Below are positions 1 through 64,000 of a stretch of DNA of 64,000 nt, in pieces. Below the pieces are notes generated by a model that worked only from the letters and a program-made list of their open reading frames with translations, ran no database searches and had not been told where the DNA came from. Position numbers and translations under genes: made by a program. This DNA comes from Lytechinus pictus (Eukaryota). Positions within the stretch are counted from its first letter, which is position 1. Each line of letters opens with the position of its first letter. The stretch covers positions 10,108,001-10,172,000 of the forward strand of contig NC_087245.1 in assembly GCF_037042905.1 (NCBI RefSeq), read 5' to 3'.

Positions 1-396
1 ATGTAACACTTTACAGACACTCAAATGCATTTCTACAACAGATCTAAAACTAATCTACAACTACATGTAACATCCTTGAATAAGATATTGATGCATTTTC
101 AACACTTGACTTTAATAGAAGATATCAACAGGTATCAATTATTAGAAGAGAATACAGATAAACTATCAACAAGTAAGCAGTATTTGCCATTCCTTGTATT
201 TTTTTTCACATAGCTTTAAATTCAGCACAGGTTCAAACTTTCTAAACAAATAGACTACTGATGACAATTACCAGATCAATAATTACAATCTGTAATACTT
301 GTTTGCAGAGGTACTTGAAAAAAAATAGAAGTTATTCAATGTTAATTTACGTTTTTATTTGAAGAAATAATTTTCAGTAGTTCATTTGAATGTTAA

Positions 397-1130
397 CCCT
401 ATAGCACCTACATATTCCTATGCATAATGGCAATTACTCACTGGAGGAAACAATAAAACTGGTAATAAGTAGGCATTGTTCCAAACAAATTGAAATATTT
501 TTTTATAAATTTACTTTTGTTCATTACAAGTTATATTTATTTTGTAGCATAGGACCTGTTGAATAGAATGGTACATGGCAAAGTTCAATCAGATGTACGA
601 ATATTGACCTTTGACAATCGTTTGCAGAGCGAGAAGAAAAAAAAACCAAAAGTTCGGGTTTCAGCCGCCCCAGTCCCCCGCCTTCAAAAAAATGTAAAGT
701 ATCACTGACAGAATACTAAAGTTTTCGCCAAATCTTGGATCAAATATGTCAAAAATTAATTCCAACTTACATCTAGATGTCACTCTGTGTGATATCCAAC
801 GTTTTGATGAACATATAGCAAGGCCCGAGCTTCTTCGGCGAAGTAAGTGGTTTTCCGAGACATGGACGCAGCCATCTTTGCTGAGATCGACTGCGCAACA
901 GTCTGGAACTTGCTACACACCGATGCATGTCAATCGGTTTTTCTCTATTATACTCAATAGGAGCATACACTTTTCTATGCAGATCTATGTAGCAGCCAAC
1001 CTATACGGTATGCACACGCAATATTACCACGGTAAATCATAGACAAGAGATACTATAGCGCAAAGAAAACGTACGGGCGGTTCAGTGTGTAATAGGAGGG
1101 GCGGTCTCGGGCGGTTCAGGTGCTAAAGGG
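397..1130. mobile_element. piggyBac-like non-autonomous element (intronic)
   Basis: TTAA|CCCTATAGCACCT ... AGGTGCTAAAGGG|TTAA: 13-bp TIR with one mismatch, CCC..GGG ends, TTAA on both sides. Confidence 0.5.
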
Positions 1131-1480
1131 TTAAATATTTGAAAAAAAAAGCTGTTTCCAATAAAAAAAATGTATATAATAAACACTACTTTCTATTTTG
1201 CTTATGATGTTTATTTTATATTTCTTTTTTTATATTCCCTTTTTCCATCTCATTTTCTTATCCAATTGTCATATCTTATTGAGTATTAGTAATTAATTTG
1301 TATGTACATGTATGTGTGTGTGTGGGGGGGGGGGGGGTGGCATTATAAACCAATGCCACTTTTAGGTTTCCGTCAAAACAACACTGATTCTCAGCAGATG
1401 AAACATAAACAGACAGTGAAGTAATATGCCAGAAAATGAGAAAAGAAACAAGTCAACATTAACATGGTTTGACCTCTCAC

Positions 1481-4400
1481 CTTTCCCAGAATGCACAGAG
1501 TCTGCTTTGATGGAACCTTGTGTAGAGGAGGACTTCTTGGAATAGGTCACGCTCCGTCTAGTATCAGACATCTTATCACGGCTGGACTCAACAGGTTCAG
1601 ACATAGGTAGGTCAATGACCCCTTGACCCAGTTTGACTGACCTATCAACAGTCTTTGTCTCGTCTCCATCGCCCTCAGATAGAAATTCATCTGGAAAAAA
1701 GGATGATTTTGAAAGGATTATATTTCTATTACTTAATTCTCGAATTACTGATTCTTAATTATTGCATCTTTTCCCAAAAATATAGAAGTTAACATTATCA
1801 ATGACCTTTCTATAGTAAATAGTATTGTATTTTTTATAAACTGACAGTATGATATAAATTTTCAAAATTAAATACATACATGTAAAAAAATAAAATAAAA
1901 CCAATGCCTTAGAATGACCTACAATAAATAACTGATTCAAAAGTATTCTCCAACATTCTCCCGCAGGATACAATAGTAGTTGGCAGTCAGAGGTTAATGG
2001 ATATATGTTACTATGTTAACTCTGGGCTCTGTATTACAAAACACACAATTCCTTGTAAAAGTTTAAGTCTTTGGAAATCTATATACTAAAAGTTACAATG
2101 AATACGGATCTATCTTTTACATCACAGAGCACACCCTTTTAAAATAAATATATTGTGCTGTGAGATGGGTGGTTATGTGGACTTGATATTCACTGTACTA
2201 AATGAATCAAAAGTGAATAATACATATACTGTACAAGAGCACTAACAAATTGGTCATGTACAAGAAAATGAACCTCACATATGAACAAATGGTATGGATA
2301 TATCCTACACTGGCGTTCTTATTGATTTGTTCCCTTGTGTTTTGCTCAAAAGTATAATTGAATACTCCTTTGCATACATTTTCAACAATCATTATTGACT
2401 TAACCCCGTGTGCACCCTTTATTGGCCGGAACATGGTAGATATTTCATTTGTGAAGAGATAATGATGATGAGATTGGAAGATCAATGCATGTACATGTAA
2501 AATGTAAGAGTTACTCTTATTCTGGTCCCAACTGACTGAAAATTAAACTCTAACATCAAATTCTGCCAATATCAGTATTTTTCATTAAGGAGCACTTGAT
2601 TTTGACTGGCAACTGAGCAATGTTACTATGGTAACATTGACATATTTAGCAGATTTATCTTAATCCTTATTTTACTGGAACTATAAACATGAGATACATT
2701 TTATGTTCACATGAGTGATAGTATGTCTTCATTACATTTGTCAACAACATGCACAATGTTAGAATACACTTCAAACATTAAAAGCATCAGCAAATTCAAA
2801 TTCAGCTAAAATGGGGGAAAACAAATACCTTATAACAGTACAGTGAAATGTGCAGTTAATAATAAATGCAATTTGATTACATACAAGGTATAAACAAGCA
2901 AATCTACACATTGCGTACTGTACAAAATGACATGGAGTACAGTGATGGGATCAAATTTGACTAGCACAAGGTGATGTTGACAATATCGATGATCTTTGAT
3001 ACCAAGTTTGATGAAGAACACAAGGGGCTTGATGATGCTATGGTAAGCCACTACAAAATTTGCTTTATGTACTTTTCCTTCTTGGGTCTGTTGCCTGCAG
3101 AGGTCCAGCCTTTTCTTTGAGTGAGTGCTTCCATTTCCTTTTCCACTTCTTGAGGTAGTCCTCTGGTTTTCGTTGCTTGTAGCTAAAGACCGTCATGGAC
3201 AAACCCAGACCTGACTGAAGTTGATTAGCACTGTCTTCCAGATCAGATTCACTATCATCATCTTCACCCATATCAGTCTCAATGATATGGTCAATGCCAT
3301 CTTCTATGACAATGTCAATGATACCCTCAATGACAAAGTCAATGACAATGGTTTCAAGAGAGTCCTTAAAGACACTCTCAATGACATCCCCTAGGACACT
3401 ATCAAGGGCATTCTCAATTGAAGCAGGGATGTAGGTGACCTCAACATCGATGGCAAAAGGAGCATCCTCATCACCATCAGTGGATACCACTCTGTTGCTC
3501 TGCTGATCAAGGTCGCTCTCATCTTCAATAACACCATCACCAAGAACAGAGCCTTCCATATTGCTTCCAATGTTCATGTCATTGTTTTGTCTCCCTTTAT
3601 TGTCATTTTCCCTGACATCTTTCACAGTTTCTCGGACCTGCACAGCTTCTTCGCTGACAAATACATGGTACTTGCATTTGTCATCGCGATCCATTTCTGC
3701 AAGTTTTCCTGCGCTGCTTTGATTCTGAGTAAATTCTTTACATTTTGTCTCACCAAATGAGACTTTTTTGACACGGCTGTTTCCCCTACCATCTCCTTCA
3801 TTGCCATCTTGCTCTTCAGCGATTACTTCAATGTCGTAATCATGTTCCTGATCAATATCCTGGTCGAGGCTGCTAAAGGTAGGAGCAATCGCTCCAATAG
3901 TACGGACAAAGATGCTCTCATCGTCACTCGAATCAAAGCTTGCATTAGTAACAACATCTTGAGAGGAAGAAACAGAGGGCAGAGAGGCAGGGACTAAAAT
4001 AAACAGGAAGAGATCATGCAGTTAGTATTAGAATCAAGCAAGATTAGTAAAAACAATACAGAGAAGCAACAAAGTGTGTTCAGAAGAAAATGTACAGGCT
4101 CCTATTAAGAAACAAGATAAGATAGTTTAGAAATTATAATCTTTAAGAAATGAAAATGAAAGAGAGTGAATAGCCCAAGATAAACCCAAGATGCAGAAAA
4201 TAATAACAAATAAGATCCACTCTTTTGGAAAGAGTCTTCATTTCAAAGTATGAAAACTGTAATTTTCTCTCGATCCCCCCCCCCCTGCTGCATACAGAAC
4301 TGTAAAGTTGTATACCACAAGGCGAGAATGGAGCTTTAATTGAGACATCGCTTTCCATATGTGACCAAACCGAACTTTTTTTGGTTTTAAGTCCTTGTCC

Positions 4401-7400
4401 TATGAGTTATATAGATAACATCACAAGGAAAATCTTTGAGATCCTTCTTGGATCCTAGTTATGAAAAATTATTCTACTGATAATACTGTGCTGTGCTTGA
4501 AAATCTATGTGGTAAGGAGAATTACAGATGAGCTCATCGAAACTCTTCAAAATATTAAGGAGTATAATTTGAAGTCACTCATGATCAATTATTTTTATTG
4601 TTGGGGAGGGGTGTATTTTGAAGCATGCAAGGCTGTTCAACTCATATATGAATTATTGAAATTATTATATGAAAATTCTTCAGTAATAGGTGCTTTTCTG
4701 CACTTTGGATTGTTATGGTCTATAATATTAATTACACCAATTTGACACCGAGGAATTCACAAGGGCAATGTGCATATTAGCATGCATCCATAACCGTGCT
4801 ACAAAACAAAACCAATGTGTGGTGCTTGTTAGAGTTGAATTAAAGATAAACCACAGTCTGAAGCCAATACCAGTTATATTAGAATGTGCTTCGTCTTCAT
4901 CGGGAGACCCAGCTACATTGTCGGTTGAGCCAACGTCTGACGTTTCTTGATTGATATCTGTTTCATTTGTTTGCTGAGGATCTGGCTGAGGATCAGGTGT
5001 GGGTTCTCCAGGAACCTCCAAGGATTCAGAAGGTTCAATAGACACCGAGGCTATTGAAGGGGGTTCCTGGGTGGACTCAACTGGACTTGCAACTGCTTAA
5101 GTCAAAGATAGGGTGGAATGAAAGAGGTACTTCAAAGACAGAAAAAGAAAGGTCGTAATAGCTATATACACCAAAAGAAAGCCACAAGAAATAAATAAAA
5201 GTTGGATGAGTTGCAAAATGAATTTGCATTGCATTGAAATTTCTGAAAATGGAAGATAGTAAAGACTTTTAAGAAAGTGAGGAAATATAATTTTTGGAAA
5301 TAATTCTGATGAATGCTATCTCAATAAAAGATTTTAAAGGAATATCAAAAGAAACCATGTGAAAAAAAGGAAAAGTTGAATGAGTAGAAATTATAAGACA
5401 AATTTGTATTGGGTTGTAATTAAATAAAGTAAAAATAAAAGAAAAGATAAATCATGAAATCTTCAAAAAATGAAGAAAATATTCTTGATGATTACTATCA
5501 TGATGGCACAATAGTACATTATTTTACGCTTTTGAATTCCCACCCCCCCAAAAAAAAAAAAATTCACTGTAAATTGCATTGAATATACAGGCATAAGTCA
5601 GAGAGATCATTTATAGTAAATCAACAGTATACATAGAGCAAAGTTAAAATCAGAAGATTAAGACTAATGCATTGCATATGCACATGAATCCTAAAGAAAA
5701 AAAAATACTTTTTTGTCTGAAGCATAATCAAACATGCTGTCTACCTGCAGAAATATCTCTATTGCTAGCTATACAAGAATTCTCAACCTAACAGTTTGAA
5801 GCATTAAAATAAGATCTTACCCTTATCAGCTAGGGAGCCGATGGAGGGGGCATAGGTGCTTCCCTGCTTTGATCCAGTGATTAGTAAGTCACCTCCAGAA
5901 TCACCAAACAGGACGCTACCATGGCTGCTCTTCCCGCTACCCTTGTAAGAACGCATGCTTTCCCGTAGACGTGTAGGTACAGAACCCGCAGCACGGAAGT
6001 TGAGTGCTTTCTCAACAGGACTGGCTAGGTTCTCCATGCTGTGGCTCAGGTGACTGTTGATAGAAAGAGCTACATTGCTTTCTCCAGATCCTGAGAAATA
6101 AAAAAATAAAGAAATCATGATTGAGCAATGAGCCTATGAACTAGGAAGGAGCAATGATAAGAAATAGACATATAAATAATAAGTGATAATGGCATAAACA
6201 AGAATAATTGCTAATGAATAATACCCTACAAGAATGAATGAATGAATAAACAAGAATTATTGATTTGCTTAATATCATTTACATGTACAATTTCTCTTAT
6301 TCTATGAATAACTCTAATACCTTTGAAGTAAGCTAATTCCTCCAAATGTATTCAGTATTTTTTTCACAATCAGTATGAACATAAAGAAGAAATTCACAAT
6401 ACTTACCTTTACTTGCTTTGCTAACTGCACTGTTTTTAGAAGAAGCTTTCTTTGAGGACCCCTGGTTTGAAGACCGTGGACTCTTTGTCCATAATTCTTG
6501 GTCAGATGATGCCCTATCGTTTTCAATCTCTTCTCTCTCAGCTTCTTGGAGAAGGTCGTTTTCATTGATGTCAGCTTTCCAAATGTTTGTCTCAGATGAA
6601 GCTGTATTTGAATAAGAACTTACTAAATTACAAAGTGATTTTATATCACTTCATTTAATGTTTTAATGGCAAAAAGAAGCTGCTGAAAACTGCTTATCTA
6701 ATAAAAGAGAGCCAATGGAGTAAATTAGAAAGTAAAAAAGGGGCCTAAGCTTTCGATCCTAGCAGAATCTTTGCCTCCGACGAGGATTCTGCTAGGATTG
6801 AAAGCTTAGGCCCCTTTTTGACATTTAATGTTTTCTCATAATTCATTACTAAATGATAAATATCCATTATTATCAAATTAATTTTTCCCTCTTAATTGTT
6901 AAGCACTTACAGCTGTGGAAAAGGAAAGGAATTATCATTTTTACTGAGATTGTAACAGCTGCATACAACTTGTGAATGTTTAAAACATTTACCATTTAAG
7001 GCCCATGTAGCATTGCCTCTTTAAAAAAAAAAAAACTGCTTATAAAGCAAAGATTCAATTTATAACATTATTCAAGGTTATGATGTGATACATAGGACAC
7101 TTTATTATATTATCATGAGAAAGCAGCTTGCAGACATAAAACTTAATTTCATTAAAATGAAGATCTTTAGTATCATACTTTTACAGGTATTAAACAATAT
7201 AATCTTTTATTTCAATATTTATATATATGTATATCAACCTACACTTATATAGTTTATGATGAACAGAAGTACATTTTCAAAGAACTTACAATGAGTACTG
7301 CTTTTTGAACGTGTTTTACTATGACTTGACCATCCCACCGACAGTTTACTCTTTGCACTGAGCTTTGGGTGTTGTGGTGTGGGTGGTTCCATTGTGATGA

Positions 7401-10400
7401 CAGGGGGTCCAGTGCCCTGCTTTGGTGGAGGAACTGGCCTCATGAAATCTCCACCACCGCCTACATTCCCTTCAAATGAGTTCTGGATGGGTGGGAGGGG
7501 CTGGATTCCAGCAAAATTTGAAGGGTAGGTGTGGTACATGCTGTTCTTAGCTCTTCGCTTAGAACCTTTGAATGTTAAAAAAAATAGAAAGTAACAAAAT
7601 AAACAATGACTGATAAAACATAATTAATATCTCATATGAGTTTGGAGGATGTATTTTCACAGAAGAGAACAAGCAAAGAAAGGCAATATAGGAGATGCTG
7701 ATTCACTTTCACACAGGAGCATAATGTCAAAGTTTAGAAATGGTTGATGTTGCGGAAAAGGGGTAAGAGAAAAAATTCAATCAATGAGCTTATCCTCTAT
7801 ATTAAGGCATTAATCATCATTATACAATATTCATCAGATAAGAACAAAAGCTGCTAGTCTGAAGGTAATCGACTGAAAACAATTAAATTAACATGCCTGT
7901 CCTGAATGCAATGGCAGCTTTATTTCATCTCTTTCTTAATTTTCTATGTAATACTTTGTTAACATTCATATTTCAATTACATTCAATGAACATTCATTTG
8001 CAGCATCAAATGAACTTGATATAAAGCAAGGTAAGGAATAGCAATCATATGCTTATAAACTCAGCTGAACATATTAAACCCAACAAAATCAAATCAAATC
8101 TAATGATAAAAGGGGGTGACATACCCTGACGCCATTGAGAAGGTGAAGTTGAAGGTGGGGGTGCTGGTGGTTTCATTGTCTTGCTTCTCATTGACCTATA
8201 CATGTCTAAGATGGTCTGATCTGTGAATGCAGTTGAGCCACCAATGATGTTGGTTGAGTTGCTTGTTATAAGATTCTGCAAAGCAAATCATGAAACAAAA
8301 TAAGACAAATTCTGAATTAGATACTGATCTCATAGGCTATTTCTTTTAAGTCACACTAAGAGAAAACTTTTGTCAAATCCAACAAACAGCATTGGACTTC
8401 TTCATTGTAACTTTAAAACAATTTTTTTTACAACCCTTTACCGAGGCATTTATCTTTTCCAATCCATCCCATCCAAAGGTCATTTTGATATACATGTAGC
8501 GCCTTTTATTTCGGTGACAAAAGAGGTGCGCACATACTACTCCAAGTATGGGCTACTAAAACAACAATTAAATACCTCAGAATGGTCAGCTTAGTCCATG
8601 CAATTCATTGTCCTCTTTAGCAAAATAGACGATATTCAATAGCTTTGTTGAATTGCACAACAGAGGAGGCTTTCATTTTCACTGATTGGTAGTCTTTATG
8701 TTTCATCAAGCAAATGTCTTTGTGCTAATTAATGAAATTGCTTAGAATAGTTTTTCATTTATGTTTTTGAAAGCACCATGGCATGTTATATGCATGGCGA
8801 GTCTAAAGGAACCTTATTAGAACCACCACCGGTATATTGTTTAGTTGTATGTGGGTCTAGTTTGCAGGATCAAGTTACAGGGAAGAAGCTCCTAAGTTGT
8901 CCAGCTTTCCCTCACTCATCTTGTGAATTTTCCACTTCTACTTGAATAGCTACATCTTTGACAAGAATGAATGATTGACTTACTGCAATGGCTTGTTCCA
9001 TATCAACATCTTGTGCATCAGGAACTTGGAAGGATGGACTACCATAGAGTGTCATGTCCGTGTCTGTTCTCCTCTGTTTAGGCTGGCCCTAATAACAACA
9101 ATAAATATAACAATAATGGTATCATGATAGACATAGTCACGATGATGAGGATGATATCAATTATAGTATTATATGACTATCCGCCAAAAAAGGCAACAAT
9201 TAGTCTCCATGCAAGGTTTTCTGTAAATGGCTGAAAGAGTAATTTGGCCTTTAAAAATAAATATTTAGGAAGTTAAATCAAAAGGACAAACTCTTTTTCT
9301 CCACAAAGGTCTCAAATTTAACCAACATATAGGATGTTTTTATTTTAGATTACTTTTGTTTCTGAGCTGCTGAAATATTCATCAAGTTTGAACAATAACC
9401 ACTAGTCAAACCTTTTATCCTTAAAGGTCTCACTGAAATTCTTCTGAATCAAGTGCTTGTCTGTCTTATTGTTGATCAGTTTTGACAAGCTATATACACA
9501 TGTAGTTTTAAAGCTTAGGAACTTCCTTTTCAAACTTATAAAAAAATCTCTAAGTTCATTTTGGCTAACTTGTGAATTTTGGGGCAGACTGCCGTATAAG
9601 AAAAAGCAGTAGGTGATAAACATACCGAAAGAAGTGGCATTGGACGTTTGCCACTAGAATCAGCAGAATCTTTCTCTCCATCTTCCGTCTCTGTTTTCTT
9701 CTTTTCATTCTCTTCTCGTATCATTCTGAGATGTTGCTGCTGATGGAGGGCACTCTGCAATAGCAGTCTCTGAAGAACCTGTCATTAATTTTGAATCATT
9801 TTTTTGGGGGGTGTATTTATCTCTCCTTTAACCCATCAAATACATTTTGCACCATGTTTCTTGATTGATTGATTGATAACGAATTTATTCATTCCAAAAA
9901 TTTCAACAAGGTTACAAAGTAAAGCAAAATATAATATAACATTATGAAATGAAATAGAAACCTTCTGAAAAGCAAAGCTTGTTGTTGAAGGTTTCCTTCA
10001 ATAAATAAGACATATTAATGCAAAAAACAAAGTTCAATATATATATAATATACAAATCATATCTTTCTTGTTGAAGTTCAAAATATATATAATACACAAG
10101 TCATCATATCTTTCTTGTAGAAAATAATATGTAAATCCTTGTTAAATATTTTTTTTACATATTCTCCCAAGTAAAAGATAAACAAGGCTGGATTATATTA
10201 CAAGATATGAAGAAAAATTCTTATCAATGACAACTGCTACATATATGACAGAAACTGCTCAAAGTCATTGAACAGTCACACTTAGAGAATGTAATACACA
10301 TTACAATAAATCAATTGATATTGATTATGATATTGTGTTTAAAAAATAATTGAAAGATAAAATATAACACACTGATAATGCTATTTCTGCTATGTCCACA

Positions 10401-13400
10401 CTTATATTAAAGGGGGTGGAAATACTGATGCTTATGAATGGTGCATAAATATCTTTTACAATGGATAAAACTCACTAACCTCTAGCTTTTAATTGACAAA
10501 ACTCACTTAACTTTGTTTTATAAAAAAAGATGAATACATTCTTAGACTAATCATTGCTATAATTCCAACATTTACAATATCAGTGGTACATGCAATTTTT
10601 CTTTAATGTGAATGACACCGGGTATAACATACCTGTCTCTGTTGGCCTTCATCCAGTTGTTCATACTGTACAGCATGTGGTTTCTGCTGCATGTCACGTA
10701 CAATCATAGCGATTGAACCTGGCAAGTTGAAAGGTTTCTTCTTCTTGGCCTTACTTCCATTCTCAGTGACATCTACATCAGCGTCATAGCCATCATCATC
10801 ATCGTAGCCCCCTAAAAAAAGATACCATTCAATAGATACGGTAAGACATCAAGTTTATAATTTCTAGATTCTGAGAATAAATAAATAGATTTGTCACTAC
10901 ACTATGCAATGCAAAACATAAAGCAATATAGCATAAATAATTCAAACTCAAAGTTAAGAGCATATATGAACAAATTGAGGCAAATGTAGAGCAATTCTGC
11001 AAAATAAAAGGAAATATTATACATTTAGAAGCTCTAGCAACATACTCTCTTATCATACATTAGCAACAAAATTTTCACAATTTTGAATTTTCCATTAATT
11101 GACAATGACACAACAATGAAATGCAAATAAAATATGAATAAAAGCATCATAATAGAATCACTTTGAAAGGTGGTGCAGCGGTCTTAAGACTTAAGTACTG
11201 AACAGGAAAAAAATGCTACATACAAAGAATAAAAGCTGTGCATTACAATGATTGCATTGAAGTAATTGGTTTGCTGCAGTAAAAAGTCAAATACATGCTC
11301 ATCCATAAAGCACATGCAACAACTGCTGTACTAAATTTAGTCCAGAATCTGATTCTCATGATTCCACATATTGCAAGCCGAATAAGGCATCATATGAACG
11401 GTATACATGTGCCCCATTACACCAAGCATACATTTTAAGTTTTGGAAAATGTTGCCAAAATGGGTGCAAAACTCAAGGACAATAGAGTAAAAAAAAAGAA
11501 ACTGGAATTATTAGGCCAATGACAAGCATCATAACAAGTTTAAGTGTTATAATGCTAGTTTAATTTTATCTACATCATCCAAACCACAAATTAATCGGCT
11601 TGGACTTGAACTTTTAAGATCAAGAATTTCATAGATAAATTTAGACTGCTTGATCAAGACAGCCATCTGGTAAAATCTAATAACCATTTCTTTGATCTTA
11701 ACTTGATGTGAACTGACTGGACATGGTTGCAAATCTATCACCAATTCTGAGCAAACTAGAATTGCAGTAATGGACAAAATAAAATCTTTTATTGAACCAC
11801 ATACATCAAAAAATTTCTAGGATTGGGTAGACCTTTGGTAATCAAAGAGTGAAGGAGTCTGGTGTAATGGGGGTTATTGAACAAGGGTTCATTTTTAGAT
11901 TCAAAACTTTCACGAAGAGTAATTCAGATAAATGGGGATAATAAATCATTAAAATGGAGTGATTTTCACTTGGTTGAGATAACTGGAAGATAAATTGACA
12001 GATTCTGGACTACATTTCTTAGTATTTTGGAAGCAAACATGAAGATACAACTTCTGAAGGTTTCCAAGGTGAAAAAGATGTAGTGTAGTGGTTTCATACA
12101 TGTAGTAACCAAGTATTTTTTTATTGGCATGTATTGATCCTGAAGAAACCAACCAAACTCAAAGTTTTGACAAGTGCGTTCTTTTCATCTTCAGGAGACG
12201 ACAGAATACATGGTGTACAGTGAAACCACTACACTCAAACATGAAGATACATATACACATAATTTATCATATCCATTCCTTACACAATCTGTCATAGATC
12301 TCATCCAGTGTTAATGCATGACCATCTTTGATGTTACATTTTAAGAATAAAGTTTGAAAAACATTAATGATCACATGATATATATGTACCATGAATTCAT
12401 TTCAGTTGCTCTTTAGTAATAAACATTTATGATCCTGTACCCCTGCTGCACCGGATTTCCAAAGTAGTAGCAGGGCGCCCCGAGACCAGTTTCAGGCAGG
12501 TATCTAATCCAGTGTTAATGCATAAACCTACCCAAGACCCCTTCTGAGCAAACCTATCTCGGACCACCTCACGATGTGTTCTGAGACTGCTTTAGATTCG
12601 GTGTATACGCAAACCTGCCCGAGACTGGTCTGAGACAGGTTCGCTTAATGCGCTACACGTGGAACGATTATCCAAACAACAAACACAGTGCCCGCTTGGC
12701 ACCCTGCCAAACCTTTCTAAGAAAGCTTCATGGTAAGTCAGTGTAAACGCATAGAAAACTGTCTCGGTGCGCCCCGAGACTCGTTACGATTTTGGTGTAA
12801 TAGGGGGTCATAAATTTAGGTCAACTTTTTGGAAACCAGTCTCCGGGCGCCCCGAGACTGGTCTCGGGTAGGAAATCCAGTGTAACAGAACTCACAATTT
12901 TCAGAGATCTGAAAGATAATTTCAAAATACATGTTCCATGATTTGAATCAAACATGGGCCTTACAATGGAAGTGTTATTGCCCAAAATATAGTGATCTTG
13001 GGTTTCATTTGCAACATTGAATTTAAACTGGTGTTGATTACTTATTGAAATATTAATGCTTCATACAGGCAAGTGGAAAAAGGGGATGGGGTCATTGGAG
13101 TTCCCTGACTGCACAGAGTAAAATTTATGTCTCTTCAAATGCAAGATCCAAAACATTACAAATCCAACTTATACAGTTCTCAAATTCTTTCACATACCAT
13201 CATCATTAACAATAGGTCTACAATATAAGTTACTTATTTTACAATAATAAAGGAATTGATTAAAGAAATGAACACAATTTTTTCTCTCCTTTTTTTTTTT
13301 TTGGGGGGGGGGAGGTAATTATCACATATTATGCCCAAACTCCAAGTAAAGGACCATATAGAGCTGTAACACTCTCTAAATAGTAGCCTTACACAATATG

Positions 13401-16400
13401 TGTAACTTAATTTTTTTTAAATACATTTTTGTGGTTAGTACCACAGTGACAAATGAATTATAAAAAGATAATCATATAAAGTTAAGGGTACAAATCTGGC
13501 CTACATGTACCCATATTGAATTGTATTTTTGGATATCTGGGTATCTGGCCCTGCAAATGAATTCAGTATTGTAACCAGACCAGATTCAATGTCCTGCATA
13601 CTGTGTTGCTGATGCACAGCACATGACACCACGGGTAGAGTGAAAAACCATTGCTTTGAAACACTGCCAACCCCCCCCCCCCAAAAAAAAAAAAAAAAAA
13701 AAACCCACATAGTTACATGGCCAAATTCACCCACTGAGCTAAGTTCCTTATTTCATTCATATCTCATGCTCGTTCTACACGAAGAGAAATCGTAAGATAA
13801 TTGATAAATAAAAATATACAGGTATTTCTTACCGGCATCTGCGCTGTCAGGCCGTATCCTATAAAATTCTAAGCTTTCAAATTCACCAGGTGACATAAGC
13901 ATATTACGAGTGACTCTGTATGGCAAGGGAACATGAGAGAGATCATCGTTGATTCGTCTGTACAAGTTGGGAGCAAGAACATTTTGCTGGAAGAGATTCT
14001 TGTCCCATATATGACCTGGAAGGGAAGAACAGGAATGTATAAGAGATTTTCTCAGTTTCTAAATTTTTTTTTCATCACTGAATGACTCATATTTGAAGAA
14101 AAAAAATGACACAACTATTAAATTAATTAAAAAACCATTAAAGAGGACATTGATTAAATCAAAATATCAATCAATAAAGAGTCAAAAGAAAATCCCAAAG
14201 ATAGGCAAAATCACCAAATCAATACTCATTAGAAGGAAGATGGCCATAGACCTGGCCACATATATTGTTACTGGGGATGCTGTGACAATGCTCAGCACCC
14301 CCTGTAACAATTCCTCCATGGACAGGGCCCTGAAGATGGCAGGCAAATTGGTAGAATCAACAGATCTTAAATTGAAGTAACTAAGCATGAAACACATCAC
14401 ATATAATGTGCACTAAAATATATATAAAAATACAAGGATGAAACAACCAACTTTGTTCCATAATTTTTTTTACAAACAACAGGGTGTACTGTGTGTTGGA
14501 AAGTCACTGACATCCATAAACTAAGGCATACCTTAATTTCTATTTAAGGTAAGGCCACTTTCCAGAGGGCACAAAAAAAAGCACAAACAATTTCAAAGGC
14601 AATGAATGGGCAGGTGATTGGGAAACCGAGGCCAGTTAACAGGGCATCCATGATCACGGTCTTCAATGAACTTGGATTACTTTAAGCCCTGAAAGGCATG
14701 AGAACCATATCACCTCACCTTCACTTCGGAGGTAGTTAAGAATAGAATCATCCCAGCTCCTTGACCAGTTGGCCAGGTATCGCTTGGCTGAGAATCCTGG
14801 ACGGACTGTCTTGTAAGGCCCATGGGAACGCTTATTGTGGACGAAGCCAAGGAATGGTTCCTGACTAGGGTTCATCTGTGATGCTGCTGGCTGGAAAGAT
14901 TGCTGAAATAGATAAAGCAAATACTTTGTATATTAATAATACACTTGATTTGTTTCACACCATTTCAATTTTTACAATCAAATGCTTGAATTGCACAAAA
15001 AGGTAATAAAAGAAGATCTAAAGCCAAAAAGATAGAGAAAAAAGCAAATCAGAATTTCAATATAATGTACATGTACATGTAAATACAACAATTATTAAAG
15101 GACAAGTCCAACCCAACAAAAAGTTTATTCAAATAAAAAGAGAAAAATCCAACAAGCATTACACTGAAAATTTCATCAAAATTGGATGTGAAATAAGTTA
15201 CGACATTTTAAAGTTTTGCTTAATTTCACAAAACAGTTCACAAAACAAATGAGGAGACTGATGACATCACTCACTCACTATTTCAATTGTATTTTATTAT
15301 ATAAAATATGAAATATTCAAATTTTCTCTCTGTTGTTGTGTGAAACAACGATTAATTCCTGCCTGAACATGTGCAATTAGTATTTTTTAATAATATAAGG
15401 TTCAATCAAGTTGGTCCTTATTGTCAAATCTGTAAAAAATTAAATATTGCAATTTGTATTATAATTCAAACAATAAAAAACAAAAGAAATAGTGAGTGAG
15501 GGACATCATCGACTGTCTCATTGGCAGGTCACTGAGTTGTGCATATCACTGCTTTGTGAAAAATAAGCGATTTTTCATTATTTATTTAAATCAACATTTT
15601 TCTTGGGTGGACTTGACCTTTGAATAAGGAGCATGATTTTTATAATTTTTTTAATTGTAAAAGGCTGGCAAAATAAAATACTGGACACATAAGCTCGCAT
15701 TTATATTCCCATCAAGTATATAGAAATATATTTGTCATTTGTGGTTCAGTGGCTATACATGTGTTGACAGAACATGACCCTCTTGTGCTACAGTATGTTC
15801 ATTCAAGCATCCATAACTTACATATATTTTCTAACTTCACTCCTCCTTCCAACTTTAAGAAAGTGTCATAATTAGTAAAGCTATAGGCTAATATTACCTA
15901 AGATCCCCCTTTGTGTGCCATTTGCAATAGAGAAAGCCAAGTATAAAGCAGCTCTTGAGATTTGGCATAACCTCATTATACCAGACAGCATTGAAAAAAA
16001 CTATAGTAATATATAAAGCATTTACTGTCTTGTCTTTCCATTAATGCCCATAATCATTATATTGATTATTATGGCATATGAATGTCAAAGATTGACTTGA
16101 CACTGTAGGCTACCGGTAATCCTATCTAGTTACTTATTCAGAGGCGCAGAGGGAAGATATTAGAGACAAGATTATTTGAAATATGATGAGAATAAATGTT
16201 TTAAGGTTGGATGTATCTTACCTGTTTCATGCTACTACCATATGACAAGACAGCATTGCGTAGATCACTAATTGAGTTGAAATAACTGGTATCTTCTGCC
16301 TCCATCGATCTTTTCTTTACATTTGCCCCCTCCTCTGAAGTCAGAGCAAGGTCCTCAGCATAGAGAAGCAGTGCCCCCTTTCTAGTGGTGTAGGTTTTGT

Positions 16401-17838
16401 GAACCCTGACCTCCCGTGGTGAAACCTGCTCCTCTTTGGCCCATGCATGCTGTTGTAGGGGTGGTAAGTAAAACCTGCGTCCTTGGATATTGTGGTAATC
16501 CTGTAACAGTCAGAGTGTAAGATTGGTTTAGTCATTACTGTTATAGCAAAATACAAAAATAGAAATATTGTCTAATATCATTTGATATTAATTGTTACTA
16601 ACACTATAACTTAAAAGTTTAGTCCATCCAAAAAAGAAAGTTGGTTTTAAAAATGTGGTAAAATTAGAGAAAAACATATGAAAGTTTGGTGAAATATAAT
16701 CCATCAGAGATTAAAAGAATTATAACTTTTTTAAAACAATGTCATGTCACCGTTGGCAGCTCACACAAATGTCGTGTAATATAAATTTCATAAATTAAGT
16801 CATAATTATTCATTTCTATTTCAAAAATTGAACTGTCATTTTTCCCACTTTCTTTTTGGGAAATTCCATAAAATATGTATGGTAGGGGGTCCTAAAGCTA
16901 CGCACCACTCATCGCGCATGTAGTTTTTATGGCAAATGCGCACTCTGTGTGTGGAACTGTGACTGCAGAGTGACGAACGATTCCTATTCAATTTTTTCTA
17001 CAGAGGCTGCAGTAAATCTCTAAATGCAGAGAAAACCAATAACTGTTTCGGAATTTTGGAGTTATATTCGCTTAAATTTCATTTTATCCTATGATAATAT
17101 GAATATATTTTAGAAATTGAGGCACAGGAAATACTATTTTTTTGCATGATAAATCGAGTGCGTAGCTTTAGGACCCCTTCTACATCGGGTGGCGAAATCA
17201 AGAGGTGTTCGGAAAACACGGCGGGATTTTCGTATTAGTGAGTTTTGCGATATTTTCTTCTTGGTTAATGATCTTTAGAATGTTTGCCACAAATTAGTGA
17301 AAGATATTTGTTGAAATATTAAAATTGGGATAGTTTTTATTGTTTGAAAACAAAGTGCGTAGCTTTAGGTCCCCCCATCATACATCCAACCCCCTATACA
17401 GCTATACAGGTATGTGGGAGTGGGACCTTCATGAAATTTTCTGTCTCCGATTTCTTGTTCTTTTGACAGTCTGTAATGTTCTGAACATCCGCAAATTTTG
17501 TTACCTTTTGCGTCCTTTTTTTGAAATCCAACTTCATGATAATTTTTAAAATGTGAGCAAATTATGGTCACCCCATCATACAGACAGCAGTAGATTTTAC
17601 AATATCAATCGAATCATGCTTATCACCCTTATACTAACACTAACAATATTAGGCCTATCATAGTATTATTCGAATTACTCATGAGTCATGTCTCATGACT
17701 TAAATCTACCTCTGGTTCGAGGCAAACTTCCAGTTTTCTGTGTCCATGTTGTTGTTTTTCCTCTCCTATTCCCCGGCTCAACAATGAAAGACCAGGATTG
17801 GAAGACTTTGAAACAATACTTTGCTGAAGACTAAACAT
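1481..17838 (-). CDS. KIAA2012: KIAA2012-like uncharacterised protein, 5' portion (multi-exon; gene continues beyond the window start)
   Basis: Exons on the minus strand with GT-AG boundaries and consistent phases: 17710-17838, 16222-16500, 14719-14902, 13833-14015, 10633-10811, 9626-9778, 8984-9088, 8125-8275, 7290-7565, 6407-6622, 5821-6090, 4871-5095, 3754-3993 (donor uncertain), 1481-1690. The spliced N-terminus reads MFSLQQ..LSLLSRG..RKLEVCLEPE|DYHN..KTYTTRKGALLLYAEDL..ISDLRNAVLSYG..VRPGFSAKRYL. This matches my recollection of vertebrate KIAA2012 motifs (LSLLSRG, KLEVYFEPEDY, KTFSTRKGALILYSE, PGYSAKRYL). An in-frame TAA lies upstream of ATG 17838. Confidence 0.85.
3065..3993 (-). CDS. 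KIAA2012: Long form of KIAA2012-like exon 13, read through to a stop (putative alternative terminal exon)
   Basis: Acceptor tttag at 3994-3998, phase 1 matching the upstream exon. The frame stays open for about 309 codons to TAA at 3065 and the region is GC-richer than the flanking introns. An internal phase-1 donor G|GTGAGA at 3754/3753 could alternatively splice to 1690. Confidence 0.55.
6732..6822. mobile_element. Inverted Penelope-like terminal fragment with a degenerate minimal hammerhead motif
   Basis: Palindrome AAAAAGGGGCCTAAGCTTTCGATCCTAGCAGAATC ... GATTCTGCTAGGATTGAAAGCTTAGGCCCCTTTTT. The right arm reads CCGACGA-stem-GAAAGCTTA. Confidence 0.5.
9862..10150 (-). mobile_element. Non-LTR retrotransposon 3' end remnant
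   Basis: On the minus strand: stem-loop GAAACCTTC..GAAGGTTTC, then AATAAA and a (CAAT)n tail. Confidence 0.35.
11540..12230 (-). mobile_element. Degenerate L1/Tx1-like ORF2 remnant
   Basis: Broken minus-strand frames including EPLFNNPI, which resembles the post-RT region of L1/Tx1 elements; many stops. Confidence 0.3.
12436..12892. mobile_element. Harbinger-like MITE with internal CCCGAGAC repeats
   Basis: Imperfect TIR TGCTGCACCGGATTTCC / GGAAATCCAGTGTAACA; repeated CGCCCCGAGAC / GTCTCGG motifs; style resembles 62518-62951. Confidence 0.5.
15099..15619. mobile_element. Kolobok-like MITE
   Basis: TTAA|AGGACAAGTCCAACCCAA ... TTGGGTGGACTTGACCT|TTGA. Internal inverted motifs CACTCACTATTT / AAATAGTGAGTG. 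Confidence 0.65.
16884..17376. mobile_element. MITE with TIR GGGGGTCCTAAAGCTACGCAC (extra internal TIR copy at ~17159-17178)
   Basis: Left GGGGGTCCTAAAGCTACGCAC; its reverse complement GTGCGTAGCTTTAGG(A/T)CCCC occurs at ~17159 and ~17356. Confidence 0.55.
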
Positions 17839-17889
17839 GTTTTTCAGGGATTACATTCCACGTTTGACAAAGGCTTCCTGATTCTCTGC

Positions 17890-18330
17890 AGTGGGTCACG
17901 GCCTAAATTTCATTGACATGTCATGACCATCATGACCGGCCTGGTTCACGTCCGCCTGCGCCTCGCCCTATGTCCGTCCCCAACTTAGTCTCGCTAGCCG
18001 TTTCTCGCAGCTCAGCAGCAGCAAACACAGATTGGCTTCATCTCTCCAAATGTCTCCAAATTGAGCTCTCAATATAGATGTCTCCAAGAAAATAATACTT
18101 GATCTTATCATTCACTCCTGAAGAACAATTGAGACGTACGGAGTATTCAATATGAATTATTAAACAGCTGTTAAAACTAGCCGATCTTCTTGGGATAGCA
18201 AAATCTTAGCAGCCTATGGGCATCGCCATATTGTTTGATCACGTGATAGGGTTGCCGTGCAGCAGCGACGTCACGCATATTTCGACGACGGGCCCCGAAG
18301 CCGCTCGTCGCAGCGAGTGATCGATAAATC
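17890..18330 (-). promoter_or_regulatory. CpG-rich promoter/5' region of the KIAA2012-like gene
   Basis: Local GC/CpG enrichment just upstream of the ATG exon. Motifs: YY1-like CGCCATATT (~18224), palindromic TCACGTGA E-box (~18239), half X-box GTTGCC (~18250), CRE-like GACGTCA (~18267). Confidence 0.6.
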
Positions 18331-18869
18331 GAATCTTGGAATTTGATAGGAGAATGTCACACGGAAATAGCAGCTGGAGTCAAGTTTGACACGTTTAGGG
18401 GAAAAAAGGAGCAATAAATCCAAAAATTGATGATGACAGGTTCTAACCGGGGCTCAAATGCCTATGCAAAGGACGCCCAATTCGCTCCTCTAGTATGATT
18501 AAGCTGCCCTTTTTCAGCATTTCGAAGATTTTTTTTTCGTTTTGACCCCCCTATTCTTTGAGTCTTGCGAAATATATATATATATTTAGTTCCCTTTTTC
18601 CTCGATCCTTCCCCAGGTCGCCCCCCCCCCCTCATGTAGAGGTAGGCCACGACCTTGACCAGGACAATCATAAAATTCGTCATTGAACAATTCAACATGA
18701 TTACCACTATCATCATTGTCTGGGTATTTTTGCCATCTCATTTCTTTTGAGGGGTTGGAGTAGACTAACTCTGCCTCTCTTCTTCCGAAAATCCTCTTCC
18801 CTTTTCTCGAGATTTCTTTCTACTTCAAGTAATTTCTTCTCGTTACTTTTTTTCCACTTCTCATGAGGT

Positions 18870-20548
18870 CAATTATGCTCTCTTCTTCTTCTTCCGCTTA
18901 ATTTCATCCCAGTATATAGCTTCTAAAGGGATTACTACATCAAGTATCAAGTATAATAATAATAATGTTAATAATAATGATGATAGTAATAATGATGATG
19001 ACGATGATAACAATATTATGCAAATAAAAACAACTTTTTCTGGACCTTAATTTCCACACGTTTAAAATTTAAAACGCTATTATGAAATCTGGATAATCCA
19101 AGTTCAATATGATAAAGCAAACAGTTATTTTGAAACTATAGTACCTACCCATTCTTCGTTTTCATCCTCCCATGGTTCTACATCTGCCAAGCTCACATAT
19201 GATGAAGATGACGATTGCGATTCTCCCGATGTCGGAGTTGATGACGATTCGGAAGATGTTGACATGTAATGACTCCACATCGCGGAGAATTTGGCATCGT
19301 TGACGGCCTTCGATTTCTTGACCGATACGGTAGCGGAGGTAACGCGTGGTATACCAAGTGGACGGATTTGCAAAGTTTCACAATTTCCTGCTCCGTGAAG
19401 CATGATAATAAAATAGCAATAATGGTAATAATGATTGAAAATAACAATAACAACACTTCTTTACGACTTTTCTGACTTAGTGAGTTTACAAACATTATTT
19501 TAAAAAATATCTTCAAACGAGCGTGTTTTTTTTCTGTTTGACTACATGTATAATTATTCAAGAAAAACCCGAAATGGTATCAAAGGCTTTGCTCGAACAT
19601 GAAATATAAAACTGACATTAGATGATACTATTTGATAATAAAAGAATTAAACAAGTGGAATGCCTCTGGCCGTCTCACCTCCATCACGCGATTCAATATA
19701 GCAGCAGTGCTGATTTTGAAAACTACTATAACTCGCACAAGATGTTCAGTGATACTTGGTTACTCTTATTTCCACGTTTTATGAACTAGACCAATACACT
19801 TATAGAGATATGATGGCAATTCAACAAATACCCCCAACGTGGCCAAAGTTCTTTGACCTTACATGACCTTTGACCTTGATCATGTGACCTGAAACTCGCA
19901 CAGGATGTTCAGTGATACTTGATTACTCTTATGTCCAAGTTTTATGAACTAGACCAACACACTTTCAAATTTATGGCTGTAATTCAACAAATACCCCAAT
20001 TTGGCCAAAGTTCATTGACCCTAAATGACCTTTGACCTTGATCATGTGACCTGAAACTTGCACAGGATGTTCAGTAATACTTGATTACTATTATGTCCAA
20101 GTTTCATGAATCAGATCCATAAACTTTCAAAGTTATGATGGTAATTCAACAGATACCCCCAATTCGGCCAAAGTTCATTGACCCTAAATGACCTTTGACC
20201 TTGGTCATGTGACGTGAAACTCATGCAGGATGTTCAGTGATACTTGATTAACCTTATGTATAAGTTTCATGAACTAGGTCCATATATTTTCTAAGTTATG
20301 ATGACATTTCAAAAACTTAACCTTAGGTTAAGATTTTGATGTTGATTCCCCCAACATGGTCTAAGTTCATTGACCCTAAATGACCTTTGACCTTGGTCAT
20401 GTCACATGAAACTCAGGCAGGATGTTCAGTAATACTTGATTAACCTTATGGCCAAGTTTCATGAACTAGGTCCATACACTTTCTAAGTTATGCTGTCATT
20501 TCAAAAACTTAACCTTAGGTTAAGATTTGGTGTTGACGCCGCCGCCGC

Positions 20549-20579
<31 letters not shown>

Positions 20580-21575
20580 GTCGCCGCCGCCGTCGGAAAA
20601 GCGGCGCCTATAGTCTCACTCTGCTATGCAGGTGAGACAAAAAAACCACAAATATTGTATGATGAATATGTAATTTACCATATGCTAGGTTCCACCTTTG
20701 TTTGAACGTAAATACACCTTTACAAGTCTTTGGCTGAACCTGTACAGTATGGATTATAAAAAATGTGAGCAAAAGAAAAAACAACACAGAAATATATTCT
20801 GCATAACAAAATGAAGGAAATCAAGAAACAAACAATCATGCCCAAAACTTGGATTTTTTTTTGCCTGCAAAACAGCAAGGTTTGAGTACTAATAAACGCA
20901 AAACGTTCAACAGTAACCCTATATGGCGCAATATAGTAGAATATTTCGCTTACTCAGTTATACAATGAAACATCAATATTCACAATTATTTTAGCATATA
21001 TCTTTGAAAAATAAGAATGATGTTGGACAGTTTTGATGGGAGATTGATATTGGCCTAAATTTTCTCTCTCACCATAATTCACTTCAGATATTGGACATTA
21101 TATGCTGATCATTTCAAATATTTTGATCCAAATGATATCTGAATTACAACCTATATAAAAAAGCAATATTCACAACACATTGAATGATCAAATGGAAAAA
21201 AACATTGTGGTATACGGACATGTTTAGTACAAATAAAATGATAAATTCAGAGTGAGTATGGTGAGAGGAAAATTAACACTCGTCAATATTCACATTTTAA
21301 TAGGCTTACACTTAATTACTTTTAAGACATTTTCTTAAAAATTGATTGATTATAGACTGTCGACTGTTTAAACAGTTAAATGAGAAATGCATGCGATATT
21401 TTTCTCCGGAAAACTTACTTTTTTAGGTCTATTCCTTTGTGGCCAGGCTTTTGGGCCAGTCATTTTCTTACATGTAGGTGTATTCCCCTCACTCCTTTGA
21501 TCTGGTACGACTTCAATCCTTCCATGTCGAACGACTCCTGTGCCTCTACACAGGTCTGATAGCATTCCAAAAATG
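18870..21575 (-). other. Possible exons of a second small spliced gene, or upstream exons
   Basis: GC-richer islands with splice-like edges: ~21419-21575 (acceptor ttcag, donor AAA|GTAAGT), ~19149-19388 (acceptor gcag, donor TGG|GTAGGT), and an acceptor tttag at ~18922. The frames cannot be joined unambiguously and no family was recognised. Confidence 0.3.
19650..20645 (+). mobile_element. Helentron-associated non-autonomous element (HINE / Tsp / pearl-like) with ~162-bp tandem core
   Basis: 5' subterminal GTCTCACCT; 4-5 tandem units of ~162-190 bp; (GCC)n microsatellite at 20538-20592; 3' hairpin GTCTCAC-TCTGCTATGCAG-GTGAGAC; A-rich flanks. Confidence 0.75.
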
Positions 21576-21779
21576 CTGAATATAATGAAATCAAGTCAGA
21601 CTTTGTGTGCAAATATTATAATGTAAAAGGTAAAATAAAAAATAAGATAGGTGGATCACAACAATCGGAATGAGATTTGTTTCAGTCAGATATTCGCTAA
21701 GTCTATATGATTATAAACGAACCAAAGATATCATAATGTAGCAATACAAAGAGGTCATCATCGTTATTATAATTATTTT

Positions 21780-22000
21780 TCTCAATATTATTATTAGAAG
21801 TAGTATTAGTATTAATATCATTATTATTATTGTTGTTATTATTATTATTATTATCATTATCATCATCATCATTATTTCATTGTTAATATTGTTATTATTA
21901 TTATTATCATTATAATTATTACTATTATCATTAGTTTTATTATTATTATTATTATTATCATTATTATCATCATCACCATCCCCATCACCACCACCATCAA
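21780..22000. repeat. (ATT/ATC)n microsatellite
   Basis: Direct inspection. Confidence 0.9.
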
Positions 22001-22261
22001 CAAGTCCGTTGTAAACGTATCATCCCTAATTCGCCACCACCCTGTCGCTAGGGAACGCTATGTGATAAATAAAATAAATGCCGAATGATGCGGCCATGCA
22101 TAATGGCAAAGATGAAAAATAATTAAAACCTCGTATTCACTGCATAGTATCATCAAGGCCAATGGAATATGATCAGATGACAATAGCCTTTCACTCCATC
22201 AACTATATTGATATCGACTAGCATGGTCCTTTTGTTTCCCTCTGACATTGCAGTGACATTA

Positions 22262-22305
<44 letters not shown>

Positions 22306-23669
22306 CATATATATATATATATTGTTGCAGAAGAATATGAAAATGTTTGTTTGTTTCTTTGCTTCCATATAATGTTCTTAATATTCGTCTATATTCAGTC
22401 ATGCTTTATGAAATTAAATTGTAATTCGTATTACCCTGTCCATTTTTTCTTTACAAATTATTTAAATATAACTGGCATATCAAAGTGATAGAAGAAAAGG
22501 CATGAAAGATATATTTTACATGAATCTCTCTTCATAAAGAGAAGTCCTTTATGAAGAGAGATTCATGTCAGTAAGAGCATATTCTATATATGCACTGTGT
22601 TCGAGTGCGTCTTTTTGTGTCCTTATTTTTTCAAAAGATTTGGTAAATGTCGTTAATTCAATTGTTTCTTCGAAGTAGTGCTTTGATTAGAAACAAAAAG
22701 CTTGTTTTTGGTTGATATACCTTCAATGTAAATTATTTCCTATTGGTATTAATACTCGAATAAACATTCGATTTGATTGAACTGAATGTAATAATTGGAC
22801 TGGACTTTGCCATCGATGGCATTGATCAAGGAAAATACGAGTAGAAGGCACACTGCAAGATATAAATGAATCACCGATCCATTGATCAATGATACACCGT
22901 TTTCAATGAGAGTTTTCAGACCTGCCACACAGAACATTCAGCAGAATTGCAATATAGTAATCATCACTTTAACAGGAATAATTATGAGCAACATAGAAAA
23001 TAACACACATGATTATAGACCACTGAATAAACAGTTTACATAAGATACAGCGAATTAAGTGCCCACCAAAAAAAAAATTCCTTAATTTGCCTATTAAATA
23101 GTAAAATAACTCACATATACATCTTGACTCCCGAGCAGGAGAAAATCCACATGGAAACCTGAATTCTCCGAAATCATGGAAATACATTCATGCAGGGATT
23201 GTTACTGGTAAGTATACCGTAGTAAGATATTACAAAGCTTACAACTTCAAGTTTGCTTCCCCCAATTAAATATATCTATTAGTTAGATCTTAAAACAGTG
23301 GACAATGGGAAAACCGTATACCCTAATGAGAGACTCCCTTCATAAGCGGGTCATTCTTTTATTTCCAAGAAGTGTGGTCAAGTTTCCATGATGTAGAATG
23401 AGAGCGAAGGGCCTTATCGGGAACTTCAGTGTAATCAGATCGGTTATCGGTTGTGTAACACTGTATTGGTAACATAATTATTACAAAACGTAAACATTTA
23501 TATGTTCTTTTAGTTCGCAAGATCCTGGTCTCAACCTTATCCATATTTGAAAAGAAAATGGATTAAATCGCCAGTACGGGTACCCATAGTAAACCCACTA
23601 ATCTCGAGATTATGATGCAGAATAAAATTATGTCTGTACAAAATAAGGGTTCAGTGAGATAAAGGATGT

Positions 23670-24450
23670 TGACGATGCTATAGTGACGACGAATTATGAT
23701 AATAATGATGTTGAAGATGATTATGATGCTGCTGATGATGGTGATGACGATGATGATGAAAATGAAGATGCATGCTGACGAAGAAGTCGACGGCGATGGT
23801 AATGGGGAATGGATGACGGTCAAAACAATTATAACATGATTTTGCTGGTGATGACGATGATAATATGTCAATGATGATAATAATACGAATACTAACGATA
23901 TGGATATTGTCATTCTGCTGATGCTGATTCTGAATTATGGTCATGATGATGATGATACTGATAATGGTGATGATGATGATGGTGGTGGTGATGATGATGG
24001 TGATGATGACGATGTGGTGATGGTGATGCTGGTGATGATGATGACGATGATTATTATTATTATGGTGATGATGATGGTGACGATAACGATGACGGTGATG
24101 ACGATGATGGTGGTGGTGATGATGATGGTGATGATGGTGGTGGTGATGATGATGATGTGTTGATGGGAATGATAGTGATGGGAATGATGATGATGGTGGT
24201 GGTAGTGATGATGATGGTGGTGGTGATTATGATGGTGATGATGATGGTGGTGAATGGTGGTGATGATGATGATGATGGTGGTGGTGATGATGATGATGAT
24301 GTTGGGGATAATCAATATAATGGCGAAGATAATGAGGATACTATTACAATCATGATAATGTATGATGATATATTTATAAGGATAAATACGATGATGGCGA
24401 TTCTGATAATTATGTCTATTATGGTGATGACGACGATGATGCGATGATAA
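23670..24450. repeat. Long degenerate (GAT/GGT)n trinucleotide tract
   Basis: Direct inspection; it accounts for the poly-D/M/H/I ORFs in the ORF track. Confidence 0.95.
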
Positions 24451-26081
24451 AAATCACTTATATTGATAAGAGTGTAACGAAGGTAGCAATAATTGATATA
24501 TTTATCACCGTCGATCATGAAAAAAGAGGTATAAGTCGTACCTTATCCCATGGGTCTTACCTCCCTATACAGTGCGTATAAAAAAAGTTTACACTTTGAA
24601 AAAGCCATGTGCGTAATTTTTTCACATTATAATCTTAGGCTTGGGTCTCATCTATCCAATGAAAGTAAAAGTTTTGACAGAATGTTACACTTGGGTGAGC
24701 ACTGTCCATTTTTGTAAAGCTTGCAGAAATCTGTTTGGGCAGAAATGCTCGTTTTCACGCTGTGTCAAGGGGAAAGGGCGAAATTAAATTTACCCTGCGA
24801 AACATTTCTCATACATTTCCCTTGCACTTTTAGTCAAGTGAAAAAAAACCCAGATACATTCAAGCACTTTGTAACAATTTTGCCACCCAAATTGAAATTT
24901 CAACACTTAGTAAGCACACACTTTACCCTTTTTGTGCCAGCTGGATCTGAGGACATACATTAACTGAATCTGAACAAAAGTTTATATCAGACATCACCAG
25001 CATTTTTTCACTAAGTTCTTATCATCTAAAGTGGGTTTACATTTCATTTTTTATTCAATACTTGTTTCTCCACACCTTGTCCAAGCTTGACAATGATTAA
25101 CAAAATGAAAATCAAGCCTAATCCATTTCATGTAAATCACAGCTCAGTGTAATGGCGACCGCACACCTTACGACTGGTCTGCGACCCGATTTCAGAATAA
25201 AATGTAGTAGAATTTTATGCTAATATTGAGACTTGGAATATCTTACTGTGTAATGTTCTAAATCATCGTATGAATACCTATGATCAAATTTGTGACTATG
25301 CTATTGTAACGAACTATGTTTCCGATTTAATGTCGTAGAGATGTTATAGGGTCTGTAAACGTAGACTATATGGAAATCGTATGTGTAGACGTTCTATGAT
25401 TTAACGAAAATTAGCCAAAATCGCACATTTTATAAACATGTTGGAGTTGTCATGAAACCTTTTGATTAATTTATTATAAGCAAAGTTGCCTAAGCATTAT
25501 CCAGTTGTTTTATTCGAGAAAGCTGGTTGATTAGCAAAGTTAATTAGGTTATTGTAGTTGTTGAAGTCATCTTTAGTAACTGTTTTATCGAAGTGTTAAA
25601 AAATGCATAAATACGAGGAGCCAACTAGTATTAAGGCCGATCTGTGTTACAGCCCTTTACCGTAGTGCAAATGCTGCCCTTCATCTCTTGTATCTCATTT
25701 TGCTCTGTACAATGATATATCTTTGGGAAATTAAAGGTAAAGATCAAGCATTGAACCTACACTCTGGACTACGTTCTTATGAGTGTTATAAAGGATCAAA
25801 TGATTGGTGTACGGAACGAATGCTGGTGATTGAATGGTCGACGGATGTCCGATTGACTGAAATGAGACGTAGACGAGAGAGGTGATCGATTGCAATCGAC
25901 GGATGATCTGACTGGAGAAACCAGAGACGACGGTTGGTGATGGTTGTTAATCAGTCTTTTCCATAAACCATCAGCAACGGTCATATACTTTGACCAAACG
26001 AACGCAACTGACGGTCAGGCACGGTGGCATCCTGACAAGAAAACCGTGTCAGCTGAAAGTTGGATTAGAGGCCGTCACACG

Positions 26082-26099
26082 TGGTGTCAGAAGTGGGAT
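26082..26099 (+). promoter_or_regulatory. Primer-binding site (tRNA-Leu type)
   Basis: TGGTGTCAGAAGTGGGAT lies 2 nt after the CA end of the 5' LTR and is complementary to the 3' end of a tRNA-Leu. Confidence 0.85.
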
Positions 26100-26120
26100 T
26101 GTTGGTGTAGAAGTTCAGAA

Positions 26121-27836
26121 ATGGATGTTCGAGGACAAAGATGGCGTGCGGTATCGCCGGCTGAGGTGATGGAGAAGTTGGAGAGCAGTATGGCGAAGAT
26201 TAATCAGATGATGGCGGAGATACGGACCAGGATGGGATTGACGCCATCATGGGGGACTGATGAGGCGTGCGGTAGGCATGGGCCGAGAGTTCAGTTCCGA
26301 TCTTCACAAACTGACAACTTCAGAGCAGCAAGGATACCGCAGCGTACCGAATTGGAACAAGAATTTTTCAGGACTGAGCTACAAGATACCCGACATAGAC
26401 GAGCACCCGAGATGAGAACCGAATCAGGAAAATTACTGCTAAATCATCACGAAGTTAGATTAAAAGAACCAAATATTGTACCAGATCAATTCGATGGCCG
26501 CACTCCGGTTGAGGAATATCTGAACCATTTTCAGGCGTGCATTGTGGTGAATCATTGGGGAGAATTTGAGGCAATGGAATATCTGGCTGCCAGCCTGAGA
26601 GGTTCTGCGGTTACACTGCTTACGCAGAAAACAGGAAGGCGACTCAGTTACTATGAACTAGTGGACAGAATGAGGAAAAGATATGGTCCAGGTGGTAAGG
26701 CAGAGGTCTACCTTGCCGAGTTGCGACAGCGACGGAGAGGACCAGGAGAGAAACTTCAGGAATTAGGACAGAGCATAAGAGATCTGACGGCTCTCGCCTA
26801 TCCTGAATTTGATGAAGTCGGACAAGACCGGTTGGCGAGGGGGCACTTGCTAGATGCGATTGTAGATTGCAAAGTCCGAGAAAGGGTTTTCCGCTCCCAA
26901 CCAAGATCACTGGACGAGGCAATAGAAGCTGCTCTGAATGCGGAGGCGTTCTCAAGGATGGAGGATGAAAGGTGGGAATACCAGCAAGCCAGATACAGTC
27001 CTGCTGTAACCCGAGATGGCGACGGAATTCATGTCCGTACTGGAAAACCCTCCTTGAAAGTGAGAATGAAAATGTTCATTCAAGATCTTCTGCAAATGGA
27101 ATCGGAAGAGCCAGAGTCAGATGACGGAAATTCAGGAGAGAAATATTCCGAAGCTGATCAGGCAGGTGCTGAAAAATCAGAGGGAAACACCTTCGTTTGC
27201 GGAATTGTTGGACAGCAGTTGGGTACTATCTCGACTGACTGTGAGGAACCAGAGACAAGGAGCACTAAACGATGTACTGGTACAGCAATCCCTGGAGGAC
27301 AATTCGATAGAGCTGGAATATCGGTCACAGGCCTGATGGACAAGGGAGTCACAGGTGTGGAGCCATTTGGTGGGTGCACTTTGGCGGGTGGGCCGAAGCA
27401 GTTGCAGGACCAGTTGGCTGAGACTGTGCAGGATGTTCCAGTTGAATGTCTGGAATCGGTGCCAAGATCGTTTGAGGACTTCGGTAATGTCTCACCTAAG
27501 AGCCGGTTGCTTGACCATGAGAAAGTCTGTCTTGTAAAGCTAGACAATGAAACGAAAGAGGTAGGACCATCCAAACCAAACAGCAGGAGATATCTAGACC
27601 AGATGAACAGCGATGGAGGAAGGCAACAGACATCACAGACGGTTCGCATGAACAGGCACCAAGGTGTTGATCTGAAAACCTGGACATTCGCACAACCGTT
27701 GTCAAGTACCGCCACTCTGTTTGTTGGACCAAAGAAGGGAAGACCTCCGGAAACGCATTCGGTATCCGTGATGATGTTAAGAAGAGCTGGACATAACAGT
27801 CTTCCAGTCTATCCATCTATGTTTCCAAAGAACTGA
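26121..27836 (+). CDS. gag: Ty3/Gypsy Gag (capsid) protein, 571 aa from the first ATG after the PBS; no PR/RT/RH/IN
   Basis: Capsid-like motifs PDQFDG..EEYLNHF..NHW..LAASLRGSA..YYELVDRMRKRYG..AELRQRRRGPGEKLQELGQSIRDLTALAYP..PRSLDEAIEAA. No CCHC knuckle, D(T/S)G, YxDD or integrase motifs were seen. Confidence 0.88.
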   Translation: MDVRGQRWRAVSPAEVMEKLESSMAKINQMMAEIRTRMGLTPSWGTDEACGRHGPRVQFRSSQTDNFRAARIPQRTELEQEFFRTELQDTRHRRAPEMRTESGKLLLNHHEVRLKEPNIVPDQFDGRTPVEEYLNHFQACIVVNHWGEFEAMEYLAASLRGSAVTLLTQKTGRRLSYYELVDRMRKRYGPGGKAEVYLAELRQRRRGPGEKLQELGQSIRDLTALAYPEFDEVGQDRLARGHLLDAIVDCKVRERVFRSQPRSLDEAIEAALNAEAFSRMEDERWEYQQARYSPAVTRDGDGIHVRTGKPSLKVRMKMFIQDLLQMESEEPESDDGNSGEKYSEADQAGAEKSEGNTFVCGIVGQQLGTISTDCEEPETRSTKRCTGTAIPGGQFDRAGISVTGLMDKGVTGVEPFGGCTLAGGPKQLQDQLAETVQDVPVECLESVPRSFEDFGNVSPKSRLLDHEKVCLVKLDNETKEVGPSKPNSRRYLDQMNSDGGRQQTSQTVRMNRHQGVDLKTWTFAQPLSSTATLFVGPKKGRPPETHSVSVMMLRRAGHNSLPVYPSMFPKN

Positions 27837-28844
27837 TAAAGGACTAAATTTGAAAGACATCGTTGCACTGGACTTTAATTCATAAAACATTGGACTTTTA
27901 GTTGCCAAACTGAATTATTACGTTCTTGTTGCTATTTTGTATACATGCCGTAGTTTAAGCATTTTAATTTGTCGGTTTTTCTAATGCAAAAAAAAAAATT
28001 AAAGTCAGTAATGCAATTGTTATGACTGCCGATAAATATCTTGTCAGAAATTGATATTTGTATGTAACAATTAGCATTATGTTGATAAAATCAGGGAAAG
28101 GAAAATATTCGAAATCGTTTGCACAAGTACGGATAGCAATATTTAATCTATTGAAAGTTGTAAGTAAACCATGTAGTGCAGTTTTTATTAGAATTACATT
28201 CTGGTATATTTCTGTTTTGTTACTGAATTGGTCAGCTCGGGGACCGAGCTTTTCGAAGGAGGGAGTTGTGTAACGAAATGAAAGGTTTATTTAATGTACA
28301 TCATGGTTTTGGAACGGTGAAGAGCGTAGAATAATTTTTAATCCATGTATAAGTTGCATATGGACATTCAGTAATCGTTTGTAATCGATTATGTAGGTAT
28401 TTCTCTGAAATGTATGAAGGCAGTATTTGCTGAGTAATAACGATGTTTACAACTGCTTGATTATGTTAGATATTCATTTTTAATTGTTCTTAACTGTTCA
28501 GGTATAAATAGTAGTGACAATTACCATAGTTGTTGTTGAAAAGATTTAACTCATGACTTTAACTAGTTTTAAAAGATGATTAAATTTTACGGCCTGGCAA
28601 TTTCCCTCCTAAATCGTTGAGCATAATCGGGCTCTATGCTCGATTATGAGCCATGCATTATGCTTGGCAGTAAAAGGTTTCTGACCGAAACTCTGTTCGA
28701 TTTTCATTAGAACCTGCTGCGACAGGATGAGCATGATTTCTTCAGTAAAGTTATAAGAACTGATTGCCTTGCTTCCTGCGAGTCGTTATTTTGATGTTCA
28801 GAGCTACAAGTATACATGGTTGAAGGAGCAGAAGTACGAAAGTT

Positions 28845-29090
28845 GGAAATACTGACCAGAAGAAGTGAGAGTACGGAAAATACTGACTTTACCGGAATAC
28901 GGAAAATACCGACTTTACTGAGAATACGGAAAATACTGACTTTACCGAGTATCTGAAAATACTGAGATGAGTGAGGATACTGAAAGTACTGAAATTACTG
29001 AGATACCGAAATACTGAAATTACGGAGATACTGAATACTGGAATAACTGAGAAAACGGAGATACGGAATGACGGAGATGTTGAAATACAC
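28845..29090 (+). repeat. Short tandem repeats inside the 3' LTR-like region
   Basis: ~25-bp units TACGGAAAATACTGACTTTACCG and ~9-10-bp AAATACTGA/GATACGGA units. Confidence 0.8.
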
Positions 29091-31347
29091 GGTATATAGT
29101 CTAAGTTACTGAGAAGGAGCAAAGAGTCAGAAGTGAAAAAGACGGACTTTACACCAACTGGTTGTATATTGCAGCCGAAACGAACCAGCTCGTCAGGAGA
29201 GAAAGTCGGTTCGGCTACACTATCATCCTTTTCAGAATAAAAGCGAATTTAATATCTAGTCGTAATGACGTCATAGCAGTCGTACGATTGGCTACGACTT
29301 GAAACTAATTTGGTCTTTACTCCAAAATAAGGGCTTGCAATCTTTTAAAATGGTTATAATATTATTATTTCAATTAATTTTAACCTCAAATAAAATGATA
29401 TGTCCCATTCACATCTTCAGAAAATGAGAAAAATGCGATTTGTTCCAAAATCGGGTCGCAGACCAGTCGTAAGGTGTGCGGTCGCCTTAAAGCATATATC
29501 GTCACAATGGCCTCGGTGTGTGGGCGAGTGGGGATGGGGCGCAATGCACTATTTGAAGTGTTTTGGGCAAGGAAACAAGTTAAAAAGGTAAAAGATATCT
29601 TCAAATCAATTTTACTAGCTAACTTCAACATGTTATTCACGATTAAGGTCTACTTTTATTCGCATAACTATTTCAAAGTTCTGCGCAAATCATTTTCACT
29701 AACTTTTCAAAAGTAAGTGGTGCTCACTCAAGCGGAAATATTTTTCGACAGTTATATCGTCATTTTCTTAAATGGATCTGTACCAATGTTAAAATGTGGA
29801 AAAATCTTCAGGATATTACAAATGTATAATTTTACACGATTTTTTCTAGGTGTAAACTTTTTTTTGATACGCATTGTATAATACACACACATCATGACTC
29901 GGATCTTGAAACATTTGAAAATCATCAAACATTGATTTAAAAAGAATATACATTTACCTTTTCTCAGTATCCGGTATATGGTAACCAAGGAATGTATTAA
30001 AAGATATTAAGCATTCCGGTTGGGATTTTCACCAGGCGTATAAGTCGGATGATGTCTAGACGTTGAAAACTGACTAAAATATACAACTTCCTTAACAAAA
30101 ATGCTTCTTTATTTCAGATAATAAATCCTTTTAACTGCATGTTTAGCCCATAAAAGTGAGATCATTGTTGACGTTGCTGGGTGCCCGTCACGACATTGCT
30201 CGTAAAGCATGTAAGATAGAGAAGGCATCTACTATAATCAACAGGACAATAGCCGTTCCATGGCGTTAGTTTTATGGAAAATTGATGGCAATTCGTTGGC
30301 AAAGAGCTCTCGAAAAAGCGAATGTCAATAATATGCACTTTCGCACAGTATAGGGAGTAATTGCGCATACTGTGCTGCCCACGGCGCCGTTTCGACTGCC
30401 CGTAATTCTGCGAAACTGTTGCAACGATTTCAAAGCATACATAATTATTACCATTAGTTTGTGAGTGGGAAAGTAAGTTTATAGTCAATTGTTAATATTC
30501 TGCCACGGGTCATTACCTGATATATTGGTTGTATGTATGTGTTTAGATTTTTTATTTGTTTTAGTTTGTTTTGGATTATGTTACTTGTCACTTTTTTTCT
30601 TTTTTCTTTATTAATGTTTTTTTTGTTTGTTTGATTACGATCATGTCTAATTATGTAAATATTGTGATTTCTTGTAATTGACTATTTATGAAAACAATAA
30701 AAACATAATAAAAAAAAAGAAAAAAAAAGAAGTTTATAGTCAATTGCAGTTATAACGTCAGTGAAATGTTGCTTTATCAACCTAGATCGTAATGACATAG
30801 TTCGAAAACGCTGCATTTATACACAATCATTTTAGGGGCTGGTTATAGTCTGGGGAAATCTTATTGAATATCATTTAGACAAGCTGCTGCGCCCCACACG
30901 TTCAACTTGGCAAGTGTTATGTTTGCCTACTTTTCGGGGGGGGGGGGAGGGTGTCTCTAATTCTGCATCAGTTTCTTGAATCTCTGTATCTAAAAAAAAA
31001 ATCAGCAGAGAATCTGACAATACCAGCTATCTCTTTGGTTCTCGATTCGCTGAACCTACCATAGCAGCATTGAAGTTACGTGTGGTTACCATGACAACAC
31101 GGTGGATGTTGGAAGTGCCTTCATCGTAATTATAGTTTTGATGAATTGCATTGTAATTGAGATGATGTAATATAATGACCCAAACGTGATCAACTGTTAA
31201 AAAATAATTGTCTGGTTGTTTCGAAGAAAAGAAAATTTATCGTCTTGTGCATCAAATTAATTAGTCAAGCTATTTCATAATGGATGTAGACACAGTGTTG
31301 GTTTTTACAAATGAAATTGGAGGATGTTCTTACGCCTTTCTCAGTAC

Positions 31348-31606
31348 CATGGGCGTAAAGATGGGGGGCTTTGGGGCCCCAACTATTTCACGACCAAGAA
31401 ATACAAAGGAAATGGAAGGAAAGGGATAAGGGTGAAATATGATATCATTTTCCGAATATTATGTTAAAATCTATCACAAACTTGGATATTTGTAATAAAA
31501 ATGTCGAAATTTTGCTCGTTCGCTTCGCTCGCTCGCACCTTCTTATTCAGAGGCGCGATACACCATATCTAGGCCCCTCATTTTTTTTTTGCTTATTACG
31601 GCACTG
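31348..31606. mobile_element. hAT-like MITE
   Basis: 8-bp TSD CTCAGTAC (31340-31347 and 31607-31614); ends CATGGGCGTAA .. TTACGGCACTG. Confidence 0.75.
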
Positions 31607-32760
31607 CTCAGTACATTGATGACATCTAACATGTTTAAAGGAACTTAAAGCCCACCCATCAAAAACTTAATTCATGATTGTCACGCTCGGGTATTAGATA
31701 TCAGATGAAGATATTAACATGTTGGATCCTATTTAATCCGTCATGGGGACGAATTAGATGGTCTGTAGATTCTTGTGCAATCCTAGGAAGATAGCGTATG
31801 GTCTACGTTGAATTTAGCATGAATTTTAATTGGTATAATGAATTAGGTGTAAACTGAATATCATTGTAGAAGTATCTGGCTCTAGATATTTTTCAAATTT
31901 TTCACAATTTACAAAAACCATGACAAAAAAAATAAAGGAAGCAGTTTTGCATCTTCCAAATGCAACACCAAGAGCTCCTTTTAGGTGAAATAAGGGTAAA
32001 TAAGGGTAAGTTAACTATATTTTGCTTCTTGAAGGGTGTATAGTTGTACCCTTTTAAATGTTTTTTTTTTAATATACACCTTCAAAATTTCATCTAGGTT
32101 GTACCATTCAGTGAGCAAACATGACATTTCTGGTGCAAGCAGCATCACAAGGTGCATGCATTTTTGTACCTTAAAACGTGCTGCCAGTGTCACAGTTTGA
32201 CATTTTTTCACCATTGTACACGAATATTGCTTTCAGTCTTAATCATTCTGGGGAAGAGGAAGAGTAAGAAAAACATGTGTGAAGGGTAATGACACCTTCC
32301 ACGCAATATATGCAACTAAAGGGAATTATTGTCTTGTTTTTTGAAATATTCAAGTGTTCCACTTATTCGCGGTCTCGCTGACAACATTGCATATGCATGA
32401 TTTTTTTTAAGCAGCAGAGTGCAGGTCTCTTATTAATTCTGACTGAATTTCATCTTCCAAACTTTCTCATGTTGACGATAAAAATACTACCAGTACTTGA
32501 ATGAAGAAGATTCATGTGCTTCATGCCCAATCGTGCAATAGCGCCACCTACAATCCAGTGATTTTTCTTGCACGACACTTATTCTTTATAGATAAGATGA
32601 ATGTATATACCCATTTACTCAGCCTGATGATTCCTAGGCTTACATGTACACAGACCTACTAACTTTACCTGATATAGCCTTGCTAGCCATTAAATCCATT
32701 TTTTGCACCACTTGATGACTAAACATATTGATATCAGTGAGACCTTGTTTGGTACTAAAG

Positions 32761-34328
32761 CAGTGGCGTAACAGGCGGGGGGGGGGGGCAGGGGGGGCAA
32801 GCTGCCCCGCTGGCGGAGCTCACCGGGAAAATTAAAAAAACGGAAAAAAGAAAAAAAGGGGGAGGGAAGGGAAAGGAAAGAAAAAAGGGGAAAGGGAAAG
32901 GAAAAGGGAAAATAAAACTAAGAAAAAACATAAAAAAGGGAAAACGGAAAGATAACGGGAAAAGGAAGGAAAAAAGAACAAGCCAGTGAGAATTAGAACA
33001 ATTCGCCCCGATATACAAATACATTAGCATGATTAGTAAGACAGGGAAATAAATCAAAGATGACAAAAAGGCAAACAAAAACGGGAAACAAAGGCAGAAT
33101 GGAATTAGCCAAAATCTAAATTGCAAAATAAAGAATAGGGACAAGATAACGTACACTATACCGGGCTGCCGAGGATTGAGATAACGAGCGGGAAGAAAAA
33201 TGGATGGTATATAGCAGGCTGGTATATAGCATAATGTCGTATGAAAGTCTATCATAAACTTGCTAAATCTCCAAAGGCTCTGTCCAAGAGTCAAGACCCG
33301 TGCAGTGGGGGCTCTTCATCTGTAACCTTTAATGGGTTCTATAACGAGCCCCTATATGGACCCTTCCTGCATTAAGCTTTACGTTGAAGCACTGGCGTAC
33401 TGGGGGTGGTTCCACAGCCAAGGGGAAATAAAATAAAATAAAGGAGGCAGCGAAATGAGATGAATGAAAAAAAATATATGACATGATATTTGCTATAATG
33501 ATGTAAAAATCTATCACATAATTAGAATTTCATTTTAACAGGCCATTTTTTTTCTGGCTCGCTGGCGACTTTTTACAAATTGTCCCACATTTGCTATGGT
33601 GTGCCCCTCACAATATTTGGATGATTACGATACACAACTGTATTGAATTTATGTGTTGTGTTAAAGCTATATAAATATACACGCAATTTGATTAAAATAA
33701 GTGGCCATCTGTAAGGTTTAAAATGGCTTTGATATCAAGAGGTTCCGGGGCTCTGCCCTGGACCCCACCCATAAAGCACTGTTATATGGATGAGTTTGGA
33801 CCATGGCCCCCAAAAGTTCTACAACCCAAAAAAAAAATGAGGAAAGAAAGGAAAGTGTATTATATTTTTCTGAATATCACGTTAAAATCTATTTTCATGT
33901 TAGATTCTCATGAAAAGGTGATTTTTTTATCTCGCTCGCTTCGCTCGCTCGGGACCTATATTAAGCTACTTCTTGCCAGAAGCGCCATACTCGGCCCCCT
34001 CGAGCATATAGAGCTTCGCCCTGATGCTCACAATCATAACAAAAATCCTGTTCACCGTGGCGTACAAAAAAAGAGAGAAAAAAGGAAAGAGAGGAGGGTG
34101 AAATATGATATCATCTTTTAAACATTATGTCAAAATATATCACAAAATTTGATTTTTGCAATAAAAATGTCAAAAATTTTTGCTCGCTCGCTCGCTTTTA
34201 TATATATATATAATTTGCCCAATACGCCATATCGCCCCCTCAAAATTTTTGCCTTATGACGCCATTGCCTGTTCCATGATATGACCGGGAAATTTTTGGC
34301 TCTTGCCCCCCCTGGCCACCGACCCCTG
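32761..34328. mobile_element. hAT-like non-autonomous composite element
   Basis: 8-bp TSD TACTAAAG (32753-32760 and 34329-34336); CAGTGGCGTAAC 5' end; CTG 3' end; internal GCTCGCTTCGCTCGC motifs. Confidence 0.75.
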
Positions 34329-34365
34329 TACTAAAGAATTTGGCCAGGTATTCCATCCACTGCTA

Positions 34366-34833
34366 GGGGTCCCACGAGCCTAATTACATCAGGAGGGCTA
34401 AAGATATTTGTTCGACCCAACCCATTAGAATTTTTGTCAATTTGATATTGCTGATTGACAAAAATGTATGAATGTGATTCAAAATCTAACACTGATTCTA
34501 GGAATGGTAACTACTGAACTTACTTCGCCCAAATTGGGAAGATAAATAAGTGACTTGGAACTATTTTTTGACTGGCGGAATAATTAGGGCTATTTTACTG
34601 TTTCAGTTGATGAATTCGATCGATTCATAGTTATCTTCATAAATGGCGATTTATTTTTAAAATGAGCTGGCTACGGTACCCTTTCCTGGTCAGATTTGGA
34701 ATGTCAGATATATATCCTATCCATTGGTAGTAAACATTCCACCCTCTAAATTTCACATTTATTTTTTATGAATTTTTCAAAAGTGCCATTTTAACACACA
34801 AGTCTATGGGGAATGTTTTACGTGCATGACACC
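34366..34833. mobile_element. ~465-bp element, copy 1
   Basis: Near-identical to 35835-36278; short imperfect TIR GGGGTCCCACG / CATGACACC. Confidence 0.7.
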
Positions 34834-35834
34834 TTTAAGTAATATGGGAAATCCCTAGTAGTGGATGGAATACCTGGCCAAACTCTTCAGTATCAAACAA
34901 TTTCTCACTGATATCAATATGTTTAGTCATCAAGTGGTGCAAAAAAATGGATTTAATGGCTAGCAGGGCTACATCAGGTAAAATTAGTAGGTCTGTGTAG
35001 CCTAGGAATGTATGTAGATTGGTCAATGTATAGAGTCAAGGCCTCTTTATGTTCTGATTTATCATTGTTTTGTGTTAGTGTACATCACCTACTTAGCATT
35101 AGAAAGACCTTTAGAAATTGCTCATGTTGAAATTGTTCTTAGGAAGGGGGTAGGTAGAGAGGAGATAGAACTTTGAGAACTTTACTGAAGAGAACTAGAG
35201 TGGTACCTTCAAGAAGGTATATAGAAAAGGGCACAGAGTAAGTAAAGGTATCTAATAGTGCTCAACTAAGGAGGGAGTGGGGGGGGGGGTGGCTCTGTGC
35301 TGCAATCGTAGTATAGCCCCCCCCCTCTTTATTAAGCCATGCCATCTATAAAATTATCTTTCTTTCTCTCTCTCTCTCTCTCTCTCTCTCCCCCTCGATC
35401 TATTTATGTATCTCTTCCTTCTTACATCTGAGAGGCAACAGCCCTAGCAAGATTTTGAATAGGTCAAATGCAAATATACTAAAGTAGTATCTCATTATTT
35501 TATTGTTTCCTCATCCAATCTCATGTATATTTGGTAATTATGTTTGGGGCAGTTCTGGTATCCTGATATCTACACAGAATTTACATACACCTTTATATTA
35601 CAATTAATAGGGACCTATATTGTCACTGCATTCACTGTTGGGCTATATGCAGGTAGGATATGTATACATCCATATACAATGAAAATAACATGTATGGGTA
35701 ACACATTAAAATGGGTCATTGCATAGAAAATAGGCATTTTCAATGCATTTCTTTGTGCTAGTGTGAGTGTACAGATATAAAAGAATAGCAAAGTAGCTAT
35801 TCAAAAAAATGAAATTCATAGGTCATATAATATA

Positions 35835-36278
35835 GGCCCCACGAGCCTAATTACATCAGGAGGGCTAAAGATATTCGTTTTGTCAATTTGATATTGCTGA
35901 TTGACAAAAATGTATGAATGTGATTCAAAATCTAACACTGATTCTAGAAATGGTAACTACTGAACTTACTTCGCCCAAATTGGGAAGATAAATAAGTGAC
36001 TTGGAACTATTTTTTGACTGGCGGAATAATTAGGGCTATTTTACTGTTTCAGTTGATGAATTCGATCGATTCATAGTTATCTTCATAAATGGCGATTTAT
36101 TTTTTAAATGAGCTGGCTACGGTACCCTTTCCTGGTCAGATTTGGAATGTCAGATATATATCCCATCCATTGGTAGTAAACATTCCACCCTCTAATTTCA
36201 CATTTATTTTTTATGAATTTTTCAAAAGTGCCATTTTAACACACAAGTCTATGGGGAATGTTTTACGCGCGTGACACC
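35835..36278. mobile_element. ~445-bp element, copy 2 (direct repeat of copy 1, ~24-bp deletion)
   Basis: Aligns by eye with 34366-34833. Confidence 0.7.
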
Positions 36279-36697
36279 TAGGGAATCCCCATATTACTTA
36301 TTGCATACCATAATTATGTAAAATAAATGCAAGTTTGTTGATTAGGCTACCACTCATCTGTATCTACCATTTTAAGGATTTTTAAACAAAAAAAGTTACA
36401 TGTCATTCATAGATCTAGTGCTAATTATAGCTCATAGTGCCAATTTTGCTATTTACAGTTGATTAACTGAAAACTAAAAATTGTTATTGAAGAATTCCTC
36501 ATCATACAGTAGTAAACCTAACAGAATATGTATTATTTATGTTTTCAGTCTTTAATATTCAATACAAGCAACACTATGCTATATGAGTATGCCAATTGAA
36601 ATATCCAAGGTTGCCAAAGTACCATCCAAACTTAATTTAATGCAATATCCATTTACAATTAAACAAAACACCAAGTATTTATTACTGGATTACCTCA

Positions 36698-37101
36698 GGG
36701 GGGGGGCAGTCAAATGTATTGCTGTACACATGTGTGACCAAAAAAAAATGTGTTTAAAGGGGTGTTTTTGCAGTTTTGGACGCAGGCCATGTGTGCACTC
36801 GTTAAGGGTATAAAAAACACGGATTTAAAAAAAAAGGTGGTTTTGAAAGACTGGTCAATGGTCAAACGTATTTAAACAAATTTTTTCCAAAGCTTTCCAC
36901 AGACTAGCCAAACGTGTTTAGGGCACGTTTTTCCCCAGGGTCATATTCTGACGACAACTTGTTTAGGGGCCAAAATGTGTTATAAAGCCCGCAAAAAACT
37001 TGCTTAGGGGGTTATTTTGCACACAGAGAAAAATTCGTTTCGGGGGTGTTTGGAAATAATTTAGTCACGCATGTGTACAGCAATACATTTGACTGGCCCC
37101 C
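36698..37101. mobile_element. MITE with G-run termini
   Basis: ~40-bp TIR GGGGCAGTCAAATGTATTGCTGTACACATGTGTGAC / GTCACGCATGTGTACAGCAATACATTTGACTGGCCCC. Confidence 0.75.
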
Positions 37102-38008
37102 AAGGACTGAGTACCTATTTTTTTCCCTTGAACTACAATAGAAGTTTACTGGCAGCTGTGCGAAGGGCGAGGTATGTGCTAAGTAAGTGCTAGGTAATGC
37201 CAGTAGTGCCATATCTGATTAAAATGAGTAATATGTAAGATTCCACTATTATCATTGTTTTAAGCATGCCTACTGACCTGAATTATATAATATGAAATTT
37301 TACTTCAGTCCATATCCATTCACACACATGCAGCAAAAAGAGAAATTTCAAAATTGATTTTTGAACTGGTTGAGTTCCCTTTTGCCCATTCAGACATAAT
37401 TCTAAAAACCCATGCTCTTTCATGATCCTCTTGTGATTTGAAAATCCTTTTTTTTATTCCATGATGCAAAGCCCATAATCATAAATAATTGTGCGTGCAT
37501 ATACATACCATCAATGTAAAATATCTTGTCATGTATGTAGGTTTCACGCATCTCTTCCTTGCAACTCATATCACATCTTGCCAATAAAAATCAAACCCCA
37601 ATGTCTAGACTTCCACACCCCTTCTCACGCAAATTTAATAATCACTAACCATTTTTTTTCAGATGTCTTTCATGAGTTTGTCGCTTTCATCTCCCAAGTC
37701 TCTTTTTTCTTTTTATCTGCACCTTTTGAAAATAAAGACACGAGACATAGTTTTTTTATATGTGTCAATAATCATTTCATAGCCCCTATATAAGAAATAA
37801 ACAAAAAAAAAATAACACGATATAATAAGAATAAATAATAAAGTAATGTTGAATAATGAATAACAAATAATACAATAATATTAACAATATTGAAATAATA
37901 GCGATAAAAACAGTAAGAAAACAAATAATAGTGGATAAATAACAATCATGGTAATGTAAAAAAATGTTCATAATAACAATAATGAGTAATAAAGATTCAA
38001 TTCGTTTT

Positions 38009-39929
38009 ATTGTTACCACTCCTAGCTGATTGCTTGTGTATAGACAAGTCATGGAGTGATTATATCTCCAAGCAAACAATGACGCAAGAACACCCGGTCT
38101 GAGTCGCAATTAACCCCTGTCACTTGCCAGTAAACTGACAAATGACAGGGGCTAAAAAGTTTCCCAAACCGGGCGCCTCCCACGTTCCCTGCGTCATCGA
38201 TTGCTTAGGGATAAATCGCACCATGACTGCTCTACACACAGGCAATCAGACAGGAGTGGTAACAATACCACAAAATGACAGGGGCTTTTAATAATAGTAA
38301 TGTAATAATAAGGAATTAATTGTTTCATTGTTACCACTCCTACCTGATTGCTTGTGTATAGACAAGGCATGGTGTGATTATATCTCCAAGCAAACGATGA
38401 CGCAAGAACGCCCGGTCTGAGTCACAATTAGCCCCTGTCACTTGCCAGTAAACTGAAAAATGACAGGGACTGAAAAGTTTCCCAAACCGGGCGCCTCCCA
38501 CATTCCCTGCGTCATCGATTGCTTAGGGATAAATCACACCATGACTGCTCTACACACAGGCAATCAGATAGGAGTGGTGACAATGTCACAAAAATACCAA
38601 TAATAAACCATGATAATATTGCAACAAAACTAATAAACAGTAATAAGACCATAATATAAAAATAACATCAATAAATGCCTCTATAACGTAACACAGCACT
38701 GATACAGTGTATAAGATACATATCATGTCAGTGACAAAACTGACTTACAGACTTATACCTACATACCCAGACTTACATACCCAGACTTACTTACATACCC
38801 AGACTAAGTGGTAAAAATACCACAAAATCATCCAATCATTGCAAAAATAATGCAAATATCTGAATAACATTGCAAAAAATAATATGGCCATAATAACAAA
38901 TAATTGTAATAACAATAAAGTAATAAGGAATGAATTGTTTTATTGTTACCACTCCTACCTGATTGCTTGTGTATAGACAAGTCATGGCAGGATTTTATCT
39001 CCAAGCAAACGATGACGCAAGAACGCCCGGTCTGAGTCGCAATTAGCCCCTGTCACTTGCCAGTAAATTGAAAAATGACAGGGACTGAAAAGTTTCCCAA
39101 ACCGGGCGCCTCCCACATTCCCTGCGTCATTGATTGCTTAGGGATAAATCGCACCATGACTGCTCTACACACAGGCAATCAGATAGGAGTGGTACCAATA
39201 CCACAAAATCATCCACTTATTGCAAAAATAATGCAAATAATATCTGAATAACATCACAAAAAATGATAAGGCCATAATAACAAATAATTGTAATAACAAA
39301 GTAATAAAGAATGAATTGTTTCATTGTTACCACTCCTACCTGATTGCTTGTGTATAGACAAGTCATGGCGTGATTATATCTCCAAGCAAACGATGACGCA
39401 AGAACGCCCGGTCTGAGTCGCAATTAGCCCCTGTCACTTTCCAGTAAACTGAAAAATGACACGGGCTAAAAGTTTCCCAAACCGAGCGCCTCCCACATTC
39501 CCTGCGTCATCGATTGCTTAGGGATAAATCACACAATGACTGCTCTACACACAGGCAATCAGATAGGAGTGGTGACAATGTCACAAAATCATCCACTTAT
39601 TGCAAAAAATGATAAGGCCATAATAACAAATAATTGTAATAACAATAAAGTAATAAGGAATGAATTGTTTCATTGTTACCACTCCTACCTGATTGCTTGT
39701 GTATAGACAAGTCATGGCGTGATTATATCTCCAAGCAAACGATGACGCAAGAACGCCCGGTCTGAGTTGCAATTAGCCCCTGTCACTTTCCAGTAAACTG
39801 AAAAATGACAGGGGCTGAAAAGTTCCCCAAACCGGGCGCCTCCCATGTTCCCTGCGTCATCAATAGCTTAGGGACAAATCGCACCATGACTGCTCTACAC
39901 ACAGGCAATCAGATAGGAGTGGTGACAAT
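38009..39929. repeat. Array of five ~257-bp hairpin (MITE-like) units with AT-rich spacers
   Basis: Units at 38009-38266, 38327-38584, 38942-39199, 39323-39579, 39672-39929; each reads ATTGTTACCACTCCT ... AGGAGTGGT(A/G)ACAAT. Confidence 0.9.
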
Positions 39930-40215
39930 GTCACAAAAAATGCCAATAATAAACCATAATAATATTGCAACAAAACTAATAAACAGTAATAAGATCATAA
40001 TATAACAATAATATCAATAAATGATCATAATGTAACAAAGCACTGATACAGTGTATAAAATATATATCAGGTCAGTAATAAAAATTACTTACAGACTTAT
40101 ACCTACACACCCAGACTTATACCTACATACCCAGACTTATACCTACATACCCAGACTTACTTACATACAGAGACCTAGTTACATACCCAGACTTAACTAC
40201 AATGAAATATAAATA

Positions 40216-43200
40216 TAGTAGAGCGGATTAGCCGAACAATTGTGCAAATTATGACTAAAGCATGAAACTTTCACAAGTATTAGTATATGCCGTAAGATTT
40301 ATTTTAAAGATGGGAGGTAAATTTATAAATGCCATTTTCGGCCGTTGCCATGGCAACGGATTAATTTCTCCAAAATAACATGCATTCCCATGTAAATAGT
40401 AAATAAACATGGTATAGATGACCAAAATAATAATTTCAGGCTCCCAATTGAATACATATGATATTTAGAAATATTCAAGATCATCAAGATAGTTCCAATT
40501 GGTCTGTTGCCATGGCAACGGCTTGTTTTTCCCCAGCAAAGTAAAAAAATTGATAAAAAAACGTTGTAGAATATGATTTATCTTTAATTTCCCCTAACTT
40601 TACAGTGCTTATCGGAGATATTTTGGTTGCTAAATGTGTAAACTACATCTCAAGCCATTGCCATGGCAACCAAATAACATCTAATTTACAAAAATAACAT
40701 GGTTGACAAGACAATGGACAGGTAGAAAATACAAGTGGAATTAACTTAATATGTATGCTTAAGTTTTGACCCCTCTCATTTGAACAAAAAATACAGAAAG
40801 TGTTCTGCAGGAGTTCTTTATAAAGATAAAAAATCATGTTGCCTTGGTAAAGCTTGAATTAAATTTAAAAAGAAACAATTTTGCAAAGGACCCGTTGCCA
40901 TGGCAACAGCTTATTTCCCTCTTGAAAGGTAAAAATATTGATAAAAATGTAGAATACATGTACGATATGATCATCATTCCATTTTCCCAAATTTAAAGGT
41001 ACTAATCGAGATATGTTTGTGACTAAATTTATAAATATAACATCTTAAGCCATTGCCATGGCAACCAAATAACATCTAATTTACAAAAATAACATGGTTG
41101 ACAAGACAATTGACAGGTGGAAAATACAATTGGAATTGACTTAATCTGTGTGCTTAAGATTTGACCCCCTCATTTGAACAAAAAATACAGAAAGTGTTCT
41201 GCAGGAGTTCTTTATAACAGATAAAAATTAATGTTGCCTTGGTAAAGCTTGAATTAAATTTAAAAAGAAACAATTTTGCAAAGGGCCCGTTGCCATGGCA
41301 ACAACCTATTTCCCTCTTGAAAGGTAAAAATATTTATAAAAATGTAGAATACATGTACGGTATGATCATCATTCCATTTTCCCTAATTTTAAGGTACTAA
41401 TCGAGATATGTTTGTGACTAAATTTATAAATATAACATCTTAAGCCATTGTCATGGCAACCAGATAATATCTAATTTGAAAAAAACCAACAACATAGATG
41501 ATAAGCTTATGAACAGGTGAACAATATAATAAAAATTAACGTGTACATACGCGTAACGTTTGACCTACTCAAATAATTTAGGGGAAAATAATACAGTCAG
41601 TGTTCTTCATGAACTAATTAGAATGATAAACATTGATGTTGCCTTGGTAATACTTGAATTCAACAATAAATATCAATGTTCCAAATGGCCTGTTGCTATA
41701 GCAACGGATCATTTAGTACCAGTTTTGATTAAAAAAGGGACTGTATAATTTGATTTTTCTTGCATTTCCCCTAATCTTAGTGTGCTAAACATCGGTATGT
41801 TTGATGCAAAATGTATAAATAACATCTGAAGCTATTGCCATGGCAACCAGATAATATCTAATACAAAAAAAAATAATTGGGATGACAAGATTATGGACAG
41901 GTGTAAAATACAATTACAAATAACTCAATATGCAAAAGGTTTGGCCAGTCATTTAATTTTTGAACAAAAATTTCAGTAAGAGTTCTGTATGAGTTCATTA
42001 GAATAATAAAATGATGTTGCCTTGGTAATACTTGAATTTAATGATAAATATTAGTGTTTCAAATGTCTGATTTTTATTTCATTTGCCCCAATTTTAGGGA
42101 GCTAAGCATATATATGCTTGCTGTTAATAAATAAATAACATCTTCAGCCATTGCCATGACAACCACTTAAGATATAATTTTTAAAACAAACTAACACAGT
42201 TGAAATGATAATGGACAGGTGGAATGTAAAGTAAAGATTTACTTAATCTACATAAGGTTTGACCAGTCATTAAGTTTTGAACAAAAAATACAGTGTTCCG
42301 CATGAGTTCATTAGCATGATAAAAACTGACAGTTGCCTTGGTAATGCTTGAATTTAATATTAATGTTTGCAAATGTGTGTTCTGTTCCCATGACAACGGG
42401 TCATTTTATTCCCCCTAAAATACCATCTTTGATTAAAAAATGCCTTGTAGAATCTTATTTTTCATTCAATTCTACTAAGTTTAGGGTGCCAAACATACAC
42501 GTACATCTCTGTTGTTAAAAGTATAAATAACATCTTAAGGCATTACCATGGCAATAAAATAACATTTAATTTTCCAAAAAATAACATGGCTGACAAGATA
42601 ATGGACAGGTGGAAAATACAATAAAATTAACTTAATATGTGTAAGGTTTGACCTACTCTTTTAATTTTAAAATTTTAAAAGTGTTATGCATGATTTCATT
42701 ACGATATGTTGATTTGGTAATGCTTGAACATAATGATAAATATCAATGTTGCCAATGGTCCCTTAAAAGTACAATTTTTTATGAAAATAATATGTTTATT
42801 TTTATTTCCTTTTCCCTTATTTGAGGGTGCTGAACATAAATATGCTAAATGATAAGCACCAATTTATTTCATTATACACGGCATCGAAATAAGACCTACA
42901 AAAATCATATCAGACTTTTTTTGGCTCAAATAAATTCCCGAAACTCTAATTTCGACGCTGGTCAATTTCGTTCAAAGTATTCGCAGGCTGCCATTTTGAA
43001 GAAAGCGTCTTGGTGTGATTTGTGCTTTAAGGCCGTTCATCATATCAATATATTAGGGGATTATAGGCGTTGATAAATCAAAATCTTAAGTCTATTTGAG
43101 GAGTTGACATGGTCTTGAGCTCCTAATCAAAGTAAATACAGTAAATCAACTTTTACATGGAAATCATTAAAATTTTGCTTTGTCTGACTGTTTTAGCATA

Positions 43201-46200
43201 ATACTTGGCTTGAAATTTGACGGCAAAGAATTATCAAGTATCATCTGCTAGGGTATGCATTTTAATTTCTGCATAGAAAATTGTTACTTTTTGTAAATTC
43301 CCATCATTTCTTGAAAATTGCCGAAAATTCCTAAAATTCCCACAAAATTCCCGTTTATACCCATGAAAAGATTCCATCAAGAAAATTCCTGGGAATTCTG
43401 CAATCCTACTCCACCCCAAAAAATCATTACCAAGAAAAAAATAAAGAGAAAGTGAAAGAGAGATGGATAAAATATGATTATTTTCCGAATACTATACCCA
43501 AAATTTTATTTTTGTAAAAAAAAATGAAAAATTTCGAAGGTTTTACTCTTTCGCTGGGCTAGCTGACAACTTTTAAAAATACATTTCACTCGATACATCA
43601 TATCTGGACCCCTCCAAATTACGCTACTGATTTTGACGAAGAAGATTTTGAAATGCTGTGATAATTTTTAGATTAACATGATTACGAATGGAATCAACAT
43701 GAAGTATAATCTATTCACTGCTAATTTTACATGACAAGTAGACTTATTAAAATATTCAAAAAATTTAAATACCCTTTATACTGGTTGAAAGGTTGAAAAG
43801 AAAAATTAAGTACTCCAGGGTAACAGGAAAATCCAAGATGGTGCCCTCACTGGCTGCCGTATGCTAAAATCCACAACTCATCCATTACTTCATAAAATGG
43901 CTTTAATTTGTTTTTTATTCATTGGTTATTAAGGATCAAATAATACATAGGGCCAAGTTACAGGGACAGCCAGTGGTCTGGAATGTCCAAAAACATAAGA
44001 TGGCTTCAAAAAATTGAATCTAAAATGGTTGATGATACCTTAAGTGGACGTAATATCTCATTTCATATTGGCCTTGGGGAAGTGATTTTGACTCTAAATC
44101 ATTGGTTTCAAGAGTCTAATAATATTAGGACAAGTTACAACGACAGACAGGTATGTCCGAAAATAATTATAAAATGGCTGCTGATACTTAAAAGTGGAAT
44201 AGTTCATTTTATATTCACCTGTGAGATATGATTTTGGTGTCTAAACTATGATTTCAAAGGGCAATAATTATAAAATGGCTGCTGATACTTAAAAGTGGAA
44301 TAGCTCATTTTATATTCACCTGTGAGATATGATTTTTGTGTCTAAACTATGATTTCAAAGGCCAATAATACATTAAGAAAAACTTACACGGACAGTCGGT
44401 GGTCTAGTATGTCCAAAATTCCAAGATGGCTTCCAAAAATGGGGTCTAAAATTGACTGTTGTTACTTAAAAATTGGCATAGTTCATTCTATATCCGCCTG
44501 TGAGATGTGATTCTGGTGTCTAAACCATATTTTTAAGAGTCAAATAATAAATTAGGACATAGTTTGTTCAATAACTGTTTGGGGAATATGATTTTGATGT
44601 CTAAACCATAATCATAAAACCATGGTTTAATGCATTAGAACAAGTTACGAGGACAGTCAGTGGACTGGTATGTTAAAAAATCCAAGATGGCCTTCAAAAT
44701 GGGGTCTAAATTGATTGTTGGTACTTCAATATGGACATAATATAGTTCATTAATAATATACATTGGGGATATGATTTTGGTGTCTAAACTAGTATTAAAA
44801 GGGTCAAGTAATACTGTACATTTGGTCAAGTTGAAACGACAGTCAGGTGTCATTATTGTGTCAAAAAATTCATAGATGGCTTAAAAAATGGGGGTTTTAA
44901 TGTTACTTAAAATTGGACATAGTACATCAAAAATACACCTGGGGATGTTATTTTGGTGTCCACACTAGGGTTTCAAGGATCAAAATATACTTTGGGACTG
45001 GTTACAATTGTCCATTTGCCTGAAAATCCGAGATGGCTTCCTTAAATGGATTCTAAAATGACGACTGTTACTTTGAAGTGGATGTAATATCCACTTTTTG
45101 GTGCCTTCATTCAAAATGCAAGCAGGTATGAGTTGGCAACAGCACCCATTTTGATGTAATTTTAGAATCTACCTTGGATTTTGGACAAAATTGATAACTA
45201 ATCATCCTTGTTACTTGTCCTAATGTAATAGTTGACCCTTCATACCACAGTGTAGACACCAAAAATATTTCTCACAGGTTGTTGTATGAACTCAGATAAT
45301 TTCTGAGTGATAGCAGTCATTTTAGACGCCATTTTGAAAACCCTCTTGGATTTTTTAAGAAAAAATGGACAACTGGATATCATTGTAACCAGTCTAAACA
45401 TATCTTTTAAACCTTGAAACCAAAGTGTGAACACCAAAATATTTTTACTTGGTGGATTTTAAATGAACTATGTCAATTTTAAAGTAACAGACTCCGATTA
45501 GACTCCAATTGTTGGAAGCCATCTTGGATGTTTAGACATACTGGATTACTGACTGTCCTTGTAACTTGTTCCAATGTACATGATGTATTTACTGACTTTT
45601 CAAACCATGGTTTAGATATCAAAATAATATGCCTTTGGCATATATTACACGAAATATGTCCATTTGTTAGTAACAGGAGCTTTTCCATTTTTGGAAGCCA
45701 CCTTGGATTTTTGGACATACTTGACCACTGACTGTCCTTGTAACTTGTCCTAATGTATTATTTGACCCATTCAACCATGACATAAACATATTCCGGGATA
45801 TCAAACAAACTACGTTTTTCAATGCAGCAACAGCAATTTTAGACTCCATTCTTGGAAGTCATCTTGGATTTTTTATATACTGGACAACTGACTGTCCGTT
45901 CAACTTGTCATAGTGTATTATTTGACCATTGAAACCATGGTCTAGACACCAAAATCATATATCTCAGACGGATATGAAATGAGCTATGTCCATTTATATA
46001 TCAACAGCCATTTAAAACTCCATTTTTGGAAGCCGTCTTAGGGTTTTGGACACGTCAGACCACTGGCTGTCCTTGTAACTAGTCCCAATGTACTACTTCA
46101 CCCTGAAAACCATTGAATAGAAACCAAATTAAGCCACTAAATTAGATGTTATTTGGTTGTCATGGCATTGATGGCAATGGCCTAAATTATTTGTACATCA

Positions 46201-47787
46201 ACAGCAAACATATCTATGCTTTGCACCCTATAATTAGGGGAAATTTATGACAAAATGCAGATTCTAAACTGTTTTTCGATCAAATTTGGTGCTTTTCTTG
46301 GGGAAAAAAGAGTTGTTGCCATGGCAACGGCCCATATGCAACATTGATATTTATCATTAAATTCAAGCATTACCAAGGCAATCTCAAATTTCATCATTCT
46401 AATGAACTAATGCGAAACACTGTAATCTTTGTTCAAAATTAAATGACTGGGTCAAACCTTGAGTTAATTGTTATAAATTGCATTTTCCACCTGTCCATTA
46501 TCATGTCAACCATGTTATATATTTTTTTCAAATCAGATGTTATTTGGTTGCCATGGCAATGGATTTAGATATTATTTGCATGTTAACAGCAAACATATCT
46601 ATTCTAATCCTAAAATTAAGGAAAATGAAAGAAAAATCAGATTATACAGTCCTTTTTAAAATCAAAACTGGTACTTGGGTAAATGATCCGTTGCTATGGC
46701 AACAGGCCATTTGGAATTTGATATTTATCGTTGAATTCAAGTATTACCAAGGCAACATCAATGTTTATCATTTTAATTAGTTCATGCAGAACACTGACTG
46801 TATTATTTTCCCCTAAATTAGTTGAGTAGGTCAAACCTTACGCATGTACATTAAGTTAATATTCATTGTATTTTTCACCTGTTGTTAACCTTATCATCCA
46901 CTTTTTTTTTAATTAGATGTTATTTGGTTGCCATGGCAATGGCTTAAGATGTTATATTTATAAATTTAGTCACAAACATATCTCGATTAGTACATTTAAA
47001 TTTGGGAAAATGGAATGATGATCATACCGTACATGTATTCTACATTTTTATCAATATTTTTACCTTTCTAGAGAGAAATAAGCTGTTGCCATGGCAACAG
47101 GCCCTTTGTAAAATTGTTCCTTTTTAAATTTAATTCAAGCATAACCAAGGGAACATAATTTTTTATCTTTATAAAGAACTCCTGCAGAACACTTTTTGTA
47201 TATTTTGTTCAAATGAGGGGGTCAAAACTTAAGCATACAGATTAAAGTCAATTCCAATTGTATTTTCCACCTGTCCATTGTCTTGTCAACCATGTTATTT
47301 TTGTAAACTAGATTATATTTGGTTGCCATGGCAATGGCTTGAGATGTAATTTACACATTTAGCAACCAAAATATCTTTGTTAAGCACTGTAAAATTAGGG
47401 GAAATTAAAGATAAATCATATTCTACAAGGTTTTCAAACAAATATTTTTATATTTCTGGGGAAAAACAAGCCGTTGCCATGGCAACGGACCAATTGGAAC
47501 TATCTTGATGATCTTGAATATTTCTAAATTTCATATGTATTCAATCGGGAGCCTGAAAATGATCATTTTGGTCATCTATATCATGTTTATTTACCATTTA
47601 CATGGGAATGTATGTTGTTTTGGAGAAATTAATCCGTTGCCATGGCAACGGCCGAAAATGGCATTTAAAAATTTACCTCCCATCTTTAAAATAAATCTTA
47701 CGGCATATACTAATACATGTGAAAGTTTCATGCTTTAGTCAAAATTTGCACAATTGTTGTGATTTTTGGAGCTAATCCGCTCTACTA
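40216..47787. mobile_element. Large non-coding foldback DNA transposon, Academ-like termini
   Basis: ATA|TAGTAGAGCGGATTAGC ... GCTAATCCGCTCTACTA|ATA. Long inverted arms (40216-~42850 and ~46138-47787) are built of ~395-bp tandem units. No transposase ORF. The superfamily call rests only on the TAG termini and 3-bp TSD. Confidence 0.8.
43800..46137. repeat. Inner palindromic array of ~170-190-bp units
   Basis: Plus-oriented units (GGACAGTCAGTGG..AAAATCCAAGATGGC) run to ~45100; reverse-oriented units run ~45160-46137. Confidence 0.8.
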
Positions 47788-47884
47788 ATAAATAATAACA
47801 AACAATACAATAATATATACCCATGTGAGCAACTGTTTCTGGAGTAAAAATACATAAGAGATAAAAGATTAATTCATCACATAA

Positions 47885-48138
47885 TTACCACTCCTACCTG
47901 ATTGCTTGTGTATAGACAAGTCATGGTGTGATTATATCTCCAAGCAAACGATGACGCAAGAACGCCCGGTCTGAGTCGCAATTAGCCCCTGTCACTCGCC
48001 AGTAAACTGACAAATGACAGGGGCTGAAAAGTTTCCCAAACCGGGCGCCTCCCACGATCCCTGCGTCATCAATTGCTTAGGGATAAATCGCACCATGACT
48101 GCTCTACACACAGGCAATCAGATAGGAGTGGTAACAAT
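47885..48138. repeat. Sixth copy of the ~257-bp hairpin unit
   Basis: Same sequence and orientation as the 38009-39929 units, on the other side of the foldback insertion. Confidence 0.9.
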
Positions 48139-48474
48139 GTCATGAGATCATCTTTTACTCATCAGAAAAAAATGTAATAACAGTGGCAATATTAATAATA
48201 ATGAAAATAGTTACAATAATGAAAAAATAATAATACCAAATAAAAACCCAACAATAATAATAAAACCAAATAAAAACCCCAACAATAATAATAAAACAAA
48301 ATAAAACCCCAGCAATAATAATGAAACAAAATAAAAACCCAAACAATAATAATAAAACACAATAAAGTAATAACAGTGGATAAACAATAATAATAAAACC
48401 AATAAAACCAAAAAGCTGCAGTGCTGCAGTCCCTGGCTGCAGTGTAAGGAAGGAAATAATCCTCCTGTGCAGAT

Positions 48475-48775
48475 AATCATTCACCTAACCTGGGTGAAGT
48501 GCAGCACAGTGTGCTTGCTGAAAGAAAACATGCCATGGCTAGGATTCTAACCCACGACCCTCTGGTTGAAAGACGAGAGTCAAAAACACCACACCACAGC
48601 GCACCCATCATGGGAAAATCAAAAATCCTCCTTTCCAGATACTCATTCACCTAACCTGGGTGAAGCGCAGCACAGTGTGCTTGCTAAAAGGAAACATTCC
48701 TTGGGTAGGATTCTAACCCACGAACCTCTGGTTAAAAGATGAGAGTCGGAAACCTTACACCACAACGCACCCTTT
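48475..48775 (-). mobile_element. Two tandem 5' fragments of a tRNA-derived SINE
   Basis: Minus strand GGGTGCGCTGTGGTGTGGTG..GACTCTCGTCTTTCAACCAGAGGGTCGTGGGTTAGAATCC (A/B box-like) occurs twice, followed by a shared core. Confidence 0.7.
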
Positions 48776-48939
48776 GTGGGAAATTTGAAATATTGATAAT
48801 AATCATAATAGTACCATGAAAATAAAATTCCCAACAATAATAAAAAATACCATAATAAAGTAATAAAGTAATAACCACTACATCAGGCAATCTGACATGC
48901 TAACAATACCCTCCAAAAAAATAATAATCCACTTTTTGC

Positions 48940-49290
48940 AAAAATAATGCAAATAATATCCAACTAATAATGCCACACATAAAATGTAAAAATAACAATG
49001 CCACTATTGCAAAAATAATGCAAATAACATCTGAGTAATAATGCAAAATATAATGTGAAAATAACAATGCCACTATAACAAAAAAATGCCACTATTGCAA
49101 AAATAATGCAAATAATATCTGAGTAATAATGCAAAATATAATATGTGAAAATAACAATGCCACCATAACAAAAAATGCCACTATTGCAAAAATAATAAAA
49201 ATAATATCTGAGTACGGTAATAATGCCAAAATATAAAATGTGAAAATAACAATGCCACTATAACAAAATAATAATGCCACAATAAACAAT
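48940..49290. repeat. AT-rich minisatellite
   Basis: Repeated AATGCCACTATTGCAAAAATAATGCAAATAATATCTGAG units. Confidence 0.8.
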
Positions 49291-50765
49291 ATCTGGAATA
49301 ACAAAATCATCCTCTATTTTCAATAATAATGTAATAATAGCAATGTTCAGCAAAATTTAATTCAGTATTTAAATAACAAACCAAAAAGAAAAAAGCCACA
49401 AAAAATTTGAAAATAAATTTTGATGGACAACAGACACACAATAAATAAATAAGAGACAATAATTATAATAGATTCAATAATAATAACATATTGGAAATAA
49501 TAATCAAACAAATGAAATAATATGGGACTAATGATAAGTCACATAATAATGTCAAAAATGACAGCAACAATAGAAATAATTACAATAACAATAATAGCAA
49601 TAAAAAAATAACAGGAAAACCCATATGAAAAAGTTTCATCCAACTAGGTTAAAGGTAATGCACAGTGTCGATCTCCACCACGTTGGTGGGAAAAATAATT
49701 TAAGAATATACATGTACCTGTTTGGTAATACATAGAGACCTGATACAGTACTATATGATCATCAGAAACTGATTTAAGTATTGAAATACACATGCATGCA
49801 CTTTACATGTATATAAAATGTGCTAATATCATCATATTTTTCTCAATATTTGCTATTTGCTGTATTATGATAACATAATAAGCCTGCAAATATTAACATA
49901 TCCACTGTGTGAAAGATGGACTAAACATGCGATACTATCTTGGGGGAAAAAGACTATTACTATAACAAATGGATTTTCAGTATAATTCTCATAGCATTAG
50001 TGCATGTTGACAAGATTGCAGGCTACCATAAATTTTAGCCTGAAAATACACGTATCAGGTCTTTGCTGTCTGAGGTGGATTATATCCATCATTTATAAAA
50101 ATGACACTATATGGATTTGGGGCATAACCCTCATATAAATGCTTATCTTATCTTAAATATGCATAATTGCATATTGTTGACAAGCTTGTAGGCTATTAAA
50201 CATAATAAGCCTAGAACTATCAAGGTCCACATTGCGTGAGGGATGGACTATACATTATATCCATCATGTAAATAGACATCACTCCATATGGATTCTGGGT
50301 ATAACCATGGAGATGTCATTCTTCATAACAATAACATATATATTATCTTATCTTATGCATAATAACAATTGCATATTGTTGACAAGATTGTAGGCTACCA
50401 CAATAAGCCTAAATATATTAACATTTCCATTATGTGAGAGATGGACTGAACATTCATTATATCCATCATATGAAAGGGCTTTTAACATCAAGGATGGATT
50501 CACAGATAACCATCAAGCCCACATTTAAAATCCTTTATGATCATAGAGGATTACTATGTACTCTGATCACTGTGTGATCCAAATGACACTGTGCATTACC
50601 TCATCTCGATTAGGAATGGTCAGTCAGAAATATATATGAGGGTTGCTTTTGAGATTTAGGTATATATACAAACTCTGCCATTATGTCTCATAAAATGCCT
50701 GCTCTGCACCCTGGGGTGGTAATGGTCAATATTCACAAACGTAGCATTTTTGGCTTAGCTGTGCA

Positions 50766-51177
50766 CCGGGGGGGGGGGGGGGGGGGGGGGGGGCACTCAG
50801 TATATAATGTATAGTGGGTATGTGCCGCGGAGGGGACCCCAATTTTTCAATTTTTAAACTCAAATTTCTGTTCCAAGGCATAGCATTTTTGTCTTATTGA
50901 GAAACGAACAAAGAAAGCTGCTCCAAAGCATAGCATTTTCTTCTTATTGAGAAAAAAGATAAAAATCCGCTCCAAAGTCTCGCATATCAGCCGTATTGAT
51001 CTGCTACAATAAGCCGTAATTTTGTTGAAAAACTGCCGCAGAGCGCTGTTCGACCATCGCCTCTGTGCTAGCACGGGCGTTGGGATAGCTTCATGCATGC
51101 CCTCTCCTAGGTCCCATTTTTTGTCTCACCCGCGGCACATACCTACTGCTTTTTTGGTCGAGTGCCCCCCCTGGGGC
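50766..51177. mobile_element. MITE with CCGGG-run termini
   Basis: GGGGCACTC..GGTATGTGCCGCGG / CCGCGGCACATACC..GAGTGCCCCCC. Confidence 0.65.
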
Positions 51178-51193
51178 TGTGCATTGCCTGAAT

Positions 51194-51657
51194 GGGGGGG
51201 GGGGGGTGGGCACTTCTATTGACGAGTGGATTCCATGCATGACCAAAAAAACATGTAAAAGGAATCTCTATTTCAAGACAGAGATATGAGGGCATAAAAA
51301 GACTAAAATATCTAATTGCCCCATCACTACATGTTTAGGGTCCGATTTGAGCGAGGTGGGTGGGGTGGTACTAAACCCACTGAAAGTAATTAGGTAAAGC
51401 TGAATCCGTGATTAGGAATGTGACATAACAATTAAGATATCATCGTACTCGATTCGGGGGTCAATTCAGGGAATACTTGTCAAGGGTACCATTTGTTTCT
51501 AATACTTGTTAAGGGTAGGGTTCACATGCCAATTCTTGTTAAGGCTGGGGTGCATTTTCAGAACATGGAAAATAATTGTTTAGGGTGATTTCTGAAACCC
51601 TATGGTCACGCATGCTGTCCACTTGTCAATGGAAGTGCTCCCCCCCCCTCCCCGGGG
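51194..51657. mobile_element. MITE with G-run termini
   Basis: GCACTTCTATTGACGAGTGGA..CATGCATGACC / GGTCACGCATG..TCCACTTGTCAATGGAAGTGC. Confidence 0.65.
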
Positions 51658-51881
51658 CTTAGACTAAGACAATCTTCATGTCTTACCAATGAGCTAATTT
51701 TCGCCTAAATATTTCCATGGTAGAACCTGTTTTTTAAGAATACTTAACAGAGAAAGTAAGAAGAATATGAATTTGATAAAAAAAATTAAAGTGAATCTAA
51801 GAAAATAAAAATAGGTAATTTTTTTTTTAAATGTATGAAAATAAAAAAAGTATAAAAAACATTAAAAATTATATAAAACAT

Positions 51882-53310
51882 TAAGAGGTGGATCTTCTCT
51901 GATGGTCTCACCTGCAATGCGCAATTCAATATCGCAGCAGTGCCTTTGAAAACGACTATAAAATAATTATTCACAAAAACACCATTTGTATGATATTCAT
52001 TGACCCTAAATGACATTTGACCTTTATCGAGTCACCTAAGTCTTGTCCAAGACAAGCTATGGTATTTGATTACCCCTATGTCCACATTTCATTAATTTTA
52101 TCCATAAACTTACAAAGTTAAGATGGCAATTCAACATTTACCTCTCAAAAGACCAAAATTCATTGACTTTAAATGACCTTTGACCTTAGTCATGTGATAT
52201 GACACTTGCATGGAATGTTCAGTGATACCTGATTACTCTTATGTCCAAGTTTTAGGAACTTGATCCAATGTTTGATTACCCCTATGTCCACATTTCATTA
52301 ATTTTATCCATAAACTTTCAAGTTAAGATGGCAATTCAACAATTCAACAATTACCCCCAAAATAAGCCAAAGTAAAATACTTTTTAAGTTACGATGACAT
52401 TTCAAAATTTGAGCGAAGGTTAAGATTTTGACGTTGATTCCCTAACATGCCATATTTTGTTTGTCAATATTTGTATATCTTATTTTGGTTATCCTACATA
52501 TTCACCTTATTTTTGCTTTTATTCAATCAATTTATTCAAATCAACTTTTGTTTGGGTAGAATTTACCTTTAAGTGAATTGTAGAGCATCTCTATATTAAA
52601 TAGGATAACTAAAGAGTTAGAAAAATACAACTTGATTTTATGTGACCTGAAACTTGCATGGAATGTTCAGTGATACTTTTTTGTCCAAGTATTTTGTCCA
52701 AGTTTTGTAAACTAGCTCTATTACTTTTTTAGTTATGATGACGTTTCAAAAACTCGAGCTTAGGTTACAACTTTGATGTTGACTCCCCCATCATGCCATA
52801 TTTTGTTTATCTTATTTTTGTAATCCTATATATTCACCTTATTTTTGTTTTTATTCAATCGATTTATTCAAATCAACTTTTGTTTGGGTAGACTTTAACT
52901 CTAAGTGAATTGTAGAGCGTCGCTATATTATATTATAAAGGATAACTAAAGAGTCAGAAAAATACAACTTGATTTTATGTGATCTGACACTTGCATGGAA
53001 TATTCAGTGATACTTGATTACGATTTTGTCCAAGTTTTGAGAACTAGCTCCATATACTTTCTCTAAGTTATGATGACAGTTCAAAAACTTGAGGTTAAGT
53101 TAAGATTTTGATGTTGATTCCCCCAACATGACAAATTATGTTTGTCCATATTTGTACATCTTATTTCTGTAATCCTATTCAAATCTTATTCAAATCAACT
53201 TAAGTTTGTGTCGACTTTACCTTTATGTGAATTGTATTAAGAGGATCTCTTTTTAATAATATTACAGAGGATAACTAAAGAGTAAAAAAAAATGCAACCT
53301 GATTTTATGA
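51882..53310 (+). mobile_element. Degenerate relative of the 19650-20645 HINE-like element, with a secondary ~330-bp triplication
   Basis: 5' end GGTCTCACCTGCA..ATTCAATATCGCAGCAGTGC and TGACCTTTGACCT units match the 19650 copy; three copies of a ~330-bp unit lie at ~52330-53310. Confidence 0.7.
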
Positions 53311-54269
53311 TTTATGAGATAATGCAATGTATTAACCCATTATGTTAGTTCATTCATGAACTAAGCTGGAAAGAATATCTATACACAAATTCTTTGAGCA
53401 CAGCGACCACATGGGCCCACTGTCGTTCGTGCGTCCTACGCCATAGTAATATTCTGAAAAAGCTAACAACACAAGCGAGTTAGGTATGCAAAACCAATGG
53501 GAAAAGCTCCCAGCCCGGACTTGGGCAACAAAATCCTGGCCACCTCAGACGAGGATGGACTACTAATGAAGGAGCTCTCAGACCAACCAGGACAGGGCCG
53601 ACGAAAATCACCAGGGCCCTGGCAAAGATTCCATGCCTTATCCTCCTAGATTTTAACTAGGTCCAAAGGAGAAAGAGAGCCATGGGGAAAACAAACTGTC
53701 AAATATTGGCAGGCCCATGCAGATTAGAGATGGTGGACAAAAACAACCTCTAACACAGCCTCCGCCGCACTGGGTACAGGGGTTCCCTTCAAGCCAAGCC
53801 TACAAATTGGGGGGGGGGGGGCAGTCAGCTGGTGATGGCCGGTTCGGGAGCACCAGGCGAGGGGGGGGGGGGCCAGGTTTTGTTTGAAGCAACTGTATGC
53901 GAGTCACGAGATCTTGCTTATAATAGCACCAAGGCACTTAGCAGACACATGAAGATACCCAGTGTCACAGCAAGGAAGAGTGGGTCCGTGGGTACCTAAC
54001 ACCTAAATAATGAAAAAGTAGAAAGGTAGAAAGTAGAAAGGGCAAAATATAAAACAAAAATGCAATATTCAAACGCAATTGCCGGGAGTGTACTGATAAT
54101 CACAAACACGCCCAGTACACAACAGCTCCAATGAATTGAGAGTAATATTACTATGGCGAGGGACACATGGTCATCAATGGACATACGTGGGCACTTAGAA
54201 TTCATTTTAGGTATATGCAATCAGCTTACTCAATGATGAACAAGCATAAAAAATAGATACATCCAATTA

Positions 54270-55900
54270 TCAAAGTAATGTACTTCTTTCTTTTAAGTGT
54301 TATCTTTTATTATTTTTTCTTAAATTTATTTTTTTCTTTTATAAATTGTACTTTTTTACAATTTTTTTTTAATTGTATTTTTTTTTAAAACTAGATATAT
54401 CTAATTAATGAAGTATTGGATAAAGGATATTTTTTTTTTTTTACTTTTTCTTTTCTCTTATTAGATATATCTAATTATTGAAGTATGTACTTCTTTTCTT
54501 TTCATTTAAGTGTTATTTTTTCTTTAAATCTTAATATTCTTTTTTTCTTTAAGGTTAAACATTTTTCTTTTATGTTAAATTGATTTTTTTTCCTTTGTTA
54601 AATTGTATTTTTTTAAATTAGATATATCAAATTTCAGTTGAATTGTTCTTTTTTGTAAGTAGATATATCTAATTAATAAAGTACTGTACTTCTTTTCTTT
54701 TAAGTATTATTTTTCATTTTATCTCAAAGTTTATTTTTTTCTTTATGGTTCAATTTTTTACTTTTTCTTTCTCTATGTTATTTTTTTTCTTTTTATCCTA
54801 AAATTTACTTTTTCTTCAAGGTTAAGTATATTTTTTTATAAATTAAGTATTTTTTAATAAATGGTACTTTTTCTTTTATGTAAAATTGTTTTTTCTTTTG
54901 CTAACTAATATTTTTTTTAATTGTGTTTTTTTATATCTAATTATTGAAGTATTGTACTTCTTTTTTTTCTTTTAAATATTATTTTTTTTCTTTTTACCTT
55001 AAATTTTATTTTTTCTTTAAGGTTATATGTTTTTTTTTTCCTATAAATTTTACTTTTTCTTTTATGTTAAATTGTTTTTTCCCTTTGTTCAGTTGTATTC
55101 TTTTTAAATCAGATATATCAAATTTTTGTTGAATTGTATTTTTTTTTCATAATTAGATATATCTAATTATTGAAGTATTGTACATGTACTTCTTTTCTTT
55201 TCATTTACATGTAAGTGTTCTTTTTTTTCTTTAAATATATATTTTTTCTTTCAGGCTAAATGTTTTTTTTTAAATTGTACTTTTTCTTTTATGTTAAATT
55301 GTTTTTTATTTTGCTAAATAATATTTTTAAAATTAGATATATCAAATTTTGTTGAATCATGTTTTTTTTTGTAAGTAGATATATATAATCATTGAAGTAA
55401 TGTACTTCTTTTTTCAGAATTTTTTTTTCTTTTCACCTTAAATTTTATTATTTTCTTTTAGGTTAAATGTTTTAGTTTTTTTTTCTATAAATTGTACTTT
55501 TTCTTCCATGTTAATTTGTTTTTTTTAATTGTATTGTTTTTAAATTAGACATATCAAATTTTTGTTGAATTGTATTTTTTTCATAATTAGATATATCTAA
55601 TTATTGAAGTATTGTATCTCCTTTCTTTTCATTTAAGTGTTCTCTTTTTTCTTTAAATATGTCTTTTTTTTTAATGCTAAATGTTTTTTTTTTAATTGTA
55701 CTTTTTCTTTTATGTTAAATTAATGTTTTTTCCTTTGTTAAATTTTATTTTTCTATTTTTTTCATCTATACATGTTAACATCTTTATTTTCGTCAATGTG
55801 GATTAAAAAAAAAAGTTTAATTGTACTTTTTTTCTTAAATGTTGAAATGCTTTTTTAAAAGTTAAACTGTACTTTTGTTCTTTTAAGTTAAACCGTTTTC
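54270..55900. repeat. T-rich degenerate tandem repeat
   Basis: Recurrent AGATATATCTAATTATTGAAGTATTGTACTTC anchors separated by T-runs. Confidence 0.85.
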
Positions 55901-58900
55901 TTTCTTTTGTGTTATCTCCAAAAATATTGCCAAAAATATTGCCAAAATATAGTCAATTTCTTATGTATTTTATTGTTTTGTGAACACATGTATTTCTTTG
56001 TTTTGTAAAACTTTTGTAGTTTTTTTTTTTCAATGAGCCTTGTTAGGGATCATTTTTCAAACATTAATAGAATAAAATGAATCAACTTAAACCAGCAAAA
56101 GTAAAAATAATCTCACATAACACAATTTGCTTTGACTTTGTACAAGAAATCACTTTTGAGCCGTTTGGGGTTAAACATGCACTTACAAAAATGTTAAGTA
56201 CTTTTGGTACCGCAAATTTGGTAAAAAATTACACACAAAATTGCAGAGGAGGGTCAATTTGACGATGCCCCTGTTAACTGTCTTCTTAATTTAATAAGTG
56301 TACTTTGTCACCAGTGACTTTGGTAAGGACTCAATGGATTAAGGCATCTCCGTTTCCATGGGCATTCCTATTTCAGTATTGTGATATTTTCAATATAAAT
56401 CATGTATCTGTTACGTCAAACCTTGAAATTAATTTAATCCAATATAGAAATATTCCTAAAGGTGATTACTACCTGCTACCCCATGTCATTACTATGGCAA
56501 TGAACTTTCCAACATAATTGGGAAATCAATCTTGCATGTCCCAAAGACGAATATTTTGGCCAAATTTCATGAGCAGTTGTCACAAACTGAGGAAGTACTT
56601 CAATCGTCAATATGTTTTCTTGAGTATAGTGTCATAATAAGCTGCTAACAAAGAAATACAATTTCTGACACAAACAAAAAACTGTGTCTTGCACATTAAG
56701 ACCAATGAGTGTGTTAATTTCATGAAAATAGGTTATAAACTGAAAAAAAGTAGTGTGATCTGCAAGTTTTGTACAATTTATTGTTGTAATATGCCAATTT
56801 CAACTTTAACTCACATTACAAAAGCTAGTAGATGCTGATTATTGCTGGGTTTTTTTTTTGCCATTTCTAACAAATATCTGAAAAAAATATGCCAAAACAG
56901 TATCAATTTCCTATGTAGTTTATTGCTTGCTGAATTTTGCATGTATTTGTTTGTTTCTTATTAAAAACCTTTGTTCTACAATTAACTTTTTCAGTGACCC
57001 TTTGCAGCACAAAATAATTCCATTTAAACAAGCAAACATAGAAATAATCATACACTTATCATTTTTGGTTGAAAAAACAATTGTTTTTTTTCAGTAAGTT
57101 TAGAGTTGAAATACAATTATAAGAATTTGTAGATGTGTGTTCGATTTTCTAAAAAAAAATAGGTCTCAAAAGATACACAAGACTTGAAAGTAAAATGCTG
57201 TTGAGCAGTGCAGTACAAAACCTTGTGTGGCAGCATTATTGCAAAATTAACTAGAGGTTAAAGACTGAGGAAGTTATCAAATTCTCAGGTTTTTATCTAA
57301 TTTTTGCCGTATCATATTGCCAAGGCAATACAGTTTTCAACAGACAGGAAATGTGTAACTCTCATCTTTTTCTCAAGACCAATGTGTGTGCTAAAGTTTG
57401 TGAGAATTGGTTAAAAGCTGAGGAAGCAGTTCAGTCAGTAATATTTGTAAAGGGTCAACCAACGTACCCCCTGATTCCTGTTTACCCCTTTAAAATTTTG
57501 TTTCGTCTCTGTAGTATTAAGACTTGTAATTAGAACATGAATTTGATAAATTTGAAGAACAATTGAAACTAAATAATTCCCCACTATGGGTAACATCCCC
57601 CTTGATACCCCCCCTCCTTCTCAAATCAGTTCCTGACATAGCCCATTCACCATTTACACTTCCCCAGCCAACATTACACGATCTCATAACAACCTGATTG
57701 TGGAAGAATACATAAAGGGCTTTGGAATGACCTTTCCGTAGAATCGAGGGATGCCCGTCATTTGAATCACTCAAAGCTTCCCTCAAAACTAACCTTTAAA
57801 ATTATTTCCTTTTAGATTTTAAGTATAATCTTGTCAATATCAAACGAATATTCCTTTATTTTTCAAATTGGCAACTGGGTAAGTAAATTATGACAAGGGG
57901 ACAACTTTCCCATAGGCCAGTACTTAATTGTCAGGGATTTGTGGTTTTCTCTCAAGTAACCATTCACCTGGGGCAATAAGAAAGAAGAAATAGTTTGAAA
58001 TAAAAGTTTTGGAAAAATAAAATTTTAGCCATTTTATGTATTGGAGTACATGGAAGAGTAGTCTTTGCCTTACATCACTATTTCATCACATATGCGGCCA
58101 ATTTGAAGTCTCCACGGGTATAGTGGTTACCAATATTTATAACTTTTAAGAATACATAACTTCATTATGATTTATCTGATACTGTTCAAACTTTCAGCTA
58201 TCAAATTTTCTGATTTTTCTTTTTCCTCTAAAAACAAGATTTTATTTGGGTTGGATTCCCCTTTAATATCTTATGTCAAATCTTCCTCATCAAGACTTCA
58301 AGTTTTACACTGCAAGAAAAGCAAAATCCTTGGTAAGGAAGATTAGCCTGTTCATACTTTGGTATTTCTCCCAAAATCAGGTTGTGATGAGATCATGCAA
58401 TGTTTGCTGGGGCTCTCACCCTCATACACACCTTTCAGGTTACTGGAACCATATCCTCCTCCTGTACTTCTACTCCATAAGGACAGTCTCCGACAATCCA
58501 TGATCCAATGACACAGAAGGCAGTCTGCATTTGAAACCAACAAATGCTCTCCTGTATCTTGCTTATGGCCTACAACTGATAAGACCCAAACAAAAGGTTA
58601 GACACTGGATGGATAATGCAAACTTCAATGAACCAAGGTTGTAAAATAGTCATGTAAAAACGCATTTGCCCCCTTATGGCCCTAATTTCAGTACTGTAAA
58701 ATCAATCCCTACACTAAAAAAAAGCAGAAAAAAATGAATAAAAATCTACAAAGTATACTTACCCACTTCCACTATGCTCCTCCTTCACAAACTTCATCCC
58801 TCTTCCCATGCCATTCTACCCTCAGTCAACCTCTAAACCAAGTCTCCCAACTACTACATTATCTCTAATTCATTGCCCTATACTCAACACCTCGATTCCT

Positions 58901-59822
58901 TCCCAAAATGATTAACCTCTACATTAAACATGTTTGCTATTTCCTTTACATTATAAGATCATACTAATGACCACCATGAATCAACACATCTCACTCCAAA
59001 TGAGTGATTATTTAAAAAATGCACGCGAATCATTATCATCTTATGTCGGCTAACATCAGTTTTAATTTTAGTGGAATTGATAGCACAAGTACTCCTATAT
59101 TGCTTTTTTATACACTGGTTAATGTAGGAAGATACCCAATTACCCATACTTTTCCTGATTTACAAAACATGAGTAGAGTGTCCCGATTTTAGGTCTGAAA
59201 TCTCAATTTTTGTTTCCATGGTTAGTGCACATGGAGTTCAATTCAAGATATTCCCCCCTCCTTTCATATCAAATTCTCAAGATAGATATGCAATGTCCTT
59301 GCACATAGATTTCATCTGTGGATAAATATGAATTGTCCTTGCATATAGAGTTCATCTCCAGATGGATATTCCCCCTCCTTTTCATGTAGAGTACTTCTCC
59401 AAATAGATATGCATTGTCCTTGCATTTTTTTGTGTGTGAAATGGAGATGTGGAACAACATCTGGAATTCCGCAGGCTTTGAATTCTATGTGGATTTAAGT
59501 TTGATTACATTTGTTATGTAGTTTGGAGCCTGACCAATTAAACTAACATCTTAAAATTAAATTCTTTGACTTTCGAGGAAGCAGTTGAGCTCCGAGAAGA
59601 GGTATAGAAGTCAACTGAACTTTGTTAAATGGTAGACAAGTATTTACATGTTAACTTTACTTTATGTGGTCTTTTTATAAGTGTTATTATACTCTTGTAC
59701 GGGGACTGCCAATGCAACAAAAAAATTGTGATGCCATTTTAGCTATAAAAACTCATGATTCCATGATTAAAAACTCATGATTCCATTTTAGCTATCAAAA
59801 ACTCATGATTCCATTTGCAAAT

Positions 59823-60110
59823 ACGGAATGTTACAAAAATTCCTTCTTTCCTGCCACTGCCAGGTTATGGAATTCCCTACCTCAGGACGTCGTAGACAGC
59901 ACCTCAGCAAACATATTCAAGAGTGAGGTGCAACATGTCAGACTATGTTAGTCTGCATTTGTTTGTAAATATGTAAATATTATATATATGTTGGCTTTTT
60001 TTTACCACAACTTCAACGGTGGATACTCAGCACTCAGCATTCAAGTCCACAATACAGTACGACAATACACCACAGGTGGTATGTACTTATATAGGAAGAA
60101 GAAGAAGAAG
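59823..60110 (+). mobile_element. 5'-truncated CR1/L2-group LINE 3' end
   Basis: Frame TECYKNSFFPATARLWNSLPQDVVDSTSANIFKSEV..stop (SFFP..WN.LP motif), a short 3' UTR and a (GAA)n tail. Confidence 0.8.
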
Positions 60111-60269
60111 ATAAACGGTTATTTTGCCATGATAAGTAGGATTGTTTGTTTTCCCAAAATTAAGCAGTTTTCTCTTCAGATGTTTATACCTGTTAATTGC
60201 ATACTTTCCAAACTTAACTAAACTATGTATGCAAACGTTTGTGCATCACACGTGCCCTCATCAATTACT

Positions 60270-60600
60270 TTCCCACCAGTGTGAGACACATAGCTACCAT
60301 CAGAAATCTAGGACATATTGCTACACAAAGAGAGAAGACAGGGGAAGGGCACTGGTAGATATATCCAATTATCATGTAAAGAAATTAAATAAGTTTTTTT
60401 TTCTGACTTATATCAATAATTACCGTAGATGTATCTATCTGTTATGCCAGACCAGCATGGAGTACCAGTATTCATTTGCCGACCTGTCCTCAAAAGGAAG
60501 GAGCTTATGAAAACTGGCAGCAGAGATTACTGACTGGTGTCTACGCCATGGAAGGGATGGGGCTAGAAACCACTGATGTCATTAACTAAGGGGAACTATT
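60270..60600 (+). mobile_element. Degenerate R4/Dong-like non-LTR fragment
   Basis: HQKSRTYCYTKREDRGRALVDISNYH resembles the HPKS..RLY..R..GGRGL.DI motif found after the RT domain. Confidence 0.4.
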
Positions 60601-60755
60601 ACAGGTGGTAAGACACTATGTCCTATACTATCACTATGAAGCTACAGAAAAGACACCAAAATTGCAAAAATTGACCACTTAGGAAAAGAAAAAAGCCTTA
60701 GGAAAAGCAAGAAGCCTAAAAGACAAGATTAGTGTCCTTCATCCTCACATTCTGT

Positions 60756-60998
60756 GGGTGCATCATGGTCTAGTGATTCTGACTCTTTCCTATCAAACAG
60801 AGGGTTGTGGATTTTTAATCCTAGCCAAGGTGTGTTTTCCTTCAGCAAGAAATTTGTCCACACTGTAGTGCATTTGACCCAGGAGAGGGGAATGCACTGA
60901 GAGCCAGTGATGGCAGATCGAGCTTATGCTGGAGTAATATAGCAAGCGCTTTTGTATCCTCAGGAACAAAAGCTATATAAATCCAGCTATTATTATTG
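60756..60998 (+). mobile_element. tRNA-derived SINE (same family as 48475-48775)
   Basis: tRNA-like head GGGTGCATCATGGTCTAGTG..AATCCTAGCC, shared core TTTCCTTCAGCAAG..GACCCAGG, and an (ATT)n tail. Confidence 0.7.
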
Positions 60999-61018
60999 GG
61001 TATTTTTGGCTAAAAACC

Positions 61019-61066
<48 letters not shown>

Positions 61067-62517
61067 CATAAAAGAAAGTATATATATAGCCACAAATCAT
61101 TCCTCATTCACCTAGTGTGGGAGTAGGACCAAGCTAACAGCCTTCTCCCTAAGAGTGTCTGGGCCGGAGAGGCACAAGAAACATTTCTAACTAGGCTTGA
61201 CCGCTGCCTTCAAGCGAGGGTGTGATCGAGAAGGCAGGGCCAGCAAGAGAGCAGGTAAGAATGGAGCAGGGTTCAACTAAAATAGAATTGAGCATTTGCA
61301 AGATGAGAGCACCTTACCAGAAAATTGTGATAGGAGTAGTAGGGTCACGGCCAGTTAACAGTACATGAGAGGGAATATTGGGCAAAACAGTGCTATAAAC
61401 TGAGACAAGTTTCAGGAATGAGTTGTATTTCTGACAGCTAAAGACAAGGAAACATTCTCTCCCTCTTTCTATTACAATTACATGTGCTTCAACTAGATAA
61501 ATTACACCCAGTCATAAACTGCCTGTCTCAATGGGGCAGAAATTACAGAGACAAAGGCTAGGAAATCTAGATCATTAAAAAGAGCCCTCAAAATGAGCTG
61601 GTATGGGCATTCTTCTGTCCTAGTTCTTGTACATAGCAGGATCAAGCTGACTTGCTGAAGTCAGTTGTCTGGATAGTCTTAGAGCCATAGCTGCAAAGAG
61701 CCTAATTTGTCTACTTGCATCCAGTAATCTCATCGTATTGACTGGACACTGCCCAACCGGGAGGGGGAGTCTCTCTGAGAGGAGAAATAAGCCACATTTC
61801 TTCGATGTAATAGTGGTCTGAGCTGGGTAGTAAGAAGAGGTTGTAACCAGAGTGAGTCAGTTTGGGAGAGCAAGGCTTCACTCAAAAACTAAGAATGCCT
61901 GAGAATCATCCAACCTAGGCAAAAGGCCTAAGGAGAGTGGTGAGTGTGGGTGCCAAGCTCCAATATACATGTATACAGAGCTCAGGAATTCATCTGCAGG
62001 GTAAACCTTGCCCACAGAAGAGCTCTCCTTCCTAAATCTAACCCTATCCAAACGGAAGAAAATGTGTCTGTGTCTTACCAGCCGAAAAATAGTCATGCAC
62101 AAAGATACTGTTGTGTATTGTTGTGGGGAGGGGGGGGGGGTAGTAAATACCACTGCCTTGAAAAGGGGAGGCTCCGGTTAGACCATTGACTTCTAAATTC
62201 TGTGATTCACAAAGGCAATGTACAGGGACCACCCAGTTCCAGTAAGCAATGGGATATTGGAAAATCATTTTTGGTTCCTCACTAATTATTGAATCATCCT
62301 CTTCATCCATTAGGGGGGAAGTCTACCAGCAATGACATCTGAGATGGAATCGTCATCAGATGGACCATCCAGCTGCCCCTCATCTTTACAGTATGGCGGA
62401 GAGCTCAAGCCACCTGTCTCCTCCATGGCAGGAAATCTGAGGGTGGCCAGGTTTTGAAAGGCTTGATAAGGGTCTACACAACTCAGTTGGGACCAAGTTA
62501 GCAGACAAGGCCTACAA

Positions 62518-62951
62518 GACCCCTGTTACTTCTGAAAGTTTCCTACCCGAGACCCGACCGAGTCCACTTGCAACCTTGACTGGATTATTGGTGGCTTAAC
62601 TTCTTTCCACTCAAATCAAAGACTTTATCAATCACAATTCACATGTCGCATGCCGCAAAACATTCGAAGAACGACGGGGCTGGGGAGGGGATAGCGTGCG
62701 CTATGACGTAATTTGACAGCTGGCAAACGGACCGAGATAGGTTCGAAAGCTTGTGTGCGTTTACATCTACGAATCGGTGGACCGGGGCCGGCCCGATACC
62801 TACCCGAGACTACCTCTGGATGTGGTCTCGGGTAGGTTCGCTAAAAGGTGGCCCGAGGTAGGTTTGGGATGTTTACATCTGATTTCTTTCCGACCCGAGG
62901 TAGGCCCCGGGCCGGCCCGAGGTAGGGAATCTCTCAGATGTAACAGGGGTC
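62518..62951. mobile_element. PIF/Harbinger-like MITE
   Basis: CAA|GACCCCTGTTACTTCTGA ... TCAGATGTAACAGGGGTC|CAA (3-bp TSD). Confidence 0.8.
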
Positions 62952-63167
62952 CAAGAGAAGGAGATGTGACCAAAACAAACAGCGGTTCAGGAGCGATGGA
63001 CTCATGACCATAAAGGATTCTGCTTAGCTGTGGCATGAGGTCAAAATAGGGCTTTTAAGACACCAGGATCCGGACACACAGGAATTGACCAATAATGTAA
63101 TAACACAAGTTATCACTCATCTTTCCATTCACCTGTGAAAAGAGCTCACCAATATATAGGGGGAAGC

Positions 63168-63950
63168 AGGGGCGGATCCAGCTTTCGCCAATAGGGGGGG
63201 CCGAAAAATATTTTCATCAATATTTTTCTCGATTGGCCGCTATAATCTGATTTTTTGGTTGGTTTTTTAGGGGGTAGTCCTAAGTAAAGACTGAAGTTTT
63301 AGTTTTTATTGCTATAAACAAGATAAGGTATCTCATGGGTCTTAATATAAAATGCGAGCGCGAAGCGTGAGCAGAAATTTTAATATAGTAACGTGAAAAG
63401 GGACTCAATAAGGACTGTTCTTAGTGATTAATGGATACAGTATCACCAATTAAATAATGAGTGTGCGAAGCGCGAGCTCAAAATTTTTGATATTCCGACC
63501 TGAAAACTTGACAGTCTAAGCACGTTTTTATTTAGATAAAGAACAAGATGTGTCTCAAACATATAAATGCGAGCGCGAAGCACGAGCTTAAATTTTTCCT
63601 GACATGATAAGGGGCATTTTGAGAAATTTTGGTAAGAATTTCCAAAAAGGATAGGTATCTCACAAATCAAACAATGTGAGCGTGCAGCGCCAGCTAAAAA
63701 TTTTTATATATTATATTAACAATTTGTATAAATCAAACAAAATAATGAAAGCTTGATGCTCGAGCTAAAATATTGTGTGCAAAATTGATTCCAGAACTGG
63801 ACATATTAAGTGCCATTTAATCCTCTTGAATGAGATTCATTACACAGGCAATGCGAGCGCGAGCGAAATTTTTTATATAAATTATATTTTCCAATTCTTC
63901 CCCCACCTTTTTCTTGTTTCCTTTCGAGTCGGGCCGGTCGTTACGAGGCT
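63168..63950. mobile_element. hAT-like non-autonomous element with GCGAGCGCGAAGCGCGAGC subrepeats
   Basis: CAGGGGCGGATCCAG 5' end; about five periodic GCGAGCGCGAAGC motifs; right end not clearly seen. Confidence 0.6.
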
Positions 63951-64000
63951 GTAAATTACACATCATTGGTATAATACCTCTTTCTTACTTTTCTTTCTGT

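Follow-up and report, generated by a model that had tools for sequence, protein, structure and literature searches.

The 64,000-nt stretch of Lytechinus pictus DNA analysed here (the window) carries at 25305-29219 a single 3,915-bp insertion inside a 414-bp MITE, with the layout A LTR / PBS / B internal / B LTR. It is best explained as a recent, chimeric Ty3/gypsy insertion formed prior to integration. The most probable route (roughly 70%) is a PBS-mediated exchange between replication intermediates of families A and B before they were integrated, the simplest form of which is an intermolecular plus-strand strong-stop transfer.

The host MITE and the target duplications lie at the following positions:

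25150-25152, no strand: TAA, left target duplication of the host MITE (partner TAA at 29488-29490)
25154-25304, + strand: left part of the MITE, interrupted by the LTR element (TIR 25154-25201; matches the intact copy L064)
25301-25304, no strand: CTAT, left copy of the 4-bp TSD (a single CTAT in the intact MITE L064)
29220-29223, no strand: CTAT, right copy of the TSD (from the empty-site comparison with L064)
29220-29486, + strand: right part of the MITE (TIR 29439-29486; three other copies alike)

The empty site is represented by the intact MITE L064, which reads ...GACTATGCTATCATCC... with CTAT present once. The left flank of the element matches L064 to L064:171 and the right flank matches it from L064:168, giving a 4-nt overlap. 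The CTAT duplication and the two MITE halves on either side of the element, both claimed in the earlier note, were confirmed by this comparison. The TIR of the MITE measures 48 nt and is 94% complementary to 29439-29486. The 147-nt left part was also given by all four of the other MITE copies checked (by coordinate arithmetic), and all 267 nt of the right part were found at a rounded 100% in three other copies among the best 40 of 2169 candidates, with bit scores of 478 compared to 482 for the self-match. At two loci (L052 and L054) the flanks are joined without the MITE and read ...CAGTGTAAAGCA.... The MITE is present in thousands of copies in the genome. The one TSD, checked against an empty site, shows that all 3,915 bp entered the MITE together in a single integration event.

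Two terminal segments bound the insertion:

25305-26079, + strand: 5' LTR of family A, 775 bp, full length, TGTAACGAA...CACA, near-identical to the LTRs of A-int-A elements
28269-29219, + strand: 3' LTR of family B, 951 bp, TGTAACGAA...TACA, with a 26/27-nt tandem array at 28866-29069

These segments are unrelated; they are genuine LTRs, but of two different Ty3/gypsy families. A blastn comparison of the two (word size 7) returned only eight matches of 9-15 nt with a best E of 0.25, and the co-linear matches were limited to the 9-nt start TGTAACGAA and one other 9-mer. The earlier description of two LTRs of different sequence, both running from TG to CA, is upheld by this comparison and by inspection of the ends. 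The 5' LTR displayed 98.0-98.6% identity to seven LTRs from four A-int-A elements, which equals the identity among those elements, and carries five private substitutions and one 6-bp indel compared to other A LTRs. Because it has private changes, yet is as close to the A LTRs as they are to each other, the insertion is considered recent and locus-specific. The 3' LTR displayed 92-95% identity (gaps excluded) to seven other B LTRs, the spread found among B copies, in a genome search that scored the best 40 of 215 candidates.

The following features lie between the LTRs:

26082-26100, + strand: PBS, 19 nt, beginning 2 nt past the LTR and fully complementary to the tRNA-Leu 3' end plus CCA
26102-28268, + strand: internal region of the non-autonomous family B, 97-98% identical to copies flanked by B LTRs
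26121-27836, + strand: 571-aa ORF, a gag capsid part fused in frame to pol remnants
28234-28250, + strand: palindromic hairpin AGCTCGGGGACCGAGCT, 5' of the polypurine tract and kept in family A
28255-28265, + strand: polypurine tract (PPT) GAAGGAGGGAG, 3 nt ahead of the 3' LTR

A PBS directly after the first segment and a PPT before the second had been noted previously, and both were found in place. The tRNA that matches the PBS is tRNA-Leu(CAG), a gene for which was found in the same genome, and a GAGGGAG core precedes the 3' LTR in A, B and C copies (family C being a relative described below). The hairpin of family A carries a paired change, with T..A replacing C..G. What the earlier note termed an intact 571-aa gag does have an open frame of that length, but it is not a clean gag, as only amino acids 1-355 are gag capsid-like and the remainder consists of remnants of the PR-RT linker and the final integrase residues. 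No zinc knuckle, PR, RT, RH or IN was detected in the 571-aa ORF. At the amino-acid level the ORF is 64% identical to the gag section of L063, a gag-pol of 1687 aa, and 45% identical to the family A gag, and beyond gag it aligns to the PR-RT linker and then to the IN tail of the L063 protein. DUF1759, the sole Pfam match of the ORF (E 0.22), was below threshold and was set aside. Protein-atlas matches were retrotransposon gag/protease clusters (best score 0.87), which serve as leads only.

Each parent exists in the genome as an ordinary element, A-int-A or B-int-B. Family A is an autonomous Ty3/gypsy family of ~7.8 kb encoding gag-PR-RT-RH-IN, and four A-int-A pairs were seen; the distance between the LTRs is ~7.0 kb in the pairs at C11, C6 and C17 and 11.9 kb in the pair at C7. 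The copy at C11 encodes gag-PR-RT plus RH-IN domains, its 775-bp LTRs are 99.2% alike and its TSD is GTAT. Family B, which is non-autonomous and ~4 kb long, is represented by four B-int-B copies (at C17, C3, C8 and C37), and the copy at C17 has 928-bp LTRs that are 99.5% alike and the TSD ATAC. The internal region of the window element has 98% identity to C17:26713168-26715351 and 97% identity to C3:78015697-78017894, both of which are flanked by B LTRs. In the copy of family C (L063), the LTR resembles that of B (76-77%), the PBS is the same and the PPT region is identical. Both L063 and an A copy (L061) contain gag-asp_proteas, RVT_1, RT_RNaseH, Integrase_H2C2 and rve in that order, and A and C are 54% identical over gag-PR-RT. 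The two families, A and B, are related and have in common the tRNA-Leu primer site, the 9-nt LTR start, the ..ACA end and near-identical PPT regions. Family B is an internally deleted derivative of a gag-pol element.

The window element displays the TG..CA ends, tRNA-complementary PBS, PPT and a TSD within the 4-6 bp of Ty3/gypsy elements, but not the two LTRs identical at insertion, nor the pol order PR-RT-RH-IN. The Gypsy label given to it previously is supported by the pol of its relatives and not by the window copy itself, which has no pol domain. It has the make-up of a non-autonomous element, in that RT and IN are missing while LTRs, a PBS and a PPT have been retained from an autonomous relative.

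The change from A to B falls in one short interval:

26077-26101, + strand: crossover interval, 25 nt common to A and B (ACA, CG spacer, PBS, G), from the junction display

When five A and seven B 5' junctions were compared, the window sequence was A-type through 26076 and B-type starting at 26102. Seven A 5'-LTR loci align to the element through position 797-803 (L019 and L020 being one place), and seven B loci align to it from position 773 onward. The 22 nt past the LTR are identical in four of the five A and three of the seven B junctions shown, with 1-2 nt different in the others. Outside the PBS stretch, no nucleotide similarity was found between the internal region of the element and an A element. 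A single TSD, both parents in the genome and a breakpoint in shared sequence are the marks of a recombinant made during reverse transcription, and they bear out the suggestion in the earlier note of a hybrid formed before integration.

The same product and the same single TSD are also expected if a finished linear A cDNA recombined with a B cDNA at the DNA level across their common 25 nt, whether by homologous recombination or by single-strand annealing, and the hybrid then integrated. As the PBS stretch is the sole sequence shared by A and B, a homology-guided process would land there. However, 25 nt is very short for homologous recombination, and strand transfer normally employs exactly the PBS stretch in the replication cycle, making recombination between cDNAs rather unlikely. 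The sequence of a single copy does not discriminate between strand transfer and DNA-level recombination at 25 nt.

Later replacement of an LTR by another family had also been suggested, in which gene conversion or microhomology-mediated repair would have put an A LTR in place of the 5' LTR of an ordinary B-int-B element. The TSD and MITE halves would be retained in such an event, and A and B do have common sequence where the LTR begins (9 nt) and at the PBS (25 nt). Homology arms of this size are, however, far too short for normal conversion, nothing is left of a B 5' LTR and the replacement must be exact at both LTR boundaries. With homology on the left side limited to 9 nt, such a replacement is highly improbable.

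The possibility that the assembly wrongly fused elements of A and B within their common 25 nt was considered in the light of four of 23 public sequencing runs. Among the contigs listed from runs X1, X2 and X5 (98% likeness), with 1380 further pieces beyond the listing, none bridged 26077-26101 or the MITE/LTR junctions, as would be expected of an artefact. The contigs of run X2 displayed parental junctions, from A PPT to A LTR at 25305 and from A LTR to A-internal sequence at 26101, and those of run X5 were empty-site MITE copies, which are not locus-specific given the copy number of the MITE. In RNA run X21, sampled to ~6 in 100, no read matched the element at 98% likeness. An artefact would, however, require that an A element and a B element had each hit the same CTAT in separate MITE copies, both the A LTR and the internal region differ from all other copies in the assembly (the best being 98% in each case) and the contig is tens of megabases long. 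We therefore regard misassembly as very unlikely.

A census of the genome, built on coordinates (the full-length sequence was read for one copy each of A, B and C) and on a search that scores the best candidates (40 of 215 for the B LTR), identified 26 B/C-type internal 5' boundaries with all 29 candidates scored, and only that of the window adjoins one of the 52 genome matches for the A LTR. None of the other 25 lies beside an A LTR; 14 of the 25 have no LTR listed upstream, and for these the count establishes only the absence of an adjoining listed A match. All ten A-type internal boundaries adjoin A LTRs and none adjoins a B LTR. Of 30 A-LTR loci, the window's alone continues into B-internal sequence. 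Because no other B/C boundary adjoins an A LTR and no A boundary adjoins a B LTR, the window element is a one-off recombinant. The earlier note had itself proposed that copies be classified genome-wide and had held that ordinary copies elsewhere would mark this one as a one-off; ordinary copies are what was found.

The non-autonomous lineage propagating with hetero-LTR ends, which that note had raised, was not borne out, the window holding the sole A-int-B junction among the 26 boundaries. The ORF, PBS, PPT and TSD are intact in the window copy, as they would be in a propagating element, but the counts of 0/25 and 1/30 speak against a lineage. Since a single U3 and a single R-U5 serve to rebuild both LTRs during reverse transcription, a parent with hetero-LTR ends gives no progeny of its own kind by the normal route. 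Being mechanistically implausible as well, such a lineage has next to no likelihood.

The preferred PBS-mediated exchange would require A RNA and B RNA to be reverse-transcribed within one particle. We infer that the two RNAs were co-packaged; their leaders have little in common past the PBS. Plus-strand strong-stop DNA of A, consisting of U3-R-U5 plus the copied tRNA end, would then anneal not to its own minus strand but to that of B, at the PBS complement lying at its 3' end, and completion of both strands would give A-LTR / PBS / B-internal / B-LTR. Integrase would take both ends because their tips are alike. The RNA of such a hybrid would begin in R of A and finish in R of B, so it would have no matching first-transfer acceptor on the same RNA and should not breed true. 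The element looks like a rare copying by-product rather than a new kind of element. Two other sources were ruled out: a chimeric read-through RNA, as a single RNA yields two identical LTRs, and two cDNA ends joined by integrase, as the product would be two whole elements.

In retroviral experiments plus-strand transfer was reportedly mostly intramolecular. An intermolecular second transfer would be a rare event, since the passages concerned of two reviews present no such transfer (PMC6894440, PMC3187697). In the passages available, the second transfer is described as occurring inside the minus-strand template and 'at least two' steps are named as recombinogenic, the first transfer and template switching during minus-strand synthesis (PMC6894440), and the two ends are said to lie probably close together when plus-strand transfer takes place (PMC3187697). 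As those passages describe retroviral and LTR-retrotransposon recombination (PMC6894440, PMC3187697), the window element resembles it in having two templates per particle, a switch at shared sequence and one TSD; recombination at the first transfer or by minus-strand switching yields two LTRs that are identical, if possibly mosaic, whereas those of the window element are wholly different. Such different LTRs, combined with a switch at the PBS, point to the second (plus-strand) transfer.

LTR swapping was reportedly described in soybean by Du et al. in 2010, in a case said to concern families with both LTRs exchanged that were subsequently amplified. In the wheat LTR-swap case, as set out in part of its report (PMC9744471), a non-autonomous element likewise gains the LTR of another, autonomous family, with PBS, PPT and LTR tips as the shared handles. 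The wheat case, however, concerns families with both LTRs exchanged and then amplified, whereas here only the 5' LTR was exchanged and in one copy. By analogy, the window copy could be an intermediate of such an LTR swap. Sugar beet chimeras, in which TRIM-08 copies have LTRs from TRIM-01 or TRIM-05, similarly combine LTRs and internal regions of different families, and the portion of that report available attributes these chimeric non-autonomous elements to template switching (PMC13570524), although their hosts are plants, unlike that of the window element. Three-LTR complex insertions, as outlined in sections of Sabot and Schulman (2007; PMC1950507), are attributed to template switching and share an abnormal inter-template event within one round of reverse transcription and a single flanking TSD, but have three LTRs, two internal regions and near-identical outer LTRs, compared to two unrelated LTRs and one internal region here. 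A literature search made without most subscription journals found no description of an element flanked by a TSD in which the two LTRs are unrelated and the breakpoint lies at the PBS, and absence from print is not claimed.

A broader 'host switch' model, in which A particles routinely package B RNAs and LTRs are regularly exchanged singly by strand transfer, with the conserved PBS and hairpin-plus-PPT on either side of the internal region as handles, appears doubtful. If true, the window copy would be such a switch caught midway, and a second exchange at the PPT would lead to A-int(B)-A, a new non-autonomous family with the A promoter.

The window element is one data point rather than a new system. 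Exchange of LTRs between families is usually inferred from families that are already amplified, and this insertion records the event itself, with the breakpoint resolved to 25 nt around the PBS, both parents present and one TSD. It suggests that the second (plus-strand) transfer is recombinogenic, a step absent in that role from the LTR-retrotransposon review passages cited (PMC6894440, PMC3187697). By implication, one particle brought together RNAs from both families, although their LTRs are unrelated and their gags only 45% identical. Hybrid copies of this type would be missed or misdated by LTR-pair finders and LTR-divergence dating.

The window corresponds to G000:C1:10108001-10172000 in an 811-Mb eukaryotic assembly, and contains a hybrid LTR element with the following features:

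25154-25201 and 29439-29486, inverted ends of the host MITE, 48 nt
25305-29219, LTR element, 3,915 bp, inside the 414-bp MITE
26077-26101, crossover interval, 25 nt common to A and B (terminal ACA, CG spacer, PBS and one G)
26082-26100, PBS, 19 nt, complementary to the 3' end encoded by a tRNA-Leu(CAG) gene, with CCA added
26121-27836, ORF, 571 aa

An intact copy of the host MITE (L064) has one CTAT at the place where, in the window, the insertion stands between two copies of CTAT, and the left and right window flanks overlap by exactly 4 nt when placed on L064. The 147-nt left MITE part was the same in four of four further MITE copies (coordinate check). All 3,915 bp therefore inserted together, duplicating a 4-bp target, and the empty-site copy bears out the CTAT duplication in a split MITE described in the earlier note. 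The host MITE (window 25150-29490; 414 bp) has inverted ends starting GGCGACCGCACACC and a 3-bp TAA/TTA target duplication, which we take to be of the PIF/Harbinger (Tourist-like) type. It looks recently active, given 2169 first-look candidates in the genome and, among the best 40 scored, three other copies that align to the whole 267-nt right part at 100% identity (rounded). It is nested within another repeat, since two loci have its flanks joined without the MITE (L052:432-482; L054:575-625).

The two ends of the element are unrelated, each being the normal LTR of its own family. As the same note had claimed, the LTRs are different: blastn (word size 7) of the 5' LTR (A; 25305-26079, 775 bp) against the 3' LTR (B; 28269-29219, 951 bp) returned only 9-15-nt matches, with a best E of 0.25. 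The A segment had at least 52 genome matches (best 40 of 45 candidates scored) and, among those listed, A-LTR pairs are spaced ~7.0 kb on C11, C6 and C17, with a wider spacing of 11.9 kb on C7. Full-length sequence was read for one copy per family. The A element L061 (C11) has 775-bp LTRs 99.2% alike, a GTAT TSD and two overlapping ORFs, the first with zf-CCHC, aspartyl protease and RVT_1 and the second with RT_RNaseH, Integrase_H2C2, rve and Integrase_p58_C, which is the Ty3/gypsy order. In L061 (G000:C11:9666131-9674904, - strand) the polyprotein is split into these frames within the RT domain, RVT_1 in the first ORF being matched only up to profile position 164 of 205; this could be a frameshift in that copy or an assembly indel.

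The internal region is found together with the B segment in ~4-kb B-internal-B elements on C17, C3, C8 and C37. The B copy L062 (C17) has 928-bp LTRs 99.5% alike and an ATAC TSD. In L063, from a third family (C), the LTR resembles that of B (76-77% identity), PBS and PPT are the same, and a single 1687-aa gag-pol ORF follows the domain order of L061; L063 is the closest autonomous relative of B among the elements read (one full copy per family). L063 also carries, between its pol and 3' LTR, an additional 269-aa ORF (L063:1631-2437, - strand) with a C2H2 zinc-finger match for the whole protein (E 8.6e-07), no individual stretch passing alone. The B LTR contains a degenerate 26/27-nt tandem array (window 28866-29069) whose length differs among B copies, in part accounting for low B LTR identities. 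The B copies at G000:C8:40759480-40763796 and G000:C37:191266-195580 look like one insertion present twice, by segmental duplication or as an unmerged haplotype contig, because they have the same ORF indels, the same internal rearrangement and 3' LTRs 98.8% alike.

The 571-aa ORF had been read as an intact gag. The frame is indeed open and residues 1-355 are gag-like (64% identity to gag in the C polyprotein, 45% to A gag), but the remainder consists of pol remnants: zinc knuckles and protease are missing, residues ~349-491 resemble the C stretch between protease and RT (27% identity) and the last residues resemble an integrase tail. A Pfam search of the ORF gave no significant match. Together these likenesses show the ORF to be a gag-pol with an in-frame internal deletion rather than a designed gag-only gene. 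At least one frameshifting indel was found in the ORF in each of the seven other B copies examined (C17, C3, C8, C37, C12, C11, C4), with C12, C11 and C4 covered over the first 1,394-1,457 nt and C8 and C37, which carry identical indels, counted separately. The open frame of the window copy is not strong evidence for selection.

With element positions aligned, A-family 5' LTR loci extend up to 797-803 and B-family loci run from 773. Side-by-side comparison of the junctions showed the window to be A-type through 26076 and B-type from 26102. The 22 nt 3' of the LTR were identical in four of the five A junctions and three of the seven B junctions shown, the others differing by 1-2 nt, and beyond this shared junction stretch the internal part showed no similarity to the A element. 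The hybrid proposed in the earlier note is thus supported in its pre-integration form by one TSD, A and B parents and a junction at the PBS; its other form, replacement of the 5' LTR after integration, is unlikely, as the conversion arms would be only 9 and 25 nt.

A search for the tRNA-Leu 3'-end pattern found 20 sites in tRNA-like arrays and none in the control. ARAGORN called a tRNA at one of the two loci fetched; the other, its 5' end missing from the fetched piece, reads like an intron-bearing tRNA-Leu. The arrays hold 9, 6 and 4 copies at G000:C2:22041377-22059905, C11:26682856-26687447 and C17:3788329-3789576; the C11 type, apparently a Leu(CAA)-like gene with an intron, agrees with the C2 Leu(CAG) gene in its final 19 nt. 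A, B and C have in common the LTR start TGTAAC(G/A)AA, the LTR end ..ACA and a hairpin-plus-PPT block, with a paired difference in the hairpin of A relative to B/C. This 17-nt palindromic hairpin, just 5' of the PPT (window 28234-28250; same block in L061, L062 and L063), has the pair T..A in A and C..G in B and C, and its conservation across families with a compensatory pair suggests a structured element for plus-strand priming or RNA handling. The first ~160 nt of the A internal region match at several staggered offsets (e.g., G000:C8:10096107-10097017, C11:9093962-9094446); the A leader right after the PBS is a tandem repeat of varying copy number, and holds a TTGGTGCAGAAC motif resembling TTGGTGTAGAAG directly after the PBS in B.

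The hybrid copy is a one-off in the assembly among the best candidates scored, to which the census of copies was confined. When the first 399 nt of the B internal region served as query (29 of 29 candidates scored), 26 places showed an intact 5' boundary, C-type copies (77% identity) among them, and just one, the window's own, adjoins an A-LTR match (among 52 listed). The other 25 comprise 10 with a B LTR listed directly upstream, one with a C LTR (L063) and 14 with no LTR listed, because the B-LTR search scored the best 40 of 215 candidates. All 10 A-internal 5' boundaries adjoin A LTR matches, one of 30 A-LTR loci (again the window's) continues into B-internal sequence, and no B-internal 3' end adjoins an A LTR start among the matches listed. 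The propagating hetero-LTR lineage suggested earlier is therefore not upheld, the window copy being the sole A-internal-B arrangement among the 26 boundaries. Misassembly of separate A and B elements is unlikely too, as each would have to have inserted at the same CTAT in a different MITE copy. In public sequencing runs, no contig among the matches listed crossed the A/B junction, and the part of one RNA run that was read (about 6%) had no reads on the element at 98% likeness.

The window A LTR has 98.0-98.6% identity to seven LTRs of four A elements, which are 98.3-98.8% alike among themselves, and carries five private substitutions and one 6-bp indel. The window B LTR, at 92-95% identity (gaps excluded) to seven further B LTRs, likewise matches the range seen between B copies, and the internal region has 98% identity to the C17 copy. 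By these values and private changes, the hybrid is about as young as the other intact copies, and its sequence duplicates no other locus.

During reverse transcription a single U3 and a single R-U5 are the source of both LTRs. The LTRs made from a chimeric RNA, or after an intermolecular first jump, are mosaic but identical to each other; as the LTRs here differ, these two origins were rejected. Wholly different LTRs meeting at the PBS, as here, are the outcome expected of an intermolecular second transfer, which is the most likely origin. A RNA and B RNA would have been reverse-transcribed within one particle, which is plausible because B lacks RT and IN and has PBS, PPT and LTR tips in common with A. 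The A plus-strand strong-stop DNA, ending in copied tRNA sequence, would have annealed to the 3' end of the B minus strand, where the PBS complement lies, and completion of the strands would have produced A-LTR/PBS/B-internal/B-LTR. A more roundabout variant, in which the B minus strand runs through the PBS into A and the plus strand is then primed at the A PPT, would again use the PBS as the handle. Recombination of two completed cDNAs at the DNA level, within the shared 25 nt, would yield a product identical to that of strand transfer, and we regard it as a less likely source.

Transcripts of this copy would run from the R of A to the R of B and, because these are unrelated, would have no in-cis acceptor for the first jump, which fits the absence of progeny. 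'LTR swapping' has reportedly been described in soybean. In passages of two reviews, the first transfer and minus-strand template switching are the recombinogenic steps of LTR retrotransposons and the second transfer is placed within the minus-strand template (PMC6894440, PMC3187697). Related accounts cover LTR exchange between autonomous and non-autonomous families in wheat (PMC9744471), chimeric TRIMs with donated LTRs in sugar beet (PMC13570524) and three-LTR complexes flanked by TSDs, explained by template switching (PMC1950507). The window copy belongs with these known inter-family LTR exchanges and chimeras, with an unusually clean breakpoint.
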